Shown piece after piece: positions 1 through 64,000 of a stretch of DNA of 64,000 nucleotides. A program made the position numbers and the translations under genes. How positions within the stretch are numbered: position 1 is the stretch's first letter; the number at the start of each line of letters is the position of its first letter. This DNA is from a virus. Taxonomy: Duplodnaviria > Caudoviricetes. The stretch lies in the IMG/VR virus record IMGVR_UViG_3300036546_000248, one strand, 5' to 3'. The notes beneath the pieces are model-generated. The model made no database searches, had not been told where the DNA came from, and saw nothing but the letters and a program-made list of their open reading frames with translations.

Positions 1-2
1 CA

Positions 3-440
3 ATTCAGAAGATCGCTCAGGATGAGTTTGAAGTGCACGTAGAGTTGGACCGCATGGTGCTGAACAACGAGTTGCAGACCGAGCGTGGTAAGATCGCTTA
101 TCAGCAACTCAAGCCGCGCATGCAAGCGGTGTACGATGCAGTCATCAATGCCGAAGTGACCTGGCTCAAAGACGTTCTCTGGGCTGACGGTTACGACCTA
201 CAGAACCTCAACCTCAAGCAAGCAGTGGATTGGGTTCACTGGTGTGGTCTGAACGTTGCGCGTCCTATGGGTCTGGAAGTGACTCACCCTGTGGTCGATC
301 GCATTCCGGTTCACTACATGAAGACCTGGCTGAACATCTCTGACATCCAAGCTTCGCCTCAGGAAGAAGCCAACGGTCAGTATAAAGTGGGCATTATGGA
401 ACGTGACGACGAGGACATCGAGTTCGCGGTGGACTTCTGA
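3..440 (+). CDS. nrdB: Ribonucleotide reductase class Ia beta subunit, C-terminal part (5' end outside window)
   Basis: Frame is open from position 3 (IQKIAQDEFEVH, a DExxH iron ligand motif). The tail QASPQEEANGQYKVG matches the NrdB C-terminus with its conserved Tyr. Confidence 0.9.
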   Translation: MQKIAQDEFEVHVELDRMVLNNELQTERGKIAYQQLKPRMQAVYDAVINAEVTWLKDVLWADGYDLQNLNLKQAVDWVHWCGLNVARPMGLEVTHPVVDRIPVHYMKTWLNISDIQASPQEEANGQYKVGIMERDDEDIEFAVDF

Positions 441-523
441 TGAACACGGTTCTGTTAGTACTTTTCGCGGTGTTGCTGGGCGTTATTTCCTGGTGCGTGC
501 GAAGTGAGGAAGACCATGGTTAA
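440..523 (+). CDS. Putative 27-aa single-pass membrane peptide (MNTVLLVLFAVLLGVISWCVRSEEDHG)
   Basis: ATG overlaps the nrdB stop (TGATG); hydrophobic stretch; below the ORF-track size cutoff. Confidence 0.45.
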   Translation: MNTVLLVLFAVLLGVISWCVRSEEDHG

Positions 524-785
524 TCAAGTCCGTCCTCTGGAGCGTTTGGCATTTCTCTTCGAATGTCGGGAATACCCCATCCGTGAAGAGAACCGTCATG
601 GTTATGTGGTGTCCGATCGAGACGAGAAGCGGTTCTTTACGATCATCAACGGCGTATGTCGACCTGATGAAGTACAGGACTACTTCAACACTCAAGGAAT
701 CGGCCGTTTGGTATTGGACAATCCGCTGTTTGAAGTGGGTGAGCCAGTCGAGATTCACTTTAACACTCCTCTTTGTGGTTTCTAA
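516..785 (+). CDS. Hypothetical protein (89 aa)
   Basis: ATG at 516 preceded by GAGGA; followed by a terminator. Confidence 0.7.
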   Translation: MVNQVRPLERLAFLFECREYPIREENRHGYVVSDRDEKRFFTIINGVCRPDEVQDYFNTQGIGRLVLDNPLFEVGEPVEIHFNTPLCGF

Positions 786-794
786 CCACTTGGC

Positions 795-870
795 CTCTAA
801 GGGACTTCGGTCCCTTAGAGTGCTCTTTATGCCGGCATAAAACCCATGAGGCCCGAAGGCCTCATGGGTT
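795..870. terminator. Back-to-back terminators of convergent units
   Basis: CTCTAAGGGAC-TTCG-GTCCCTTAGAG (+) and AACCCATGAGGCC-(TTCG)-GGCCTCATGGGTT (-). Each is followed by TTTATGCCG, and the two copies overlap at 833-834. Confidence 0.85.
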
Positions 871-874
871 CGCC

Positions 875-1498
875 TTAGGCTGCCGGAGCTTCCGGTTGAG
901 CAAAGGTCCAGCTGATGGCGTTGAACGCAACATCGTCACCCAGCTCTGCAGCAGTTCGCAGTTGTTTCTCGATACCGTGGCGGTATGCGGTGAAGCCAGC
1001 CAGCGCCGGACTGTACACTGCATCATTAGCCAGGATACGCGAGACCAGGTCTTCGAAACCGTCGCCAACATTTGCAGCCACGCGCCCTTCGTTCAGTTCC
1101 ACCAGGAACGGAACTTCAGGAGCATCACCTACACGACCACCATCGATCCATGCTTGGTACGCACGGGCTTCAGTGACTTGTAGGGTCCACGTGTGTGTTT
1201 CAGCAGCGGGGTAATCGACATTGAGGACAGCCACCGCCTGATCGTAGTCAGCATTCAGACGACCCAGTTGGATGGTCAGACGCTCGGCCAGCGGCTTGGC
1301 CAGATACTCTTCTTCCGGAGTTGGGATGTGAGGTGCTTCTACAGCGATCGGATTGCCTTCGGCATCTGCATCGAGCACCTTACCGGCAGCCAACTCGATC
1401 ATCAGTGCGGTAGCAACTTCCTCGGTCAACAGAACCGCATCGTCACCCACCGGCAGGTTGAACAGGCCTTTACGAGAAGGCGAGAAATAGGTATTCAT
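875..1498 (-). CDS. Tail fibre assembly (Tfa-like) chaperone
   Basis: N-terminus MNTYFSPS..AGKVLDADAEGNPI and the YPAAETHTW..EARA motif are typical of Tfa families; lies directly downstream of a fibre gene. Confidence 0.7.
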   Translation of the reverse strand: MNTYFSPSRKGLFNLPVGDDAVLLTEEVATALMIELAAGKVLDADAEGNPIAVEAPHIPTPEEEYLAKPLAERLTIQLGRLNADYDQAVAVLNVDYPAAETHTWTLQVTEARAYQAWIDGGRVGDAPEVPFLVELNEGRVAANVGDGFEDLVSRILANDAVYSPALAGFTAYRHGIEKQLRTAAELGDDVAFNAISWTFAQPEAPAA

Positions 1499-1521
1499 TT
1501 AACGTACCTCAAGGTGATGAA

Positions 1522-2265
1522 TTACGGGGTGTACTTGATCCACAGGTCGCCGTCTTTACCGTCAGCAGCGACAGGGTCAACGGTCGACACGAAGATGTTG
1601 GCCGTCGAGGCAGTACCGAGGTTCAGTGCAGTTTGAACGTCACTGATTACCTGTGCTTTGGTGCGACCTTCAAGCTTAGCCGAATCAGCTGCCTGGGCAG
1701 TGGCGTTAAGCTTACCGGCCAGGTCGTCAGCCAGTGCAGCTTCGGCAGCCGCGACAGCTTCAGTTACAACCTGAGCTTTGCTCGAACCTTCCAACTTCTG
1801 AGAGTTTACAGCCGTAGCAGTAGCGTCCAGTTTCTGGCCGACCAGAGTGGTCAGTTCGGTGATCACATCCGGGTTGTTCTGTAGGGCTTCGGCCAGCTCA
1901 GCGATGGTGTTCAGGGCTTCCGGGGAAGCACCGATCAGCTCGTTGACAGCCGACTCGATAGCCGCTTTGGCCGACACAGCGGTGATGTACTTGACATCGT
2001 CAGTGCCCGCAACAGCTTCAGCAACCGAGGCCTTGGCGGCCACGAAGTCATTGAACCCTTGTTGCAGAGTGGCGAGGTCAGCACCCGAAGCCAGATCAGC
2101 CAGCAGAACGGCCAGTTCCAGTTCACCCACTTTGTATTGACCGAAGTCATCAGTCTTATCGACCTTGGACCCCAGCGATGCTGCGACGGAGGCAAGTGCC
2201 CCGTCTACTTTTTCCGACACCCAAGTCGAAAATTCGGCAAAGCCGAAAAAACGTTTATCAAACAT
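1522..2265 (-). CDS. Short tail-fibre-type protein with N-terminal KRFFGF anchor (247 aa)
   Basis: RBS GGAG before ATG 2265; ASPEALNTIAELAEAL collar motif, A.DS.KLEG repeats, C-terminal DGKDGDLWIKY. Confidence 0.75.
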   Translation of the reverse strand: MFDKRFFGFAEFSTWVSEKVDGALASVAASLGSKVDKTDDFGQYKVGELELAVLLADLASGADLATLQQGFNDFVAAKASVAEAVAGTDDVKYITAVSAKAAIESAVNELIGASPEALNTIAELAEALQNNPDVITELTTLVGQKLDATATAVNSQKLEGSSKAQVVTEAVAAAEAALADDLAGKLNATAQAADSAKLEGRTKAQVISDVQTALNLGTASTANIFVSTVDPVAADGKDGDLWIKYTP

Positions 2266-2367
2266 TTTTGATGCTCCGTTGAGGTGAAAATAAAGCAAGC
2301 TTGAAAAAGGTGTGTCGAGAGGCCAGTTTCGAGAGCCCTTTTTCATCGCCCTCTCATAAGATTCTGA
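2266..2367 (-). promoter_or_regulatory. TATG-type promoter plus structured leader of fibre gene 1522..2265
   Basis: TCAGAATCTTATGA-N23-GAAACTGGCCTCTC, identical in sequence and spacing to 15581-15631. Confidence 0.6.
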
Positions 2368-2406
2368 TGTTTGGTCCGCTAAAGTCCTAGAACTCCCTTT
2401 ATTTTT

Positions 2407-3186
2407 TTAATCCTTTCTGATTAAACGGATGAACCAAGCTGCTGTATCGACTTCACCCTTTTTCATCACGGTGGTCCATGAGCGAGGATGTGCGTGGTGG
2501 TTGTTGTGTAAACCACAAGCACCAAAACTCAACAAGTGCATGCTCGGGGAGTTTTGAGAATGGTCGGGTGTGTCGAAACTACGGTAGTTCAGAGGTGCCT
2601 TAGCATGAAGCATGTAGTTTTGGACCGTAGAAAGAAAGGGTCCCAACGCCCAAGGCAAAAGTACAATGAACATCAACCCATTGATCCCCGCCAACCAATA
2701 CCACAGACACGCCCACCCCAACATCCAAAGAACGTAGTATTGGTGCAGTGATTTGTGGATAGGGTCACGAGCCAAGTAACGAACAGAATGTAACGTTCCC
2801 GTGTAAGGATAACGCCACACCAACAACTCCCAGAACTTCGAGTATTGTGCACTGTGTGGATCTTTCTCGGTATCCGAGTATTGATGATGGGCGGCGTGGA
2901 TCATCGCCCAACCCATGGTCGATCCAGTTCCCGGTACCACACTGGTCAGTACTGCCAATAACCACTCAACAGGTTTGCTAAGTTGATACGCCCCATGAGT
3001 ACAGAAGCGATGGGCAAAGGCTTCGATCAAACAAATGTTGAAAAACGCCACCACACCCAAAGTCGCCCACAACCACTGGTAATTCAGTTGTGTTGTGTAG
3101 TGAAGAACCGGTAGTAGTGTCACTACTAACAACACCTGCAGCGGCATGAACTCGCCCCGCGAACGAGTGTATTCCCAAAGTTTCAT
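2407..3186 (-). CDS. Membrane fatty-acid desaturase (delta-9/DesC-like), copy 3
   Basis: His boxes HRFCTH, HAAHH, HNNHH plus transmembrane segments. Confidence 0.9.
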   Translation of the reverse strand: MKLWEYTRSRGEFMPLQVLLVVTLLPVLHYTTQLNYQWLWATLGVVAFFNICLIEAFAHRFCTHGAYQLSKPVEWLLAVLTSVVPGTGSTMGWAMIHAAHHQYSDTEKDPHSAQYSKFWELLVWRYPYTGTLHSVRYLARDPIHKSLHQYYVLWMLGWACLWYWLAGINGLMFIVLLPWALGPFLSTVQNYMLHAKAPLNYRSFDTPDHSQNSPSMHLLSFGACGLHNNHHAHPRSWTTVMKKGEVDTAAWFIRLIRKD

Positions 3187-3196
3187 ATCAACCCCC

Positions 3197-4120
3197 TTAA
3201 GACAAAAGTGTCACAAATTGTTCGAGGTACGATTCTTGGTTTGGGATTGCTCGATTAAAAGCAACCCGCAAATGATGCGTACCGTTGTAGGAGATCACTT
3301 GGAGTCTTCCCATCTGATTCTTCTTTAGAAACTGTACCAGTTCAGTAGGTTCAAAGTGACTGGAACCTATCGGGAAAGAGCCTACAAAGAAGTTTCCAAT
3401 CTTCTCACTCAAACCAAACTTCATGATCAAACGAGTGAAGTTTTCGTGACTGATGTCGAGCGAGAACTTCCCGTCTTTATTAGACCCTAAAGCATAGAGC
3501 GAGTAGTGTCCCCAATAGTCCTCACACCCTTCTACAAAGCGCGTGGTGATGATGTTAGGGTTATCCAATACCGTACAAGTCACTTGAGCGAGGTAGTCCT
3601 GTACACGCATCCCTAGGGCTTTAGCTTGACGCAAGTAACCGGTACCAATGGGGATGCTGTAGGTGTTGGCTAAACCGACCTCCCCTTCAAAGACAAAGGG
3701 TCTCAGTTCCATTGGTCCCGTCGGTTGTATTTTCGGTAAAGGTTGGTTGGATACATAAGTCCCTACCTCACCAGTTCGGGCAATGTGGAACAGTTCACGC
3801 GTGGTCTTCATGAACGTCCAACCATCAACAAACTCGTGGGACAAACCAATCCAAAATCCGTTATCGTCCTCGGTGACCGATAAGCAGGTTGGAATCTGTT
3901 GGTGGAGGTTACCGTGACCTTGTGTTACCAACACCCGATCATGTTCCACGACTTTACCATTGACCACACAGGCTTTAAGAAGTGGGATGTGATGAGTCAG
4001 TTCGTCCACCGCTTCTTGCATCAGGTTGCGGTCACATGGGAATAAAGGGACGTTCAAACTGCTGTACATCATCGCCTTTCCATCATTAAGAAAGGCTTTC
4101 TGAAGTAGGTTCAATTTCAT
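3197..4120 (-). CDS. Stand-alone condensation-domain-like / CoA-dependent acyltransferase (307 aa)
   Basis: LNLLQ, AVDELTHHIPLLKA and SHEFVDG resemble C-domain motifs C1, C2 and C3 (xHxxxDG); ATGA overlap with the upstream desaturase. Confidence 0.65.
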   Translation of the reverse strand: MKLNLLQKAFLNDGKAMMYSSLNVPLFPCDRNLMQEAVDELTHHIPLLKACVVNGKVVEHDRVLVTQGHGNLHQQIPTCLSVTEDDNGFWIGLSHEFVDGWTFMKTTRELFHIARTGEVGTYVSNQPLPKIQPTGPMELRPFVFEGEVGLANTYSIPIGTGYLRQAKALGMRVQDYLAQVTCTVLDNPNIITTRFVEGCEDYWGHYSLYALGSNKDGKFSLDISHENFTRLIMKFGLSEKIGNFFVGSFPIGSSHFEPTELVQFLKKNQMGRLQVISYNGTHHLRVAFNRAIPNQESYLEQFVTLLS

Positions 4121-4860
4121 CGTTTGATTAGCCTGATAAACCACGCCCCTGGGTCAATTTCGCCTTTTTTCATGGCCATGTCCCAGCGGTTGGGGAAAGC
4201 GTGGTGGTTGTTGTGTAGACCCTCACCCCCAAACAAAAGTGCTAAAAGTTTGGAGTTGCGTGAGTCATCATTAGTGTTCCAACTCTGGTATCCGAACCTA
4301 TGGACCCAGTCGAGCAAAACTGTTTTGCGTAATACCTGAGTACACGCCGTTGGGATCGCCCACAAATAGATCAGAGCCTCCCACGAGATCAAGGCTAGAA
4401 CACCGGCCGTTACTAGAGGATACAAAAGGTAGTACTTTTGAATACGCATCGCAACAGGGTCGTTTAGAAACTGTTTGAGTAACCGTCGGGGGATTGTGAG
4501 GTTCAGTTTCTTAGCGTTGACCAAACCCCAACCGCGATAATGGTTGTGGGGGTCGTTCGGGGTGTCTGAATGTTTGTGGTGCTCGCGGTGGATAGCAATG
4601 CTGATATAGGGATGGAGTCCTCCGGCGGCACAGATAGCCCACACCATAAACTCCCGCCAGAATGGACTGGTTTCAAATGAACGGTGTACAAAGTACCGAT
4701 GAGCCCCACAGGCGACGCCGCAGACCCAATACACTTGAAAGGCCATAAAACTCCCCAGTACCCATAAGGCACTGGGGTGAATTACGCAGAACAGACTGAT
4801 TCCCATTGCCAGCACAGCTACCAGAACCGAAGCCCTGCCACTGAACTGTAGATATTTCAT
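4117..4860 (-). CDS. Membrane fatty-acid desaturase, copy 2
   Basis: GAHRYFVH, HREHH, GEGLHNNHH. Confidence 0.92.
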   Translation of the reverse strand: MKYLQFSGRASVLVAVLAMGISLFCVIHPSALWVLGSFMAFQVYWVCGVACGAHRYFVHRSFETSPFWREFMVWAICAAGGLHPYISIAIHREHHKHSDTPNDPHNHYRGWGLVNAKKLNLTIPRRLLKQFLNDPVAMRIQKYYLLYPLVTAGVLALISWEALIYLWAIPTACTQVLRKTVLLDWVHRFGYQSWNTNDDSRNSKLLALLFGGEGLHNNHHAFPNRWDMAMKKGEIDPGAWFIRLIKR

Positions 4861-5645
4861 TTACGGATCACCTTGATAATCCAATAAGCTGGATCGAATT
4901 CCCACCACTTCTCACGAAGGTTAACGGCCGTTTGGTCGTGATGGTGGTTGTTGTGCCAACCTTCACCCCCGGAGATGAGTGATACGAACCACCAGTTGTG
5001 ACTCAAGTCAGGTGTTTCGTGGTTACGGTAACCCAGTCCCGGTACGTGTCCTGACCAAACCACAAACCGCAAAGTCATGTGACACATACCACCTGGAACG
5101 AGGTACAACCAGAAGAGTGCAGTCAGAGGATCAAGTCCTGCAAGTACACCCACCGAGGTCAGACCAGCTGCCAACAGCGCTACGATCAAGAAGTAATACT
5201 TGATAGTCAATCCGTGCATCGGGTCACTTGCCAACATCTTAAGCAACATGCGGTTGCCTTTGAAGTTTTCGTGGCTGAAGGGTGAGACTCCTGTGCGGAT
5301 AAAGTCGATATACGGATCATCGTCTTCATCGGCATGTTTGTGGTGCTTGATGTGCAGATCAGCCCATACACAAGGCGGACCTGTCAAGGCACCTACGCAA
5401 CTGACTGCCATCACCCACTGCCAGAAACGACTGGTTGTGAACATCCGGTGAGAGAAATAACGATGCGCTCCCACCACCAATCCCATCACTTGCAAAAACT
5501 GCCAGATAGCAAGGGTTGCAAACAACAGTCCCCAACTCATGCCAAAGACGTACGCCACCAAGGGCGCTGTAAGGACACAGGCTGCGGTCAACCGATTAAC
5601 GACTTTAAGTCGTGAGTAGGTAATCATGAAAGGTGGGGTTTGCAT
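4857..5645 (-). CDS. Membrane fatty-acid desaturase, copy 1
   Basis: GAHRYFSH, HIKHH, GEGWHNNHH. Confidence 0.92.
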   Translation of the reverse strand: MQTPPFMITYSRLKVVNRLTAACVLTAPLVAYVFGMSWGLLFATLAIWQFLQVMGLVVGAHRYFSHRMFTTSRFWQWVMAVSCVGALTGPPCVWADLHIKHHKHADEDDDPYIDFIRTGVSPFSHENFKGNRMLLKMLASDPMHGLTIKYYFLIVALLAAGLTSVGVLAGLDPLTALFWLYLVPGGMCHMTLRFVVWSGHVPGLGYRNHETPDLSHNWWFVSLISGGEGWHNNHHHDQTAVNLREKWWEFDPAYWIIKVIRK

Positions 5646-5648
5646 GCG

Positions 5649-6287
5649 TTACTCCTGAAGGCTTTCGACGGTGGCTAAACTCTCCACCGGAACGTTGGTA
5701 CATTGGGCTTTGACTTCTTCTACAGTTGCTTCATAAACATAGACCAGGAACGCATTGTCTTGTCCGGTATTACGGAAGCTGTAGTCTTGGGGTTTAGTCA
5801 AACGAAGGTGTTTGATGCTATTGAACACCCCGCCGTCATTTACCTGAAGAGCCCCTTCTACGATAAAGACATTTTGCTCCATCTCTCGAGGGGTGATCAC
5901 ACACGACTCACCGGGAGCCAACGCGTAGTTCTTCGACAGGTAGAGCTTGGCCATCGGGTCTTGTGCATTGATGCACATAAACCGATTGCGATCCTCCATC
6001 CCCAGCAGATGAAAACTACCCTTGATGGTCACACGACTCTCATCGCCACCGTCACCACGACTCCGAATGAATTCGGGTGTAACGGTAGAGCCGACTTTAA
6101 AAGCCCCTTCGATAAAGGCGTTGAATCGGTAGGTGTTGATACCTGCATCGCTGGAACCCAAAGTCGCTTGTGCGGGCACGTCTACAGGTACTGCGGCGAT
6201 CTTGTTTTTTTCCAGAACCAGTTCGAACAAGTCAAAGCCATTTACGCGAGTGACGTTCCAACCGTTACGGGTATAGGTTGTACTCAT
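5649..6287 (-). CDS. Cupin-like beta-barrel protein
   Basis: C-terminal pattern LAPGESCVI..VFIVEGALQVN..FRNTG..AFLVY resembles RmlC/pirin-type cupins; ATG directly follows the upstream TAA. Confidence 0.5.
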   Translation of the reverse strand: MSTTYTRNGWNVTRVNGFDLFELVLEKNKIAAVPVDVPAQATLGSSDAGINTYRFNAFIEGAFKVGSTVTPEFIRSRGDGGDESRVTIKGSFHLLGMEDRNRFMCINAQDPMAKLYLSKNYALAPGESCVITPREMEQNVFIVEGALQVNDGGVFNSIKHLRLTKPQDYSFRNTGQDNAFLVYVYEATVEEVKAQCTNVPVESLATVESLQE

Positions 6288-6524
6288 TTAAATCTCCTCC
6301 GTGACTTCTCGAGTCACTTGGGTTTCTTCCAATCCTTCGTTGTGATTGGTGGCGGGTTGATGAGGCAGACCGCAGTTGAACAGAACCGCATAGGCCATCC
6401 CTTGAAGGAATGCTTCGTCTGGAGGGAGTGCACCCACATCCATAGGCTCGTAAAAGATCTCCACATTCCCATGCAGTGTTTCTACCACCACACTCTTTTC
6501 ATTACGACTGACAAAATTAAACAT
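6288..6524 (-). CDS. Small acidic hypothetical protein (78 aa)
   Basis: Tightly packed between the adhesin-like gene and the cupin gene. Confidence 0.65.
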   Translation of the reverse strand: MFNFVSRNEKSVVVETLHGNVEIFYEPMDVGALPPDEAFLQGMAYAVLFNCGLPHQPATNHNEGLEETQVTREVTEEI

Positions 6525-6534
6525 GGAGTCACCT

Positions 6535-7086
6535 TTATGGGAGGAGTTTAACGACAGTGGATTTATTGAGGATAGCGCTTCTTACAGTCGTAAATTGTGC
6601 CGCGGTTATAGCAACAGAAAAGACAATTGTACTGGTGCCAGTTTTAGTGTTTGTAACAACTGTAAAGGCTCCTGAGAACGTCACCCCACCAATTACCAGT
6701 TTGGTCGCGTAGGACCAAGCAGGTCTCGCTCCACCCGTATTGACTTCAAAAGACACACTGTAGCTACCGGCATAATTCATTACCGAACAAGTCGAAATGG
6801 CGTAGCCAGATAACGTGGTCGGTGAAACCGAGCCGTACGTGGCTGAGCCGAAACCCACATTCTCATACCCAGATGTGGGTACATAGGAAACGGCACCCAA
6901 AGTGATTTCAGCCAGACTGTTGTTAACGGCCTTGCCGCGCAACATCGACAAGTTCACCTGACCACTGAGTGCACCTACTAGTTGACGAATAGAGGCATCA
7001 CTCAAATTTAATTGTTGATTGGCAGGACGACCCAATTCAGTATTGATCATACTGAATGTGATCGGACCGGAAGTAGGCAATGCCAT
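6535..7086 (-). CDS. Putative fibre-tip adhesin (183 aa)
   Basis: N-terminal MALPTSGPITFSMINTELG..LSMLRGK domain is common in small proteins that follow S74-bearing fibres; beta-rich C-terminus. Confidence 0.55.
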   Translation of the reverse strand: MALPTSGPITFSMINTELGRPANQQLNLSDASIRQLVGALSGQVNLSMLRGKAVNNSLAEITLGAVSYVPTSGYENVGFGSATYGSVSPTTLSGYAISTCSVMNYAGSYSVSFEVNTGGARPAWSYATKLVIGGVTFSGAFTVVTNTKTGTSTIVFSVAITAAQFTTVRSAILNKSTVVKLLP

Positions 7087-7101
7087 GGTGTATTACCTCG
7101 C

Positions 7102-7136
7102 AATAAAAAAGGACTGAGTCGTAGCGGCTCAGTCCT
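7102..7136 (-). terminator. Intrinsic terminator between the long fibre gene and the adhesin/desaturase cassette
   Basis: AGGACTGAG/CTCAGTCCT stem followed by a T-tract on the minus strand. Confidence 0.75.
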
Positions 7137-7147
7137 ATACACAGGGC

Positions 7148-8836
7148 TTATTTTTCGAGTTGGCTTTGGAGTTCGGTAAGTTGCACTTTGATTTGCTCAA
7201 CCGACAGCACCAATTGATCGAGTTTCGATCGATCATTGTCAGCCAAGTCCGCCAGCTCATTGATCGCCATTACCACGTACGGAAGTGTGCGGTGGTATTT
7301 CATTGTGAGGTAGTACTCACCCGATCTTGAGACATTCGGTTCCCCGTCGTCATCGTAATCAAAAGGTGCCAACTCAACAATTTCAGGCGCAACGACTTGC
7401 CATTCTTGAGCACTGAAACCCACCTCAGGTTTGAGGGGGTCGTAGCCAAACCCTGCGGCCAATTCGTTGGCCGTATAGCGATAGCCCGTGATGGTACGTA
7501 GACTTTCCAAAGCCCCTTCAATCGGCGTCATGTTCTCTTTCAGACGTTCGTCGGAGTAGAAGCCACTGATCTCACCTGTGGCTGCAATGTTACCCTCAAC
7601 GTAGAAACTCTTAGACCCGTACACACGAACCCAAGTAGTATCCGACATATGGATGCCGCCACCATAGGTCTCGCTATACCAACCTGTTGCTCCGGTGGAA
7701 CGGAACCAGTTCCCCGTATAGAAAGTCGAAGCCGTGATGTTACCGTTTACGGTACCACCCGACGTACTGAACTTGGCATCCAGAGCTGCTTGAAGACCCG
7801 ATACAGTCGAGATCGCTTGTGTACCCGTATGGTTACTACGGCTCAACAATGCAGCGTCTGTGGAGTTAACAGTGGCGCCGGCTGAGATACCATTGAGCTT
7901 GGCTTTATCGGCCGCACTTAACAACCCAGCCGCCGCAGTAGTGGCTCCAGGCAAACTGGCATTCGTACCCGTGGAGCTGGTTATAGTACCGGCAGTAGCA
8001 CCTGTGGTATAGCCCAAATCGGTAGGTACGTTGACTTGGGCGCCAGCAGCAATACCGTCCAGTTTGGTTTTATCCGCAGAGCCTGTCCACCATGCAGCAA
8101 TTGCCTGACGTACCCGTTGTGCAGTCCAAGCACGACGCGTTGTAGCCACACCTGTCTCTGCTTCAGACTGGGTGATCGTAGTCGCTGACCACTCACGGGC
8201 ATCTGTCAACCGTGTATCCGTCTTGTCGACTTTAGAAGCCAACTGGTTGGTGATGGTAGTTGCAAAGTTGGGATCATTACCCAATGCCGTTGCCAACTCA
8301 TTCAACGTATTCAACGCATCAGGAGAAGAATCTACCAGCGCCGAAATAGCTGCATTTGTGAAGGCTTTGTACTCAGCTTCGATTGTCGCCAGTTGTTTAC
8401 CATCAAGCGCGTCAGCATCCAATCCTGAGTTAGGACCGTCCACTGTCAACAGCTTAGCCAAAACGTCACCAGCGGTATAGCCAGATGCATTGAGTTTGGT
8501 GTTCAATGCGGCCTGAAGAACGTCAGGCTGTACCGCAGTGTCGGCCTTAACGCCTTGTGCGGCAGTTGCAAATTCGGTACGGGCCGTCACATCCAACTTA
8601 GTGTCTAGGTTGGCTGCTGCGATTGCCTCAAGAATAATCTGGGCTTTTGTTTTACCGTCAAGCAAGGATGAATCCACAGCTTTTCCAGCAATTGCCAAGA
8701 AAGTCTCAAGGGCTTCTTGTTTCGTGTGTACACTGGTTTTATCAGCTTTAAGGTTGAGGGCATCCATGACCCCCGTGACTTGGTCACGCACCCACATGCT
8801 GAAATCAGCAAACCCAAAATAACGTTTATTGGTCAT
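7148..8836 (-). CDS. Long tail fibre with C-terminal peptidase S74 intramolecular chaperone
   Basis: KRYFGF N-terminus, SPDALNTLNELATALGNDPNFA collar motif, NWFRSTG..WY..GGG motif, YSDERLKEN chaperone start, C-terminal coiled coil. Confidence 0.88.
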   Translation of the reverse strand: MTNKRYFGFADFSMWVRDQVTGVMDALNLKADKTSVHTKQEALETFLAIAGKAVDSSLLDGKTKAQIILEAIAAANLDTKLDVTARTEFATAAQGVKADTAVQPDVLQAALNTKLNASGYTAGDVLAKLLTVDGPNSGLDADALDGKQLATIEAEYKAFTNAAISALVDSSPDALNTLNELATALGNDPNFATTITNQLASKVDKTDTRLTDAREWSATTITQSEAETGVATTRRAWTAQRVRQAIAAWWTGSADKTKLDGIAAGAQVNVPTDLGYTTGATAGTITSSTGTNASLPGATTAAAGLLSAADKAKLNGISAGATVNSTDAALLSRSNHTGTQAISTVSGLQAALDAKFSTSGGTVNGNITASTFYTGNWFRSTGATGWYSETYGGGIHMSDTTWVRVYGSKSFYVEGNIAATGEISGFYSDERLKENMTPIEGALESLRTITGYRYTANELAAGFGYDPLKPEVGFSAQEWQVVAPEIVELAPFDYDDDGEPNVSRSGEYYLTMKYHRTLPYVVMAINELADLADNDRSKLDQLVLSVEQIKVQLTELQSQLEK

Positions 8837-8940
8837 TGTGAAGTCTCCAGTTTAAGTATCGAGGCAAAAAAAAAATAAGGGCTAGACTTAAGTTTGGAAA
8901 AATGTCTTCTCTTTGTAAGTCTAGCCCTCTTCATAAAATT
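8837..8940 (-). promoter_or_regulatory. TATG followed by a 13-bp stem and U10 tract upstream of the RBS (terminator or attenuator-like leader)
   Basis: TTTTATGA-AGGGCTAGACTTA-N25-TAAGTCTAGCCCT-TA-T10-GCC...AAACTGGAG. Confidence 0.6.
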
Positions 8941-8963
8941 GCTTAGGGACAGACCCCCATTGA

Positions 8964-9527
8964 CTAACGCCAGTTAGAGTCTAACTTCACTACTGCGTTG
9001 GGTAAACCACCTGTGACTGGGATGCCAGAACCGCAAGGTGTCAGAGATAGTCGGTTAATACCTACCCTCACTACAGGTTTGAAGCCAGCATATTGTACGT
9101 TGTCACTCGCATCGTAACGAATAGAGCCTAGGTACATCGATTCCAAACTCTCAGGCATAATCTCCCTTCTAATCTGGTGTTCCACCACCCCGCCACCGAT
9201 AGTCAAGTAGACATGATAGACTTTATTAGCCGTCACTTCGTCTTGAATAACAGTTTCAAATTGATCGAACACCCTAGACTGCCCTCGGATAAACGCCACG
9301 TTTCGTTTAGTGAACCTTACTGTTTTTCCAGTAACGGAAACCCCGATGTCGTCGTCGTTAATTTCACCATAACGACTAACAGACAACGAACCCAGGGATA
9401 GCCTACTGTCCAAGTACTGATCCACGTATGTGGTGGTGACCCCTCCACAATTAACCAGCAGCAACCAATTGGATGTTCTCCAACCGCGAGGCTTTGCGTA
9501 CATCAATTGAGGTGATGGTGCTGGCAC
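8964..9527 (-). CDS. Tail protein module of the phiKZ gp131-135-like family; start uncertain
   Basis: S-RYG and YHVYL motifs shared with the three upstream paralogues; C-terminal GSGIPVTGGLP..W; no clean RBS/start pair. Confidence 0.65.
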   Translation of the reverse strand: MPAPSPQLMYAKPRGWRTSNWLLLVNCGGVTTTYVDQYLDSRLSLGSLSVSRYGEINDDDIGVSVTGKTVRFTKRNVAFIRGQSRVFDQFETVIQDEVTANKVYHVYLTIGGGVVEHQIRREIMPESLESMYLGSIRYDASDNVQYAGFKPVVRVGINRLSLTPCGSGIPVTGGLPNAVVKLDSNWR

Positions 9528-12276
9528 CTGTCACCACACGCCCCAAATACAACAGAGTTGTGCTGTCGGCTTGTTTGGTCAGACTCACCAAGTATTTGGC
9601 TTCACCGTTTACCACTTGAACGTGAACGTAGAACGTTCTGTTCGCTGGTGTGGCGGTGAGAGTAAGTAGGTTAAAGTTTTGTGGTGGTAGTTTGTAGAAA
9701 CGTCCATTGAGCACTACAGAAGTTTCTTCTGTGAAATACAGTACCCACCCTTGCGCTACTTCCTGTGAGGTCAAAACACGGTAATTGGTTTTAGGGACGT
9801 TACCCAATACCCAATTGTCGAATTCACTCTCGGAGATCTTGGCAATCGGCACAAACACCAATTTAGTCAACTCATCGTTTGCTCCAGAGGAACCGACTAC
9901 GCCATAAATCATCCCTAGACCCAAGGACGGTGAGGCATAGTACGAGCGACTACTGTGTAGAGCATTATACGCCTCAAATCCCAGCCCAGCATCGAAAACA
10001 AACTGGCCGGTGGTTTTGTTGTACTTAAAACGGATGGACGTTTGAGGACCGTTCCCGACAAACAGATATCCAAAAGGTCCAGCGTACCCGATCAGACATA
10101 CAGACCCTACAGTGTAAATAACTGTCGCACCGGCGTAGAGTTGATAGCCTTGATAGCGTAACAGAGACAGGCCACCCGTGGACAAAAGAACCCGAGGTGA
10201 CAGTGAGTGTACGGTCACTTCAGTTACTGCTCCACTAGCTACACCACCGACCACATTCAAACGAGCCACAAACTTTTGGATGATACGGTTGGTATAAAGG
10301 ACCATCACCACTGCGAATGGAGGTACGCCTGAGGCTTGTGGGAACACCACATCAACAACCATGTCTTGAACCACACCCGCTTCACCAGCAGCCGATAACG
10401 CCACAGCTAATTTGGCTTTAAGGTCATCAATCACTGCTTGTGACATCGACCCTGAACCACTGGTAGTAAAGTCCGCATTAATGCGTACAGGGGCGGTGGT
10501 TTTTAAACCATCCAAATACCGCGTACCGGCTACTGTGTGAGAAGATCCATTTACCTCTACGATTGGTGCCGCAAGATCAATGGGGTTACTCACACCAATG
10601 TCGGTTAAGAAATCGCGGTTCGCTGACGGTTTATAACCACTGTAGCTACCGTTATAGATCGATTTGTGCGTATACCCGGTTGGGAGTCCTTCCAAGTCAG
10701 TATATGCCAATCCGGCTATTGTTTCACCGTTGCGTGACCGACCATTGGAGAAGAAGATCATGCGAGTATCCGACAACGCAATAGGGGCTGCCAACTTACC
10801 ACCCACAGCACTACCAAATGCTGGCGGTAGCGATATACCACTATAGTTCATAACAGACTGACGAGGTATGCGCAGAGCTTCGTATTTGTCACTGAAGTCA
10901 ACCATCTGTGAGCGATACAAAGCCACGCTATCTACTGTTTGGCTGTTGATCATGTGGAATACCCACCCACTCCCCGAATAGATGCGGGCGTCGTAGACGT
11001 TGCCGGTGGGCGGGTAACCTAAAGCCGATTCGGATTTAGAAAACAACGTTCCTGACGGAGTAATGGAATTGTTGTCTTGACGAGTCATCGTTGCTTGAAC
11101 AATGTTCGTCTCGTCCAGCGCAGCTGTTTTGCTCACAGGATCGTAGGTGAAGCTAAAGATCACTGCACCTCGAGTACTGGAGTAACTGTTAGCAAAATAG
11201 GAGCGTCCTATCACCAACCCGCGCAATTTACCGGTGACAGGGTCAGCAGCCAATTGAAGGTATGGTATCTCGTAGTGGAAGACGTTGCGGGCTGTAAAAC
11301 CAGTACCGACTGACAATACCAGCGGTTTAGTGGCCGGATCGTCACTAACGCTAACGTTGGCTAGATGGATCAAGCTAGCGTTTGCTACCGTTCCACTGAA
11401 TCCTGTAGTAGTGATACCTGTCACCAAGGTAAATGCTACAGTTCCGCCCGCTTGAACGGCCGCTTTAGAAACTTGGTAAACCAAATAACCAAACGCACCG
11501 CTTGCGTTAAGACCCGTCGGGATCATGTAGTAGATGGTGGAGCCGGCCAGAATGGCTGTTCCCCGTGAACCTTGATACGTAGTGGTTGAGATGAGGGCGC
11601 CAGTGTGTTTGGCGTCGTTGTAGGTACCGTTGGTTAGTGAGATAAAGTAATCCCCCAAAACACCATTCGCATCTTGGAGACGACCCATGATGACCGACTC
11701 GCTACAACTGATGACAAATGCCGCTTCCATACCCGCTGGAAAAAAGGATGGGCGGTACTTTTTATTGGTACGGATGGGTTGGCGAAGGTTACCGACCATC
11801 GCGTTTCTTAAATAGGCGTAGTATACACCTCGTCCTGAACCGTTGGTCCCATTTCTCAGTATGATCAATGTTCCATCGTCTTCCACGAACATACCAGCAT
11901 CTTTGGGTGAGGTGATGGTGGTGGCTCCTTCGAATGTGGCGGCCAAACCCACCGGCAGGTAGTCGGGTGTGCCGTACGAGGATAACGGCAGAATCCCTTC
12001 AGGCATCCGTGTGGCGGCCAAACTACGCACCTCAGCTTCACTATAACCACCAACATCCGCCGGCGTCAGGTTGTGTGGGTTGCCTTTAACCAGTTGATGG
12101 TCCATGATCGTTTGTAGGCTTTGTGTTTCCAGATCGCTGTACGGTAGGTCATTCAGTGCGTCGCTGTTGTCAGCACTGACGGTTGGCACCACACGTGAAA
12201 TGGCTTTATCATGTAAAGCCTGAAAGTACCGCCCCATCGCATCAGACAAGGTAGTTAGGTTGAGATTGAATTTCAT
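9451..12276 (-). CDS. Large tail/baseplate-associated protein (941 aa), phiKZ gp131-like family
   Basis: N-terminal NPH..T..DVG-Y module, LSSYG, large beta-rich insert, C-terminal FYVHV..RL module. Confidence 0.8.
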   Translation of the reverse strand: MKFNLNLTTLSDAMGRYFQALHDKAISRVVPTVSADNSDALNDLPYSDLETQSLQTIMDHQLVKGNPHNLTPADVGGYSEAEVRSLAATRMPEGILPLSSYGTPDYLPVGLAATFEGATTITSPKDAGMFVEDDGTLIILRNGTNGSGRGVYYAYLRNAMVGNLRQPIRTNKKYRPSFFPAGMEAAFVISCSESVIMGRLQDANGVLGDYFISLTNGTYNDAKHTGALISTTTYQGSRGTAILAGSTIYYMIPTGLNASGAFGYLVYQVSKAAVQAGGTVAFTLVTGITTTGFSGTVANASLIHLANVSVSDDPATKPLVLSVGTGFTARNVFHYEIPYLQLAADPVTGKLRGLVIGRSYFANSYSSTRGAVIFSFTYDPVSKTAALDETNIVQATMTRQDNNSITPSGTLFSKSESALGYPPTGNVYDARIYSGSGWVFHMINSQTVDSVALYRSQMVDFSDKYEALRIPRQSVMNYSGISLPPAFGSAVGGKLAAPIALSDTRMIFFSNGRSRNGETIAGLAYTDLEGLPTGYTHKSIYNGSYSGYKPSANRDFLTDIGVSNPIDLAAPIVEVNGSSHTVAGTRYLDGLKTTAPVRINADFTTSGSGSMSQAVIDDLKAKLAVALSAAGEAGVVQDMVVDVVFPQASGVPPFAVVMVLYTNRIIQKFVARLNVVGGVASGAVTEVTVHSLSPRVLLSTGGLSLLRYQGYQLYAGATVIYTVGSVCLIGYAGPFGYLFVGNGPQTSIRFKYNKTTGQFVFDAGLGFEAYNALHSSRSYYASPSLGLGMIYGVVGSSGANDELTKLVFVPIAKISESEFDNWVLGNVPKTNYRVLTSQEVAQGWVLYFTEETSVVLNGRFYKLPPQNFNLLTLTATPANRTFYVHVQVVNGEAKYLVSLTKQADSTTLLYLGRVVTGASTITSIDVRKASRLENIQLVAAG

Positions 12277-12944
12277 GCGACCACCTCAATCGTTCCGTCT
12301 CGGTTGGTGTATACCCGATATTGCGTCATCAGACGCGACACTTTACGAATCGCTGTGCTCAGGATGCCTGAGGCATTCGTGGTGAGAGTACCAATGTTCA
12401 TCAGTACGTCCGTCTCAGCCAACACCGATTCACTGAACCGGTAACGCAACGCCCCGGCATCTAACACCACATAAACGTAAATCGTTTTGTTGGCCGGGTT
12501 AACAATCGATTGCGACAAGTCGTAGTCAGCTGCTACCAACACCCCTTCTTGTCCCGTTAAGATCACCGGCACTGCGTTTTGGAAACTGACCACCCAGCCA
12601 CCACTACCGATCACCGTTGGGAAAGTAGTATCCATTGACCCGTAACGTGATACTGCCAACTGCCCTTGCGGCATCAAAGGTGCCAATAAGGCGTCTATCT
12701 GAGCCGTGGTGAGCATTCCCAAATGGGCTGCAGTGGTTTGGTGAGGATTGGATTTATTCGCTTCATGTGAGGCGACAACCACGTTCACGGTGTTGGTCAG
12801 ATGGGTCTGGGTTTTACCCTCAATGGCCAAGGCGTTATCTGCTACCGAGGCGTGAGCCAACTTTTTACTCAGTAGAGTTTTGATGTCGGTGAACATCGTA
12901 TCCAGCTGGTTACGCAAAGCGGTAATTTTTTCAATGATACTCAT
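12273..12944 (-). CDS. Tail protein, same paralogous family (223 aa)
   Basis: ADNALAIEG, NPHQTT, VSRYG, IYVYV, KVSRL motifs. Confidence 0.8.
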   Translation of the reverse strand: MSIIEKITALRNQLDTMFTDIKTLLSKKLAHASVADNALAIEGKTQTHLTNTVNVVVASHEANKSNPHQTTAAHLGMLTTAQIDALLAPLMPQGQLAVSRYGSMDTTFPTVIGSGGWVVSFQNAVPVILTGQEGVLVAADYDLSQSIVNPANKTIYVYVVLDAGALRYRFSESVLAETDVLMNIGTLTTNASGILSTAIRKVSRLMTQYRVYTNRDGTIEVVA

Positions 12945-13595
12945 TTATACCTCCCGAACCAAACCCAATGAACCATTGGCGTTGGTGACCATTCGACACA
13001 CGTCCAACCGAGACAGGTGCGTCAAAGTGTGGCTAGTGATAGCTGTCGCTGAGGTCACAACAGTTCCTAAAAACATGCTGGTCAATGTGTCTGGTGTTTT
13101 AGCGGTTTTGATCACATAGACCAACGACCCATTCGACACCTCTAAATACACGTAGTTGGTGCGATTGGTATAACCTGCAAAACTCAGTACCTGTTGTGGC
13201 AGATTGGCATACAGTCCAGCCAAGAAACAGGACACTGGTTTTAAGGTCAGGTTTAAACCTGAAGTAGTGGGCGCAATAGTGGTACCTGGTGCCCCGTAAC
13301 GAGAAATCGGTACATATTGAGCAGCCAACAGTTGTGCTAACGCCGCTTGTACTTGTGCGGTGCTATAGCTCCCTACTTGGGCAGCCGTGGTATTGTGGTT
13401 ATTACGACTGGCTATGTGAGCAGCTGCTGAAGTTTGACTGGCGGACATAATCTCAGCAAAGGTTTTACCGCCTAACAACAATGCGTTGTTGGCAGCAAAC
13501 GACGAAGCCACTTTCTTTTTCAGTGCCGTTGTAGTGTCGGCGATAACCTTTTCCACGCTGGCCTTAAGCGCAACCAGTTGTGTTTGAATTGTCAT
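12945..13595 (-). CDS. Tail protein, same paralogous family (216 aa)
   Basis: ANNALLLGG, NNHNTT, ISRYG, YVYL, LSRL motifs; RBS AAGG before ATG 13595. Confidence 0.8.
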   Translation of the reverse strand: MTIQTQLVALKASVEKVIADTTTALKKKVASSFAANNALLLGGKTFAEIMSASQTSAAAHIASRNNHNTTAAQVGSYSTAQVQAALAQLLAAQYVPISRYGAPGTTIAPTTSGLNLTLKPVSCFLAGLYANLPQQVLSFAGYTNRTNYVYLEVSNGSLVYVIKTAKTPDTLTSMFLGTVVTSATAITSHTLTHLSRLDVCRMVTNANGSLGLVREV

Positions 13596-13607
13596 GACGA
13601 TACCTTT

Positions 13608-13642
13608 TATAAAACCCACAGAGGCGTGTGACCGCCTCTGTG
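13608..13642 (-). terminator. Terminator hairpin
   Basis: CACAGAGGCG/CGCCTCTGTG stem followed by GGTTTTATA. Confidence 0.65.
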
Positions 13643-13652
13643 AGTAACCCCT

Positions 13653-14255
13653 TTAGAAGGTAACTGTAGAGGCCAGTGACATCCTAGCCACCAAGTCCCC
13701 ACGATTAAACATGGCACTCTCAGCCCCTGTAGACACCATCATCGAATCAATCGACATGGTAGAATAATAGATGCTGGAAAAGAACATGCGAACGATCACG
13801 TTGTTGTTACTGTCTACGTACACGGTCGGTGAGAAATTGCCTTTAGTAGCAATCCCTTCAGTCCGACCTGCCGACGCTTTACAATAACCCACTACGGTCT
13901 CGTCGATGATTTTAGCCGACCCGTAACAATAGCCTCGAAACCGCAGGTGAAACATACGGTTGTTGGTTGTGATCTTGAGCGGCAATTTAAAATGAAGGTA
14001 CACGTTACTTGTGTCGCCCAAATCTGTTCGAGGAAAATCGCCAGCCGCACCTAGACCCGGTGCACCACCTGTGGCGTAAATGATGCCCTGGAAAATCCCT
14101 CGACGAACACACCCTGGACGCGTTGGGTCACCTTCTACACTTTGCAAAGCATTAAGCTCTGCTAAGTCTTCTGTGACTTCACTCAAGCGCAACGCATAGT
14201 CAATCAACTGTTGTTCTGTTGCATTGACCAGCTGGTTAACCGATTCAATCATCAC
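13653..14255 (-). CDS. Fibre-associated protein, paralogue of 14493..15113
   Basis: Coiled-coil N-terminus plus shared NVYLH..GY..GSAK.IDET.VGY beta domain. Confidence 0.7.
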   Translation of the reverse strand: MMIESVNQLVNATEQQLIDYALRLSEVTEDLAELNALQSVEGDPTRPGCVRRGIFQGIIYATGGAPGLGAAGDFPRTDLGDTSNVYLHFKLPLKITTNNRMFHLRFRGYCYGSAKIIDETVVGYCKASAGRTEGIATKGNFSPTVYVDSNNNVIVRMFFSSIYYSTMSIDSMMVSTGAESAMFNRGDLVARMSLASTVTF

Positions 14256-14267
14256 ACCACCTCACAG

Positions 14268-14483
14268 TTAGAAGGACGGTGTAGTCGGCCAAACAACCGC
14301 ATATGGCGATTCAATGGTCTCGGTTATGTCACGTAACTGTTGACGATACGCAGCCATCTCACTCTTTTGCTCGACCGACAGAGGACTGTCAGGCAATTGG
14401 GTGAAGTCGGTTTTGCGCAGCAGTTGGTTACGTGTTTCACGCACCGAAGCCCACGCCGCTTTAAGCACTTCTTCTTCGTTCAT
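14268..14483 (-). CDS. Phage tail assembly chaperone (RN.LL..TD.TQLPD family)
   Basis: RNQLLRKTDFTQLPD..AYRQQLRDIT..WP motif. Confidence 0.85.
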   Translation of the reverse strand: MNEEEVLKAAWASVRETRNQLLRKTDFTQLPDSPLSVEQKSEMAAYRQQLRDITETIESPYAVVWPTTPSF

Positions 14484-14492
14484 AATTACACC

Positions 14493-15113
14493 TTAGAAGT
14501 TGACGTTAGCACTGAGCGAAAGACGAGCAACCAAGTCACCCTTATTGAACAACCGTCCATTACCCACCCGCATCGTGTCGATTTTAAGCGTGGTGTAATA
14601 GATACTTGGGAACAACAACCGAATCACCACGTTGCCACTGACATCGGTGTAAAGGGTTGGTGAGAAGTTCCCAGTGGCATTGTTATTCAACAGGGCTTTA
14701 CTAACCGCATAGCTGTAACCGACGATTGTCTCATCGATCATCTTAGCCGAACCAAACGCGTAGCCGGTCAGGTGAAACCACAACATCTCTGAATTGACGT
14801 TGATGTTCACCGGCACTTTGAGGTGTAGGTAGACGTTGGCATTGGTCCCCAAGTTCGGGACTGTACCAAAGTCACCCTGTGACCATATCTCTTCGCCGCC
14901 ACCGGCGATGTTACCTACGAACCCCTGGAATATCGCTTTACGGACAGTCCCGATGTTGTACGGAATACCGTCGACTTCCCGCAACTCAAGTAGCTGTGTA
15001 GCGTTGAGTTCTTGTGTAGCAATACCTGACTCCAATTGATCAGTCTTTTCCTGTATAGCTGTGGAAAAGCGATCAATGGACTGCAAAAGAGCTGCACGAT
15101 TTTCAGCATCCAT
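14493..15113 (-). CDS. Fibre-associated protein, paralogue of 13653..14255
   Basis: Shares the same beta domain as 13653..14255. Confidence 0.7.
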   Translation of the reverse strand: MDAENRAALLQSIDRFSTAIQEKTDQLESGIATQELNATQLLELREVDGIPYNIGTVRKAIFQGFVGNIAGGGEEIWSQGDFGTVPNLGTNANVYLHLKVPVNINVNSEMLWFHLTGYAFGSAKMIDETIVGYSYAVSKALLNNNATGNFSPTLYTDVSGNVVIRLLFPSIYYTTLKIDTMRVGNGRLFNKGDLVARLSLSANVNF

Positions 15114-15125
15114 ACATCACCTCAC

Positions 15126-15524
15126 TCAGACCGCATTGATCTTGTCAGCACCTTCGTTAAACGCAGCAGTGAGGTCAGTCAACATGGTGTTGACATCGGC
15201 TTCCAGTTGAGTTACCGCTTCTGCTGTGGCGTAATGGGTAGGGAGTTGTCCACCCAACTTAGCCGAATCTACCGCTGTAGCAGTAGCATCCAACTTAGTG
15301 TCTAATGCATCGGACACTTCGTTCTGATTGGCTTTGGTCGCTACCGCTTGATTGGTCGAATCCAAAGCACTTTGGTCGGCTTTGCTCTGAAGAGTTTGGT
15401 CCACCCCATCCATCCGAGTGTTGACTTCACTCAACTCCAGATTCAGATAATCGGTCAACGTTTGGACTTGGCTGCGCACCCACGCACCGAATTCCACGAA
15501 ACCGAAGAAACGTTTCTCAGACAT
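15126..15524 (-). CDS. Short fibre/adaptor protein with KRFFGF anchor (132 aa)
   Basis: MSEKRFFGFVEFGAWV; ATAVDSAKLGG motif; coiled coil. Confidence 0.75.
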   Translation of the reverse strand: MSEKRFFGFVEFGAWVRSQVQTLTDYLNLELSEVNTRMDGVDQTLQSKADQSALDSTNQAVATKANQNEVSDALDTKLDATATAVDSAKLGGQLPTHYATAEAVTQLEADVNTMLTDLTAAFNEGADKINAV

Positions 15525-15631
15525 AATGAAGACTCCAGTTTGTGTATTAAGGCAAAAAAAAACAAGAACCCGACTTGCAAGAGAGGCCAGTTTCCCAAGC
15601 GTAGCCTTAGTTCCTTTTCATAAGATTCTGA
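15525..15631 (-). promoter_or_regulatory. TATG-type promoter plus structured leader with U9 tract
   Basis: Bipartite motif shared with 2317-2367; T-tract-GCC...AAACTGGAG shared with the leader at 8837-8880. Confidence 0.6.
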
Positions 15632-15657
15632 ATAAATACGGTATAAAGCCCGCCCCG

Positions 15658-16089
15658 TTAATCGGGACGGACTTTGCGTATTTGTGTCAGAATTTGTTGG
15701 GTACAGCTCATCACACGAGTTGGGTACAAACGTAAGTCGTATGCCGAACCACAAGAAAGACGATCTTCGGTAATAAGGTCTTTGTTAACATGGACGATTT
15801 CATCGTAGTTTTCACGAATCAGAACGGTCAAGTAGTCAAAGAACTCATCACTGATAATGGTCTCATCCAAGTAGTAATAGGCGTAACTACCCATCAGCCA
15901 CCAGGATACTGCAATGTTTTTAGAGCGCTTAAGGAGGTTCGCTACATATACATCCAAAACACCATTGACCACCATCAAAGGAGGGTATTGGTAATTAGGT
16001 TGATGTTGATAACTGGCTAGGTAGCCTGACGCTTTGGGGGTCAGGCTTACCACATCAGACTCCTTAGGTGCAAAGAGGTCTATTTGCAT
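15658..16089 (-). CDS. Small protein resembling the N-terminal (Ia) domain of NAD-dependent DNA ligases
   Basis: SYAYYYLDETIISDEFFD motif; strong RBS AAGGAGG before ATG 16089. Confidence 0.55.
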   Translation of the reverse strand: MQIDLFAPKESDVVSLTPKASGYLASYQHQPNYQYPPLMVVNGVLDVYVANLLKRSKNIAVSWWLMGSYAYYYLDETIISDEFFDYLTVLIRENYDEIVHVNKDLITEDRLSCGSAYDLRLYPTRVMSCTQQILTQIRKVRPD

Positions 16090-16227
16090 CGATGCCTCCT
16101 TCACGCTGTCTGCTTTGATAAAAACGTTCACACTAAACCCCCAAAGAAAAGCTGTGCAGTCTCTATTAGATACCACACAACCGTTAAGTTTAACTGGTCA
16201 GCGAATGTCCATTAGGACCTCCAGTTT

Positions 16228-16256
16228 AAAAAAGAGGGTGGGGTGTCCCACCCTCT
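16228..16256 (-). terminator. thyA terminator
   Basis: AGAGGGTGG/CCACCCTCT stem plus T-tract. Confidence 0.75.
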
Positions 16257-16264
16257 ATGTCGTC

Positions 16265-17299
16265 TTACACCGCTGCTGCTGGGTACTTGATTGCCGGTTG
16301 TGGATGGTAGTCCACCACTTGAATATCGTCGATGGTGAAATCGAAGATGTCCTTCACTTCGGGGTTGAGGACGATACGAGGTGTGTACGGACCTTCGGTT
16401 GGACGCGCCAGCTGTTGATTGGCGGTGGTCACTTGGTCTTCGTAAACGTGGCAATCGCCACCCACCCAGACAAACTCACCCGTTTCCATGTTGGTGACAT
16501 GGGCCAGCATTTGGATCAGAAGCGAGTACTGGACGATGTTGAAGGGGACTCCGATCGGTACATCAGCGCTGCGCTGATAAAGCAGACCAGACAACCGATG
16601 GGTTGCTACTTGTTCCAGAGGGATGTCCCGTTCTTCAGCAATCACCTTGCGTTCCGTCAACCCGAGTTTGTACGGTTTGAGATGAAGGAGGGTGTGACAG
16701 GGCGGCAAAGCCATCTCGTCAATCTCCGCCACGTTCCATGCCGAGAGGATGATACGGCGATCGTCGGGGTTATTCTTGAGCTTATCGACCAACATCTGGA
16801 TTTGATCGTACTCCTTCTTCATGATGGCGTACGTCAGGTGGTCTTCAGGCTGATAGACTTCAGTCCAGAGCCGATACCCTTTGTCCCGGTAGTAATCGAC
16901 CAGAGGACTGTCATTGTCCACCGTCTTGATCGATTCCCAACGCCGCCACTGATGTTGATAGATCTTCGGAAGTTCACCTGCGACGAGTACACCGTCCACG
17001 TATTCCTCGGTGCCCTTCTTGACCCAACTGTCCCAGATATTCACCCCGTGTTGCTTGAGGTAGCGGATGTTGGTATCGCCTGAGAGCATCCAGATCAACT
17101 CGTGGATGATACCTTTGGTGAAGACCTTCTTACTGTGAAGCAGGGGAACTTTACCTTCACTAATGTTAAAGCGCATCACGCGCCCAAACACACTATGGGT
17201 GTCGATTCCGGTACGGTTCTCGCAATGGATGCCGTTATCCAGAATGTCTTCCATCAGGGCGTGATACTGACCGGTTGGGCTATTGTCGCGGTGAGGCAT
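16265..17299 (-). CDS. thyA: Thymidylate synthase
   Basis: NRTGIDT, ELIWMLSG, catalytic LPPCH, YQRSADVPIGVPFN, GDCHVY. Confidence 0.97.
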   Translation of the reverse strand: MPHRDNSPTGQYHALMEDILDNGIHCENRTGIDTHSVFGRVMRFNISEGKVPLLHSKKVFTKGIIHELIWMLSGDTNIRYLKQHGVNIWDSWVKKGTEEYVDGVLVAGELPKIYQHQWRRWESIKTVDNDSPLVDYYRDKGYRLWTEVYQPEDHLTYAIMKKEYDQIQMLVDKLKNNPDDRRIILSAWNVAEIDEMALPPCHTLLHLKPYKLGLTERKVIAEERDIPLEQVATHRLSGLLYQRSADVPIGVPFNIVQYSLLIQMLAHVTNMETGEFVWVGGDCHVYEDQVTTANQQLARPTEGPYTPRIVLNPEVKDIFDFTIDDIQVVDYHPQPAIKYPAAAV

Positions 17300-17337
17300 G
17301 AGTCGTTCCTTATCAAGGAGGGTTAGCGTTTAGTTGA

Positions 17338-17523
17338 TCAAATGACAAAACTGCTAGCTTCGGCGAGTGCGGCGAGGATTAGTCGTCTTAAATCTCCATC
17401 GTTCTCCAAATTTAAAGTTTCAATCTCAAGTACTGGGCGGGGGATATACCGAAACTTGATCGTACGGGAGTTGAATTCATACCAACAACTTAAGTAATGT
17501 CCTCGTGGGGCATATATAGACAA
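17338..17523 (-). CDS. Hypothetical protein (61 aa)
   Basis: Fills the gap in a same-strand run of genes. Confidence 0.5.
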   Translation of the reverse strand: MSIYAPRGHYLSCWYEFNSRTIKFRYIPRPVLEIETLNLENDGDLRRLILAALAEASSFVI

Positions 17524-17546
17524 CAGTCTGCGACAAAGGGTAGTGC

Positions 17547-18188
17547 TTAGAAAAAGAAGTCGAGGTCGATGTCTTTCTTGTCGAAGGTGTGGAACGCTTC
17601 ACCTACGTTTTCCAACGCTGTGGTAGCGGTTCTCATCAACTCTTCCACCGCTTTACGAGCTTCTTTAGGCTTGACGACAGTGGGGACGTAAAACGCTTCG
17701 AAGGCTTTGTCGTTGACCTTTACACCAGCGTAGCCAATGGTCGCCCACTCGGGTGCGAATTGTTTAACCAACACTTTAACGGCATCGGTCGACCACCACC
17801 AAGGATCAGTACGCAGTTCACTTTCAGAAGTGATGATAACGCGAATGTGTGGGACGCTTTCCAAGTTGTGTGACGGTGCTCGCACCACGGTCTCAGCGAC
17901 TTGAAGGAAACTGATAGGCCCGTTGTAACGTACCGACGCACCTTCGTTTTGTACCCACAAGCCCGTAGGTTCTTTGCCGTTACGGCGCATCTCGCTCAAG
18001 GTGGCATAACCTTCTGCCCCGTCGTATTGAACGATTTGAGATTCGTCGATCTCCAAAGACAACACGTCTTCATTGAAGTTGGGTTGGACGTAGTCCATGT
18101 CAGGATAGAAGGTCAGCGAGATCCCGGTATCCAGTTCCTTGAGGTGGGGTGTGATCAACGCATTCAGAGCAAAGTACATTTTACGCAT
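17547..18188 (-). CDS. Hypothetical protein
   Basis: Non-overlapping ORF with RBS AAGGA. Confidence 0.7.
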   Translation of the reverse strand: MRKMYFALNALITPHLKELDTGISLTFYPDMDYVQPNFNEDVLSLEIDESQIVQYDGAEGYATLSEMRRNGKEPTGLWVQNEGASVRYNGPISFLQVAETVVRAPSHNLESVPHIRVIITSESELRTDPWWWSTDAVKVLVKQFAPEWATIGYAGVKVNDKAFEAFYVPTVVKPKEARKAVEELMRTATTALENVGEAFHTFDKKDIDLDFFF

Positions 18189-18246
18189 GGGTTATTCCTT
18201 TTACCGATCCAAAAAGAAAAGGCCAGCGAACTGGCCTTGAGTTGGG

Positions 18247-18681
18247 TTAAAGCACTACTGTAACACGGCCTGAGGCTTGTAACCCGGCCCAGAAGTGACT
18301 GAGTACGCGGTCTTTGTCACGTTCACGTTGGTGTTCACTGGCGTAGGTCATACACCCCTGTAGCTGATCAATGAACTGATCAATGGCATGGTCCAAGCCT
18401 TCAGGAAACCCAAGCCATACAGAGGGCTTTACAGGGACTTGGGCTAGGTCAACTGGAGGGATAGCATCACCCAAGGGTCGATCAATGACCGTAGTGAGCA
18501 CCACGATGGCACTTTCAGTCATGAAGGCTGTCAAGTGAAACGCACGCGCATGGTCTTTAGGGCAATCACCCAACACTTCGAAATGCCGATCCCACATATC
18601 GGGTTCTTCTTTAACGAACAGAGCCTCACGAGCTTGTGGGGCGAGGAAGGTGCGAAATTGACCGTAGTTTTGTGTTGACAT
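18247..18681 (-). CDS. Hypothetical protein
   Basis: Non-overlapping ORF with RBS AAGGA. Confidence 0.7.
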   Translation of the reverse strand: MSTQNYGQFRTFLAPQAREALFVKEEPDMWDRHFEVLGDCPKDHARAFHLTAFMTESAIVVLTTVIDRPLGDAIPPVDLAQVPVKPSVWLGFPEGLDHAIDQFIDQLQGCMTYASEHQRERDKDRVLSHFWAGLQASGRVTVVL

Positions 18682-18701
18682 GGGAACTTAGTCCTTTAAA
18701 A

Positions 18702-19670
18702 TTAGGCAGTTGCTTGTTGGATTGAGGTAACCTGAGTTTTGTGAACGAGATCAACCAAGCTAAACATCCGCTCGGGGCGGTACGTGCTGTATTTGACAAT
18801 GGTCGTATCGCGACGGCCAGGGAAGTCAACTACAACCATGGTGGTTTCTTCTTTCTCTGAAGTACACTCACCCACAACCATTCCTACCCACGTAGGGGTC
18901 GCTACGAGGTCACCATAATTGAAACCGCCAAAACACGGGGTTCCCCACTTAGTGCGAACATGGGGATGGTCTTCTTCAACATAACGCTGAGTCTTGAAGG
19001 TCCAGCTGAACAAACTTTCCTCAGGTTCACTGGCTAATAACCAATGGCTGAGTAACGGACGACCCATCGGGATGGGATTTAATACCGCATTCCACAGGTG
19101 GCCTTTGGTGTAGTCCCAGTGGATAATGTGTTTGAACTTCAGTGTTTCAGCATCCAGGACATTGAAGTTGATGATACTGCCTTGGGAAAGACTAGCGCTG
19201 TCACAGGGACGAGACCCCGAGTACAGGGTCAGCAGATTACCAAAGGTATCTGTCCCGACCACCCATTCAACCACGCGGTGCAAAGACATCGCCTTGGCAG
19301 CGTAGGATGCCGCCAGACGTTCGTCCACACCTTGGGTGAGGGCTACATACCTGAAGTTACCAGCGGGCAACAGTGCGGCTTTGGGAACCTCTTCCACGGT
19401 GTAGGTAAAGGTACTGCGTTCGTGAGTGTAGGGGTTGAGTATTGCGTAGGATTCTTCGCGTTTACTGCGATCGTAGTCCGCACTTGTAATCATGCGAATT
19501 TGCGAACTAAGGCCGAGTTGACGACCTCCTAGATCGTTGTGGCGAACGTAGGCACACCCATCAGCTTTAATCGCAGCTTTCACTTTGATAAACAACTCAC
19601 TACGACGATGGGGTTTGGAGAATTTAAACAGCGCATTCGCTGCGCGTTGAATGAAGCCTGGGGTGCTCAT
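18702..19670 (-). CDS. Hypothetical protein (322 aa)
   Basis: Long ORF with RBS AAGGA. Confidence 0.75.
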   Translation of the reverse strand: MSTPGFIQRAANALFKFSKPHRRSELFIKVKAAIKADGCAYVRHNDLGGRQLGLSSQIRMITSADYDRSKREESYAILNPYTHERSTFTYTVEEVPKAALLPAGNFRYVALTQGVDERLAASYAAKAMSLHRVVEWVVGTDTFGNLLTLYSGSRPCDSASLSQGSIINFNVLDAETLKFKHIIHWDYTKGHLWNAVLNPIPMGRPLLSHWLLASEPEESLFSWTFKTQRYVEEDHPHVRTKWGTPCFGGFNYGDLVATPTWVGMVVGECTSEKEETTMVVVDFPGRRDTTIVKYSTYRPERMFSLVDLVHKTQVTSIQQATA

Positions 19671-19684
19671 ACTCGTTCCTTGAT

Positions 19685-19717
19685 GACATAGCAGAGTGAG
19701 CCTTACGACCCACTCTG
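19685..19717 (-). terminator. Hairpin followed by CTATGTC, no U-tract
   Basis: CAGAGTGGG/CTCACTCTG stem downstream of the Nudix gene. Confidence 0.5.
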
Positions 19718-19730
19718 ATACATTTATGGG

Positions 19731-20612
19731 TTACAGACGTTCAGCTTGACACTCTGCCGAACAGCCTTCTTCTGAAACAGTTTCTTGGGCTTCTTGCACG
19801 CCTTCAACACCACCCACGGCAACCAGACCTTTGAGGGCCTCTTCCTGTTGGGCTTTGAAGTCGGCGAACTGCACCGCTGCAGCCAGACCTGCTTGGGTCA
19901 GGTCTTCGATGAAGCTGTCTTCGAAACCTTCGATCAGCAGCTTCGACCAGTTTTCGAAGTTGTAGTCGGCCAGGGTTTGGCGCAGCTTGCTCAGCGGAAT
20001 GAAGCCCAGGCCGACAGCCGAGGATTCGCCCATGACCGGCTCGAGACCGTAAGGGATCATCATCAGCATGGTCACGCCGAGATGACGCTGACCGACCGGG
20101 TCGCTGTTGTCGTTCAGGTAGCCGTAGATGCTCGGTTGAGCACGGATGTTTTCGTCGAGCAGGGCTTGGATGATCGGCTGCCCTTTGAGGGTCAGTTCTT
20201 CACACAGCTCTTCCATCACGTTGTACATGATGGTCATGCCGAGGTTCAGGCTACTGTGGGCATCGTAGAACTGAGCATGGCTGACGTTGATGTGACCGCC
20301 CAGACCGATAGAGTGACGACCCAACAGGCGCTCTTCGCCGCTACCTTTCACACGCTGGTAAACGAAAACTTCGAGTTCACCTTCGGGGTTCACGCGGAAG
20401 ATCTGGACGTAGGGGAGCAGGTGACGATAGGCCGGGTTTTCTTCGACCGCCTCACGGCGCTTGATGGCCAGCCCTTCATTGAGAGCGGCTTCCAGTTGCT
20501 GGATATTGGCGAAGTTCGGGGCCATGTCCGTGCCGGTGGCAAAGCCTTCTTTCGGGAACAGGTCATTGATCTGAGCGGTGGGATGAACGAGGATCAGTTC
20601 TTTCTTCGACAT
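19731..20612 (-). CDS. Nudix-fold phosphoesterase
   Basis: EENPAYRHLLPYV, YQR..GSGEERL.G..SIGLGGH and EELCEEL motifs. Confidence 0.8.
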   Translation of the reverse strand: MSKKELILVHPTAQINDLFPKEGFATGTDMAPNFANIQQLEAALNEGLAIKRREAVEENPAYRHLLPYVQIFRVNPEGELEVFVYQRVKGSGEERLLGRHSIGLGGHINVSHAQFYDAHSSLNLGMTIMYNVMEELCEELTLKGQPIIQALLDENIRAQPSIYGYLNDNSDPVGQRHLGVTMLMMIPYGLEPVMGESSAVGLGFIPLSKLRQTLADYNFENWSKLLIEGFEDSFIEDLTQAGLAAAVQFADFKAQQEEALKGLVAVGGVEGVQEAQETVSEEGCSAECQAERL

Positions 20613-20618
20613 GGGTCG

Positions 20619-20819
20619 TTATTTCCTTGTAGGTTGGGTAGGGGTTTTTGCGTTAGCAACAATCCAGTTGTCCACATCATCCAGTTTAAATAACACAACC
20701 GGCTCAGTTTCAACGGGGGTGAGTTCCTCCACACATCGCAGGATGGCTTGAACGTGATAGCCCTTACAGGCCAGTTTGGTGTACAGTTGTTCGCGTGCGA
20801 TGGTTTTAATAGCGGCCAT
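20619..20819 (-). CDS. Hypothetical protein (66 aa)
   Basis: Packed ORF. Confidence 0.55.
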   Translation of the reverse strand: MAAIKTIAREQLYTKLACKGYHVQAILRCVEELTPVETEPVVLFKLDDVDNWIVANAKTPTQPTRK

Positions 20820-20885
20820 AGTCTGACTACTTCGGGGAGGTTAAGGTTAAAGGCTTTTGCTCACAGCATGGGACTTGCTAGTTTT

Positions 20886-21164
20886 TTATAACTGTATGTT
20901 GTACTCTTCGACCAAGGCTTGGATTTCTTCTGGGGGTAAGAACTCAATATGGCTGCGGAACGGCCATTCTTTTACCAGAGCCAAAAACCGTTGCGTGGTT
21001 TCCGGGTGAGACTCACTATATTGAGGAAACGCCTCAACCACCCGCAAGGCCAGCGACGCAAGTCGGTCCACACCCAAATTTTGCAACAGGGTTGCATCCT
21101 TCGGGTGGTTTTCCATCGTGTTGATGGCTTTGTCGATAAAGGCTTTCCATTGGGTACCGCGCAT
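20886..21164 (-). CDS. Hypothetical protein (92 aa)
   Basis: Packed ORF. Confidence 0.6.
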   Translation of the reverse strand: MRGTQWKAFIDKAINTMENHPKDATLLQNLGVDRLASLALRVVEAFPQYSESHPETTQRFLALVKEWPFRSHIEFLPPEEIQALVEEYNIQL

Positions 21165-21175
21165 ACACCACTTCC

Positions 21176-21442
21176 TTACAGATTAAGATTGGCGGGATCT
21201 TGGTCGAGATAACCGATCCGCACGTTGTAGACATGACCGTCTTCACGTTGACGTACGATCTCTACGGGCCAGCCGTAGGTATCTCGTTCAAAGAAGACCA
21301 AGTCAATGTTATATTGTTCGGGGACATGGAAGTCAGGGTGTTCGAGCACCCCTTTGATGAACAACTCTTCCTCGAACTGGTAGGTGAGTACTACCATGGG
21401 TGCGTCTTGATAACCGCACTTAGTCAGTGTGACTGTCGTCAT
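21176..21442 (-). CDS. Hypothetical protein
   Basis: Start reassigned to ATG 21442 (GAGGA upstream). Confidence 0.55.
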   Translation of the reverse strand: MTTVTLTKCGYQDAPMVVLTYQFEEELFIKGVLEHPDFHVPEQYNIDLVFFERDTYGWPVEIVRQREDGHVYNVRIGYLDQDPANLNL

Positions 21443-22031
21443 CGTCAAGGTCCTCGAGGTCTTCCAAGGTTGCGGGACGGAAGTTTGGTGTAAACGCACG
21501 GCACGTATGGCGCCCTGCGCTGTCGACAATCCAGATGCTGGGGACTGTCGGGTACAACACGCTGTTGTCATCGAAAGCAGCGTAATTCAGGGTGAAGTAA
21601 TCACAGAGTTCGCCGCCGTCCAAGAAGTACGCGCGAGGGCGAGCGTTCTTCACACAGATGTCTTCGACTTCCTTACGCATCACCGTGTATTCGGCAACGT
21701 CATAAAAAGACAAATCCCCGATGACTACATAGCGGACATCAGGGGACAGGTTTGGTGAGACGGTCACCGGGACACCATCTACCCCTTCGATAACCACAGT
21801 GCGCATGACTCGGGGTTGAGGGATTTGGAGAATGCGAGCATACTGAATCACATCCTCACTGTTATCGTTGACAGGATGCCAAGCCAATACAAAGCCAGTC
21901 GCCCCATTGTTGATAAGGTCGCCCACCTCGGCCAATACTTCAGCGTCGAGTTCGCCATTACCAAGGTAACTCCCACGGATTTGGGAGAAACGGCTTTCAC
22001 CATTGATGCGGTCTTCGATCAGTTTAAACAT
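21420..22031 (-). CDS. Hypothetical protein
   Basis: Packed ORF with RBS AAGGA. Confidence 0.7.
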   Translation of the reverse strand: MFKLIEDRINGESRFSQIRGSYLGNGELDAEVLAEVGDLINNGATGFVLAWHPVNDNSEDVIQYARILQIPQPRVMRTVVIEGVDGVPVTVSPNLSPDVRYVVIGDLSFYDVAEYTVMRKEVEDICVKNARPRAYFLDGGELCDYFTLNYAAFDDNSVLYPTVPSIWIVDSAGRHTCRAFTPNFRPATLEDLEDLDDDDSHTD

Positions 22032-22032
22032 C

Positions 22033-22524
22033 TCAGATTCCTTGAGGAATGTAGGTTAAGTTTGGGGTTTTACGTTTACGACGAAGTTGTTGTTGATTGT
22101 GCACCGCACTGATCAGGTGATCAGGGACATCGAGTTCGATCTCCACCTGAATCAAACGGTAGTTTTTGAGTTGCCCTTGGTACATGACCAAGACCGACTC
22201 CTTTAATGGCTGAATCTTCCAAATGTGAGAGAAGTACTGAATGACCCTTAAGTACACCGAATAACTCAACATCACCAACGAATTGAACTCGTGTTCTTCA
22301 AGGTCGTTAATACGATCCATCACCACACGATCATCGTTGAAGTCTTCGTCCCACAACGTACCGTCAAAGAGGTATTCAATCATCTCGGTATGGAATTTCT
22401 CATACTCCATATAACGGTAGCTGGCGCAGTAGTTCAGGGCACAATCAAGCAGGTAAGGTTCTAGTAGACGAAACAGATGATTAGATCCCAAATGGAGGTC
22501 CGATACATCAACAGTCACCAACAT
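22033..22524 (-). CDS. Hypothetical protein
   Basis: First gene of a leftward unit. Confidence 0.7.
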   Translation of the reverse strand: MLVTVDVSDLHLGSNHLFRLLEPYLLDCALNYCASYRYMEYEKFHTEMIEYLFDGTLWDEDFNDDRVVMDRINDLEEHEFNSLVMLSYSVYLRVIQYFSHIWKIQPLKESVLVMYQGQLKNYRLIQVEIELDVPDHLISAVHNQQQLRRKRKTPNLTYIPQGI

Positions 22525-22669
22525 GATACAACACCCAGTAGCAGAGTCACTTTTATAATGTATGTCTCAAATGTGTTTAATTACCGACTCAGGGTGTCAG
22601 GTATGGTATGAGAGGGGAAACGTACTCTCACTTTAAATGGGCAGTAGGAAACCAAAGGGGAAACAAACC

Positions 22670-23188
22670 ATGAAATACGATATCCTGAAAAGTGGTATTG
22701 AAAACATTCTGGCTCTGGTCAATGCGGACAACGCCCAAGCGTTCACTCTTGAGCAGATCTCGATCGGTGCACCTGCGGTATTCGTGGATGAGACGGGGGT
22801 CAATCCACGCAACACCCAGATCGTGGTCAGTGCTCAACCGGGCAGTGGTATGGTGGGTTCTCAGACTCATCGTTACACCCGTCTGGATCTGGCTGGTCTT
22901 CCGGTAGCTCCGATCGAAATTCAACTGGGTGAGACCACCACTCTGGCTGACGTCAAAGCCGACGTTGTTGGTCAGCTGCTGGTCTCTGACAGTGAAGTCG
23001 AATTCACCGTCGCCGAGATCCCTGCTTTCGAAGAAGGCGTAACCTCTCAGGTCCTGACTCTGCAGGCTATCGACGGTAGCTACGGCTATATCGGTTCCGT
23101 AGAGATCACCGTCCTGGCTTACGAGGCTCCGCCGGTTGAGCTGAGCAGCGTACTGCCGAACCAAGACCTGAATGGTTTTGAGTACTAA
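22670..23188 (+). CDS. Virion structural protein (phiKZ-like family ending L.GF.Y)
   Basis: RNTQI..A..GSG..GSQT.RY.RLDL motif; upstream GGTATGAGAG leader hairpin (22607); own terminator. Confidence 0.7.
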   Translation: MKYDILKSGIENILALVNADNAQAFTLEQISIGAPAVFVDETGVNPRNTQIVVSAQPGSGMVGSQTHRYTRLDLAGLPVAPIEIQLGETTTLADVKADVVGQLLVSDSEVEFTVAEIPAFEEGVTSQVLTLQAIDGSYGYIGSVEITVLAYEAPPVELSSVLPNQDLNGFEY

Positions 23189-23196
23189 GTAGCAAA

Positions 23197-23240
23197 CGGC
23201 ATACAGGGAGGCGTGAGCCTCCCTGTAGGCTTTTATGCGG
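23197..23240. terminator. Bidirectional terminator
   Basis: CGGCA-TACAGGGAGGC-GTGA-GCCTCCCTGTA-GGCTTTTATGCGG. Confidence 0.85.
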
Positions 23241-23843
23241 TCACAAACCAGAACGGTTAATGACTTCATCAACCATCTTGTTCAAGTCGCGATGACCGGA
23301 CATCAGGTAGTAACGGCTAGGATCTGCTTCGATCTGATCCAAGAAGCCTTCACGCACCCTTTGGTGGTATTCCAACCCCTTGGCTTCCATCCGGTCCAGT
23401 ACCCCACGGGCACTTACTTTTTCGAAAGACAGTTTGGGGTCGACGTCGATCACCACAGTCAAGTCAGGACGAAATTCGCCCAACGTGGTGTTGACCAACG
23501 CATTGAAGGTGTGTCGTGAAAGGTTACCACCACGGCACTGGAGTGCGTAAGTCGAGTCAATGAAACGATCGCACAATACGATCTTACCCATACGGAGATG
23601 GGGTTTGATCACTTGTTCGATGTGCTGGCGCCGGCCGGCGAAGAACAACAGAGCTTCGGTCAGCGGATCAACTTTCTCGTCGCGGTGGCGCAGCAGTACT
23701 TCACGAATCTCTTCAGCCATCGGCGTACCGCCAGGCTCGCGAGTTTGAATCACCTCGTGACCCATGCACTCAAGGCGAGTGGCTAACGCATTACGCAGAG
23801 TGGTTTTGCCACATCCTTCCCCGCCTTCAAACACAATGAACAT
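23241..23843 (-). CDS. tmk: Thymidylate kinase
   Basis: P-loop GGEGCGKTT, TREPGGT, DRFIDST. Confidence 0.95.
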   Translation of the reverse strand: MFIVFEGGEGCGKTTLRNALATRLECMGHEVIQTREPGGTPMAEEIREVLLRHRDEKVDPLTEALLFFAGRRQHIEQVIKPHLRMGKIVLCDRFIDSTYALQCRGGNLSRHTFNALVNTTLGEFRPDLTVVIDVDPKLSFEKVSARGVLDRMEAKGLEYHQRVREGFLDQIEADPSRYYLMSGHRDLNKMVDEVINRSGL

Positions 23844-23845
23844 CG

Positions 23846-25186
23846 TTACTCCTCTTCCTTATCCAGGAATAAATACAGCGCCGTGTTGGATTTAAACCGT
23901 TGGCTCGTACCACCTCTACCTTCCATCGAGATAAAGTGTTGATCCCCCACCAGAACGCCATAACGAATGCGGACTTGGTTTTCATGCTCGTACATGAAGC
24001 GTACAGGCATGCCGGGGTAAAGCAGGGTGTGATCAGAGTTCTCCCACGTGGCAGTTACATTGTTGCCCTTGCGAAAGACTGTTTTAGACAACTCAGCAAA
24101 CAAGTTACTGGTTGCTTTGGCCCCACGCGTAACGTGTGCCAATCCCTCCACTGCTTGATCAATCAACACCTCCGTAACGTTCTTACCTCGAGAGGCTTTG
24201 GCTACGTTACCGACAGTGTGTACAAAACTGTCTAAGAGACCTTTGGCGTCGTTGAACCGAATACCAATCCCCTTGTCCAGCTTTGCTTTATCTGAAGTAT
24301 CGGTAATGTCCGTGCGACCAGTGGACAAGACAATCAATTGATTCCCTTTAGTCAGCCACGTTCGTTCGATACTCGGCATCTTCTCTTCTGGTACGTTAAT
24401 GACCGTGAGTCCACGAGGACTTTGGTCAAAACGTTTGGTGTTCAGTGCTGGCCATACATACCAGTCGCCTGCCAGTAAGTAAATACCCAACCCGGTGTTG
24501 TAAATCCCCCCACATTCTTCTTGAAGAAAATCAGCCAGTTCCACCAACGGCTTACCGTGAGGCACTACAATGTGGTCACGAGGTTCAAGGTTGTCTGGCG
24601 GTACCATGTCAACACGTCCTTGGGTACCCACCACCTCACGCGGAATCTCCTGGGTTTTAACCGTCAACAAAGTCAACAGAAGATCTGCTGCTGTACGTTT
24701 GCGGAAACTCCCACCCACTGAAACAGACCGCAACCACTCAACCGATCGATCGATCAACTGCAGGCGTACATTGGCAACGTTAGCTGAGTCAGCGACCTCA
24801 ACGTTATCCAGAATGCCTGAACCCGAAGCGGCAGCAATATCCTTGGTCTCACACAGAACGGCTTTGTATTCTCGGGTGATGATCGGTTCATCATCGGCTG
24901 TGGCGTGATCCCCAATGACTTCACGAGTGAGTTGCACCGACAGCCGCTCTTTATTGGGATAGATGTATTTGCTGTACGTCCCCACCCCAAAGACGATCGT
25001 GATATACGACTCATCGGCGAACGTCTTGAGGTAGTCACGGGCAATGTCAGTAGACACCACCCGTAACGGTACCAATTCACGACCGTCCGGTAGGCGTACA
25101 CTACAACTGTAGCGATATTGGGGAAGTGGCGTACGGCTGTCCGTCACTTCCCGCACAGCGTTGATTAAGGAACTATTCTCCAGCAC
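23846..25186 (-). CDS. Virion structural protein (phiKZ gp101-like by synteny)
   Basis: GTG start 25186 with GGAGG; long ORF in the structural block. Confidence 0.65.
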   Translation of the reverse strand: MLENSSLINAVREVTDSRTPLPQYRYSCSVRLPDGRELVPLRVVSTDIARDYLKTFADESYITIVFGVGTYSKYIYPNKERLSVQLTREVIGDHATADDEPIITREYKAVLCETKDIAAASGSGILDNVEVADSANVANVRLQLIDRSVEWLRSVSVGGSFRKRTAADLLLTLLTVKTQEIPREVVGTQGRVDMVPPDNLEPRDHIVVPHGKPLVELADFLQEECGGIYNTGLGIYLLAGDWYVWPALNTKRFDQSPRGLTVINVPEEKMPSIERTWLTKGNQLIVLSTGRTDITDTSDKAKLDKGIGIRFNDAKGLLDSFVHTVGNVAKASRGKNVTEVLIDQAVEGLAHVTRGAKATSNLFAELSKTVFRKGNNVTATWENSDHTLLYPGMPVRFMYEHENQVRIRYGVLVGDQHFISMEGRGGTSQRFKSNTALYLFLDKEEE

Positions 25187-25760
25187 TGTCCTTACCTCCG
25201 CGTTTATCAACCATGTCCGTAATGGCGTGCGCCAGCGCATTGTGGGTATAATCCACTTTTGGCATTTCAGCCTGCTCTTGGGACGCACGTCGACGAACAC
25301 TACGACGACTGTTGAGTCGATCCAAGGCGTTGAACAGCTTGGAATTGGTCGGTTGGGTTTCCATGTACATCCGAGCCATGGGGAAGAGCTGTTCGGCGAA
25401 CTCTTCCAAGGTAGCCAGGTCCTCTACCGGTGCATCGCGACGGTTGGGGTCTAACAACAGAGCATCGTGCCAGTCACTGATATGGTCCCGAATCCATTCA
25501 TAGATCTGTTTGGAATCATCGGGGTTGATCAGTGCAATCTGGGCACCCTGGCGGGCTTTATCCGCCATCTGCGCAACCGTCAGACGCGCAGGAACAGGAG
25601 CGTTCATACGTCCGTTGTCCACAGCATCATCCATCGAGGTGTGCAGGCCGAAGTGTTCGGCAAACGATTGGTCGATCAGATACAGCTGTGGGATCATGCA
25701 ATCGACGTAGTATTTGAAGATCTTTTCGGCGGGGGTGTGCCCAGGTTTTTCGATGATCAT
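25173..25760 (-). CDS. Conserved phiKZ-like protein (gp100-like by synteny)
   Basis: Coupled to both neighbours. Confidence 0.6.
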   Translation of the reverse strand: MIIEKPGHTPAEKIFKYYVDCMIPQLYLIDQSFAEHFGLHTSMDDAVDNGRMNAPVPARLTVAQMADKARQGAQIALINPDDSKQIYEWIRDHISDWHDALLLDPNRRDAPVEDLATLEEFAEQLFPMARMYMETQPTNSKLFNALDRLNSRRSVRRRASQEQAEMPKVDYTHNALAHAITDMVDKRGGKDSAGE

Positions 25761-27170
25761 TTAGTAATCTGCCATGGCGTACTTGATGAGGATCAACACC
25801 AGTGGGATGTAGTAGAAGCGCTCAAGGTTGGGCCAAGTCTTAGCAGACTCTACCAATCGTAACAGATCGGCTTTATCCACAGGCTTGCCTTCCAAGGTAT
25901 TGCGCGTCGCCAACTCCAACACGGATTGACCTTGTTCTTGGTAGTAGAATGCCCGACTGAGGACGTAGAAGTCGTCAATGGTCACCGGATGGATCAGTAC
26001 CGGCTCACTACCTGATCCCTTTTCAAAGCCTGCGAGGTCAGTGCTGGCTTGAAGGATCTTGTTCAGGTTATTACTGCGACGAGAACCTCCCACAATACGT
26101 TCGGGTATCAGTGGGTCTATGTATTCACACCCGTAGTTCAATCCTTGGTAATCAGTCCGATCACTGCGTGTCGAATCCACCACCTTAAGATTGGTTTTGT
26201 CGGTGGGGTAGACAATCGATTCAATACCGCTGTAATAGAACCCATTGAACTGTGGGTGCTCGTTGAAGCGTTCGCGTGGTGCCACTCCGGCTTGATAAAA
26301 AGCCATGGTCAACAGATCCACGTTGTTCTGCGCCAAGCACTGCCACAAGTTAACTTCCTTGAAAGCCGGATCGCGTTCAACGTTCAACACTTTGATCCGG
26401 TAGATCAGCGGATGTTCACTCTGCTCAACGGTCGACAACACCCCACTGACCAAGAAGGGGTCGTACAGCTTCTCCGGTTGATCGGGCACCAATAACGTTT
26501 GGTGTTCGATGTTGAAGAAGTCTCGGAAGTAATGCATCACCAAGTGTTTGTAACCTGCCTCGATTTTGGCCAGTTGTTCGAACTCGGTAGTGACCAGGGT
26601 GGCATTACGATTGGTTTGGAGGGTGTTTCTAACAAACACCTGTTCCACCACAACCTTACTGTCGAGGTCACGTCGATGCAAGTCATCCATCTCAGAACGC
26701 ATTTTGTACGAGATGGTGTACACCGCATCATGAAGACGAGACTTCTTCTCAGAAGCCGTAACAGTAAACAGGCCTTCTTTACCGTCGCCGATGTCTGCAA
26801 TGAATACGTCACCTACGTTAGGAATCACTCCTGCGTAGACAGTGGCTTCACCAGATACTTCCCACGTGCGGGTATTGGCATCTTGGCTTTGGGAAAGCTC
26901 GCCGGTAACCTTGAGTTCCAGAAGCTTTACCAAACGGTATTGTTGATAGGCCGCCTCTTGGTTGACTTGGAGATCAGAGACCTCATCATCTTTACCTAAG
27001 ATTTGGCTGTAGTAGTTGACAATCCAACTGGCCCCTTCCACGTACGCCAACAGTGACTTGTGAGGTTGGTACCGGGTATCGACCACGTTACTTTGAATTT
27101 CGGGCGCAACGGCATGGCCCAGGTTTTTCTCTGGAGCGGGTGCTGGCGCTTTGGGATTAAGAATCGGCAT
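25761..27170 (-). CDS. Virion structural protein (gp99-like by synteny)
   Basis: Start MPILNP at 27170; PNVGDVFIADIGDG motif. Confidence 0.65.
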   Translation of the reverse strand: MPILNPKAPAPAPEKNLGHAVAPEIQSNVVDTRYQPHKSLLAYVEGASWIVNYYSQILGKDDEVSDLQVNQEAAYQQYRLVKLLELKVTGELSQSQDANTRTWEVSGEATVYAGVIPNVGDVFIADIGDGKEGLFTVTASEKKSRLHDAVYTISYKMRSEMDDLHRRDLDSKVVVEQVFVRNTLQTNRNATLVTTEFEQLAKIEAGYKHLVMHYFRDFFNIEHQTLLVPDQPEKLYDPFLVSGVLSTVEQSEHPLIYRIKVLNVERDPAFKEVNLWQCLAQNNVDLLTMAFYQAGVAPRERFNEHPQFNGFYYSGIESIVYPTDKTNLKVVDSTRSDRTDYQGLNYGCEYIDPLIPERIVGGSRRSNNLNKILQASTDLAGFEKGSGSEPVLIHPVTIDDFYVLSRAFYYQEQGQSVLELATRNTLEGKPVDKADLLRLVESAKTWPNLERFYYIPLVLILIKYAMADY

Positions 27171-28677
27171 GGAGATCTTCCTTCGGTCGGACGATGATGC
27201 TGTAACTACCCACAGTCCGCATCGTTGCTTGTCGACTGGTGCGATCAAGGAGTTGTTGAAGCGTCTTACGGGGCAGTAATTTATCGCCGAGCAGTTTAGT
27301 GTCTTTGGGGTCGATGGACTTTTGCGGGTAAAGTACCTTAACCAAATCCAGCGCCAATTGACCATGTTGACGCAAACGTTCCAACGCCTGAGGACTCAGG
27401 ATCTTAAGATCACAGATAGTCATCACCACGTGGTACATTTTACGAGGATCGAGGTCGACTGTGGTTCTCACATTCAGATCGGCGTCCACTGTCAAAACCG
27501 TCTCCTCCATTCGGGTGTCGCCATTGAACAAATGGAGGTTGAAAACAGTCTGTGCAGGCAGATTCAAGTACCGACACTCGTCTGAGAGAAACGCCAGAAC
27601 TTGTGGTGTGAACTCGTGTGTACCCAACTCCTTAAGACTGAACAACTCACGAGGGTCTTCAGGATTAACACCCATCAACAACGTCAGTACTGGGTACATG
27701 TTCTTAAACTGGGTAGTGGCAACCCAGTCATCGTACTCCGGAATGCGTACACCTTTAAAGGGATAGAGTACATCGGTGTACAGACGTGTGAACTTGTCCA
27801 AGTGACGACGTTCATCGTTCGGTCGGCGGGCGATGTTGGCCAGTTCGTAGGTCAATTTCTCTTGACGGTACTTCTGATCCACCACTTGGTTGTGGACAAC
27901 AATCGGGTAGCGCATCGCACAGGCCACAGGCTTGTCGTACTGGAATCGGTATTCAAACCCGATCTCCCAAGGAGCCCCTTCATTCGCAGCACCGCCTTTG
28001 TCGGGCTGGGCCATAAAGTCAAACCAGCCGATGACCCCTACCTGACGTTCAGCCATGGACAACAGTGCACCGCGCCCCGCTTGGTTAGTAACCGAAACTA
28101 CCCGAGGACTGAAGTGTGCTCGTAGGTATGATTTCAGATCTTCTCCATAACCGTACTCGGCTTCTCTCATTCGCCACAGTTCGCGCAAGATGAGTAGTTC
28201 GGCCTTAGGGAGGGGGTAGTGGTAGTCGAACTCGTGCAAGAGTTCCTGTTGGCCTTCAGAGACCTTCAAACGCATCCGATCTCGCCACCGTAGGGCGCTG
28301 GTGCGATCTGGTGCTCGGTAGCGGAAACTGATCGCTACCTCTGTCCGTACATAGACGGGTTTGATGTGAATACCCAGTACCGGGTCTGAGAAAATGAACT
28401 GTTCGTTCGGTTTACGAACCGCGGTGGTGAGGGTACGTTCTTCAATGTACTCCTCCTCCACTTCTACATAAACCCGCCCAGTGAAGCCGTACTTGTTTTC
28501 AGCAGTAGGGTCCATGGGACTGGCCGATTGGTATTGTGCTTCAGTGGCGCCGTAATAATCGATCCCGGTGTCTTTAGGCAACCCCATATAAGCTACCAGG
28601 TCTTTGATCATCTGAACGCACACTGGTCGAGTCACCGAGTTATACGTCTCGGGGATCTCAGAAACAATGTTGGGCAT
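27157..28677 (-). CDS. Virion structural protein (gp98-like by synteny)
   Basis: Start MPNIV with AAGGAG; overlaps the next gene. Confidence 0.65.
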   Translation of the reverse strand: MPNIVSEIPETYNSVTRPVCVQMIKDLVAYMGLPKDTGIDYYGATEAQYQSASPMDPTAENKYGFTGRVYVEVEEEYIEERTLTTAVRKPNEQFIFSDPVLGIHIKPVYVRTEVAISFRYRAPDRTSALRWRDRMRLKVSEGQQELLHEFDYHYPLPKAELLILRELWRMREAEYGYGEDLKSYLRAHFSPRVVSVTNQAGRGALLSMAERQVGVIGWFDFMAQPDKGGAANEGAPWEIGFEYRFQYDKPVACAMRYPIVVHNQVVDQKYRQEKLTYELANIARRPNDERRHLDKFTRLYTDVLYPFKGVRIPEYDDWVATTQFKNMYPVLTLLMGVNPEDPRELFSLKELGTHEFTPQVLAFLSDECRYLNLPAQTVFNLHLFNGDTRMEETVLTVDADLNVRTTVDLDPRKMYHVVMTICDLKILSPQALERLRQHGQLALDLVKVLYPQKSIDPKDTKLLGDKLLPRKTLQQLLDRTSRQATMRTVGSYSIIVRPKEDLHADS

Positions 28678-28736
28678 GGTTAACTCCTTGGGTTGTGTAG
28701 TGTCAACCACACGTTTAGTCTAAGCCATACCATACG

Positions 28737-28770
28737 CGGCATAGGAGGAGGGGCTAACCCCCCCTCCTTA
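28737..28770 (-). terminator. Hairpin followed directly by TATGCCG, no U-tract
   Basis: AGGAGGGG stem downstream of the tad1-like gene. Confidence 0.6.
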
Positions 28771-28771
28771 C

Positions 28772-29188
28772 TTATGCTTTCTCGAGACCTTCGACTTGTC
28801 GAACCAGTCGGTCCAGGGTCCTTTGTTTAAGGGCATCCAAAGCTTTGCCCACGTGTAGCAGTGCTTCTGCATTATAGTTGTTGGAGTATGGTCCTGACTG
28901 GAAACCAGACAAACGGTGTTCGCAGATTGCCAACAGTGCTTCTATGGTTATGCCGTTCTGACCACATTCGGGTACGGTACCGTGTTGGAATATCACCGGC
29001 AACCTACTGAAACTGGAAACATAGCCTTCAGCGTTACTATTACTGGGATTGGATTTAGTATCAAAACCAGTGATGGTGTAGTGATGGTTAGCATTACCTG
29101 GTCCTGGTTGATCTACGGCTTCAACTACTAGGGACTCTTTATGGTCACCAAAGATAACCAGATGGCGGTGAAGGGTTTTATTACTCAT
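28772..29188 (-). CDS. tad1: Tad1-family anti-Thoeris/CBASS signal sponge
   Basis: GPGNANHHY..FQHG..G.NG....LL.I..HRL.GFQSGPY....N..AL.H...AL..L..R...R..RQV.G aligns with the recalled Tad1 sequence along its whole length. Confidence 0.85.
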   Translation of the reverse strand: MSNKTLHRHLVIFGDHKESLVVEAVDQPGPGNANHHYTITGFDTKSNPSNSNAEGYVSSFSRLPVIFQHGTVPECGQNGITIEALLAICEHRLSGFQSGPYSNNYNAEALLHVGKALDALKQRTLDRLVRQVEGLEKA

Positions 29189-29239
29189 ATCGACTACTTC
29201 CATTAGTGGTGGGTTGTCTATAGTATCACTAAACAATGT

Positions 29240-29269
29240 AAAAAAAAAAAGAGGCCCGAAGGCCCCTTT
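29240..29269 (-). terminator. Intrinsic terminator
   Basis: G(G)GGCC-TTCG-GGCCTC followed by T11. Confidence 0.8.
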
Positions 29270-29284
29270 GTTTATTGTGTAGCC

Positions 29285-30148
29285 TTATGCCACATACAGA
29301 CGATGCAGACCCAACGGAATACCAGGACCTGTCAACAGCGTAGCACGCATCATCGAGAAGAGATTGCTACGATCTTTACGCATGTGATCAAGACGGGTTT
29401 GGCGTTCACGCTTGTAACTCACCAGACTTTCGAGATGTTCGAGTATCTCAGTTTCAGGCTCGTTCAGTTCGCCGGCGGAGCGCAGGGTCCGGATCAAACG
29501 TTCGCTACGTTCCAGGTCTTCTTCAGCGGTCACCACCGGAGCGGGGGTAACTTTGGTGATGGTTTCTTCTTTACGCACCTGTTCGACATTCGAGGTTTCG
29601 GCCGAGGCTTCTTCCTGAGTGGCGACACGCACCGGAGTCATACCTGCAGCAATCATGGCCTGAACCAGGCTGTCTTCATCAGACAGCATGTCAGGATCAA
29701 CCTGCTTGATGGCCTGATCGACGGTGGTCATGGTGGCAGCCAGAGCACTGCTGATCAGTTCTTCACCAGAGACATTACCGCCTTTGGCGTCGTACTGACG
29801 AATCATGTTGTTGAAGCTGGCCATGATGATCGCCTTTTCCATCATGTTGCAATGGAAGAACAGCGGATTGATCAGACCCATCTTCTCGCAGTAGATGGCG
29901 AATGCGTCCTTGACCGGAAGGTCGTGACCCGGCTCGAATTTCACAGCCCCCTTCAGGCGCTTATTGGTGAAAGTGATTTCGCCTTTATCGTCCACTGTGA
30001 TGTTGACCGGGTAGTTGTAATCGCTGATCAGGAAGATACGTTCTTCCTTGTCAGTGGCCACGCCGGCGTAGAGTTCGTCACCTACCCGCCCGCCATTGTC
30101 CATCAGTTGGACAATAGCTTTGATCAAATTGATGTTGTTAACTTTCAT
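29285..30148 (-). CDS. Hypothetical early protein
   Basis: Monocistronic, between an early-type promoter and a terminator. Confidence 0.75.
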   Translation of the reverse strand: MKVNNINLIKAIVQLMDNGGRVGDELYAGVATDKEERIFLISDYNYPVNITVDDKGEITFTNKRLKGAVKFEPGHDLPVKDAFAIYCEKMGLINPLFFHCNMMEKAIIMASFNNMIRQYDAKGGNVSGEELISSALAATMTTVDQAIKQVDPDMLSDEDSLVQAMIAAGMTPVRVATQEEASAETSNVEQVRKEETITKVTPAPVVTAEEDLERSERLIRTLRSAGELNEPETEILEHLESLVSYKRERQTRLDHMRKDRSNLFSMMRATLLTGPGIPLGLHRLYVA

Positions 30149-30200
30149 GGTGAATCTCCTCAGATAAACAATGGTAGTAGATACGTTAGTGTATCCTATT

Positions 30201-30235
30201 CACCTGAGTAATATAGACTTGAGATTTTTTTATTT
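30201..30235 (-). promoter_or_regulatory. Early (virion RNAP-type) promoter
   Basis: AAATAAAAAAATCTCAAGTCTATATTACTCAGGTG, near-identical to 46494-46528; contains TATTAC. Confidence 0.75.
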
Positions 30236-30250
30236 AGCCTTTATAACAGG

Positions 30251-30284
30251 CGGCATAAAAGCCCACCCTTCTGGGTGGGCTTTT
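30251..30284 (-). terminator. Terminator
   Basis: AAAAGCCCACCC/GGGTGGGCTTTT followed by ATGCCG. Confidence 0.85.
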
Positions 30285-30314
30285 ACAGTGCTCTAAAGCA
30301 ACCCCACCGAAGAA

Positions 30315-31601
30315 TTACTTCTTCTTAGAAGGACCGGCTTTGTGAGCGGCAACGCCACGATCAACCAGAGCCAGTGCGGCGCGAACAACAGCGAACTCGT
30401 GCGAGTACACTTGGTTCACAACGCGGGACAGGTCGAAGTTGGCCTTACGCATGATCATGGAGGCAGCAGCCTGCTTGGCGCTTTCCTTGATCTTCTTGGT
30501 CCAACCTTCAACCTTGGTCTCGGTGGCTTTGAGCGCTTTCTCGCGAGCAGCGGTCAGCTTCTCGAGAGGCTTCTTCTTCTCTTCCAGCTGAGCGATCAGC
30601 TTACCGGAAGCTTCGAGAAGCTTCAGCAGTTCGGCCTTGCTCGGTGCATCGATTTCAGTACTGACATCGTCGATGGCCTTGAAGCCGTAACCTTTGATCA
30701 GCTTCGGTGCGCTGAGGTTGGTGTCGGAGCCTTTTTCCATGCTCTGAGTAACTTCAGCACGAACAACGGCGTCGCCGGACATCGGAGCGGAGACGGAAGT
30801 GATCTTCTTGATCACACCTTCAACGCCGTCAGTGGCTTCGCTCAGAGCTTTCTGAAGCTCCTCACGGGCGAAGTCATTAACTTCGGCTGCTTCAAGCAGA
30901 CGAGGAACGCGGATTGCGTAGAAGGTTTCAGCGGCGTCGCCGAGATCCTTGAGGATGCCGGCAGCCTGTTGGTGAGTGGCACCCATGCCGGAGAGGATCG
31001 AACCGATGTCAGCCTTGCCTTTGTAGCGCAGGGTATTGGCGTTCGGGACTTTGATCTTGTCACCGTTTTCTTCCTTGATTTCCTTGACAGCCTTTTTCAG
31101 GGCTTCTTGGCGGCTCTTCAGCTTGGAGACGCCGCCGAAGATCTTGGAGAAGAAGTTCTTGATGGCCTGGATGGCCTTGGAGACGGCGTTCTTGATCGCC
31201 AGCCAGATCTTCTTCAGGGTTTCGCCGATACCTTCCATCGAGATGGTGGTAGCAGCGGCTTGGCCAGAAGCGCCACCGAAGGATTCCATCGACGGGGTGA
31301 CGTCGGAGGCTTCCAGGCCGAGGCGGCCAACGTGGGCTTGAACGGCGTGCTGCATGAACAGGGCTGCTTGCGGGTTCAGACCGCCGTCTTGCATGGCGCT
31401 TTCCATGGAGACCAGGATGCCTTCCAGACCTTCGGAGATGTCGCCCAGCTCTTCGACGTTGTCGCCTTGCTCTTCGAATTCACCTTCGGCTTCGCCAGCT
31501 TCGGCGATTTCGATTTCGAGGGTATCGTCGGCAGAGACGACCAGCTCGGTTTCGTTGGTGGCTTCATCTTCCATGGAGATGAACAGTTGCTTCAGACTCA
31601 T
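30315..31601 (-). CDS. Inner-head (inner body) protein, phiKZ gp93/95-like
   Basis: Acidic propeptide with repeated SME cleavage motifs, strong codon bias, upstream TTGTATG. Confidence 0.75.
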   Translation of the reverse strand: MSLKQLFISMEDEATNETELVVSADDTLEIEIAEAGEAEGEFEEQGDNVEELGDISEGLEGILVSMESAMQDGGLNPQAALFMQHAVQAHVGRLGLEASDVTPSMESFGGASGQAAATTISMEGIGETLKKIWLAIKNAVSKAIQAIKNFFSKIFGGVSKLKSRQEALKKAVKEIKEENGDKIKVPNANTLRYKGKADIGSILSGMGATHQQAAGILKDLGDAAETFYAIRVPRLLEAAEVNDFAREELQKALSEATDGVEGVIKKITSVSAPMSGDAVVRAEVTQSMEKGSDTNLSAPKLIKGYGFKAIDDVSTEIDAPSKAELLKLLEASGKLIAQLEEKKKPLEKLTAAREKALKATETKVEGWTKKIKESAKQAAASMIMRKANFDLSRVVNQVYSHEFAVVRAALALVDRGVAAHKAGPSKKK

Positions 31602-31687
31602 GAGTAAAACTCCGTAACGTTAAGGATAGTCATGCGACTAGGTTTTGCGCACTTGTGCATACAATACACTGATTGTGCGAAAAATGT

Positions 31688-32260
31688 TTAAGCGAAAAGC
31701 TGGTTGAGCTTTTTGATCCGATCGGCTGTCGATTCCGTGGTGTCTTGCTCAAAAGAAGAGCCAAACATCAACCAGATCGTCATAACCATATCTTCAAAAC
31801 CATTCGGGTGGGAACACCAGAGGGCAACGACCTCAGCTCCTGGGCGACCCATGAATGGCTTAAAGACATCACCCAGCTGGCCACTACTAGCGCGCTGCTT
31901 GTGCTCAGAACGGGGTTCGGCCCATTCAGCCAGCAAAGGCTTCCAGTTGTGAATGGAGACCTTGCGGCATCCAGTCTGGATGAACTTCAGCGTATCCAGC
32001 AGAAACTCATAGTTATAACCGTAGAGGAACGGGTTATTTTTCTGAGTGTGGAGGAACTGGGAGAAATTACCAAAGAACTCCATAGCTATTGGGAAGACTT
32101 CCCGATAGAAGGAAAACCCTTGGGTGTTGGCACGGCCGGTGAGGATGAGGTCCATCACGCGATCTACGTCACGGCTGCCAGGTGTGGTGACAACACCACC
32201 TGCACCATTAGCCACGAGAAAGCCACGTGGGTAAAGAGCGCCCGACAACTTAATTGTCAT
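31688..32260 (-). CDS. Conserved phiKZ-like protein
   Basis: Packed in the head-protein operon. Confidence 0.65.
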   Translation of the reverse strand: MTIKLSGALYPRGFLVANGAGGVVTTPGSRDVDRVMDLILTGRANTQGFSFYREVFPIAMEFFGNFSQFLHTQKNNPFLYGYNYEFLLDTLKFIQTGCRKVSIHNWKPLLAEWAEPRSEHKQRASSGQLGDVFKPFMGRPGAEVVALWCSHPNGFEDMVMTIWLMFGSSFEQDTTESTADRIKKLNQLFA

Positions 32261-33149
32261 AGTAGTCGCTCTCCATGTCCATCACCTTCTTGTTCAGCTT
32301 TTGCAGACGCCCTTCGGTGTAGGCGATTTCCTGCTGGAGCCGAGCATCCGGTTCACGTTCTTCTTTGAGAGCGAGCAGTCGGTATTCGAGTGCACGCTTC
32401 TCTTCCAACGCCGCTTTATAGCGACTGACTTGCCATTCAGCCACAGCCATGCGGACGTAGTAGATCGGGTTCAGACGAACCGGGATCAAACCAAAGCCGA
32501 GCGGGTCGGTCTTGGTCGCACCCAGGGTTTGTTCAACCATGGGGACTTCGTCAGCAGTGACGGTCATGTCCGGGATCGCAGCAAAGCTCGATTCCAGCTG
32601 ACGTGTCGGGATGTAAAGGATGCGGCAAGCCTGAGCGAAGTTGTCGCGGTTATCCCACACCCAACGCTCTTCGGCTTTGGACATAGCCTTCGGCAACGTG
32701 AAGCCGGTTTTGCCTTCAGCCTGTTCTTCACTCAGCGTCCAGAGCAGCAGTCGACGAGCGTAACGCGAAGCAAAGGAAGCCACCTCGAGGTACTGAATCA
32801 GGTTGGCGCGCGTGAAGCTGATGGCACTGGAGCCTACGTCTTGTGCGAAAGCCTTGTTCACCATCTTCTCGATAGTGTCCAGACGCTCACCCAGACCTTC
32901 CAGTACGGTAGATACCGCGTAGAGGTAGTTAGCGTTAGCCAACTTGGGGGAGATCTTTTTGGCGAACTCACGGTCGTAGTTCTGGCACTGCTTGGCATGG
33001 AGCTTGCTGCGACCGTAATGCTCTTTAACCGAGAGATACGGAGGCAGGGTGATCTCTTCGACCTCTGCGCGCAGAACCGAGAGTTCCTCGGTCAAACGGC
33101 TGCGCTCGAACGTCGGGAGCATCAGAGAAAGGAACTTTTGGATCTTCAT
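32250..33149 (-). CDS. Abundant head protein (gp90-like by synteny)
   Basis: NPIYYVRM..AEWQV.RY motif; strong codon bias. Confidence 0.7.
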   Translation of the reverse strand: MKIQKFLSLMLPTFERSRLTEELSVLRAEVEEITLPPYLSVKEHYGRSKLHAKQCQNYDREFAKKISPKLANANYLYAVSTVLEGLGERLDTIEKMVNKAFAQDVGSSAISFTRANLIQYLEVASFASRYARRLLLWTLSEEQAEGKTGFTLPKAMSKAEERWVWDNRDNFAQACRILYIPTRQLESSFAAIPDMTVTADEVPMVEQTLGATKTDPLGFGLIPVRLNPIYYVRMAVAEWQVSRYKAALEEKRALEYRLLALKEEREPDARLQQEIAYTEGRLQKLNKKVMDMESDYYDN

Positions 33150-33161
33150 GGTTGACTCCGG

Positions 33162-34319
33162 TCAAATCGTGGGGTTGGCGCCCATCTGGTAGGCCTTCAT
33201 GATCTCGGCCACATCCGGGCCCTTCTTGCCGTTGGAAACTTTCAGTTCCTTGAACGACAGCTCCGTCGGAATAGCAATACCCCGATGGTAGAAGGTAACC
33301 ATTTCGTAGTCCGGGTCTACCACACAGAGAATCATGCAGTAGGTTTCGTTGAAGACTTTGTCGCGTACACGCAGGTCTTTCAGACGCCCACCGACATTAC
33401 GTTCCAGTTCGCGGGCGGTGGATGCACCGATCACGATCAGGTTCGAGGCAGTGGCCACCGACGGCTGACCCGAGAAGATTGCCGAAATGCTGTTGCCACG
33501 GCGACGCTTGCGGATCTCCTCGTACAGACCCGAGTTGTCTTTGGCCAGGGTCTTCTTGTGAGCATCGATCAGGTCTTGGCACATCACGAGGTCACGGATG
33601 AACTCGAGTTGGCCTGCACGCCACGCATGGAAGCGCTCTTTGACACTGATTTTCTTGTTGCCGACCGATAAGATATGAACCAGTTCACTGGAACCAATGC
33701 CGGTGCAAATCAGGCGGACGTTGATCGGGAAGGTGGCTCTTTGGCCATCGGACTCGATGTGGACTTCGAGCATCTTACCGACCGAGAGGTTGGTGAGGTC
33801 TTGGAGCGAGGCAACTGTATCGCGACCAAGACCCATGGTTTCTTCACCACCAGGTACTTCTTCACCGGCACCAGCACTTCGCACCATGTCGCGCACCGAA
33901 GCCGCTTCCATGGAAATGCCGAGCTTTTCCAGCCCAGTAGGCTTACCCGGAACCGGGAGACGGAAGCTGTAGGAACGGGCGTCTTCCAGGACGAGGGACA
34001 CACCGTCACTGATGCCGTTGGCTACGTTGTCTTTGACGCTGCGTTGGGGGTTCAGCTTGTCGAGCAGTTTGACGACATCTACCCGACCCACGTTCACCGA
34101 CAGGGCCACGGCCTGCAGGTAATAACCACTGAACAGTGACGTCAGCGATTGCATGATATCTGGGGCGACATCCAGTTTGGTAACCCGAGCATCCATCAGC
34201 ACCAGCGGTTCAACGCGGGTGGGCTTGGTGTACTCGATCAGCGAATCGGAGGTGCTGTTACGCATAACCTCCGTCAGTTTACCGGCCAGCGCAAGACCGG
34301 TGACGACGTCATTCATCAT
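33162..34319 (-). CDS. Head protein (gp89-like by synteny)
   Basis: TRVEP, LSVGKMLEV, SME motif. Confidence 0.7.
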   Translation of the reverse strand: MMNDVVTGLALAGKLTEVMRNSTSDSLIEYTKPTRVEPLVLMDARVTKLDVAPDIMQSLTSLFSGYYLQAVALSVNVGRVDVVKLLDKLNPQRSVKDNVANGISDGVSLVLEDARSYSFRLPVPGKPTGLEKLGISMEAASVRDMVRSAGAGEEVPGGEETMGLGRDTVASLQDLTNLSVGKMLEVHIESDGQRATFPINVRLICTGIGSSELVHILSVGNKKISVKERFHAWRAGQLEFIRDLVMCQDLIDAHKKTLAKDNSGLYEEIRKRRRGNSISAIFSGQPSVATASNLIVIGASTARELERNVGGRLKDLRVRDKVFNETYCMILCVVDPDYEMVTFYHRGIAIPTELSFKELKVSNGKKGPDVAEIMKAYQMGANPTI

Positions 34320-34345
34320 AGTTGAAAATCCTTCGAAGGTGTTTC

Positions 34346-35470
34346 ATGAGCAAAACGATTAAGGATGTCTTAGGACAGATCTCACGGTCGGTTGGTCGAG
34401 GCGATATCTCCCAAGCGGCGTTGAACACGCTTTATGGGATTAACCACCGTGGGTATGGTAACCCTGTTCCGAACAACAAAGACAATGTAGGCCTGACCTT
34501 TTTTACGCGGCCTAATCTCAACCTAACATACGATAACATCTCGCCGATCCGTGTCCTGACCCCACTACTCGATGGTAATGGTGGTGGTGTGAATACGTTA
34601 CAGCGAGCCATTCGCATGATACTAGACCCTTACCTTGGGAGTCCGGCTAAGTTCGATGACCCCACCCTAGGTGGCAGTGGTGTCCCGTTGACATGTCCGC
34701 TGATTGATCAGGACAGCGCTTTCATACCGCTACTTAGCAACAATCTGATCTCCCTCAGTGGTTGGCCAGATGTAGGTGTCGAGACTTTCACCTCTACACC
34801 GGGTCTATTCCAAGAATCTTGGAGTATAGTTGATGGCCACTCGCGTTTCTATGAGACGTATGACCTCACCGCGACCTTCAAGAATATTGAAGGCGACCCT
34901 ATATCATTGCTGTTTTTCGTATGGCTCCACTATATGTCCTCGGTTTACCAAGGCGTAATGGTTCCATACCCTGAGAACATTGTGGAGCGTCGCGTTGATT
35001 ACCAGACTCGGATTTACCGTTTGATTCTGGATTACAAACGACAGTACGTTCAAAAGATTGCGTGTTGTGGCGCTGCGTTTCCGTTGAACAGTCCTTTGGG
35101 TAATGCCTTTAACTTCACTAACGAAGGGGTGTACATCAGCGACAACGATCAGCTCAACATTCGATTCAAAGCCATGGGGGCTGATTACAACGACCCCATT
35201 ATCATCTCCGAGTTCAATGCGGTGGTGGCTATCTTCAACGGTAAGATGAAAGGCAAAGCGAGTGATCGTGAACGGTACTATCGCAAAGTCTCTGCCGACG
35301 AGTTGGACTATTTCAACTACCGGGGTTATCCCTACATTGACCCAGAAACCCACGAGTTGGAGTGGTGGGTGCCGAAAGAGTTGTACACCGAATATGAAAA
35401 CCGATTCAGTTTTGGTGTTGAATCATTGAACTCAGACAAATACTCTGAGATCGACCCCTTAAAGATGTAA
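34346..35470 (+). CDS. Virion structural protein (gp88-like by synteny)
   Basis: GLTFFTRPNLNL, DYQTRIYRL motifs; divergent from the head operon. Confidence 0.7.
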   Translation: MSKTIKDVLGQISRSVGRGDISQAALNTLYGINHRGYGNPVPNNKDNVGLTFFTRPNLNLTYDNISPIRVLTPLLDGNGGGVNTLQRAIRMILDPYLGSPAKFDDPTLGGSGVPLTCPLIDQDSAFIPLLSNNLISLSGWPDVGVETFTSTPGLFQESWSIVDGHSRFYETYDLTATFKNIEGDPISLLFFVWLHYMSSVYQGVMVPYPENIVERRVDYQTRIYRLILDYKRQYVQKIACCGAAFPLNSPLGNAFNFTNEGVYISDNDQLNIRFKAMGADYNDPIIISEFNAVVAIFNGKMKGKASDRERYYRKVSADELDYFNYRGYPYIDPETHELEWWVPKELYTEYENRFSFGVESLNSDKYSEIDPLKM

Positions 35471-35488
35471 CGTTTTGGAGTTACCGTT

Positions 35489-35890
35489 ATGACCCGTAAG
35501 CACCGTTCCCTGGACCTCACCGGGCTGAAACTCGATTATGCGCTTGCCATGGCGTTGGATTGGACCGAACCGATGTATGGTGTTGGAAAGATTCGTTATC
35601 ACGAAGATGATAACTACATGACGATGGACGAACCAGATCCGGATGAGGACGAGTGCACCGAACCCCATCACTTCAACCATTATGTTCAGTGGGCGCCACA
35701 ACGTCTTAAGTCCATCATCCTCCAACTGATGATTGAGCATCGGGTGGGTGTGAAATGGGAGTGTGGTTCTGCGCGGGTCAGTAAAAGCGGGTTTGCCCAC
35801 ACCGGGGAAAATTTAGGAACTGCGGTAGCTCAATTGTTGGTGGCGTGTACGTTTGGTCTATACGTCGAGTTGCCTGAACACATTAATTGA
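35489..35890 (+). CDS. NinX/DUF2591-like protein
   Basis: LTGLKLDYALA N-terminus and G..L.TAV...LVA..FG..VELP C-terminus. Confidence 0.5.
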   Translation: MTRKHRSLDLTGLKLDYALAMALDWTEPMYGVGKIRYHEDDNYMTMDEPDPDEDECTEPHHFNHYVQWAPQRLKSIILQLMIEHRVGVKWECGSARVSKSGFAHTGENLGTAVAQLLVACTFGLYVELPEHIN

Positions 35891-35904
35891 TTAAGGGGGC
35901 TACA

Positions 35905-38814
35905 ATGCCACTGTCCATTGAAGAGATGAAGGCCCAGATCGACTTGGTTCGATTCAATCCTTCAGCCATCTGCCAAGTGGCACTGGATGTGTTGGAAGAA
36001 GTCAATACAGGTACTCGCCTGATTGTTGATCCCTCCAACCCGTTCATGTTCCTCTTGGAAGCCAGTGCGGTCAACGCATCAGCTGCGATGTCTTGCTTTG
36101 CCGATTACAGCCGTAAACAATACGGGGTGATGGCACAAGATGAAGACGAAATCTACATGCACATGTCGGACAAGGATTTCTTGGGTCGCTTTGGTAATCC
36201 GTCGTCCACTACCATGGTGATGCTGCTGAGCCTTGAAGAAGTAAAAGCCAAGGCTATTCAGACCGAATTGACCAACACCCGGAAGTTGGTGATTCCTCGC
36301 CACACCACGTTCACGGTTGCCGGTTACAGCTTCATGATGCAATACCCGATCGAGCTACGGGTGATGAGCCACGGTGGCTTGAACGTGTTGCACGATGTCA
36401 GCCGCAAGTCACCGTTCATGAGTCTGGAAACAAATGTGGTGGAACATGAGATCGTCAACATCGACGGCACTGTGTTCATTTGCATTCAGATCCCGGTGTT
36501 GCAACTGAGTTCTGATATCTACTACCCCAAAGTGTCTATGGGTACTTTGACGGAAGCCACGTATACCTTCTCCGGCCAGTTCCATTTTGCTAGGGTTTAT
36601 CGGTCGTTGGAGAACGGTGAGTGGGAGGAGATGCAAACCACCCACAGCGCCCAGGTCTTTGATGTCAACACCCCTACAGCTGTTCTGAAGGTGTACGAGC
36701 AATCGGTTCGTGTGAGCATCCCTCTTGTGTACCAAGCCAACGGGATGGTCACTCGTGAGCTGCGGGTTGAGATCTACAGCACCAATGGCGAGATCAACCT
36801 GATCCTCAACAACTACCCACCGAATGCCTACAACGCGATGTGGTTGGACTACGACAATGACGACGATGGTCGTTACGTGGCGCCGCTGAAGACTTTCAAC
36901 GCCATCTCGGTGTATTCGGAAGCGACAGTAGCGGGCGGTACCAACAGCATGTCCTTTGATCAAGTGCGGGAACGTCTGATCAGTACGGCTTTGCGTGAAC
37001 AACAACTGCCAATCACCAGTGTTCAGTTGGGCGCGACCTTGGAAAACGCCGGTTTCAGCGCCGTGGTCAATACTGACTACGTCACTCAACGCCAGATCTT
37101 GGCTACACGTACACTCCCCACCCCTGAGGACCTCAGTGTCTATACAGGAATGGCTTCCACTATGGGGATGCTTCAGTGTACGGCCGATGAGATTCGTAAT
37201 CTCCACGGTGTGTATGACAACAACAAACGGCTGACCCTGACACCTAAGGTGTTGTACCGTAACACCGATTCGTTGTTGACCATCATGCCGGAAGCGACCG
37301 TCCAAGGACTCGAAGCGCTGCGTGTTACTGATCTGTTCACCCAAGAAGTCAGTGGAAAGAACTACCTCTGGTCGCCGTTCTACTACGTCTGGGGTTTGGC
37401 CGGTGATTACTTTGATGTACGGGCTTATCACTTGGATAGTCCAGACATCACGTCCAAAGCGTTTGTGGAGGAGAATCCGACGCTTGGGTTGGTGGTTGCA
37501 ACCGACTCATACGCCATTGAAAAAGTGGCTGCGGGCTACCGTGTGGTGGTGACAACTCGTTCAGGTCCTGTTTATAAAGAGCTGGATCTGGAACAACGTC
37601 ACGTGGTCTTGAGTTTTGAGGCACCGAATGAAAACGGCCGAGCATCGTTGGCCGGGACGCTGTTGTACGTAAACGAGGAAACCAGTGAAGCTGCGTATGA
37701 GTTCTTGGTGGAAACGCAGTACGATCTGGATGAAGAGCATCACCTGATCGTAACGAACTTCACTATCTTCGGACAAGTCCAGCCTTGCGGTATTCGTCTC
37801 AAGGACAAGTTCACGCTGGTCTATGGGGTGAGTAACTACCAAACGCAAGACATGCAGTTCACTGACATGGATAAGTTGACGGACACCACCTTGGTACCGG
37901 CCAGTCACTATGCGATTATCCAAGAAGAACTCAATTTTGTTTTGGGTTATTCGCTGGACCGTTTGTGGACCAATGGTCGTAGTGTGGTAGGTAGTGAAGG
38001 CTATCTGACATACGAGACTGATGTACCGGCCTTGTACGAAGCCACGCAATATCGCCGTGATCCTGTCACCGGCAGTTACGTCATTCGCATGGTAGATGGT
38101 CAACCGGATTTCGAGATCCTCCACAATATCGGAGACCCGGTGTTGGTCAATGGCGAGCCTCAGTACGCACACCGTAAAGGTGATTTGGTGTTGGACAGCA
38201 ATGGGCAACCCATTGTAGCCAGTCCGCGTAAAGTGGTACGTCAGGTGGATCTGTTCCTGGTGGATGGTCTTTACTACTTTGCCGACGATGAAACCACGTT
38301 GACCTATACCCGCTCCATTCCGAATACGGTGGTTGGGTGGTTGGAAAACGATATCACCATGGCATCGAAGAAGATGCTGGAACTGACCGACCTGTACTTC
38401 TATCCACAACGAACCACAGGTTATGTGGATGCGCTGGTCTTGGAAGGCTTTGAGATTCGCTTGGAGGTTGAGCAGGCGCTTCACATTGAGCTGTACATGA
38501 CCAAGAGTGGGTATGAAGATCTTCCGTTGCGAGCCTCTATCGAAACCAGTATCTTGGAGATTCTGGCCGATGAGTTCAAACGGGATACGGTTCGTTGCAT
38601 CGACATCGAAAACCGAATCATTGCGTCTGCTAAAGACCAAGTGATTACGGCGATGGTGTCAGGGTTGGGTGGCTCCAGTAACTACCGAGTGGTAACGCTG
38701 GTCGATCAGTCTGCACGCTTTGGCATTCGCAAAAAGCTGCAGGCCTTGGCCGACGGTACCTACTCGGTGGTGGACGATGTCACCATCAGCTTCCTGCGAC
38801 ACACCAACGCATAA
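35905..38814 (+). CDS. Large baseplate/virion structural protein (gp87-like by synteny)
   Basis: 969-aa ORF, NPF.FLLE N-terminus, GG...M.F..VRER segment. Confidence 0.7.
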   Translation: MPLSIEEMKAQIDLVRFNPSAICQVALDVLEEVNTGTRLIVDPSNPFMFLLEASAVNASAAMSCFADYSRKQYGVMAQDEDEIYMHMSDKDFLGRFGNPSSTTMVMLLSLEEVKAKAIQTELTNTRKLVIPRHTTFTVAGYSFMMQYPIELRVMSHGGLNVLHDVSRKSPFMSLETNVVEHEIVNIDGTVFICIQIPVLQLSSDIYYPKVSMGTLTEATYTFSGQFHFARVYRSLENGEWEEMQTTHSAQVFDVNTPTAVLKVYEQSVRVSIPLVYQANGMVTRELRVEIYSTNGEINLILNNYPPNAYNAMWLDYDNDDDGRYVAPLKTFNAISVYSEATVAGGTNSMSFDQVRERLISTALREQQLPITSVQLGATLENAGFSAVVNTDYVTQRQILATRTLPTPEDLSVYTGMASTMGMLQCTADEIRNLHGVYDNNKRLTLTPKVLYRNTDSLLTIMPEATVQGLEALRVTDLFTQEVSGKNYLWSPFYYVWGLAGDYFDVRAYHLDSPDITSKAFVEENPTLGLVVATDSYAIEKVAAGYRVVVTTRSGPVYKELDLEQRHVVLSFEAPNENGRASLAGTLLYVNEETSEAAYEFLVETQYDLDEEHHLIVTNFTIFGQVQPCGIRLKDKFTLVYGVSNYQTQDMQFTDMDKLTDTTLVPASHYAIIQEELNFVLGYSLDRLWTNGRSVVGSEGYLTYETDVPALYEATQYRRDPVTGSYVIRMVDGQPDFEILHNIGDPVLVNGEPQYAHRKGDLVLDSNGQPIVASPRKVVRQVDLFLVDGLYYFADDETTLTYTRSIPNTVVGWLENDITMASKKMLELTDLYFYPQRTTGYVDALVLEGFEIRLEVEQALHIELYMTKSGYEDLPLRASIETSILEILADEFKRDTVRCIDIENRIIASAKDQVITAMVSGLGGSSNYRVVTLVDQSARFGIRKKLQALADGTYSVVDDVTISFLRHTNA

Positions 38815-38860
38815 AAGGCGGCATACAGGGAGGCCGAAGCCTCCCTGTACTTTTATGCCG
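38808..38860. terminator. Bidirectional terminator
   Basis: CGGCA-TACAGGGAGGC-CGAA-GCCTCCCTGTA-CTTTTATGCCG. Confidence 0.85.
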
Positions 38861-38865
38861 CGTGA

Positions 38866-40038
38866 TTACAGCTTGATCTTGGAGGCATGTTCCAGCGCTT
38901 TCTTCACTTCTGCGTCGTCGTCTTGGACTGCCAAGGCGGCTACCCGCTTAAGTTTAGTAGCAGCGTACTTTTCCATACTCATCCAGAACTGGCGCGAACC
39001 AGACGAAGCCATACTGCACATCCGGGTGAAAGTCATCAATTGTTGCAGACCACTACGCAACGAATAAGACACTTTGTTGATCGCTGCACGGTGATCAGCA
39101 TCAAGGTCTTTGTTCTTTGAGACTTTCTGCTCGATCTTCTCGACCCGTTTTTCAAGAGTCGCTGTTTCATGGAAACCGCGTCCGTAGACTTTCGAGTCGC
39201 TACCGGTGTGGCCTTTATTACGTTGGAACACTTCTTCCAAATCGTGACGGAACTCGACCTTGATGTCGCGCATCGAGGTGAGACCTTCCATGATTTCAGA
39301 CATGGCACTACTGGCTGTTTCCGAGGAGAACTTGGTGATGTGACTCAATGCTTGAGGCAAGCTCAGGTCCTTGGGGTCAACCAGTTGGCTCTGTTCCACC
39401 GAAACATCTTTGGCATCCACCAACTTTTCCAGTAGGTCGACCGAGGACTTGACTTTCTCGAAGAGACCACTGGCCACCTTGTGAGCATCGGCGATGACGT
39501 GAGCCACTTTACCGTTGGTGATGATCTCTTTGAGGAAGGGGTTGAAGTAACCACTGATCTGCTGCTGATACTGTTCGTTCAGCTGCTTAGTGATTTCATC
39601 AACCTTGGCCTTGGCCTCACTGTTCATGTTAGCCACGATCCGGTCACAGACCTTGAGGCAGCGTTCGGTGGATTCGACATGACCATCGAGTTTCTTGATG
39701 GTGAATTCGATCTTCTCACGCGACTTCTTGATGTATTGGAAGATCTTGAGGGCCAATACAGCCACAGCGGCCACAGCACCTGCAATCACAAGGGCGGTCT
39801 TGAGATCAATAGATTCCAACGTCACCTTAAGGTTAGTCTGGGTGGGAGTTTGGCTGTAGTAAGCGTAGTTGGTCTCTTCCGGCAGCAGGTGAGAAGCTTT
39901 CTCGGCCATCGCACGCGATACACCGCCAGCTTCCTGAACCCCGTTCAAAAAGCCATCGATGTCCAAGGTGATGGCTTCAAGGGCGGCGAGCTGTTCTTCT
40001 TCAGTCCCGAGATCTGGAATTTCCAGTTCTTCATTCAT
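38866..40038 (-). CDS. Head/ejection protein (gp86-like by synteny)
   Basis: Acidic propeptide, ALE/TLE cleavage-like motifs, GGVSRAMA. Confidence 0.6.
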   Translation of the reverse strand: MNEELEIPDLGTEEEQLAALEAITLDIDGFLNGVQEAGGVSRAMAEKASHLLPEETNYAYYSQTPTQTNLKVTLESIDLKTALVIAGAVAAVAVLALKIFQYIKKSREKIEFTIKKLDGHVESTERCLKVCDRIVANMNSEAKAKVDEITKQLNEQYQQQISGYFNPFLKEIITNGKVAHVIADAHKVASGLFEKVKSSVDLLEKLVDAKDVSVEQSQLVDPKDLSLPQALSHITKFSSETASSAMSEIMEGLTSMRDIKVEFRHDLEEVFQRNKGHTGSDSKVYGRGFHETATLEKRVEKIEQKVSKNKDLDADHRAAINKVSYSLRSGLQQLMTFTRMCSMASSGSRQFWMSMEKYAATKLKRVAALAVQDDDAEVKKALEHASKIKL

Positions 40039-40044
40039 GACCGA

Positions 40045-40479
40045 TTACTCCGCTGCGACGATGAAATGTGCACCGTCAAGCAAAGCCGGACAGGCCTTGA
40101 GGAACTCCACCGTCTTGTTGTCGACTTCGCTGATACCACCACAGATGGCGAGGCTCAGAAGCTTCTGACCCAGCGGGTGAGTCGGTTCATGAACCAGCAG
40201 GTAGCGGGTGTACCAGACCCGGAAGATCAGGTCTTCTGCCGTGTCGATGTCCAGCGGCAGCGCTTCGTTCAGTTCGTTGAGCTTGTCGTACACAGCCGTC
40301 TTGACGGAGGTGCGGTAGTAGCTGCGAGCGTTGTCAACACGAGCCGACGGCAGAACCAGATCACGACCGACTACGCTGGCGGCGAGAATGGCGGTAGCAC
40401 GCGGACGATCATACAGACCGACGTTGCAGCTGTTCAGGTGGTTGGTGATTTCTTGGGTGAGTTGGCGCAGGTTATCCAT
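40045..40479 (-). CDS. Conserved virion-associated protein (gp85-like by synteny)
   Basis: Packed ORF with strong codon bias. Confidence 0.6.
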   Translation of the reverse strand: MDNLRQLTQEITNHLNSCNVGLYDRPRATAILAASVVGRDLVLPSARVDNARSYYRTSVKTAVYDKLNELNEALPLDIDTAEDLIFRVWYTRYLLVHEPTHPLGQKLLSLAICGGISEVDNKTVEFLKACPALLDGAHFIVAAE

Positions 40480-40493
40480 GGGGGAGTCTCGCT

Positions 40494-41756
40494 TTAAGAA
40501 AGTTGTTTGAGGCGCTCGTGGGCTAGGAACAGATCGTTATTGACCAGTTTCTCCAACTCCACTTGGAACTTGAGCTGTTGGTACTGTTGACGACCCGATG
40601 GCAGAACCGAGGTGTAGAACATCTCGATCAATCCACGTTTGTCATCCACTTGTTTGAGCAGTTGATCCACCGCTTTGATGTCCAGCAGTGTTTCAGCCTT
40701 ACGCTCAGCCGACATCTTTTCCGATTTGATGGCTGTCATCATCTCATTACGGATGCGGCGCAGACGCGCCTCAGGCGGATCGTAGGTTTTCTCAGCCGGG
40801 TTGATGAACAGGATCAGGAGGAACAGGCCGAAGGTCAACGCCGAGAAGAAAAAGAACAGTGCCACGTTGAACACCGTCGCAATCACGTGTCCGGCGGTGG
40901 TGCGATACGAACTACCGCCACCATAGGAGCGCATGATCTTGTCCAAACCGGTTGCCAGAGCCCGTCCTGCGCCCATACGGACAGCAAACTGATCAGCCAA
41001 GGCCTCGGTAGCGGTGAGGTCATAAATCGGCGTGCCGAGCGAGCTGCGCGTATTCAGGATCTTCTTACGGACGAACACTGTCTGGAAGACCTCTTTGTCC
41101 GTACATTCCACCAACGACTCAACGTCATCGATTTCCACGTCCAGTGCTTTACAGGTTTCGTGGACCAGACGCACTTTACGAACCTTGTCGTCAGCCTTGA
41201 AGAACTGTTGGGTGGCGGCGTGCAGTACGATGTTCGTGGTCAGCACGTGACCCAGGAACTCGTAGTAGGTGAAAAGGTGACCCAGTTCGTGCAACATCAC
41301 CGCTGCGATTTCTTCGCAACTTACGAGCTTGCTTTCAAACATCCCACGCAGCACAACAGCTTTGTGTTGTACTTGGGAGAATGCACCGCCTAAGCGACCA
41401 TGAGCCAGGTCAACCCAACCGACCACCTGATCCAGCTTCTTATTCTTGATCAGACCATCGAAATCGTCTGTGCCCAAGTATGGCTTGAAGTAGTTGTACA
41501 CCAGTGGATTGTTTTTATCCACAGTTGGGATATGAACGTAGGCATTGAGATCCGATGAGTCTTCAACTTCGAAGCTCACCTTCACTCCGGTGCGATTGAA
41601 GATGATGGCAGGGATGTCAATGGCTTTGAGGGCCTTGCCTTTGTAGGCCTTCTCTTCGCGGATGCGTTGGAAAGCCAGTGTCAGCTCTTTAAAGAGCAGA
41701 TCGGATTGGACCTGGATGGCCTCCAGTCCGAGATTGAGTTTTCGTGGGGTAAGCAT
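40494..41756 (-). CDS. Virion protein with zinc-metallopeptidase motif (gp84-like), 420 aa
   Basis: HELGH and EALAD motifs; true start MLTPRK at 41756 with GGAG; GLE cleavage-like motif. Confidence 0.75.
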   Translation of the reverse strand: MLTPRKLNLGLEAIQVQSDLLFKELTLAFQRIREEKAYKGKALKAIDIPAIIFNRTGVKVSFEVEDSSDLNAYVHIPTVDKNNPLVYNYFKPYLGTDDFDGLIKNKKLDQVVGWVDLAHGRLGGAFSQVQHKAVVLRGMFESKLVSCEEIAAVMLHELGHLFTYYEFLGHVLTTNIVLHAATQQFFKADDKVRKVRLVHETCKALDVEIDDVESLVECTDKEVFQTVFVRKKILNTRSSLGTPIYDLTATEALADQFAVRMGAGRALATGLDKIMRSYGGGSSYRTTAGHVIATVFNVALFFFFSALTFGLFLLILFINPAEKTYDPPEARLRRIRNEMMTAIKSEKMSAERKAETLLDIKAVDQLLKQVDDKRGLIEMFYTSVLPSGRQQYQQLKFQVELEKLVNNDLFLAHERLKQLS

Positions 41757-41819
41757 GTCAGCTCCGAAACCAGAAGAGGGCCTAAAGAAAAGATCACTCA
41801 TACTGATAACGGAGAGGGG

Positions 41820-41985
41820 GGGCATAAGAACCCAACCCCAGCCCCTAAGGGCCGGAGTGGGCAGGAGGAAACGGGAAAGCCATCCGACAACCAATCCCCT
41901 GAGAGCCATAGGCTGGGGGAGTCCGTAGGTGCCAAGGGATTGCTGGATCAACTTCCCCAGAGCGATGTTGGGCCAAACACCTCTC
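41820..41985 (-). ncRNA. Candidate structured small RNA (about 165 nt)
   Basis: Bracketed by AGTATG and a terminator ending TTATGCC; long stems whose G-U pairs favour the minus strand. Confidence 0.45.
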
Positions 41986-42080
41986 ATACTAAGGTTAGAA
42001 AAGTAGTTAATTACTGACCCTGTTAAAAAACACCACCTGTCCTGATAATATGTCTTAAGGGCCTGATTGGAGTACCAACG

Positions 42081-44132
42081 ATGTCGCTGCCCGTACCTAG
42101 CGAGAATATTAAAGGCATTGAATGTAAACACGCGGTTTACACACTGCCGAATGACGATGGTGATGGGGATGCCCTGATCGTCAAAGAAGTCATTCACACC
42201 AAAGACGGTCAATTGATCCCGAACCTCAAGATCATCGAAAACTACAAGCGCGATTTTTTCTATGCGCGTGAAGGTCAACGTAACTATACAGAAAAGAAGA
42301 CTCAAGAAAAAATTAATAACCTGCAACGTTACACCTGCACCCAACGTAACCTGCTCAGACAGATTGCGCGGGCTAAAGGGGTGGGTACTTTGCGTGGGGG
42401 TTTGCGTCAGATTGCACGCGACCCTTATTTGTACGGGTGTGACATCACCACACCCACGCTCCTTAAACGTGAATACCAACTGCGTTCTCCAGATTGCTTG
42501 TCCCCCAATGGCGTAGCGGTATTCGACATCGAGACGGATGTTGTCCACGGTACTGAACAACCCATCCTGATGGCCTTGACGTTTAAGGACAAAGTCTACC
42601 TGGCTGCGACCAAGTTCTTTGTAGGTCAAGACGTTCGCTTCTTGGAAAAGCTTAACAAAGCCATTGAAAAGTACTTGGAGAAGTACACTAAAGAGCGCAA
42701 CATTACCTACGAACTGGAGATCGTTGAGACACCCGGTGAAGGCATTCGGCGTTGCTTTGCCAAAGCCCACGAATGGAAACCTGAATTCGTCACCATCTGG
42801 AACATCGACTTCGATATCCCCAAATGCGTCAAGCAATTGGAAGCTGAAGGAATTGATCCAGCTCAAGTTTTCAGCGATCCATCGGTTCCCGAGCGCTATA
42901 AGTTCTTCCGCTACAAGCAGGGCAACGCTACTAAGAAAACCGCTTCGGGTCGAATCGATTCGATTCACCCAGCCGAACGGTGGCACGTAGCCGAATGTCC
43001 AGCGACGTTCTTTCTGATCGACAGCATGTGTGTGTACAAGCGTATTCGAATGGCTAAGCAAAACCTGCCTTCGTACAGCTTGGACTACGTAATGAAGGAG
43101 GAGTTGTCGGGGCTTGGTAAGCTTAAGTTCGAAGAGGCCGACGAATATGCAGGGTTGGCATGGCACGTGTTCATGCAGACCTATTACAAAGTCGAATATG
43201 CGGTCTACAACATCTTCGACTGTATCGGTGTAGAACTGTTGGATGAGAAGACCAAAGACTTGCAGCTGGTTATCAGTACCCAGTCGCGGGCTTCGGAATA
43301 CACCATCTACAATTCGCAACCTCGTCGTTTGGTGGATGACTTCTATTTCTTCTGTCGTGACCGAGGCTATATCCTAGGTTCGTGTAGCAACGAAATGGTC
43401 CATGAATTGGACGCTTACGTTGTTGGCATGAATGGACACATCGTGACCTTACCCTCTCACCAGACAGTGGATAACGGCGTCCGCGCTATTAAAGAACTGC
43501 CTGATGTAAGGACCTACATTCGTCGTCACGTAGCCGACTTGGATTAATTAAAAGTCCCTTCAGACTGGAAGGTCTGAATGTAAACTCTTCTAATTGCTGG
43601 AAACCCCTGAGAGCTGTTCCACCACTGCGAGGCGAAAGCCAAAGCCACGGTTTGAAAACGGAACGGATTGGGCAACCGTGGGTCCTAAGGACCCCTTTAG
43701 CAGCCAAGCTCCTCTATGCGAAAGCAGTGGAGAAGGTTCAACGACTATCCCGCAAGGGAGTAGGGACAAGCGTCCCGAAACGGAGAGCACCCGACCCACC
43801 GTATGGTGAAGGGTGATGATATAGTCTCGGCATGTGGGGAAAGCCCACAGCAGTGCTTGATCGCACGGGGTAAAGTGTTGCGACTTAACCCGAAGATACC
43901 GATTGTCAGCACGTACCCGAACGTTCAGGTGATCCTGAATATCTCGCGTGAGACCACGCTTTACGAACTGTACAAGATCAAAGGGTGTAATGAATACCAA
44001 ATGAGAATGGCTGGGTATAACCTGACAGGCGGTCACGTGAATGCGGTAGAAATTGCAGTCGACATCATGAAAGCCCCGAGCTTTGATCGGATGCTGGCAG
44101 AGTTCCTTATGGACCATCCAGACGCAGCATAA
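42081..44132 (+). CDS. Divergent family-B DNA polymerase-like protein (DEDD exonuclease plus motif A), spliced join(42081..43544,43902..44132), 564 aa; phiKZ gp82-like
   Basis: VFDIETD, WNIDFD and YNIFD exonuclease motifs; splicing restores VADLD/IVSTYP (DxxSxYP). Confidence 0.8.
43545..43901 (+). mobile_element. Group I self-splicing intron, 357 nt, no ORF
   Basis: P AATTGCTGGAAA (43592), Q TAGCAGCCAAG (43698), R GTTCAACGACTAT (43736), S GATATAGTCT (43818); P7 GACUAU/AUAGUC; P1 GGAU/GUCC with U-G at the 5' splice site; terminal G at 43901. Confidence 0.92.
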
Positions 44133-44179
44133 AAGGGTTGTACGCTAGGCTCCCTAGGGAGCCTAGTGCTTTTATGCCG
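44125..44179. terminator. Bidirectional terminator
   Basis: CTAGGCTCCC/GGGAGCCTAG stem flanked by CAGCATAAAA and TTTTATGCCG. Confidence 0.8.
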
Positions 44180-44635
44180 CTACTTCCCACACCAGTCGTA
44201 CTTGGTACCGCCGTCATAGGCGACAGCATGTCCACGTTCAACCATGGCGGTTCCTACATTGATGTCGTCTATGTAGACATCAGCCAAAAGACGGAAATAC
44301 TTATCTCGGGCAAGGTTATGGAGTTCGATCTTCTGACCGCCTCTCAGTGCCCCTAATAGAAAATCTTTAGCCAAACCTGCTTTGTGACGCTCCGCTGCTC
44401 GCAGGACGTCGGTACTGCAACTGCTGCGAATCTCCGGGGTGTCTATCCCGTTGATCCTGACAGGTAACTCATGACCAAAGACATCCAACATCCCAGGCAG
44501 TTGTACCTTAAAGGTATCGCCATCATAGACTTCGACTACATTAGCCGAAGGCATGCGGATCATGTCAGTGGCCCACAGTGGACTCGGGAGCAATAGCGCA
44601 CACAAGAAAACTACCCGGATTAAAAGAGAACGCAT
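44180..44635 (-). CDS. Thermonuclease (SNase-like) with N-terminal signal peptide
   Basis: YDGDTF, VRINGIDTPE, DKYFRLLA; hydrophobic leader MRSLLIRVVFLCALLLPSPLWA. Confidence 0.88.
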   Translation of the reverse strand: MRSLLIRVVFLCALLLPSPLWATDMIRMPSANVVEVYDGDTFKVQLPGMLDVFGHELPVRINGIDTPEIRSSCSTDVLRAAERHKAGLAKDFLLGALRGGQKIELHNLARDKYFRLLADVYIDDINVGTAMVERGHAVAYDGGTKYDWCGK

Positions 44636-44735
44636 ACCCCACCTCACCAAAAAAAAAAAGAAACAGTTAAGCCTTCGACACCCAGCCACAGAAGTGACTG
44701 GGCGCCTTGGGTCATACCATTTCTGGGGGGGGGGG
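44636..44735 (-). promoter_or_regulatory. C11 tract, TATG, hairpin and U-rich tract upstream of the nuclease
   Basis: G11 at 44725-44735; GGTATG at 44713-44718; CCCAGTCAC/GTGGCTGGG stem; T-tract before the RBS. Confidence 0.45.
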
Positions 44736-44754
44736 AGGTTAAGTCCTTCTAAAA

Positions 44755-44790
44755 CAGCATAAAAAAAGAAATGGGGTCCGAAGACCCCTT
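44755..44790 (-). terminator. Terminator of the early unit
   Basis: GGGGTC-TTCG-GACCCC followed by TTTCTTTTTTTATGCTG. Confidence 0.8.
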
Positions 44791-44794
44791 TAAT

Positions 44795-45112
44795 TCAAAC
44801 GGCGACCGCTGGGGTGCGTGGGTGGTAACTGGCCATGACCTTGAGGCCTCGCTCTTCTAAGTACGAAGAGTAGTCCGCCTCAGACCCTTGCTCTTTACAC
44901 AACCCAATAAAGTTAAGGAGTTTATAGGTCCCGGTCGAATCGTCCACCGTATAAAACCCAACTTCACCTTGCAGGTCTTCCATGGGGTCTACCACCACCA
45001 CGTGGTATTCACCATCCACTGAACGTACAATGTAAGCGCTGATCACACTCACTTCTTCAAGCCTTGCAGACGTAACGTCCTGCAAGGTATGCAAGGCCTT
45101 GGTGCCATTCAT
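44795..45112 (-). CDS. Hypothetical early protein
   Basis: RBS GGAG; followed by a terminator. Confidence 0.65.
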   Translation of the reverse strand: MNGTKALHTLQDVTSARLEEVSVISAYIVRSVDGEYHVVVVDPMEDLQGEVGFYTVDDSTGTYKLLNFIGLCKEQGSEADYSSYLEERGLKVMASYHPRTPAVAV

Positions 45113-45148
45113 TTACGTGTTCTCCCTAGAACTTGAATGAGCAGTCGT

Positions 45149-45406
45149 TCAGTAGATCCGACACAGAGGACGTGTGGAGCTAGCGTCGACACCCACAGTG
45201 ATGCACTTGGGTTCTTCGATAGCCGCTACATCTACATCAAAGTACGATTCAGTGGCCCAGGTAAACAAGAAGCCTACCACAAACAGGATCGACAGGTAGA
45301 TAATCCATCGACCTTGGCGACGCAGTTGGATCTGTTCACTGGGTGTGAGTGGTCGATGATGTACGTTCGAGGTGGCGAGAATCGTACTGGAAATGTTTTT
45401 GTGCAT
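45149..45406 (-). CDS. Small membrane protein
   Basis: One transmembrane helix, WIIYLSILFVVGFLFTWA. Confidence 0.55.
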   Translation of the reverse strand: MHKNISSTILATSNVHHRPLTPSEQIQLRRQGRWIIYLSILFVVGFLFTWATESYFDVDVAAIEEPKCITVGVDASSTRPLCRIY

Positions 45407-45728
45407 CTTCTTCTCCGAGTCCTAATTCCTGAAAGGCGTGCTTGATTTTCCGTCTAACCCAATAGGCAGAAGGAACCTTACCTCCATTCAACCGCTTGTG
45501 CGTATACTGCAAGTTACGCGCCATGAACAGGTAGTGGTACGGAATGTACCAGTACACAGGTCCGCTACCCCGACGAACGTGGATACTCTGAAACAACTTC
45601 TCGTTTTCGGGGGTGATGTTCCCAAGGTGGTATTGACGGATCTGCTCACGCTCTTCTTCATTCAGCGGTTCGTTGTTATGAAACAAGTAGCTGGTAGGTT
45701 CTTCGTGCTGGGGTTTGTGAGCGTTCAT
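45336..45728 (-). CDS. Hypothetical protein with P.A.WVRRK motif
   Basis: ATGA coupling; motif shared with 46988..47416. Confidence 0.6.
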   Translation of the reverse strand: MNAHKPQHEEPTSYLFHNNEPLNEEEREQIRQYHLGNITPENEKLFQSIHVRRGSGPVYWYIPYHYLFMARNLQYTHKRLNGGKVPSAYWVRRKIKHAFQELGLGEEDAQKHFQYDSRHLERTSSTTHTQ

Positions 45729-45931
45729 ACGCGACCTCTTACGGGGTACACCCGTTGATTGTGCAGGGTGTAGGTGTGGTGCAGTTCATCAATCGCTTTA
45801 CGCGTGCGATGCAGGTTAAGTTCCACGAAGCGGCGTTGAGCGCTGTCGCTGGCTATCTTGAGATCTTCTTCCAGATGCCGCTCATTGGCAACGAGGCATG
45901 ACAATCGAATCAAATACTGTTTACGACACAT
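45725..45931 (-). CDS. Hypothetical protein (68 aa)
   Basis: RBS AGGAGG. Confidence 0.55.
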   Translation of the reverse strand: MCRKQYLIRLSCLVANERHLEEDLKIASDSAQRRFVELNLHRTRKAIDELHHTYTLHNQRVYPVRGRV

Positions 45932-45985
45932 TTACGTATCCTCCTAAGGATAACAGGATGCCCCTCCGAAGAGGGGCGTTATTAC

Positions 45986-46444
45986 TCAGTCGTCGTAGGA
46001 AGCGAGTTCCTCTGCAATCTGTTCTGCCTGTCGAGCACGACAGCTACCACAGACTTCATAGACCGGACCGTTTGAACCTTCATCGATGTCACGCGTGTAA
46101 CGAAGGTCTTTCTGGGTGGTGACTTTCTTACACCACTCACATTGAGCTTCGTCTTCGGCATGCCTCTCGGTGAAGTACTGCTGAAGCTCCTGCTCGAGCG
46201 TATAACACTCTTCGCAGTAATGGTAATACTCAGCGCCGAACGAATCGGTTTCGCCTTGTACACGCACCGTAGCGTCGTTCTCACACTGCCACTCTTCACC
46301 CTTGGCGTACTGAAGCTTCAGAGCATCAGATGCTTTATTAGCATCGATGATCTCCTTCATGGTTTCGAAGTAGCCGGATTGTTCGAACTCACATACTGTG
46401 GATTCACGAACAGTGGTGACACGACCTGGAAGATTACTGAACAT
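45986..46444 (-). CDS. Cys-rich putative zinc-binding early protein
   Basis: CxxC pairs (CEEC, CEWC, CGSC), QGETDSFG and RDIDEG motifs; AAGGAG RBS; first gene after an early promoter. Confidence 0.75.
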   Translation of the reverse strand: MFSNLPGRVTTVRESTVCEFEQSGYFETMKEIIDANKASDALKLQYAKGEEWQCENDATVRVQGETDSFGAEYYHYCEECYTLEQELQQYFTERHAEDEAQCEWCKKVTTQKDLRYTRDIDEGSNGPVYEVCGSCRARQAEQIAEELASYDD

Positions 46445-46493
46445 AGTGTTCTCCTTAGAACGAGGGGGGAATAAGTGGTTTGGTTAATCCACT

Positions 46494-46528
46494 CACCTAG
46501 GTAATATAGATCTGAGATTTTTTTATTT
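46494..46528 (-). promoter_or_regulatory. Early promoter
   Basis: AAATAAAAAAATCTCAGATCTATATTACCTAGGTG. Confidence 0.75.
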
Positions 46529-46978
46529 CGGTAGGCTCAAATCGAAGCATTCTGCGAACTCCAAGACGAACTCATCCATCCAATCTTGTACGTACATCAC
46601 GTTCCAGTAAGGGGTGGCTTGAAGTCGTTTAAAGTCCAGTCGGGAAACTCGTTGTAACTGACCCAAGATCCTCTCGATTCTCCGCATGAGGAAAGGAACC
46701 TCCTCCACTTGGGTTTGTACAGTTTCACGATAGACCACCAAATACGGATGGTCTTGGTGCACACTAAGCTCACTGACAACCACCTCGGCTAAATACAACC
46801 GAGCCCCTATGTCCACTTGGGCCTCAATCGGGAGGATGTGGCCATAGTAGTTGTAGAGGGAATCGGAAGTCAGGTTGAGGTGTGGGGTGCGCGGTACAAT
46901 CTGGGTAACAAACCGATCAAAGTCGGTAATCTCACGATTATCAACTTCAAGAACCAAATACCTGATTACACTCGCCAT
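46523..46978 (-). CDS. Hypothetical protein
   Basis: RBS AGGAG. Confidence 0.65.
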   Translation of the reverse strand: MASVIRYLVLEVDNREITDFDRFVTQIVPRTPHLNLTSDSLYNYYGHILPIEAQVDIGARLYLAEVVVSELSVHQDHPYLVVYRETVQTQVEEVPFLMRRIERILGQLQRVSRLDFKRLQATPYWNVMYVQDWMDEFVLEFAECFDLSLPK

Positions 46979-46987
46979 GGAGCACTC

Positions 46988-47416
46988 CTACGTTTTTGGT
47001 TTTGCACAACTGTCGATCTGTTCTAAGAGAGCCACTTGGGCACGCGCTTTAAGGTACCGACAGGCCTGTTTGCGTTTGCGCCTAACCCAATGTGCGTCTG
47101 GCGGAAGTTGGTTATGCTTATTAGCCGAGACCTCTTGGGTGGACGTGTTGGAGAACAGTAACCACAACGGATAATGTCTCAGTCTACCCCCTACCGCTCG
47201 CAACACTATCGCTTGGCGAAAGGTCCGACGAGCCGCAGGAGATGCATCTTTCGGATTCTCAAGGTAGGTGCGAATCAAATGGGCGTTACTACCTTCGGGT
47301 TTGACACGACGCACGCGAGAATCTTTCGTACAACCCGCCCGCATAAAGACCACTGGCTGTTCAGGTTTGGGTTCAGTGAAACCTAATGCCGACAACAAAG
47401 AAGCGGGAAACTCCAT
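46988..47416 (-). CDS. Basic hypothetical protein with P.A.WVRRK motif
   Basis: RBS AAGGA. Confidence 0.65.
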   Translation of the reverse strand: MEFPASLLSALGFTEPKPEQPVVFMRAGCTKDSRVRRVKPEGSNAHLIRTYLENPKDASPAARRTFRQAIVLRAVGGRLRHYPLWLLFSNTSTQEVSANKHNQLPPDAHWVRRKRKQACRYLKARAQVALLEQIDSCAKPKT

Positions 47417-47475
47417 GTGACATCCTTAGTTTAAGTTTATTCAAGGTATAGTTCAAAAAAGTACGATATTACTAT

Positions 47476-47645
47476 GACTACAGGCAATGAACATTCATTG
47501 CTCACGAGGAGGTGATCCACTGAGGGGTCTGGTCCTGCCGAGACGGCACCATCCAGCCCAGTACCAGCGCCTGTATAGTGACTGCTGAGAAGCAGCCATG
47601 ACTTCAGCCTCTAAAGCCCTCACCCGAAGGTGAGGGCTTTATGCT
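47476..47645 (+). ncRNA. Candidate structured small RNA with 13-nt complement to the 16S rRNA 3' end
   Basis: ORF-free gap; multibranch fold closed by TACAGGC/GCCTGTA; GAGA-loop hairpins; ends at a bidirectional terminator. Confidence 0.45.
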
Positions 47646-47647
47646 GC
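47612..47647. terminator. Bidirectional terminator
   Basis: AAAGCCCTCACC-CGAA-GGTGAGGGCTTT-ATGCTG. Confidence 0.85.
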
Positions 47648-48115
47648 TTAGGGCTTTTGGTGACAGAACGAATCGGGCCAATAGTGCAGGACTGCATCCA
47701 TGGTGGTGGACTTGGCTTTGACTAACGAGATCCCTTCGAAATGCGGGAAGAAGAGTTTCTCGTAACGGGGGGTACTGACCTCCACTGTAATCGGTCGACA
47801 GTCTTCGCTGGCGACGAAGAAGACGATGTCCTGACTGAGCAACGGACTCTCCAACCACTGCTGAGGGGGCTTTAAACCCCAGCCCACGTAGCGAGTCATC
47901 ATTGCCTGATACATCTCAGGTGTGATGCCAGAGGTGGCGATTGGGTGAACAAAATAGTCGGGTGAATTGAAGCCTTCGGGAACTTCGCACATAAACTCAA
48001 TGTTACCCAACTGAGAACGAGCCAACGCATAAGGGAATGGGGGTGGGGCGTTCAGTAAAACGGGTTCTGGTGCGGGTTGTAGAAAGTCTACTTTACAACG
48101 TACTAACACGTACAT
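47648..48115 (-). CDS. Hypothetical early protein
   Basis: Monocistronic after an early promoter; GAGGA RBS. Confidence 0.7.
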   Translation of the reverse strand: MYVLVRCKVDFLQPAPEPVLLNAPPPFPYALARSQLGNIEFMCEVPEGFNSPDYFVHPIATSGITPEMYQAMMTRYVGWGLKPPQQWLESPLLSQDIVFFVASEDCRPITVEVSTPRYEKLFFPHFEGISLVKAKSTTMDAVLHYWPDSFCHQKP

Positions 48116-48157
48116 GGATGCTTAATCCTCGTTGCGTTTAAACAAGTATGTCACTTG

Positions 48158-48189
48158 CCTATGGGTAATATAGGTTTCAAATACTTTTT
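48158..48189 (-). promoter_or_regulatory. Early promoter
   Basis: AAAAGTATTTGAAACCTATATTACCCATAGG. Confidence 0.65.
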
Positions 48190-48199
48190 ACTGGAAGGG

Positions 48200-48235
48200 G
48201 CATAAAAAACATCAGGTGAGTTACCCCACCTGAGT
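48200..48235 (-). terminator. Terminator
   Basis: TCAGGTG/CACCTGA stem followed by TGTTTTTTATGCC. Confidence 0.75.
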
Positions 48236-48236
48236 C

Positions 48237-48695
48237 TTAAAGGATGCGGTTGTACAGGTAGATGTGGACGGGAAGGTCAATGTCCGTCAATTTCTCATGG
48301 AGGAGGGGGCGAAGGAACTTAATGTAATCAAGCCCCCCATAACCACAACCCAAAGGCGGAAGCCCCAGTTCTGTGATCCCCATCTCTTTATAGTTCGCCA
48401 CAAGGTAATCCAGCCCCTCGATGACGTACTCTGGTTTAGACGGATTTTTCCAGTGTGCTTTGGTGGGAAACAATAGGACCTGATGACGTGACTTTGGGAT
48501 CTTATACAGTTGGGGTTGCCCCACCTTCAATTCACCCTTGTCACACAGATCTTTGTAGAAGTCGAAGAGCCCCCTCACCCGTTGTTTCATGGCCAATGCC
48601 AACCCATTCCCCATCACCCCTACCGTATTAACCGGGGCTGTGATAGTTTGCAACCGGGTATCAAACAAGGACCCTTCGCCTTCATACACGATCAT
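48237..48695 (-). CDS. Macrodomain protein (DarG-like ADP-ribosyl hydrolase)
   Basis: GSLFD..TI..PVNTVGVMGNGLALAMK, LLFPTKAHW, LPPLGCGYGGL. Confidence 0.85.
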   Translation of the reverse strand: MIVYEGEGSLFDTRLQTITAPVNTVGVMGNGLALAMKQRVRGLFDFYKDLCDKGELKVGQPQLYKIPKSRHQVLLFPTKAHWKNPSKPEYVIEGLDYLVANYKEMGITELGLPPLGCGYGGLDYIKFLRPLLHEKLTDIDLPVHIYLYNRIL

Positions 48696-49132
48696 CGCTT
48701 CGCGCCTCCTAAACCCACACCAGCGGCGGCCTGTGCCTGCTGGGCTGCCCGAATTTGCTTTTGAGTTTCAGCCGTCATGCGAGCCGCTTTCTCAGAAGAG
48801 ATTCGTAACATCAAAGCACAGTACTCGCGGGGCATGTTGAGGAAGTCCACAATAGACACCCCCCACTCTTTATGAACCTCGTACAGATGGTACTGATAAA
48901 AGGTTCGGTAAAGCGTCCCGTATTCTGACACATCTTCTTTTGGCTGATACTCAACCAACGCCAAGGGGTTAGCAGATGGGCTGCCGTGATCACAAATCCC
49001 GTACTGGGTTTCGTAGGCATCGCGCATCACCACCTGCGCCGCTATATTGTCCAACTGCTTTCCTTGTTCAAGGATTTTATCCAGCAAGGTCGGCTTGTTA
49101 TAAAACCGTGCCCCGAAGCCCGGTAACAACAC
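48692..49132 (-). CDS. Conserved phiKZ-like protein
   Basis: ATGA overlap with the macrodomain gene; WGVSIVDFLNMP motif. Confidence 0.6.
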   Translation of the reverse strand: MLLPGFGARFYNKPTLLDKILEQGKQLDNIAAQVVMRDAYETQYGICDHGSPSANPLALVEYQPKEDVSEYGTLYRTFYQYHLYEVHKEWGVSIVDFLNMPREYCALMLRISSEKAARMTAETQKQIRAAQQAQAAAGVGLGGAKR

Positions 49133-49161
49133 GTGGCTGTCTTGGTCTTCGGGGTTAACGG

Positions 49162-50679
49162 TTAAAGGGAGGACTTTATGAGTACCTTGTAGATGCGTTG
49201 GTTGAGCAGGGTAAAAAAAACTTGCGCCACATCAATCGGTACGACGTACGGACTGAACTGGGCCTCGTCTTCCTTAACCTGGTTGGCCTTACACACCGGG
49301 CACTCGTGCTTGGGCAGACCGATTACCGAAACAGTCACCGAGTTGATGTACTCACTCACCGCTGCCAAGGTGGTGGTGCGGGTCTCTTCATCGGCAGTCA
49401 ATACACCCATGAGGTTTTCGATCGTGTCACGGTCAGTGCCGATTTCCGCCTCTTCGATATGCACTTCCTTCACCCAGTGACCGTACTGACGCAGGTTGGT
49501 CAAACGCCCCTGGTTGGTGATGTAGGCATCGCGCTCATCGCCACGGATGTTCTCACCGAATGCACCTTCCATCACCTTGATGATGTTGGCAATCCAGGCG
49601 TTGCCCGAATTGTAGTACTGTTCGATGGTTGGGACCGCCAGAGTGATGGCGATTTGGTCGGTGATGGACACCCGACGTTCTTGGTTGTACTTGTGCTCTT
49701 CGGCGTAGCGCTTGAGGTCTTCGTCGGACATCCGCGCCTTGCGCTGAGACATGCGCTTGGTCTGCCATTCCGACAGCGCCGCACGGTTGGTCCACATCAG
49801 CTTGCTGAGATTCAGCAGGGCTTCGAACACATGGTTGCACACCTTCTCGGTGTTGATACAGCCACGCGAATACGGGTAACCGTTCGGGTAGATGGCCGAT
49901 GCCAGACCCCAAAGGATCAACGGGATATCGGTCACCAACACAATGCTTTCCAAGTACTTGGGCGACATTTCTTTAGCGTTGGTGTCGTAGACGTGCTGGA
50001 GTGCAAAATCCAGCAGATCGTTGATCAGGTGAACCGCGGTGTTCGAAAACACCAGACCGTTGGTCATACGACCCAGCGTCACTTTTGCCGAACCGACACG
50101 ACGCTCCAGTTCGAGGATCGACGCTTCAGACGGCGCTTTGAAACTGACCCAGATACCAGTATGCCACAGCGGTACTTGGTGGATGGTACCCAAACCCAGC
50201 GCAGCCGTCATGCGCATGACAGCACGCTCGCCAGTCAGGACAGTACCGGACTCTGCAAAGCGCGGACGGGAGATGCCCATGGGTTGGCCAGCCGACTCAA
50301 CGGTCTGTTGCCAGTCACCGCCTTCTTGGTCCAGCGCTGCTTGGAAGGGTTCGTTGCGCAGCAGGTTGGCAGAACCACGTTCGAGCGATTCAACCCAACG
50401 GCGAGTACCAGCATCACCTTCGACCTCGATGTTCGGGTGGTTATCACCGGTCTCTTTGAGATCGCCCAGTGTCCCGTTGATGAACGTCAGGTGTAGGTTG
50501 GGATCGGCGAAGATCGCTTTGGCATCGGCACCGGAGTACGGTTTGTCGATGGGGTACTGAAGACGAACATTGAGGTTAACCGCTTTCGGGGCGTAGCTAC
50601 TGGTCGACTTCGAGTTCAGGGTGTTCTCGACACCTTCTTCGGGTGCGTTCTCGGGTGTTGGCAGTTCGTTCTCAGACAT
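49162..50679 (-). CDS. Conserved core protein (phiKZ gp77-like by synteny)
   Basis: Start MSENEL at 50679; VPLWHTGIWV motif; C-terminal CPVC. Confidence 0.65.
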   Translation of the reverse strand: MSENELPTPENAPEEGVENTLNSKSTSSYAPKAVNLNVRLQYPIDKPYSGADAKAIFADPNLHLTFINGTLGDLKETGDNHPNIEVEGDAGTRRWVESLERGSANLLRNEPFQAALDQEGGDWQQTVESAGQPMGISRPRFAESGTVLTGERAVMRMTAALGLGTIHQVPLWHTGIWVSFKAPSEASILELERRVGSAKVTLGRMTNGLVFSNTAVHLINDLLDFALQHVYDTNAKEMSPKYLESIVLVTDIPLILWGLASAIYPNGYPYSRGCINTEKVCNHVFEALLNLSKLMWTNRAALSEWQTKRMSQRKARMSDEDLKRYAEEHKYNQERRVSITDQIAITLAVPTIEQYYNSGNAWIANIIKVMEGAFGENIRGDERDAYITNQGRLTNLRQYGHWVKEVHIEEAEIGTDRDTIENLMGVLTADEETRTTTLAAVSEYINSVTVSVIGLPKHECPVCKANQVKEDEAQFSPYVVPIDVAQVFFTLLNQRIYKVLIKSSL

Positions 50680-50681
50680 TG

Positions 50682-51131
50682 TTACACCTGCGGGTTCTGA
50701 TTGAGTTGGTTGAAAAGGTCGGTGATCTGCATAGCAGTCGGCACCACGACCAATTGATATGACGTGATCCACTGATCATAGGCCTGTGCCACATCCATCA
50801 GGAGGGCCAGTTTAGGCAGGTCGACTACGCCACCACGGTGTTGATCGACTGCAGCGTTCAGTTGATTCAGTCGTGTACTGAAATCCTGAACGTCGCGATT
50901 CAGTGTATTGGCCAGTTGCATCAGCGAAGCTTTATCCGCAACGCGTGCCACCAGTTCCTGATTGCGCAGAAGAGCAACCACCTGTGTGGGCGACTGGTTC
51001 AGCTGGAAGCACTGAGCTTGCAAATGGCTCAGATCATTCCAGATGTTTTCGAAGTCTTTGCGCTCCTGAATCAGCTCTTTAAGACTGTTCGGCCCACGCT
51101 TGACGTAGGAAGGGTTGTGCTTACGGGACAT
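50682..51131 (-). CDS. Helical hypothetical protein
   Basis: Start MSRKHN with GGAA RBS. Confidence 0.65.
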   Translation of the reverse strand: MSRKHNPSYVKRGPNSLKELIQERKDFENIWNDLSHLQAQCFQLNQSPTQVVALLRNQELVARVADKASLMQLANTLNRDVQDFSTRLNQLNAAVDQHRGGVVDLPKLALLMDVAQAYDQWITSYQLVVVPTAMQITDLFNQLNQNPQV

Positions 51132-51235
51132 AACGTATTCCGCCTTTTGTAAATTGATTCGTGGGCTCGGGAACAATTTTCGAGCATGGTCTCGTATAAT
51201 TTGGGAAGGTCGTATTATTTAACCGGAGGTTCATT

Positions 51236-52090
51236 GTGGTAGAAGAAATTGAAGAATTCCTGGGTACGGTGATCACACCTGAATTGACTGCAGTGTATGT
51301 GGATGCCGTCCAGGTTATTCTGGACTCCGGGATCAGTATGCACATTGTTCAACTCGAAGGTCTGATCAGTCAAGAAGGCGAAATTGGTCGCGACCAAGTG
51401 GTCAATGAGATCGACACCTACCTTAAAAACTTGTTGGAATCGACCCTCAACCAATTTGGTGTGTTCTTAAATGAGACCTTTGGTCTTAAACAAGCCACCG
51501 CTATTATCCGCAGTATCAACACCTTGGACGACTTTGATGACGTTGAGACCATCGAAGCCATCTGCCTGTCCGAAGAATCGCCCGAGGAGCGGCTCGCAGC
51601 GCTCGTGGAGCTGACTTCTGAGTTCACCGTGGAAGATCTACTGCTTCATCTCGATAACGTCAACCCGGCGCTCCTGAAGCGTTTGCTGACCACCGTTCAT
51701 AAGGTAGACGATGGGTTTGATACCCCCACCGTTCAACGCACTGGAAAAGTGGTACGTATTAAAAGTTGTACCAGTCAGTTGAAAGACCCGTGGCTGTTGG
51801 CCTATGTGGATGCTGGGGGTAAGATCAATCTACCGGTTGCCAGCATGGCCGAAGCGTTTCGGACGTACTACGAAGAAAAACGTGTCGCCGATCCGATGTT
51901 GGATCGCAACGTCTCCGAACTGGCTTTGCAGCTCATGGCCTTTATCTTGGCTTCTGATGTGGCCGATGCCGACCTACTTCGTGTCAGTGAAGAAGTGGTT
52001 GAAGACACCTTCCTTAAGTTGCCCCTGATCATTCGAGTAATGGAACAGGTGCGCGAAATCCTCTCGGCGGTAACTCATGAACAAGCTTGA
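51236..52090 (+). CDS. Conserved protein (gp79-like by synteny)
   Basis: GGAGG RBS; overlaps the RNAP gene. Confidence 0.65.
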   Translation: MVEEIEEFLGTVITPELTAVYVDAVQVILDSGISMHIVQLEGLISQEGEIGRDQVVNEIDTYLKNLLESTLNQFGVFLNETFGLKQATAIIRSINTLDDFDDVETIEAICLSEESPEERLAALVELTSEFTVEDLLLHLDNVNPALLKRLLTTVHKVDDGFDTPTVQRTGKVVRIKSCTSQLKDPWLLAYVDAGGKINLPVASMAEAFRTYYEEKRVADPMLDRNVSELALQLMAFILASDVADADLLRVSEEVVEDTFLKLPLIIRVMEQVREILSAVTHEQA

Positions 52091-53372
52091 TTACCTTTTT
52101 GCAGCGCTTAACGCAGGCGCATATCGCAAGAAATCGTGGGCTCTGTCTGTCTTCAGTGTGACGCAGGGTCCGGAAGAACGTTACCCCTATGCTCTTCTGC
52201 GTACGGAAAAGAACACCGTCTTTGTTGATCCGGAGAACCCTGAGAACCTGATCACTATTGATGATGCCCAACCCCAAGAACCCTTATTCCGGTTCACGGA
52301 TCGAGTGGACATCACTCCCGCCTTGGTACCCAATTGCAAAAAGGCAATGAACGTACCGGTTGGAAACGTCTTCTTCAACTTCTATGTCCTGGTCTACGCC
52401 TTGGGTGATCGGATCGAGTTCATGACAGGTAAGCTCACGCCTGGCGCTGTACAGAACAAGATTCGTCCTTTGATGGCCGACTATCCGGAAAATGGAGAGC
52501 GTGATCCTAAACTGATTTATCCAGACGATTACCGCAAGTTCAACAAGGCCATCTTTGGTATTTCAGGGTTCACTCAACTGTGTGTGCCTTCGGCCACCAA
52601 GCGCATGTTGACCACTCACCCAGATGCTCGTAAGTTGCGAGCAGAACTTCTCGAGAAGAACAAAGACCGTCTCTGGGACCCGGCCGTCATTGCTAAGATG
52701 GAAGCTGAACTCATTGCACTGGATAAAGAATGGATGAAATCTGATCCCGACGGGGGTGATGGGTTCTTCGTGAAGGAGAATAAATCCTACGGTGTGGTTC
52801 GTAAACGCATGCACCTGATGCACGGCGCCGAGATGGGCTTCCAAGACGGCACCAAGGCCACGCTGGTGGTCAACAGCCTGAATGAAGGTTGGGATATCGA
52901 CAAGATGCCTGACATGATCAACTCGCTCCGGGAGGGTTCTTACAACCGCGGTCGTGATACCGCCTTGGGCGGCGAGGCAGTGAAGTTCTTGGGTCGCGTG
53001 TTCCAGAACACCACCATCACTGAACAGGACTGTGGTAGTAAGTTGGGTTGGGAGAAAGAATTCACCGAACACAACTTCAAAAAGTTCGTAGGCTTTTACC
53101 GGGTTACCCCACAAGGCTCTGAAGAAATCACTGAAGACTACGCCAAATCTCAGATTGGTAAAAAAGTCACAGTGCGCTCACCAATGTTGTGCAAGACGCC
53201 TAAGACGGGTTTCTGCCAGCGTTGCATGGGCAATCCCAATGCGATCAACCCGACGGCTTTGGGTTTGCTGGCGGCTGACCTAGGGTCGCAGATGATGTAT
53301 ATCTTCATGGGAGCAATGCACGGTAAGGTCCTTTCTGTTGCATCATATGACTTTAAGAAGAGTATTACTTAA
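52077..53372 (+). CDS. Virion RNA polymerase beta-prime-like subunit (phiKZ gp80-like)
   Basis: SLREGSYNRG..TALGG, TEQDCGS, VRSPMLCKT..FCQRCMG zinc site, AMHG. Confidence 0.85.
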   Translation: MNKLDYLFAALNAGAYRKKSWALSVFSVTQGPEERYPYALLRTEKNTVFVDPENPENLITIDDAQPQEPLFRFTDRVDITPALVPNCKKAMNVPVGNVFFNFYVLVYALGDRIEFMTGKLTPGAVQNKIRPLMADYPENGERDPKLIYPDDYRKFNKAIFGISGFTQLCVPSATKRMLTTHPDARKLRAELLEKNKDRLWDPAVIAKMEAELIALDKEWMKSDPDGGDGFFVKENKSYGVVRKRMHLMHGAEMGFQDGTKATLVVNSLNEGWDIDKMPDMINSLREGSYNRGRDTALGGEAVKFLGRVFQNTTITEQDCGSKLGWEKEFTEHNFKKFVGFYRVTPQGSEEITEDYAKSQIGKKVTVRSPMLCKTPKTGFCQRCMGNPNAINPTALGLLAADLGSQMMYIFMGAMHGKVLSVASYDFKKSIT

Positions 53373-53431
53373 AGCATCTCCCAGTAATAATTGACTTTCT
53401 ACCGTCATATATATGATTTAACACTCTGTGT

Positions 53432-54259
53432 ATGGTGGTAGAAATGTCAGTACGTGAAAAGATCCCTGGTGTGTATATCCAGACGCATCGCGCGTCTGGT
53501 GCCTTTTATATCGGCGCAAGTGTAGATGTATATCGAAGTGCAACTGAAGACCTTCGGCGCTTGCGTAAAGGATTCCACTCATCCAAAGAACTACAAAAGC
53601 TCTTTGATGAGAATCCATACATCGATTCTCGGATCATGGGGTGTGGGAGTATAGAAGAAGCAGACAACCTTAAGCGAGAGTTGATCGCTAAGGATTTTTC
53701 CAATCCCCTCATGCTCAATCAAAATAACCGGCTGAATGTCAGTGCGGTCTACAGACTGACACACATACCCACCGGTTACTTCTATATAGGGAGTGCCAAT
53801 AACTTTACTGAAAGAAGAATAGTACATGAGTACACTTTGAAAAAAGGTGAGCACATGTCTCAAAAGTTACAGGAACTCTACAATGAGAATCCAGACCCCA
53901 GCGTTCTTAAATGGGACATCATTCTTGCACATCCTCGTTCCCACGCACATGAGTTGGAGCAAAAGCTGATCAATGATTCTCTTAACGATCCGCTCTTGCT
54001 AAATAAATCGACGAACGTAAAGGGTAACAATGTTGCTGCTTCGTTAGAGTTGCGAGAAAAGCGTAGAGCCGTAGCCAAACAACTCTGGGCTGAAGGACGG
54101 ATGCGCGACCCTAGTGTCTCAGGAGCAAGTAAAAAGGTGTCAATAGATGGCAACATCTATGACAGCGTGGTAGCTGCTTCTAAGCAACTGAATCTCGCTA
54201 CACATCACATCTATCGTCGGGTTAAGTCTGACGATTGGCCAAGTTATCAATACCTTTAA
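53432..54259 (+). mobile_element. Free-standing homing endonuclease with two GIY-YIG domains and a C-terminal NUMOD1-like HTH
   Basis: GVYIQ..FYIGAS and AVYRL..FYIGSA; KKVSIDGNIYDSVVAASKQL; more AT-rich than its neighbours. Confidence 0.85.
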
Positions 54260-54272
54260 TTAGGAGCGTTAC

Positions 54273-55136
54273 ATGACCAGTATCAACAAACCGGCTGCCC
54301 AGTGGACCGACGAAGAACTGCTGGCGTGGGCTCGTGGTGAAGCCAGCCCCAGCGGTCAAGCCAGCAATCGTACCGTATCCCGCGAATGCATCGCGCGCTT
54401 TGGTTTCGAAAACACCGACGACATCGACAGCGTTAAGGCTTTCGTGATTGCCAAGTTCGTGGTCGAGGGTGACGAAACGACTGACGAAGAGCCGTCCTTG
54501 GAACCGCAGCCCAACGAAGGTGGTGAAGGTAGCGACGAAGCCGGTGACGCCACCGAAACTACAGAGACCACAACTCCTGTGGTTGAAGCTGCTCCAACTC
54601 CTGTTGCTCCGGCGACTGTAGCACCTGAAGCGCCCGCCGCCGATGAAGAAAGCGGTGAGCCCGAAATGCCAGAAGAAAACGTTCTGGTCAAACCCACCCC
54701 TGTCACTTTCAATCAGGCCAACATGTCTCGCGAAATCATCGAAAACAACCTGGCGGACTACGCCAAAACCATGGCTCCGAACGTTCCGACTTCGGCCGAA
54801 ACCGCAGCCACCAAACAACTGATGCTCTACCGCACCATTCAGATCGTGCTGCGCAGCACCGGTGGCGACTTCACGCAGAACCTGAACCTGCTGCTGGACT
54901 TCATCGCCGCGCATCGTCAGACCCTGTTCGCTGAGATTCGTGCGTTCCGCAGCATGGACATCGTGCGTCTGCCGGCCAACGAGCGCAAGAACTTCGAGCG
55001 ACTGCTCAACCTGTTTATCGGCACCGCCGTACGTGAAACCCGTGCGCTGGCGCTGAAGCAGGTTGACCTGACTCGCACCGTCGAAGGTCTGGATGCTGGT
55101 GCTCAACAGCGCGTGATCGAGTTCTACTCGATTTAA
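54273..55136 (+). CDS. Abundant conserved protein with acidic Pro/Ala/Glu linker
   Basis: AGGAG RBS, strong codon bias, own terminator. Confidence 0.7.
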   Translation: MTSINKPAAQWTDEELLAWARGEASPSGQASNRTVSRECIARFGFENTDDIDSVKAFVIAKFVVEGDETTDEEPSLEPQPNEGGEGSDEAGDATETTETTTPVVEAAPTPVAPATVAPEAPAADEESGEPEMPEENVLVKPTPVTFNQANMSREIIENNLADYAKTMAPNVPTSAETAATKQLMLYRTIQIVLRSTGGDFTQNLNLLLDFIAAHRQTLFAEIRAFRSMDIVRLPANERKNFERLLNLFIGTAVRETRALALKQVDLTRTVEGLDAGAQQRVIEFYSI

Positions 55137-55193
55137 GCGGCAAAAAAAAAAGGTACTCTAGGACTCCCTTAGGAGTCCTAGAGCCTTTATGCC
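55137..55193. terminator. Bidirectional terminator
   Basis: CTCTAGGACTCC/GGAGTCCTAGAG stem flanked by CGGC-A10 and TTTATGCCG. Confidence 0.85.
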
Positions 55194-55194
55194 G

Positions 55195-55737
55195 TCAGTG
55201 AACCGTCGCTTGTTGAGCTTCGGCGTTAAACGGATACACCACCAGAGTTTCTTTTACCAAACTGTTCCGATACTGTTGGGTCAGAACAGCCTTGGCATGG
55301 GGGTGTAGGTTCGTTCGAGCAATCAAGTCTTCGCACACCGCTTGCGAATAACCCACCGAAGCTAATGTGTTGATCATCGTACTGTACTGTCGCTGTTCGT
55401 AGTGGGGATCAACCAACTTGGACTTTTGCAATTGCTTACAATACGCCCAGCAACACAACGAGGAAAAGAGGAAGATCTCAGGATGTTCTTCCAAAAACAT
55501 CTTGGCATCCAAAGACCCCATCAATTCCACAGCCAACCCCATAGCCCCGCAGAGCCACTCCATATCACACTCTTTGATTACCGGATACAGGATTCGGGCA
55601 TCGTGGAAGGCGAGGGGGTACTTGAGTAACAGTTCTGAGACGTCAAGGACACCGGCCATTCGAAGACGTACGGCTTGTCCTTGTTGATTGGGAACGAGGT
55701 ATTGCGTGACCCGTTGAGGGATTGGTTGTGGTTCCAT
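55195..55737 (-). CDS. Hypothetical protein
   Basis: ORF ending at the terminator; its 5' end overlaps the helicase tail. Confidence 0.6.
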   Translation of the reverse strand: MEPQPIPQRVTQYLVPNQQGQAVRLRMAGVLDVSELLLKYPLAFHDARILYPVIKECDMEWLCGAMGLAVELMGSLDAKMFLEEHPEIFLFSSLCCWAYCKQLQKSKLVDPHYEQRQYSTMINTLASVGYSQAVCEDLIARTNLHPHAKAVLTQQYRNSLVKETLVVYPFNAEAQQATVH

Positions 55738-57392
55738 AGTTCAAAATCGTGAAGCTCCTCGCTACACGGTTCTCCCATTTCGATAGAAGGTATAGAAAGC
55801 TCCCACTCGAGGTAATCGCCCCAATCGGCGATGGTGACGCCGGTGGGTACGTATTTGTGACTAAGGACGCGGCCGGTGAAGGCCTCCTTTTTGCGATGGT
55901 GGTATTCGATGTGTTTATCGATGTCCGCACACACGAGGTAGTAGAACTTCGGCACCGACCCTTCCCACTGCAACAACTCCCGCAGGCGCCCGAAGGCTTG
56001 CAGGTTAGCAGTCGACGAACCCAACGCATCGGTCATGATGACGGTGAGCAGGTCCGGGATGTCTTGTGCAGTGCCTAACGACTTCAGGGTTGAGACAATG
56101 ATTTCACCTTTGTAGGTGTCTTCAATACTCGTCCCTTGAACGTGCAGCACCACCTTGTGTTCGGGGAACATCTGTTCGAAGTGGCGATGAAGCTTAGTGC
56201 ACATCTCGACAGTGGCGGCGTACACCAAACATTTCTGACCACGTTTGAACTCTTGTAGGTAAGTCTCGGTGATGACCATCCCTACCATGTCCATGTAGGC
56301 TTTCAGGATATCCTTCTGCTTCATAATGGACTGTTCAAACAACACATGCGAATAGGACTTACGACTGTGGTTTAGCCAACGCAAGCGATGGCCCACACGC
56401 AATCGATACTCCAACCCCACCGCTTCGGCGTAAACCACACGCCCTTTGGGTTTGATGCGCCAATGGGGCGGGAACATCTCCGCCACACGGGAATTCACAA
56501 ACGGGTCGTCACCTTCCAAGGTACCCGACAGTGAGATGGTTTTCTCAACGTTGGTGTACAGGTCTTGGCGGTAGTTCAAGTGGAAGTCTTGATGCACCTC
56601 ATCGATCAGGCGAATACCAAACCCACAGACGTCATAGAACTCATGGGGTAGACAGGCGTAGCCCATCTCCAATATGCCTTCTTTGTGGATTTCGTATTCT
56701 TTCAGGTAATTGTAGAACGTCATGTTCGAACAGATAACGAACTTGGCATCCAGCGTACCGTCGACAGCCATCTGAGTGACTGCCTTAAGGGAGGCTGATC
56801 CCTTGATGACAATGATATCGCCCTTTTTGATCTTGAAGGCTTTCTCGATGTCACTGATCCATTTCTCCACGTACATCGCTTTGATGCACACAAAGGTTCT
56901 TTTCTTAATCTTGCTGATTGCAAGCAACGCGGTGAACGTTTTACCACGACCAGGGTCAATGGTGGCAACCTTGGTCACCCCTTCGTCGGTGATGTAGTCA
57001 ACCAACTCGACTTGGTAGTCACGCGGCTCCCGAAGATCAATCAGCTCCAGTTCAATGTCGTCGCCATAGTTCTTTGGCAATTCGACTACGTTGATTTTAC
57101 CCTTTCCATAACCGTGGCGTTCCAGAACCACGAAGAGTTCAGGCAACAGGTTACGGTGGAAATTAAAAACAGTTCGATCCCGTGTTACACCCACAAACAC
57201 GCGCAGCATGGTTCGTACGAATCGCCCATTTGGACTTCGGGTGAACCCAAACTGCGCGAGCCGGTCGCACATTTCGAACAGGGCCGGACGGACACGAGGT
57301 CCGAAGTTCGACACCCGTACGAAATGGCTTCCAAGCTCTAAGGTCAACTCTGTGCCTACTTTGGGTGGAACCGGGGTAGGTCTAGTAGGCAC
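55578..57392 (-). CDS. SF2 (DExH) helicase, phiKZ gp75-like
   Basis: PGRGKT, DEVH, SGT, QAFGRLR. Confidence 0.9.
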   Translation of the reverse strand: MPTRPTPVPPKVGTELTLELGSHFVRVSNFGPRVRPALFEMCDRLAQFGFTRSPNGRFVRTMLRVFVGVTRDRTVFNFHRNLLPELFVVLERHGYGKGKINVVELPKNYGDDIELELIDLREPRDYQVELVDYITDEGVTKVATIDPGRGKTFTALLAISKIKKRTFVCIKAMYVEKWISDIEKAFKIKKGDIIVIKGSASLKAVTQMAVDGTLDAKFVICSNMTFYNYLKEYEIHKEGILEMGYACLPHEFYDVCGFGIRLIDEVHQDFHLNYRQDLYTNVEKTISLSGTLEGDDPFVNSRVAEMFPPHWRIKPKGRVVYAEAVGLEYRLRVGHRLRWLNHSRKSYSHVLFEQSIMKQKDILKAYMDMVGMVITETYLQEFKRGQKCLVYAATVEMCTKLHRHFEQMFPEHKVVLHVQGTSIEDTYKGEIIVSTLKSLGTAQDIPDLLTVIMTDALGSSTANLQAFGRLRELLQWEGSVPKFYYLVCADIDKHIEYHHRKKEAFTGRVLSHKYVPTGVTIADWGDYLEWELSIPSIEMGEPCSEELHDFELWNHNQSLNGSRNTSFPINKDKPYVFEWPVSLTSQNCYSSTPSPSTMPESCIR

Positions 57393-57406
57393 AATGTTGC
57401 TCCTAG

Positions 57407-59383
57407 TTAACGTACGCCGGATTTGCCCACGACCAGATAGTCGAGGGGATGGTCAGGACGGTTGTCCAAGATGAAGGTTCGGATATCGCTGAGTACCGCC
57501 CCCTGCTTCTCATAGGCCATGGTGGCCGACAAGCTGCGGAACCACATGTTGTCCTCGTAATACCCCACTACACCATTCAGCCGGTCAACCGGCATACGGT
57601 GGTCATGGTTCTCGGGGTCAATTGCCATGGTGGCCAACAAGATCGCTTCCAGGTGCGCAATGTTCACACTGAGCTTGGAGTTGATCAGGTCGTCAAACGC
57701 AAACAGGGCTTCCTCGGTGGTGCTGTAGGAGCCTGAGTTCATGCGCTTGGAGGACTTATCGCGAGCCTTGTTCGCACTAGGCGAGGCCTTGATGAAGTTC
57801 TCAATCATGGTCATGTATTCCACAGTGTTCAGGTGACGCTGCGGCAGTTCAAAGATATCGTCCTCGAAGTCCCAGTCCGACAGATCGATCAGGAAATCAC
57901 CACGGGAGGTGGTGGTCCAACCGACTTCCTTGAGGAAGCTCAAGAACAGCTCACCGAAGTAAGCACGTCGAGAACCCATCGAGACAGAGACCGTCACAGT
58001 ATTGATCGCCCCGTCATTAATAATCTCCAGCTGAACTTCAACCAACTCAGCCAGACGTTCCATCGGCAACTCACGGACATGACGTACCCGATGCAGGTCA
58101 GTCAGGCGTGGAGCATACTGATGCGGGACAATCAACCGCACTTCATCGGCAATTTTCAATTCTGCCATTAGGCGCAGTTTCGATTCGTCGCTACCCTCCC
58201 GTATGTAGTATTGATCGTGTTCCGAGATCTTGAAAGATTCCACGCTAGTACTGCCATCCAGGTGTTTGGTCGACAATACGCGCTGCGACAGAATCTCACA
58301 GAGCGTGGTGGCACTGACGTGACCCAGTACCGTCTTGGCCGGAATGGCGTTGGCCAGTTCGCCGAAGCAGGTGGCACAAACACCGTATGGATCAAGGTGT
58401 TGACACTTAAGGATGCTGCGGGTTTTCAGGGTACGACCGATCAACTTGTTACGGTCGCGCTTGATGATGGGTTTGAGTTTTCCATCATCTTCCAGATAGA
58501 ACTTACCCAACAGGTTCTCGAAGTTGGAGGAGGTGATCTTCCACTCGATGTAATGTTGGCTACCGCAGTCGCCTGGATGGATGTGCTTCAGCGTCTCACA
58601 CACCAGCTGCATCCGACGGTTGAAGTACTCAGAATCAGCCACTGGGTCTTTGGCAAACCACAGGGCCTTGGACGCCGAGCGAGACTCGATCATCGATTCG
58701 TACAGCTTGGTGATCCCGTGGGTGTAACCTTTCAGCACCGGAGTGTGGAAGATGCGTGAGTTGATGTCCGTCAGATAGCCTCGTACCGAGACACACTGGA
58801 GAATCTGACCCATGCTCACCAGACCTGACTTAGCCACCTTGGCCACAGGGTTACCCACCAGTTCGTTCTCGTCGAGCAAAACCCCCCGCACGGCGGTGTA
58901 GGTGTGTTCGATAGAGTTCGGGGACGGTTTGGTGTTGTCGTTAATTTCCTTGATCTTGGGATGGGTGACGATGTCGATGAAATCAAGAATGCAGATACTG
59001 CTCACCGACTGCGGGACGTTCCAGGTGAAATCGTTGTAGATGTCCTGGAAGGTGTCGTACACCACTTGTCGGGCAGCATCCAGATCCAACAGATGGCCTT
59101 CGCCGCGTTCATCGAACCAGTCTTTGGTTTCAAACAGGGAGGTTTCAATCAGCTCGGCGGTGGTGCGCATACCGAGGCGAGCTTTACCGATGTGATAGCG
59201 TTTGTACACAGGGGCTTGCGGGTAGAGTCGGTTGAACACCATGGTGTACCAACTGTACTGCGTCAACCGGGTATCAGTTTCAAGGTCCCCATCATCGAAC
59301 TCCAGAATAAAGGGACGGTCCGGCATGGCCCACAGTTGAGCAGTAGACATAGCCAGAATCTGGCGCACGGGAATACGTTCCAC
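57407..59383 (-). CDS. Non-virion RNAP beta-prime-like subunit (phiKZ gp74-like)
   Basis: SGLVSMGQ, ESRSASKAL, HPGDCGS, RSILKC..VCATCFG, LSTKH. Confidence 0.88.
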   Translation of the reverse strand: MERIPVRQILAMSTAQLWAMPDRPFILEFDDGDLETDTRLTQYSWYTMVFNRLYPQAPVYKRYHIGKARLGMRTTAELIETSLFETKDWFDERGEGHLLDLDAARQVVYDTFQDIYNDFTWNVPQSVSSICILDFIDIVTHPKIKEINDNTKPSPNSIEHTYTAVRGVLLDENELVGNPVAKVAKSGLVSMGQILQCVSVRGYLTDINSRIFHTPVLKGYTHGITKLYESMIESRSASKALWFAKDPVADSEYFNRRMQLVCETLKHIHPGDCGSQHYIEWKITSSNFENLLGKFYLEDDGKLKPIIKRDRNKLIGRTLKTRSILKCQHLDPYGVCATCFGELANAIPAKTVLGHVSATTLCEILSQRVLSTKHLDGSTSVESFKISEHDQYYIREGSDESKLRLMAELKIADEVRLIVPHQYAPRLTDLHRVRHVRELPMERLAELVEVQLEIINDGAINTVTVSVSMGSRRAYFGELFLSFLKEVGWTTTSRGDFLIDLSDWDFEDDIFELPQRHLNTVEYMTMIENFIKASPSANKARDKSSKRMNSGSYSTTEEALFAFDDLINSKLSVNIAHLEAILLATMAIDPENHDHRMPVDRLNGVVGYYEDNMWFRSLSATMAYEKQGAVLSDIRTFILDNRPDHPLDYLVVGKSGVR

Positions 59384-59407
59384 TAGGAACCTCCTCGAAG
59401 TTAGACG

Positions 59408-59429
59408 GCTGTGGGGTTACCCCCACAGC
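59408..59429. other. Perfect 9-bp hairpin between the two nvRNAP genes
   Basis: GCTGTGGGG-TTAC-CCCCACAGC. Confidence 0.6.
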
Positions 59430-59448
59430 GAAGTTTATAAGAACATCC

Positions 59449-61713
59449 TCAGATGCTAGGTGGCGTCTGAGGCCTTTCAGGTTTGTACACGAAACGAATG
59501 CCCGCACACTCCAGAACGTGGGTGACGAACAGGATGTTGCGACCCTGTCCGAGCGGAAACTTGTCCCGGTCAATAACCTTGGGGATGTTGGTTGGTTGTG
59601 GTGCACGCAGGATGTTAGCCGTGATCTCCTTGTGTACCGTTGGGTTGTTAGACTGATCCACCAGATCGGCTGCTACGTAGCCACCGGCTGTACTGGCAAG
59701 TAGACGGACTTCACCTTCCCCGGTCAGTCGGATGGGTGAGGCACGACCTGGGTAGGCGTACTTATCCATCTTGGTGATCTTTGCTGGAATGCCGTGGTGC
59801 TGCAACTTGGCAGAAGCAACGCCTGACCACTCACTACCGGTTTTCTCCAGCTCGATCACGTAAACGCTACCGATCATGATCGGGGCATCCGTCACGACCC
59901 GCTTACCGTTTTGGGCAATGAAGCTCACAGGACCATAGCAAGGTGGGTACTTCGCTTGGACTTGCTGGACCGTCTCGACATAATCGATCGGGTTGTGTGT
60001 TGGCATCCACAGGTAGATACCATCACGCATCACCGACAACAGGTGCTCCTCGATGGGTTGTTTGTACTCCCCACGAGCAAACATCTGAGCCATCCACGGC
60101 GACACGATGTCGTAGTAACCAAAAAGGTATTGCCACGCCTGTGCCACAATGGCCGGGTCCAACTGAATGTCTTGTCCCGGTACGATGTTGCTTTCTCGAC
60201 TGCCGAACAGCGCGTTCTGTAGGTTGAAGGTGGGTTTGGGTTTCGGTGGGACGTCATCACCCCAAGGACTGAAGCCAAACATTTGACGAATCTTCTTAGT
60301 GACGTCGCGCGATGCAGCATTGAAGTACTGCTCGTACAAACGACCCAAGTTCATCCGTTTGATGTTGGAGTCGGCATCCATGATGTAGTCAGCTGAATTG
60401 CCTTCTGCATCCACCGGCATGTTAGCCCGTGGCCAGATCCCACAGATAACCGCCTTATCGCCATGGGTCCCGGTGATCTTGTTGCCGATCGTAGGTACCA
60501 TGTCGTATTGGTAGGTCACCTCAATCCGCCATTCGTCCAGCTCGTTACGACGGTAGGTTTTATTGACATCCATACTGCCTTGACGACTATCGCGATGACG
60601 TTCGTTCAGGTAGGTACGGGCTTCAACCAACAACCGGTTAAACTCATACCCAAGGGTTGGACGACCTTCCGGACGACGACAGACTTTCTCATACTCCTGC
60701 CAGATACGACGGTAGTAGTTAGTGGCGGCTGTGTGGTACTTGCGCAGCTGCCGATCCATACCTGCCGGGGTATTGCAATTACGCAGCAGGTGATTGTGCT
60801 GAACCATGATATCAATCACAGTAGCGCCAGGGGTTGCATAGACCAGTCGGTCGTAGATGTAGTCAGGTTCCCGCAAAGCGGTCGGCGACATCTCGATCGG
60901 AGCCAGCAGCGGATCGTATTTGCGCAGAGCAAACAGAAGACCGTCATCACGGATCTTTTCACCAATGTCCGGTACAGGCTTGTATTCATCCGGACGTTCA
61001 GGATTACCGTAGAGATTGATCATGTAGTAGTGCTGACCACAGCTCTCTACCCGCTTCTCAAACCCTTGGGCTGTGAGTTTCGGAAGAACATCATCGGCAA
61101 AGATCGCACCGTCCTCAATCACGCCTTCGACGGACATCAGACACATGTTCAACTCAAGGCCGTATTTGTAGTCTCCTTCTGGTGTGACGCTTGGAGAATC
61201 AGCCACTTTGGTACCCGCTCGGATGCGGGCTTCGGCAGTCATCTGACGGACGACGTTCTGGTCCTTCTGATATTCGAATCCGAAGTGCTGGTGGTTACAG
61301 TTATACATCGGAAGGATCATTACATCGACGTGACCGGTTTTCGCATCTTCGTAGATGTACGCCGTTTCGGGGGAGAAAGCAATGCTGTCGATACCGGCAG
61401 TTTGGTCGTAGCGATGCACTACGGCCAAAATCACCACATTGTTCTCAAAGCGCTTGGAGAACGTGTACTTAGCAAACTCTCGTTCGGTACCGGTTTGTTG
61501 ACGGCGCAGGGTGCTGCCTTTAATCACAAGGCTCGAACCCAATGCCGAGTTTGCCATCTGGACCCGCGGGGAACTGTCGCCGCGCAGGTGGGAGTTCAGG
61601 TTACTGACACCAACCAGTTCGGGGAACAGTTGGCATTCGGCTTCCATCGGGTCAACCTCATTGTAGTGAGGTACCTGAGTGTGCTTGAAGACCTCTTTGA
61701 CTTCATCCGACAC
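59449..61713 (-). CDS. Non-virion RNAP beta-like subunit (phiKZ gp71-73-like), uninterrupted
   Basis: SSPRVQM, GVIEDG, GNKITGTHGDKAVI, RMNLGRLYE, RLTGEGEVR. Confidence 0.9.
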   Translation of the reverse strand: MSDEVKEVFKHTQVPHYNEVDPMEAECQLFPELVGVSNLNSHLRGDSSPRVQMANSALGSSLVIKGSTLRRQQTGTEREFAKYTFSKRFENNVVILAVVHRYDQTAGIDSIAFSPETAYIYEDAKTGHVDVMILPMYNCNHQHFGFEYQKDQNVVRQMTAEARIRAGTKVADSPSVTPEGDYKYGLELNMCLMSVEGVIEDGAIFADDVLPKLTAQGFEKRVESCGQHYYMINLYGNPERPDEYKPVPDIGEKIRDDGLLFALRKYDPLLAPIEMSPTALREPDYIYDRLVYATPGATVIDIMVQHNHLLRNCNTPAGMDRQLRKYHTAATNYYRRIWQEYEKVCRRPEGRPTLGYEFNRLLVEARTYLNERHRDSRQGSMDVNKTYRRNELDEWRIEVTYQYDMVPTIGNKITGTHGDKAVICGIWPRANMPVDAEGNSADYIMDADSNIKRMNLGRLYEQYFNAASRDVTKKIRQMFGFSPWGDDVPPKPKPTFNLQNALFGSRESNIVPGQDIQLDPAIVAQAWQYLFGYYDIVSPWMAQMFARGEYKQPIEEHLLSVMRDGIYLWMPTHNPIDYVETVQQVQAKYPPCYGPVSFIAQNGKRVVTDAPIMIGSVYVIELEKTGSEWSGVASAKLQHHGIPAKITKMDKYAYPGRASPIRLTGEGEVRLLASTAGGYVAADLVDQSNNPTVHKEITANILRAPQPTNIPKVIDRDKFPLGQGRNILFVTHVLECAGIRFVYKPERPQTPPSI

Positions 61714-61773
61714 GATAGACTCCTTAGTCTTCTACGAGTTTAAGGGGCAGTGGTGATCACTCACCAAGGGTAT

Positions 61774-61803
61774 TCACCTTAATAATATAGGTTTGTTTTT
61801 TCT
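61774..61803 (-). promoter_or_regulatory. Early promoter of the nvRNAP operon (variant)
   Basis: AAAAAACAAACCTATATTATTAAGGTG. Confidence 0.55.
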
Positions 61804-61824
61804 TTACTGCGGACGGACACAGAC

Positions 61825-62169
61825 ATGACCATGCCTATCCAAGAGTTGATGACCAACACGGTGGCTCAAGTTTATTGCGACCAAGCGTTTCGCGATACGG
61901 TCGAGTCAGTCTTGAACATCATCAAAGTCAATCCTAACAATCGCACCATCGGTATCGAGCCCGGCATCGCCTACAAATATGAGTTTGACTTCTACGGGTT
62001 GTTGTCACACCTCAAAATTCCTACGAGCATGCACTGGTTAACCCTGCGGGTAAACGGTTATCGAGACCCACGGGACTACGTACACACCCATGTCGAACTG
62101 GTCATCCCAAGCGAAGACGACCTGACGTATGTGCGTCGGATGTACAAGACACGAAAGGGCATACTTTGA
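61825..62169 (+). CDS. Conserved phiKZ-like small protein
   Basis: YKYEFDFYGLL..W..LRVNG motif; divergent gene with its own terminator. Confidence 0.65.
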   Translation: MTMPIQELMTNTVAQVYCDQAFRDTVESVLNIIKVNPNNRTIGIEPGIAYKYEFDFYGLLSHLKIPTSMHWLTLRVNGYRDPRDYVHTHVELVIPSEDDLTYVRRMYKTRKGIL

Positions 62170-62216
62170 AAAAAAAAACAGGGGACCGAAGTCCCCTGTT
62201 GCTTTTTTATGCCGCC
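62168..62216. terminator. Bidirectional terminator
   Basis: AACAGGGGA/TCCCCTGTT stem, A-tract on the left, TTTTTTATGCCG on the right. Confidence 0.85.
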
Positions 62217-63575
62217 TTAGATCCCGGTGGGGAACATCGGCTGTTGCATAAAGGGTTGTTGCATGGGTTGTTGGTATTGACCAGGGAAGCCCATCATGGT
62301 CTGCTGCGGTTGTGCGAACTGTTGTGCGAACATCTGCTGCGGAGTCATCATCGGCTGCTGAACCGGTTGCTGATACTGAGGTTGCATCATCATCGGTTGA
62401 GGTTGAGCCGCTACGCCCATACGCTTAGCCAACAGATCACTGAAGGAGACCGTATCGGATTCCTTCGTAGCCTGATGAGCTTGCGGTTGGTACTGCGGTT
62501 GTGGCGGCTGTTGGGTTTGAGTTTCCCACGGCATGACAGCGGGGGTTGTTGGAGCTGGGGTGTTGGTAGCCTGAGGCTGAAGCGACACTTCTGCGTTCTC
62601 GATGCTGGCCAACGCGTGATGCGCGGCGTGTTTCGGGGCGCTGGTGTCGAGCACCACCACCTTGTTCGATGCAGCAGGCTTGACTTCGGCACCGGTCTTA
62701 TCCAGCACCACGCCTTCGTTACCCGACAGGCTCGGGATCAGATCGCGGTACTTGCCAAGGTCGTTGAGTTCCTTGTCGAAGTCCACGTTGATCAGCAGCT
62801 TGTCCGCATCGTCCAAATGTTTCTTGAACTTGCGCACGACGCTATTGAGCTGTTTGGCCACCTTAGCAAACGACGACATCATCGCATGGAAGTACGGTGC
62901 GACGTCGCTGTTGGTACCGAAGCTGTACTTGTCCACGTCCTCGGCTTGCGGCAGGATGTAGTCGAACAGGGCCTTGATGGCTTTCTTGTTCTTCTGACTT
63001 CCCAGCGTAACCGTGAAGACTTCCTTCCCCGGCGTACCGAGTTGTTCGATCAGCGGGAAGGTGGTAACGGCTACGCGGGAGTAACCTTTACCTTTCCATT
63101 GACCGGCACGCTTGAGGTACATGTTGATCAGCTGGTTCTTGTCGATACCCAGCTGCTCGATGGTTTTGGTCAGGTCCTTGAACGTATTCTCGGTGACCGG
63201 ACCGACCAACGAGAGGAACTCGTGTTGGTCAGGCGTGAGCTTCTTCTGAGCATCCACATTGACGGCAATCGCCATCAGCTGGGTGGCCAGCTCGGTTGTG
63301 ACACCGAGTATCCGCACCATCAACAGCGCCTTGAGTTTGCGCAGTACTTCGGACTCACCACGCAACAGGCTTTCCGACAGCGGATGGAAGGCGATGGTGG
63401 TGTTCCAGTTGGGGTTGGCCAACACTTCGGAGGTCGGCATCACCAGACGCTTGGCAGGTTCCTTACCCACCGTACACGGCGTGTGGATACCGTCCAGGTC
63501 CATGCTGATCAGACCTTCCTTGTTGACAACGAGGCCGGCAGCTGCCAGCACGGACTCATATAGTGGAATGAGCAT
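62217..63575 (-). CDS. Conserved core protein (gp70-like by synteny) with Q/P/M-rich C-terminal tail
   Basis: FHPLSESLLRGES, APYFHA motifs; low-complexity tail. Confidence 0.7.
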   Translation of the reverse strand: MLIPLYESVLAAAGLVVNKEGLISMDLDGIHTPCTVGKEPAKRLVMPTSEVLANPNWNTTIAFHPLSESLLRGESEVLRKLKALLMVRILGVTTELATQLMAIAVNVDAQKKLTPDQHEFLSLVGPVTENTFKDLTKTIEQLGIDKNQLINMYLKRAGQWKGKGYSRVAVTTFPLIEQLGTPGKEVFTVTLGSQKNKKAIKALFDYILPQAEDVDKYSFGTNSDVAPYFHAMMSSFAKVAKQLNSVVRKFKKHLDDADKLLINVDFDKELNDLGKYRDLIPSLSGNEGVVLDKTGAEVKPAASNKVVVLDTSAPKHAAHHALASIENAEVSLQPQATNTPAPTTPAVMPWETQTQQPPQPQYQPQAHQATKESDTVSFSDLLAKRMGVAAQPQPMMMQPQYQQPVQQPMMTPQQMFAQQFAQPQQTMMGFPGQYQQPMQQPFMQQPMFPTGI

Positions 63576-63999
63576 AGTTCATGCCTCCGAGTGGGTTTTG
63601 ATTGTTTGCGACCTGGGTCACAGTTTTGTTTGCCAAGCTTTCGATGTCGCTGACGTACTGCATGGCGTAGTTGACGTTTTGCGAGAGCAGCGGGGTGGTC
63701 AGCGAATCTGCAAAGGACGGCGCACAGAAGTACTGCTCAGGACCTCCCATTACAGAAGCGAAGATGTGGGTTTCGCCATACATGTCAATCATGACACGGA
63801 TGTTGAAGTCCACTGCGTTGTTGATCGAAAGACCGGTGAGGATCTCGTGAATCAAACGGTTGATGAAACTGTTGGTGGCGAACTTGATCATATCCGGGGT
63901 GGGGAGCCAGGACGACGGGGCGCCTTGAAGGTCAACCAAGAACTCACGGGTCACCGTACGGTTGGTAGCCGAGAACGCCACCTTGGTCAGGAAGTGGTC
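63556..63999 (-). CDS. C-terminal part of a probable PicA/Imp1 (phiKZ gp69-like) nuclear-import factor; 5' end outside window
   Basis: Frame is open to the window edge; position immediately upstream of the gp70-like gene and the nvRNAP beta gene. Called mainly by synteny. Confidence 0.5.
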   Translation of the reverse strand, partial: DHFLTKVAFSATNRTVTREFLVDLQGAPSSWLPTPDMIKFATNSFINRLIHEILTGLSINNAVDFNIRVMIDMYGETHIFASVMGGPEQYFCAPSFADSLTTPLLSQNVNYAMQYVSDIESLANKTVTQVANNQNPLGGMNYAHSTI

Positions 64000-64000
64000 C

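Follow-up and report, generated by a model that had tools for sequence, protein, structure and literature searches.

A seven-gene unit within the tail-fibre region

The window, by which we mean the whole stretch of 64,000 nucleotides of phage DNA that was analysed, carries on its minus strand, at positions 2407-7086, seven tightly packed genes in the order p183, p78, p212, DesA, DesB, AT307 and DesC. The first gene of the packed unit, p183 (6535-7086), encodes a protein resembling a fibre-tip adhesin and is followed by genes for a small soluble protein, p78 (6288-6524; 78 aa), a metal-less bicupin, p212 (5649-6287), two paralogous membrane di-iron desaturases of clades A and B, DesA (4857-5645; 262 aa) and DesB (4117-4860; 247 aa), a condensation-fold HxxxDG enzyme, AT307 (3197-4120; 307 aa), and a third desaturase of clade C, DesC (2407-3186; 259 aa). 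Translation of AT307 begins with the ATG at 4120 rather than with the GTG at 4144. An initial sequence-only reading of the locus had described five to six translationally coupled genes; the TAA-ATG abutment at the p78/p212 junction and the two ATGA overlaps, which join DesA to DesB and DesB to AT307, are as it described them, but the unit comprises seven genes once p183 is included. The remaining junctions are gaps of 3 to 10 nt.

The same reading had correctly placed the genes from p78 to DesC between an adhesin-like gene on the upstream side (p183) and a short fibre gene on the downstream side. The latter (1522-2265, minus strand; 247 aa) belongs to PHROG tail-fibre families, and its start, the ATG at 2265, was deduced from the homologue in the nearest relative. 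Upstream of p183 lies fib562 (7148-8836, minus strand), a 562-aa tail fibre that matches many PHROG tail-fibre families, ends in a Peptidase_S74 intramolecular chaperone domain (PF13884, E 1.6e-10) and has a KRFFGF N-terminal anchor in common with the short fibre. A tail-fibre assembly protein (phrog_188) is encoded at 875-1498 on the minus strand; its homologue directly follows DesC in locus L036 and is found about 1.6 kb further downstream in L038.

The fib562 module is preceded by a conserved leader of about 100 nt (8837-8965, minus strand) with an AATnTTATGA box, a hairpin (8862-8940; z -4.9) and a U-run. This leader aligns with two others in the window, at 15525-15660 and at 2266-2400 (minus strand), the latter located before the short tail fibre gene and marking the end of the cassette's unit. 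RNA folding identifies a hairpin with a U-run between fib562 and p183 (7095-7147, minus strand; -18.1 kcal/mol, z -3.0), a possible attenuator, and a strong double hairpin (790-870, minus strand; -48.8 kcal/mol, z -8.3) that probably ends the fibre transcription unit. The cassette lies inside this tail-fibre unit and appears to be expressed late; RNA libraries contain only small contigs that cover parts of it.

The encoded proteins

All three desaturases exceed the Pfam FA_desaturase gathering cut-off of 29.7 bits, with scores of 53.6 (DesC), 48.8 and 57.4 bits (DesA). The HRxxxH, HxxHH and HNNHH boxes and the fourth-helix His are 100% conserved within each of three clades, all nine His ligands are kept across them, and clade-specific positions separate the three, in agreement with the initial description of divergent desaturases with complete boxes. 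DesA is of the SCD/Delta9 type (clade support 100), and in it, as in the other two, the expected hydrophobic segments are present (19-58 and 153-171 in DesA); DesB is 31-34% identical to DesA, and DesC falls into a clade of its own (22 rows, support 100). Judging by the tree, the three genes are not recent redundant duplicates of one Delta9 desaturase, a possibility considered at the outset, but represent three old, separate clades. The sole PDB sequence match of these proteins is acyl-CoA desaturase 1 (SCD1).

The AlphaFold2 model of AT307 (pLDDT 93) shows the full two-lobed condensation/PapA5/BAHD fold, with Foldseek E-values of 1e-14 to NRPS C/Cy domains and PapA5, and VIA Z-scores of 23.1 to AzeD, 21.8 to the first C domain of CDA, 20.7 to the RzmA starter C domain with C8-CoA and 18.5 to PapA5. 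AT307 and its relatives share an invariant HxxxDG motif (H95, D99, G100). The earlier assignment as a condensation-like xHxxxDG acyltransferase is thus borne out with regard to fold and motif, which together suggest that AT307 is catalytically active. Some enzymes with the condensation fold instead catalyse dehydration, cyclisation or epimerisation, and AzeD, the top structural match, is a dehydratase. Several free-standing members of this superfamily use ACP or CoA thioesters as donors for fatty-acyl transfer, and AT307 shares the whole-protein, two-lobed CAT-like fold and HxxxDG with PapA5, RzmA-Cs, CDA-C1, VibH-type and BAHD/CAT enzymes. It differs from these acyltransferases in its length (307 aa versus about 400-450; about 120 residues shorter than a normal condensation domain), in the lack of a Pfam Condensation or PapA_C match, in its restriction to phages and in the absence of a carrier protein from the complete genomes that encode it. 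No match to Pfam, NCBIfam or PHROG was found, so that by sequence AT307 belongs to no curated family. Its relatives form only eight clusters among 1.84 billion proteins; none was found in the genomes of 185,579 prokaryote species, nor among 50,697 deposited phage genomes, which include 244 records matching the phiKZ-type RNA polymerase beta subunit.

The p212 model (pLDDT 79) matches bicupins (Foldseek E 3e-7 to 1e-5; VIA Z 11.8 to PA5104 and 10.7 to BacB). HutD/PA5104, which p212 resembles in size, BacB, AerE and the pirin-like YhhW share with it a double beta-barrel of about 190-220 residues (Z 10-12), but p212 differs from them in lacking conserved metal-binding His or Glu: it has no invariant His, Asp or Glu, and its invariant positions include an NTYR-N box and four Arg. 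The earlier label "cupin" therefore holds for the fold, although the protein is a bicupin without metal ligands rather than a plain cupin. Its sequence family is confined to these phage cassettes. Proteins of the p78 type (73-78 aa) are encoded in most cassettes; p78 itself had no family match in profile searches, is 43% identical to its counterparts in L027 and L028 and has a dN/dS of 0.026. The p183 protein matches phrog_26817 and consists of a conserved N-terminal attachment module of about 53 aa and a variable C-terminus; the former shares 40% identity (E 5e-9) with the N-terminus of a protein on record with Pfam GP38, and an Atlas lead points to Gp38_N (score 0.87).

Distribution, selection and the link to the adhesin

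Ten or more contigs from uncultured phages of several types show the gene order adhesin, small protein, bicupin, DesA, DesB, AT307 (loci L009, L027, L028, L029, L031, L033-L036 and L038), always behind a Peptidase_S74 tail fibre; the contigs originate from shale gas, wastewater, sludge and soil. The desaturase-acyltransferase linkage is thus found in many phages, and the cassette is restricted to phages and recurs in unrelated ones. Most cassettes have two desaturases only: DesC is optional and was added in three lineages, with a conserved position in L009 and L036, whereas in L038 it is present without DesA. Between jumbo phages, the cassette proteins are 45-53% identical and the RNA polymerase beta subunits just 37-38%. 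Strong purifying selection on all genes is indicated by dN/dS values of 0.03-0.14 wherever synonymous sites are unsaturated; DesC and AT307 have a saturated dS, with dN at about 0.1. Conserved order, selection and the three old desaturase clades agree with the initial view of the locus as a pathway-like unit. All loci examined have a p183-type gene directly before the cassette, and exactly one such gene is present in each of four cassette-bearing genomes and none in the cassette-less near relative.

The source is a giant phage of the phiKZ-like type, a placement backed by its split RNA polymerase beta subunits; identity to the best cultured relative is just 40%. In the nearest relative, the flanks are 91-95% identical and the whole 7-kb fibre module is absent; the leader-bounded module is a clean 7-kb indel, and this relative carries the identical leader type at the junction. 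A role in the early-infection vesicle, another initial suggestion, is not supported, given that the cassette is accessory, missing from the nearest relative and located inside a late fibre unit, and that AT307 is unmatched in deposited phage genomes.

Candidate functions

Our literature search found no paper describing this gene set, which looks like an undescribed lipid-tailoring pathway rather than the known single "membrane fluidity" phage desaturase. On balance, we slightly favour its interpretation as a lipid-tailoring cassette that is restricted to phages, linked to an adhesin and expressed together with the late genes for tail fibres, and infer its substrates, reaction order, product, timing and role as follows. 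The three intact SCD/Delta9-type desaturases would reside in the host inner membrane, take electrons from host redox carriers and desaturate fatty-acyl chains with differing specificities. The complete cassette-bearing genomes were found to lack genes for PP-binding, AMP-binding, Fer2 and rubredoxin proteins; with neither carrier protein nor acyl-AMP ligase, host acyl donors must be used, as had been anticipated. Through its His-Asp motif, soluble AT307 would take an acyl group from host acyl-ACP or acyl-CoA thioesters and pass it to the hydroxyl or amine of an acceptor, for which a fibre protein, a host lipid and LPS are candidates; the arginine-rich bicupin would probably bind an anionic substrate or product, and an unusual unsaturated acyl-lipid would arise in the envelope of the infected cell. 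The gain and loss of the cassette together with one fibre-tip adhesin implies a role most likely coupled to the receptor or target membrane of that adhesin; the cassette might bring about a late "lytic conversion" of the envelope, keep out other phages or ease release.

Envelope-acting genes directly downstream of receptor-binding genes have precedents in T5 llp behind pb5 and in the exclusion lipoproteins behind gpJ loci (PMC9586334). The position right behind an adhesin gene and the joint gain and loss are common to both, but those genes encode single small receptor-binding lipoproteins, whereas the cassette is a putative multi-enzyme lipid-modifying set that is apparently late. Several considerations weigh against the favoured reading. 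Llp and other known exclusion proteins are early products, in contrast to the apparently late cassette; since acyl chains lie within the membrane, it is not evident how their desaturation would mask a surface receptor; and accessory genes commonly accumulate in tail-fibre regions, so that the fibre linkage could be positional rather than functional.

A rather improbable alternative, though the best of the others, is that the desaturases simply raise host phospholipid unsaturation to adjust membrane fluidity, with AT307, p212 and p78 as unrelated neighbours. Active phage-encoded Delta9 desaturases are known: the cyanophage lipid desaturases (vFADs) of Roitman et al. 2017 were shown to raise host phospholipid unsaturation (PMC5776448), and viral desaturases from Arctic brines were reported as stress-tolerance genes with a proposed role in membrane fluidity (PMC7300359). 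Homologues of the cassette desaturases are annotated at source as 'stearoyl-CoA desaturase (delta-9)', and in L037 a DesC-type gene stands alone behind a fibre and a GP38 protein. Like the vFADs, the cassette desaturases are Delta9/SCD-type membrane enzymes reliant on host acyl substrates and electron donors; however, vFADs were described and assayed individually, whereas the cassette retains two or three adjacent old paralogues, distinguished by clade-specific residues, in an operon that adds a condensation-fold enzyme and a bicupin and adjoins a fibre adhesin. AT307 and p212 stand in a fixed order with the desaturases across divergent phages and are under equally strong selection, while among the 80 nearest bacterial desaturase loci just one has two desaturases and none has AT307 or p212. 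Furthermore, no cyanophage desaturase is detectably similar, and the habitats are not specifically cold.

Less probable still is maturation of a virion protein, in which AT307 would acylate p183 or a fibre with an unsaturated chain, providing a lipid anchor for membrane contact. The one-to-one co-occurrence of p183-type adhesin and cassette, and the position of the L036 cassette between adhesin and fibre assembly gene, would fit. Yet the C-terminus of p183 varies strongly, and outside the N-terminal attachment module the protein shows no conserved motif that could serve as an acceptor. To our knowledge, characterised C-domain, PapA5, BAHD and CAT enzymes use small-molecule or carrier-bound substrates, and there would be no precedent for membrane desaturases whose target is a soluble protein of the virion.

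The analogy with polyyne clusters, drawn initially from the three tandem desaturases, fails, and a polyyne or other acetylenic or polyunsaturated secondary metabolite is very unlikely. The cay/pgn clusters do use a triad of different membrane desaturases side by side (PMC9828172), but their acyl-AMP ligase, dedicated ACP, thioesterase and rubredoxin have no equivalent in the cassette, which has a condensation-fold enzyme and a bicupin in their place, and the ligase, carrier protein and rubredoxin are also missing from the complete cassette-bearing genomes. The third desaturase, moreover, is optional and usually missing.

Just as remote is a set of di-iron hydroxylases or desaturases acting on a polyprenol-linked or quinone-type lipid, with AT307 catalysing a non-transferase step such as dehydration: the FA_desaturase superfamily does include hydroxylases and AT307 is structurally closest to AzeD, but the spacing and flanks of GAHRYFSH, HxxHHxxxDxxxDP and GEGWHNNHH fit the acyl-CoA/acyl-lipid Delta9 type, no solved structure other than SCD1 is related in sequence, and AT307 retains the transferase HxxxDG motif.

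Organization of the fibre locus

The DNA belongs to a phiKZ-like jumbo phage, as indicated by its split RNA polymerase beta subunits; the closest cultured relative is Burkholderia phage FLC9, which is only 40% identical in one RNA polymerase beta subunit. The stretch that holds the fibre genes and the cassette (875-8965) is coded on the minus strand, along which a leader is followed by fib562, the 562-aa Peptidase_S74 tail fibre (7148-8836), a hairpin, seven packed genes, a second leader, a 247-aa fibre (1522-2265), the tail-fibre assembly gene tfa207 (875-1498) and a strong double hairpin. The seven genes (2407-7086) are separated by intergenic gaps of -4 to +10 nt and encode the adhesin-like p183, p78, p212, the desaturases DesA and DesB, the condensation-fold enzyme AT307 and the third desaturase DesC. 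The gene junctions given in a previous sequence-only reading of this DNA, which took them as translational coupling, were confirmed: TAA-ATG at p78/p212 and ATGA overlaps at DesA/DesB and DesB/AT307. AT307 starts with the ATG at 4120, which yields a protein of 307 aa. Nothing supports the 282-aa open frame on the plus strand (5703-6551) that lies antisense to p212 and p78, most likely as a shadow of these genes.

A conserved leader of ~100 nt is present in three copies on the minus strand (2266-2400, 8837-8965 and 15525-15660), one at the head of each of three tail modules, and consists of an AATnTTATGA box, a hairpin, a long U-run and a AAACTGGAG ribosome-site region. It is probably a late promoter with a 5' leader and also a recombination substrate for whole fibre-module swaps, its repetition being an obvious means of exchanging entire modules. 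A single transcript from p183 through tfa207 was considered and dropped, because the conserved leader was found in front of the short fibre gene, and the cassette was accordingly assigned to the fib562 unit. A scan for sigma-70 promoters yielded fewer sites than in shuffles, and the terminator scan missed minus-strand hairpins, so direct RNA folding was used instead. The fib562 and 247-aa fibres have a common N-terminal anchor, KR(F/Y)FGFA(E/D)FS-WV, and differ in their distal parts, so that the two are probably alternative fibres for a single attachment site of the phage.

Cassette proteins

DesA, DesB and DesC are intact Delta9-type desaturases, all above the cut-off of the Pfam family FA_desaturase (PF00487; 57.4, 48.8 and 53.6 bits, respectively, against 29.7), and their only sequence match in the PDB is acyl-CoA desaturase 1 (SCD1). 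The complete histidine boxes noted in the earlier reading are indeed present: HRxxxH, HxxHH, the single fourth-helix His and HNNHH show 100% conservation across the three phage clades (A, B and C) as well as in cellular homologues, and 9 of 9 di-iron-binding histidines are kept at 100% within each clade. Kyte-Doolittle analysis, a crude method, places paired hydrophobic segments near residues 10-58 and 146-188 of each desaturase, which correspond to the expected membrane segments, one pair ahead of box 1 and the other separating box 2 from box 3; the same analysis found no hydrophobic segments in AT307, p212, p78 or p183. A tree of 146 sequences separates clades A, B and C (39, 13 and 22 rows, respectively; SH-aLRT 100 each) from one another and from longer cellular acyl-CoA-desaturase-like forms. 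By this phylogeny and pairwise identities of ~30%, the three are old paralogues and did not arise by recent redundant duplication, an outcome that, together with a lack of linkage to the acyltransferase elsewhere, the earlier reading had named as refuting its case. Several positions other than histidines are fixed differently in the three clades, which fits different predicted specificities of the three enzymes. Among 185,579 prokaryote species genomes, the closest desaturases are only 27-37% identical and are encoded by a single gene in 79 of 80 loci. Other viral contigs carry distantly related short desaturases, with four ORFs in L023, three in L026 and two in L017/L018, and are devoid of AT307 and p212; multi-desaturase arrays thus seem to be a wider phage theme.

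The AlphaFold model of AT307 is confident (pLDDT 93) and displays the two-lobed, CAT-like pseudo-dimer fold (Foldseek E 1e-14; VIA Z 18-23 over residues 1-307; Atlas TM 0.79-0.83). The protein superposes over its full length on NRPS condensation/cyclisation domains, lipid-starter C domains, PapA5 and BAHD acyltransferases, with VIA Z of 23.1 for AzeD, 20.7 for the starter C domain of RzmA with C8-CoA and 18.5 for PapA5. Residues H95, D99 and G100 of the catalytic HxxxDG motif are invariant in 10 AT307-type sequences, down to 26% identity; the condensation-like nature assigned in the original reading is borne out at the level of the fold. No family was matched in Pfam at E up to 1, including Condensation (PF00668) and PapA_C, and NCBIfam and PHROG searches were also blank; AT307 is a relative of the condensation/PapA5/CAT superfamily at the fold level only. 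The condensation fold, normally of about 430 residues, is reduced here to a minimal version; no smaller natural enzyme of this fold was found, and relatives occur only in phages. An exhaustive HMMER search of 1.84 billion representatives yielded eight true relative clusters, and scanning the prokaryote genome collection with a pattern detected none. A further candidate, the 495-aa repeat protein P0131 (E 8e-4 over a 35-residue stretch), was judged spurious.

The AlphaFold model of p212 (pLDDT 79) is a bicupin; over residues 4-190 both Foldseek and VIA align it with bicupins, recovering two double-stranded beta-helix barrels, the best full-length structural matches being PA5104/HutD, BacB, YhhW and AerE. 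The earlier assignment as a cupin thus holds for the fold and fails for the metal ligands of enzymatic cupins: the metal-binding His/Glu motif is absent, and in six sequences no position with His, Glu or Asp is invariant. The invariant elements are an NTYR-N box and four arginines, and p212 more likely binds an anionic ligand than acts as a metalloenzyme. It belongs to no Pfam, PHROGs or NCBIfam family, and Atlas gave cupin-type leads only; p78 likewise has no family in these three databases, and its Atlas search gave no usable lead. Comparison of the p212 profile with two candidate diverged bicupins, a 260-aa protein of L037 and a 185-aa protein of L029, both loci of other uncultured phages, was not significant in hhalign. 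Complex prediction for DesA and AT307 with p212 as partner gave a score of 0.00 in a run that lacked controls, which counts neither for nor against binding.

Over its N-terminal 53 aa, p183 shares 40% identity (E 5e-9) with a protein recorded with Pfam GP38, and Atlas gave a lead to a Gp38-type N-terminus (0.87); Pfam has no direct hit in 11 p183-type members, and the family scan matched only two PHROGs families of unknown function. This module of ~53 aa is common to p183 and a family with differing C-termini, including a Laminin_G/SPRY protein and the GP38-recorded protein, a pattern typical of exchangeable fibre-tip adhesins. The Laminin_G/SPRY member is a 447-aa lectin-like protein (Laminin_G_3/SPRY; L030:175-1518) with the p183-type attachment module at its N-terminus. 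With three further p183-type genes nearby, the L030 locus seems to encode several adhesins that can replace one another.

Recurrence, mobility and selection

A neighborhood search, proposed along with the original reading, recovered the same gene order in several phage types: a p183-type gene followed by genes for a 73-78-aa protein, the bicupin, DesA, DesB and AT307, all behind a Peptidase_S74 fibre. One such locus, L009, is colinear with positions 1823-8848 of the window at 78% nucleotide identity and includes DesC, and a group of jumbo phages (L027, L028 and L033-L035) carries the cassette in the same order. In two ~108-kb contigs of another phage type, L029 and L031, the cassette has the fibre genes on one side and an M15 endolysin gene on the other, and nothing in the flanks besides the cassette module resembles the window. 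Both contigs also encode an Hfq-family protein (L029:16044-16343 and L031:15492-15821) beside a DnaB helicase and a PhoH-like ATPase. The order is also seen in L036 and L038. Two desaturases are present in the majority of related cassettes, DesC being added in the window, L009 and L036. L038 has DesB, AT307 and DesC and is missing DesA, DesC stands by itself in L037, where it follows a fibre and a GP38 protein, and L030 has a rearranged set.

The cassette genes are co-inherited and under selection. Between the window and L033-L035, RNA polymerase beta is 37-38% identical and the cassette proteins are 45-53% identical, and dN/dS values against L009 are 0.03-0.14, with synonymous sites saturated in DesC and AT307 at dN of about 0.1. 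The nearest virus record, G001, has flanks 91-95% identical to those of the window and no desaturase. In this record, the equivalent of window position ~9440 is joined directly to that of ~2364, a clean intergenic indel of about 7 kb (window 2365-9439 against G001:C1:44448-44493) that carries a 187-aa ORF (8964-9527), the leader, fib562, p183 and the cassette and terminates at the next leader copy. The p183-type gene follows the same distribution: it is immediately upstream of the cassette in every locus examined, exactly one copy is present in each of the four cassette-bearing jumbo genomes and one in the 64-kb window, and none was found in the cassette-less near relative.

A contribution to the early-infection vesicle, one of the roles suggested in the original reading, or another essential phiKZ-type function is unlikely, because tblastn found AT307 in none of 50,697 deposited phage genomes, including the 244 that match an RNA polymerase beta of the phiKZ type, searches with DesA and DesC gave only three matches among other deposited phages, all distant, and the closest relative lacks the cassette. 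Megablast of the cassette DNA against deposited phages likewise returned nothing.

Possible role and occurrence

Single viral desaturases are already known (PMC5776448, PMC7300359), and the desaturase genes that so far represent phage lipid genes have been read as membrane-fluidity helpers. No description of the cassette was found in full-text literature searches for jumbo phage with desaturase, or for phage desaturase with tail fibre and condensation domain. It would be the first multi-step, phage-only lipid-tailoring pathway, and it is paired, one for one, with a predicted receptor-binding adhesin of an apparently late fibre operon. The four cassette-bearing genomes, three of which are 96-100% complete, encode no carrier protein (PP-binding), acyl-AMP ligase (AMP-binding) or redox partner (rubredoxin or Fer2) of the phage's own. 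These genome-wide searches covered the nearest record and the cassette-bearing records, and control genomes did give matches. The cassette enzymes would thus draw on host acyl-ACP or acyl-CoA and host reductant, the desaturases would act on acyl chains at up to three positions, and the acyl group would be transferred to a hydroxyl or amine acceptor. The predicted product is an unusual unsaturated lipid in the envelope of the infected cell, made late alongside the fibres.

The association with the adhesin recalls T5 and related phages, in which envelope-acting genes lie directly behind receptor-binding genes (PMC9586334), although the likeness is positional only. We tentatively consider the cassette to be the cognate partner of its adhesin, such that a novel unsaturated acyl-lipid alters the envelope structure targeted by the adhesin or is attached to the adhesin itself; we deem this reading rather improbable. 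If true, lytic conversion or superinfection exclusion would here be achieved by enzymes acting on lipids, and would be swapped between phages as a single module of fibre, adhesin and lipid chemistry. Rivals of the proposed lipid-tailoring pathway, each judged unlikely, are plain control of membrane fluidity, lipidation of the adhesin, a non-acyl substrate and a polyyne-like metabolite. The polyyne analogy is not supported: three desaturases are found in the window, L009 and L036, but a bacterial polyyne cluster has an acyl-AMP ligase, a dedicated ACP, a thioesterase and a rubredoxin-type carrier, whereas the module proteins include no AMP-binding or PP-binding match, in line with the original reading, and no hydrolase family that could represent a thioesterase. 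Identification of the product would tell whether phages chemically edit the host envelope during assembly and release. Lipid engineering would gain from it a compact acyltransferase scaffold together with three desaturase specificities.

Two RNA libraries yielded contigs that match DesC, the AT307/DesC junction, DesA and p183 over 150-240 nt, a weak hint of transcription that is not counted as proof, since such contigs can be DNA. Near-identical copies of 2407-6524 were detected in sequencing data of 12 studies, with samples from shale gas, the probable source of the window, and from wastewater, sludge, subsurface and soil. Run X13 ('organism A') contains 73% of the sampled words and may represent a culture. 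Given this range of sources, the cassette is not a rarity.

Follow-up and report, generated by a model that had tools for sequence, protein, structure and literature searches.

A candidate structured RNA with a conserved complement to the 16S rRNA 3′ tail in phiKZ-like jumbo phages

Results

We analysed a 64-kb stretch of viral DNA (64,000 nucleotides; the window) in which a 231-nt gap, 47417-47647, lies between two minus-strand ORFs (46988-47416 and 47648-48115). A reading of the sequence alone had pointed to a 13-nt match to the 16S rRNA 3′ end in gene-free surroundings at this place. We find AGGAGGTGATCCA as described, inside the gap at 47507-47519 on the plus strand, and a search of both strands shows it to be the single exact copy in the window. 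The runner-up complement of the 16S tail in the window is an 11-mer antisense within a 658-aa gene, which is taken as a chance match. The 16S 3′ end used for these comparisons, ...GCGGCTGGATCACCTCCTTA, was checked as well and is found in many Pseudomonas and other gammaproteobacterial genomes. The features of the locus are as follows.

46988-47416, minus strand: gene for a 142-aa protein, function not assigned, divergent from the RNA gene
47466-47476, plus strand: start motifs in the sequence, ATATTAC (47466-47472) followed directly by TATG (47473-47476)
47476-47641, plus strand: candidate ncRNA of about 165 nt, member of a chimallivirus family with a 16S-tail complement (covariance model and conservation)
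47479-47485 with 47569-47575, plus strand: P1, TACAGGC/GCCTGTA, closing the multibranch core (fold and alignment)
47486-47490 with 47495-47499, plus strand: P2, hairpin AATGA-ACAT-TCATT (fold and alignment)
47502-47505 with 47512-47515, plus strand: P3, hairpin TCAC/GTGA with loop GAGGAG (alignment)
47506-47519, plus strand: invariant block GAGGAGGUGAUCCA, with 13 Watson-Crick pairs and one G-U pair to the 16S 3′ tail (UGGAUCACCUCCUU; sequence comparison)
47525-47532 with 47553-47559, plus strand: P4, GGG(T)CTGG/CCAGCCC (alignment)
47536-47539 with 47545-47548, plus strand: P4b, cap TGCC-GAGAC-GGCA on the P4 arm; the cap is GAGA or GUGA (GNRA) in two relatives
47582-47595, plus strand: P5, CTGCT-GAGA-AGCAG with a GNRA tetraloop (fold and covariation)
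47601-47612, plus strand: linker ACUUCAGCCUCU with an anti-SD-like CCUCU, which RNAalifold pairs with the block
47613-47643, plus strand: intrinsic terminator AAAGCCCTCACC-CGAA-GGTGAGGGCTTT then ATG, a stem-plus-TTAT(G) motif (covariation and consensus match)
47648-48115, minus strand: gene for a 155-aa protein, function not assigned, convergent with the RNA gene

The products of the two flanking genes have no Pfam or PHROG match, and ARAGORN reports no tRNA or tmRNA in the window. The 142-aa gene is the neighbour that stays linked to the RNA element in relatives, and the 60-nt spacer between it and the RNA gene (47417-47475) is also conserved there. The side of the 155-aa gene is variable, with relatives carrying other sequence or about 1 kb of extra DNA. 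Genes near the element match PHROG families of jumbo phages, and for the 536-aa product of 49162-50772 the best relatives in GenBank come from phiKZ-like phages that form a nucleus (36-37% identity to the Xanthomonas phages Xoo-sp14 and LucasX, 29% to phiKZ gp077); the phages nearest by protein are Xanthomonas and Erwinia phages, at 36-37% identity. The nearest record to the window is a 221-kb IMG/VR contig that is 96% identical at the locus, and the phage can be traced in public runs from shale-gas, groundwater, wastewater and sediment samples. We conclude that the window belongs to an uncultured nucleus-forming phiKZ-like jumbo phage and adds a divergent lineage to the RNA family. Phages of this kind shield their DNA in a protein nucleus and depend for translation wholly on host ribosomes outside it.

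The data support reading 47476-47641 as a self-contained plus-strand RNA gene with its own start motif and terminator, not as an RBS. Both upstream motifs named in the sequence-only reading are present, placing early-like and late-like promoter motifs side by side: ATATTAC matches 7 of the 8 positions of the phiKZ-type early motif TATATTAC, and in the phiKZ late-promoter motif TATG the G is the +1 start site (PMC4666361). P1 starts 2-3 bases past TATG in the window or past TATAG in relatives, where TATAG stands right before P1 and an AAAnnTAC-like box lies about 24 nt farther upstream. The RNA 5′ end is thus predicted at 47476 or a few bases on (range about 47476-47482). At the other end, the terminator matches the phiKZ consensus ...GGBYTTATKYYGT (PMC10914365), and its stem carries compensatory changes at 2 pairs in 3 of 7 close relatives. 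A scan for sigma-70 promoters and generic terminators detected nothing at the locus, as expected, because the phage has its own polymerases. Four metatranscriptomes were compared over 46000-49000, and three runs, from two studies (P8 and P12/P13), have contigs that span 47323/47386-47543/47558 with no mismatch; such contigs are blind to strand, ends and level and may reflect DNA carry-over, a bare stretch at 47560-47780 carries no weight, and we draw no claim of expression from them.

The plus strand folds better than shuffled sequences (-73.4 kcal/mol, z = -4.4). The helices proposed from the sequence alone are all present, except that a P2 of 6 bp is impossible beside P1, C47485 being needed by both. 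In an alignment of the window clade (seven close relatives), 98% of cells are paired in that fold, against 34-43% for slid partners. P4 shows one compensatory change from C-G to U-A (in the relative L010) and three changes from G-C to G-U, which pair on the plus strand alone. P5 carries a compensatory C-G to U-A change in three relatives, and its loop, which reads GAGA, GUGA, GGGA or GAAA across relatives, is always of the GNRA type. P1, P2 and P3 are constant within the window clade, so that its sequences are silent on these stems. In other clades P1 shows A-U/G-U exchanges and double-sided changes, and the equivalent of P2 covaries (GTGC/GCAC, GCAC/GTGC, GCGC/GCGC). The 5′ strand of P3 varies as well (CAC, CGC, CAU, UAC), yet it always pairs with the invariant GUG; the pair counts in relatives are CG 7 and UG 3, AU 9 and GU 1, and CG 7 and UG 3.

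The Psa21-like clade alone, in a MAFFT alignment that was not model-fitted, is 95% paired with 7 covarying pairs; none of 500 shuffles is as good and slid controls reach 33-47%. Ten diverse members have 92% of cells paired and 25 of 35 pairs changed on both sides, again with 0 of 500 shuffles as good and slid controls at 28-53%, in an alignment that is model-fitted, which favours structure. In the architecture shared by the members, P1 encloses P2, P3 and a P4 arm that varies; a further hairpin comes next, and the terminator last. Given the window clade alone, RNAalifold instead pairs the block with the linker. We did not take this as the main fold because the compensatory P4 pair of L010 is lost in it; it may represent another state of the RNA. 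We also considered a GGAUC, found in Phabio and in one clade-B terminator loop, as the sequence with which GAUCC could form a pseudoknot, and dropped it because it is not conserved.

The element is carried by six related metagenomic contigs, found through the flanking proteins and by exact-pattern scans. It is 92-100% conserved in these relatives; one of them has just 67% identity in the 142-aa protein, yet about 92-100% in the gap from gene start to terminator. The few differences among close relatives are of RNA type, not of codon type. Divergent copies were recovered by scanning metagenomes for an 18-nt pattern and viral contigs for a 16-nt one, which led to 300-kb contigs and to Pseudomonas phage Phabio. 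A BLAST search with the whole clade-B element L014, which does not require the motif, found Psa21 (80%) and D6 (70%), both of which had been missed by a short BLAST query centred on the block. When the gap and 5 kb around it were compared with GenBank phages by BLAST, terminators matched and nothing else did.

We built covariance model R1 from six divergent-copy sequences. It matches the Phabio element, gives 26.7 bits against the window, and identifies the following elements.

RVTF4: element at 137 bits
phiKZ: element at 212855-213037, between PHIKZ203 (helicase) and PHIKZ204, 37.7 bits
PhiPA3: element at 31.7 bits
Viktualia: element at 30.2 bits
201phi2-1: element between gp304 and gp305, 30.0 bits

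A second model, R2, was built from ten members of other clades and contains no sequence of the window clade (clade A). Run against the 64-kb window it returns one match, full length, at 47482-47643 on the plus strand (36.9 bits, E 1.2e-9), and because of this match we file the window element as a divergent family member. The phiKZ copy is present in 47 phiKZ-like GenBank records at 97-100% identity (43 of them at ≥99%) and is annotated in none of the 47. The covariance search, run with a loose first-look filter that makes it less than exhaustive, gave no credible match in ten chimalliviruses (Xoo-sp14, LucasX, pEa_SNUABM_54, RTH11, FLC9, Eowyn, PCH45, RP31, EL and OBP); the best scores in Xoo-sp14 were only 16.4 and 13.4 bits. 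Because the RNA went undetected in these ten, which include the nearest protein relatives of the window, we do not regard it as a universal chimallivirus requirement.

The window element shares with the phiKZ-type family a multibranch core closed by P1, the P2 hairpin, AGGRGGUGAUCCA at a weak YAC/GUG hairpin, GNRA caps, a hairpin between P1 and the terminator, a TTATG terminator and the lack of an ORF. P1 lies within a few bases of the predicted +1 and encloses P2, P3 and P4, with the further hairpin and the TTAT-type terminator behind it, and the block stands past the P2 hairpin with its GUG paired to a YAC/YRY triplet (P3, TCAC/GTGA). The models align P1 differently in the window clade, and we infer the stem-by-stem homology of P1 and P4 from the architecture. 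The window clade differs from phiKZ-type members in the length of the complement (14 nt versus 17-21) and in a P4 arm that is built otherwise, and beyond the block it resembles them at no more than 60-67%. Its element also sits between two unrelated minus-strand genes, whereas the Pseudomonas-phage members lie beside an SNF2/DEAD helicase: the window has neither a divergent SNF2/DEAD-box helicase gene nor a downstream gp204-like gene. This helicase/gp204 synteny is typical of the Pseudomonas-phage members but does not belong to the RNA as such.

Across the 18 aligned members the block reads AGG[A/G]GGUGAUCCA. The model alignment of these members has 17 invariant columns, 12 of which are AGG.GGTGATCCA, and outside the block the window and other clades are 53-67% alike in a permissive global alignment. 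Psa21 and D6 carry GAGGAGGTGATCCAG exactly, despite overall identities of 80% and 70% to L014. The sequence-only reading had put the chance expectation of the motif at about 0.002, itself calling the estimate post hoc, and had proposed a conservation search as a check; the invariance of the block, which reaches phiKZ, supersedes that estimate. The variable position is A in the window clade, the Psa21-like clade and Phabio, and G in phiKZ, PhiPA3, 201phi2-1 and Viktualia. The change from GGAGG to GGGGG turns an A-U into a G-U pair opposite the 16S tail, and pairing is kept either way. With G-U pairs allowed, the unbroken 16S complement of the window and of Phabio is 14 nt long, and that of the other members 17-21 nt; in several members it reaches the 3′ strand of 16S helix 45, a strand not free in the mature 30S subunit.

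Within the RNA, the loop of the weak 4-bp P3 hairpin holds one half of the block and the 3′ strand of that hairpin the other. The GGRGG core is predicted to be partly masked (unpaired probability 0.05-0.48). The MFE partners of the block are not the same in all members, and this speaks for an intermolecular target. Our comparisons support the 16S-tail complement as the feature under selection: the block is frozen amid drifting, covarying surroundings and has no fixed internal partner, so that an external partner is the simplest explanation, and the 16S tail is the only obvious one. In the window lineage everything except the block and the architecture has changed, and nothing argues more strongly for the block as the working part.

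Discussion

The comparisons above establish an RNA gene, its strand, its fold, its family and a selective constraint on its block. We propose, with a probability of roughly 0.55, that this ORF-less structured RNA is a super-Shine-Dalgarno mimic that pairs with the 16S 3′ tail of the 30S subunit; 30S binding and all its downstream consequences are what we infer from the sequences. The RNA would be transcribed by the phage's own RNA polymerase and end at the phiKZ-type terminator. Its block would base-pair with the single-stranded anti-SD tail of 16S rRNA, and the RNA would sit on the mRNA-docking site of free 30S subunits, itself untranslated. Possible outcomes would be competition with SD-led mRNAs, the tethering, parking or marking of ribosomes, or a 16S tail shielded from factors or nucleases.

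It is unlikely, in our estimate, that the block is kept for some other partner and that the 16S match is a by-product; such a partner might be an RNA-binding protein of the phage or its host, a tertiary contact within the RNA, or another RNA, for instance a phage transcript, that contains CCUCC. One candidate is internal: the CCUCU of the linker, paired with the block by RNAalifold, may bind its GGAGG and so mask it or switch the RNA between states. The block is partly paired in most predicted ensembles, and the GNRA loops suggest that the RNA folds compactly in three dimensions, so that an invariant strand could have a structural role. The linker motif, (A)CCUCU, is however conserved in the window clade, the Psa21-like clade and phiKZ, and is missing from PhiPA3, 201phi2-1, Viktualia and Phabio, all with the block intact; the predicted partners, moreover, vary between members. 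An unbroken match of 14-21 nt to one universal RNA, in which the sole substitution is a wobble-compatible A to G, is hard to explain as a by-product.

Less probable still is a cis-acting leader, an attenuator or ribosome stand-by site for the downstream gene, of which the short RNA would be a premature-termination by-product. In phiKZ, Phabio, Psa21, D6 and RVTF4 the next gene (gp204 in phiKZ, its equivalents in the others) follows the element downstream in the same orientation, and many short RNAs of phiKZ and 201phi2-1 do arise from termination in 5′ UTRs (PMC10914365, PMC11512511). The window-clade element, by contrast, is convergent with the next gene and so has nothing downstream to control. 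The downstream side is variable in relatives, and the Pseudomonas-phage members have a separate TATATTAC promoter between the terminator and the next gene.

We consider it very improbable that the RNA is a very small mRNA of the rreB type, whose extended SD both drives and throttles the synthesis of a short peptide, from either the CTG at 47520 (22 residues) or an ATG frame at 47487-47588. The sequence-only reading had rightly reported that no ATG, GTG or TTG stands at RBS distance (none is found 3-13 nt past GGAGG in the window, where a CTG at +7 stands alone) and had named a 23-codon peptide started at this CTG as the outcome that would overturn its view. The CTG does lie 7 nt past GGAGG in the window clade, but the frame that it opens has 22 codons in the window, 7 in L010 and 37 in L009, and other clades have GTC, GCC or TAA at its position, so the peptide was rejected. 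The 33-codon ATG frame overlapping the motif, which had escaped the earlier reading, fares no better, its stop being lost or moved so that the frame is cut to 18 or lengthened to 48 codons in relatives. A canonical start 3-13 nt past GGAGG is missing in 11 of 13 members compared, the other two (D6 and RVTF4) having an unconserved TTG at +13 and +11, and no reading frame is common to these 13. The substitutions are compensatory in stems and not codon-like.

An Rfam scan of 46000-49000 with E up to 10 bears on the same alternative, and its matches are all sub-threshold: CC2171 at 20.6 bits (E 0.16) and Thr_leader on the terminator. CC2171 is a Caulobacter RNA in which the same AGGAGGUGAUCCA precedes a GUG, as in the rreB-like layout that has been reported for Caulobacterales (PMC5711450), and it (RF01867) appears to be the Caulobacter representative of rreB/rreR. 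Its score is far under the gathering threshold of 75 bits and arises from the common motif and the terminator.

That the minus strand is the functional one, as the 5′ UTR of the 142-aa gene or as an anti-SD mimic (UGGAUCACCUCCU) that masks SDs, is scarcely credible. The earlier reading had offered such a mimic beside a small RNA on the plus strand, and both flanking genes are on the minus strand, which also folds better than shuffles (z = -3.1) and shares a symmetrical terminator stem. We reject it because the G-U pairs of P1 and P3 in relatives, of P4 in the window clade and of the terminator become C-A mismatches there and fit the plus strand only. The TTAT tail of the terminator and the TATG/TATAG start also point to the plus strand, the one upheld here, and the orientation of the element in relatives is kept regardless of neighbours. 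A chance motif in an ordinary spacer, conceivable in that the 13-mer search was post hoc, is refuted by the comparative data, with the motif conserved across clades and the structure covarying.

Carrying the super-Shine-Dalgarno mimic one step further, we suggest tentatively, and with somewhat less assurance than the pairing itself, that jumbo phages from phiKZ to the window lineage make a dedicated ORF-less RNA that clamps the anti-SD of the host 30S subunit. Such a ribosome modulator might bias initiation, park or tether subunits, or shield the 16S 3′ end from RMF-type hibernation factors, RNase R or MazF-like toxins. The phage mRNAs carry ordinary short SDs. To act as a stoichiometric decoy, the RNA would have to be expressed at a very high level, and the SD-led mRNAs of the phage itself would then face its competition as well.

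If 30S binding is true, the RNA would be the first Shine-Dalgarno mimic encoded by a virus and lacking an ORF. For the question of how phiKZ-like phages take over translation, a 14-21 nt match to the ribosome tail gives a concrete hypothesis that is cheap to test. phiKZ, which carries the RNA, is a model open to genetic work, and Grad-seq and long-read transcriptome data have been published for it.

We propose by analogy that the phage RNA works most like rreB/rreR and the STAB-SD elements, but it is encoded by a virus and lacks a cargo. STAB-SD 5′ stabilisers of Gram-positive mRNAs (the cryIIIA leader, the ribosome-protected hbs mRNA) are SD-like sequences with no start codon behind them, which bind 30S subunits and protect the mRNA in cis from 5′ exonuclease. 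The phage RNA likewise has an SD-like sequence without a start codon, and 30S binding is here proposed. STAB-SDs, however, guard a long mRNA in Gram-positive cells, whereas the phage RNA ends at its own terminator, has no cargo and belongs to Gram-negative hosts. In Bradyrhizobium, the 165-nt rreB transcript has a 17-nt SD and co-sediments with 30S subunits; this extended SD brings the RNA to ribosomes and depresses translation (PMC5711450). The alphaproteobacterial rreB/rreR RNAs (Hahn et al. 2016) have a sORF of 14-18 aa, started by a GTG or ATG at the usual distance, and a 16S complementarity of 16 nt or more (PMC5711450). Both they and the phage RNA are short transcripts whose hallmark is a very long 16S 3′-end complement, with 30S binding measured for rreB and the phage RNA known from sequence. 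They differ in that the phage RNA is virus-encoded, has an unrelated fold and lacks a conserved start or frame; the window has no conserved GTG or ATG sORF, and its complement is 14 nt (13 Watson-Crick pairs and one G-U) against the at least 16.

Other short RNAs of phiKZ and 201phi2-1 have been mapped by ONT-cappable-seq and Grad-seq, upstream of gp182 (sRNA005), in the 5′ UTR of p40, which partly sediments with 30S, and in the 3′ UTR of PHIKZ298 (PMC10914365, PMC11512511, PMC8545117). Like the RNA described here, they are short, structured, terminator-bounded and from chimalliviruses; none named in the main text maps to PHIKZ203/204, and none is reported with a 16S-tail complement. Our literature search found no paper describing the phiKZ-type RNA or its 16S complementarity, and a text search for PHIKZ203/204 gave no relevant result. 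The transcript maps of phiKZ and 201phi2-1 also include short-RNA candidates without names, and the phiKZ-type RNA may be one of these.

Conservation and gene linkage of the RNA

The predicted non-coding RNA of about 165 nt, a member of a chimallivirus family that carries a complement to the 16S rRNA tail, lies between two minus-strand genes in the window:

46988-47416, minus strand, 142-aa gene, divergent from the RNA
47417-47475, 60-nt spacer
47476-47641, plus strand, the RNA
47648-48115, minus strand, 155-aa gene, convergent with the RNA
48237-48695, minus strand, macro-domain protein (Pfam PF01661, phrog_335), two genes upstream

Conservation of the spacer, which runs from the start of the 142-aa gene to the TATG of the RNA, nearly equals that of the RNA itself and persists even in a contig where identity of the 142-aa protein drops to 67%. 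The spacer is probably a divergent promoter region common to the 142-aa gene and the RNA. On the other side, about 1 kb of additional DNA separates the RNA terminator from the 155-aa gene in L013/L004 (IMGVR_UViG_3300018411_000022), and the sequence 3' of the terminator also differs in three relatives, L009, L010 and L017. Because this side varies, the RNA is linked to the 142-aa gene only. In the Pseudomonas-phage members (L104, L036, the clade-B element L014, L086, L087 and L093), a AAATCTnAAATCTATATTAC box of the early-promoter type is conserved between the RNA terminator and the next gene.

Other 16S-tail complements and covariance-model matches

Allowing up to two mismatches, the 13-nt 16S complement of the RNA (47507-47519, plus strand) has 9 sites in the window, against 1.5 expected from shuffles. 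After this 13-nt stretch, the longest complement of the 16S tail anywhere in the window is AGGAGGTGATC (11 nt, 58528-58538), which lies antisense within a 658-aa minus-strand gene and is taken as a chance occurrence.

We also compared window positions 47496-47639 with Rfam RF01867 (Caulobacter sRNA CC2171), whose consensus holds AGGAGGUGAUCCA followed by GUG. CC2171 appears to represent the rreB-type extended-SD small mRNAs (PMC5711450) in Caulobacter and not to be a relative of the phage RNA.

The family covariance model gave weak secondary matches, all within 18-25 bits, in three Pseudomonas phages:

37146-37231, RVTF4 (L094)
29344-29489, phiKZ (L109)
42815-42943, 201phi2-1 (L108)

These may be terminators only, or additional small RNAs.
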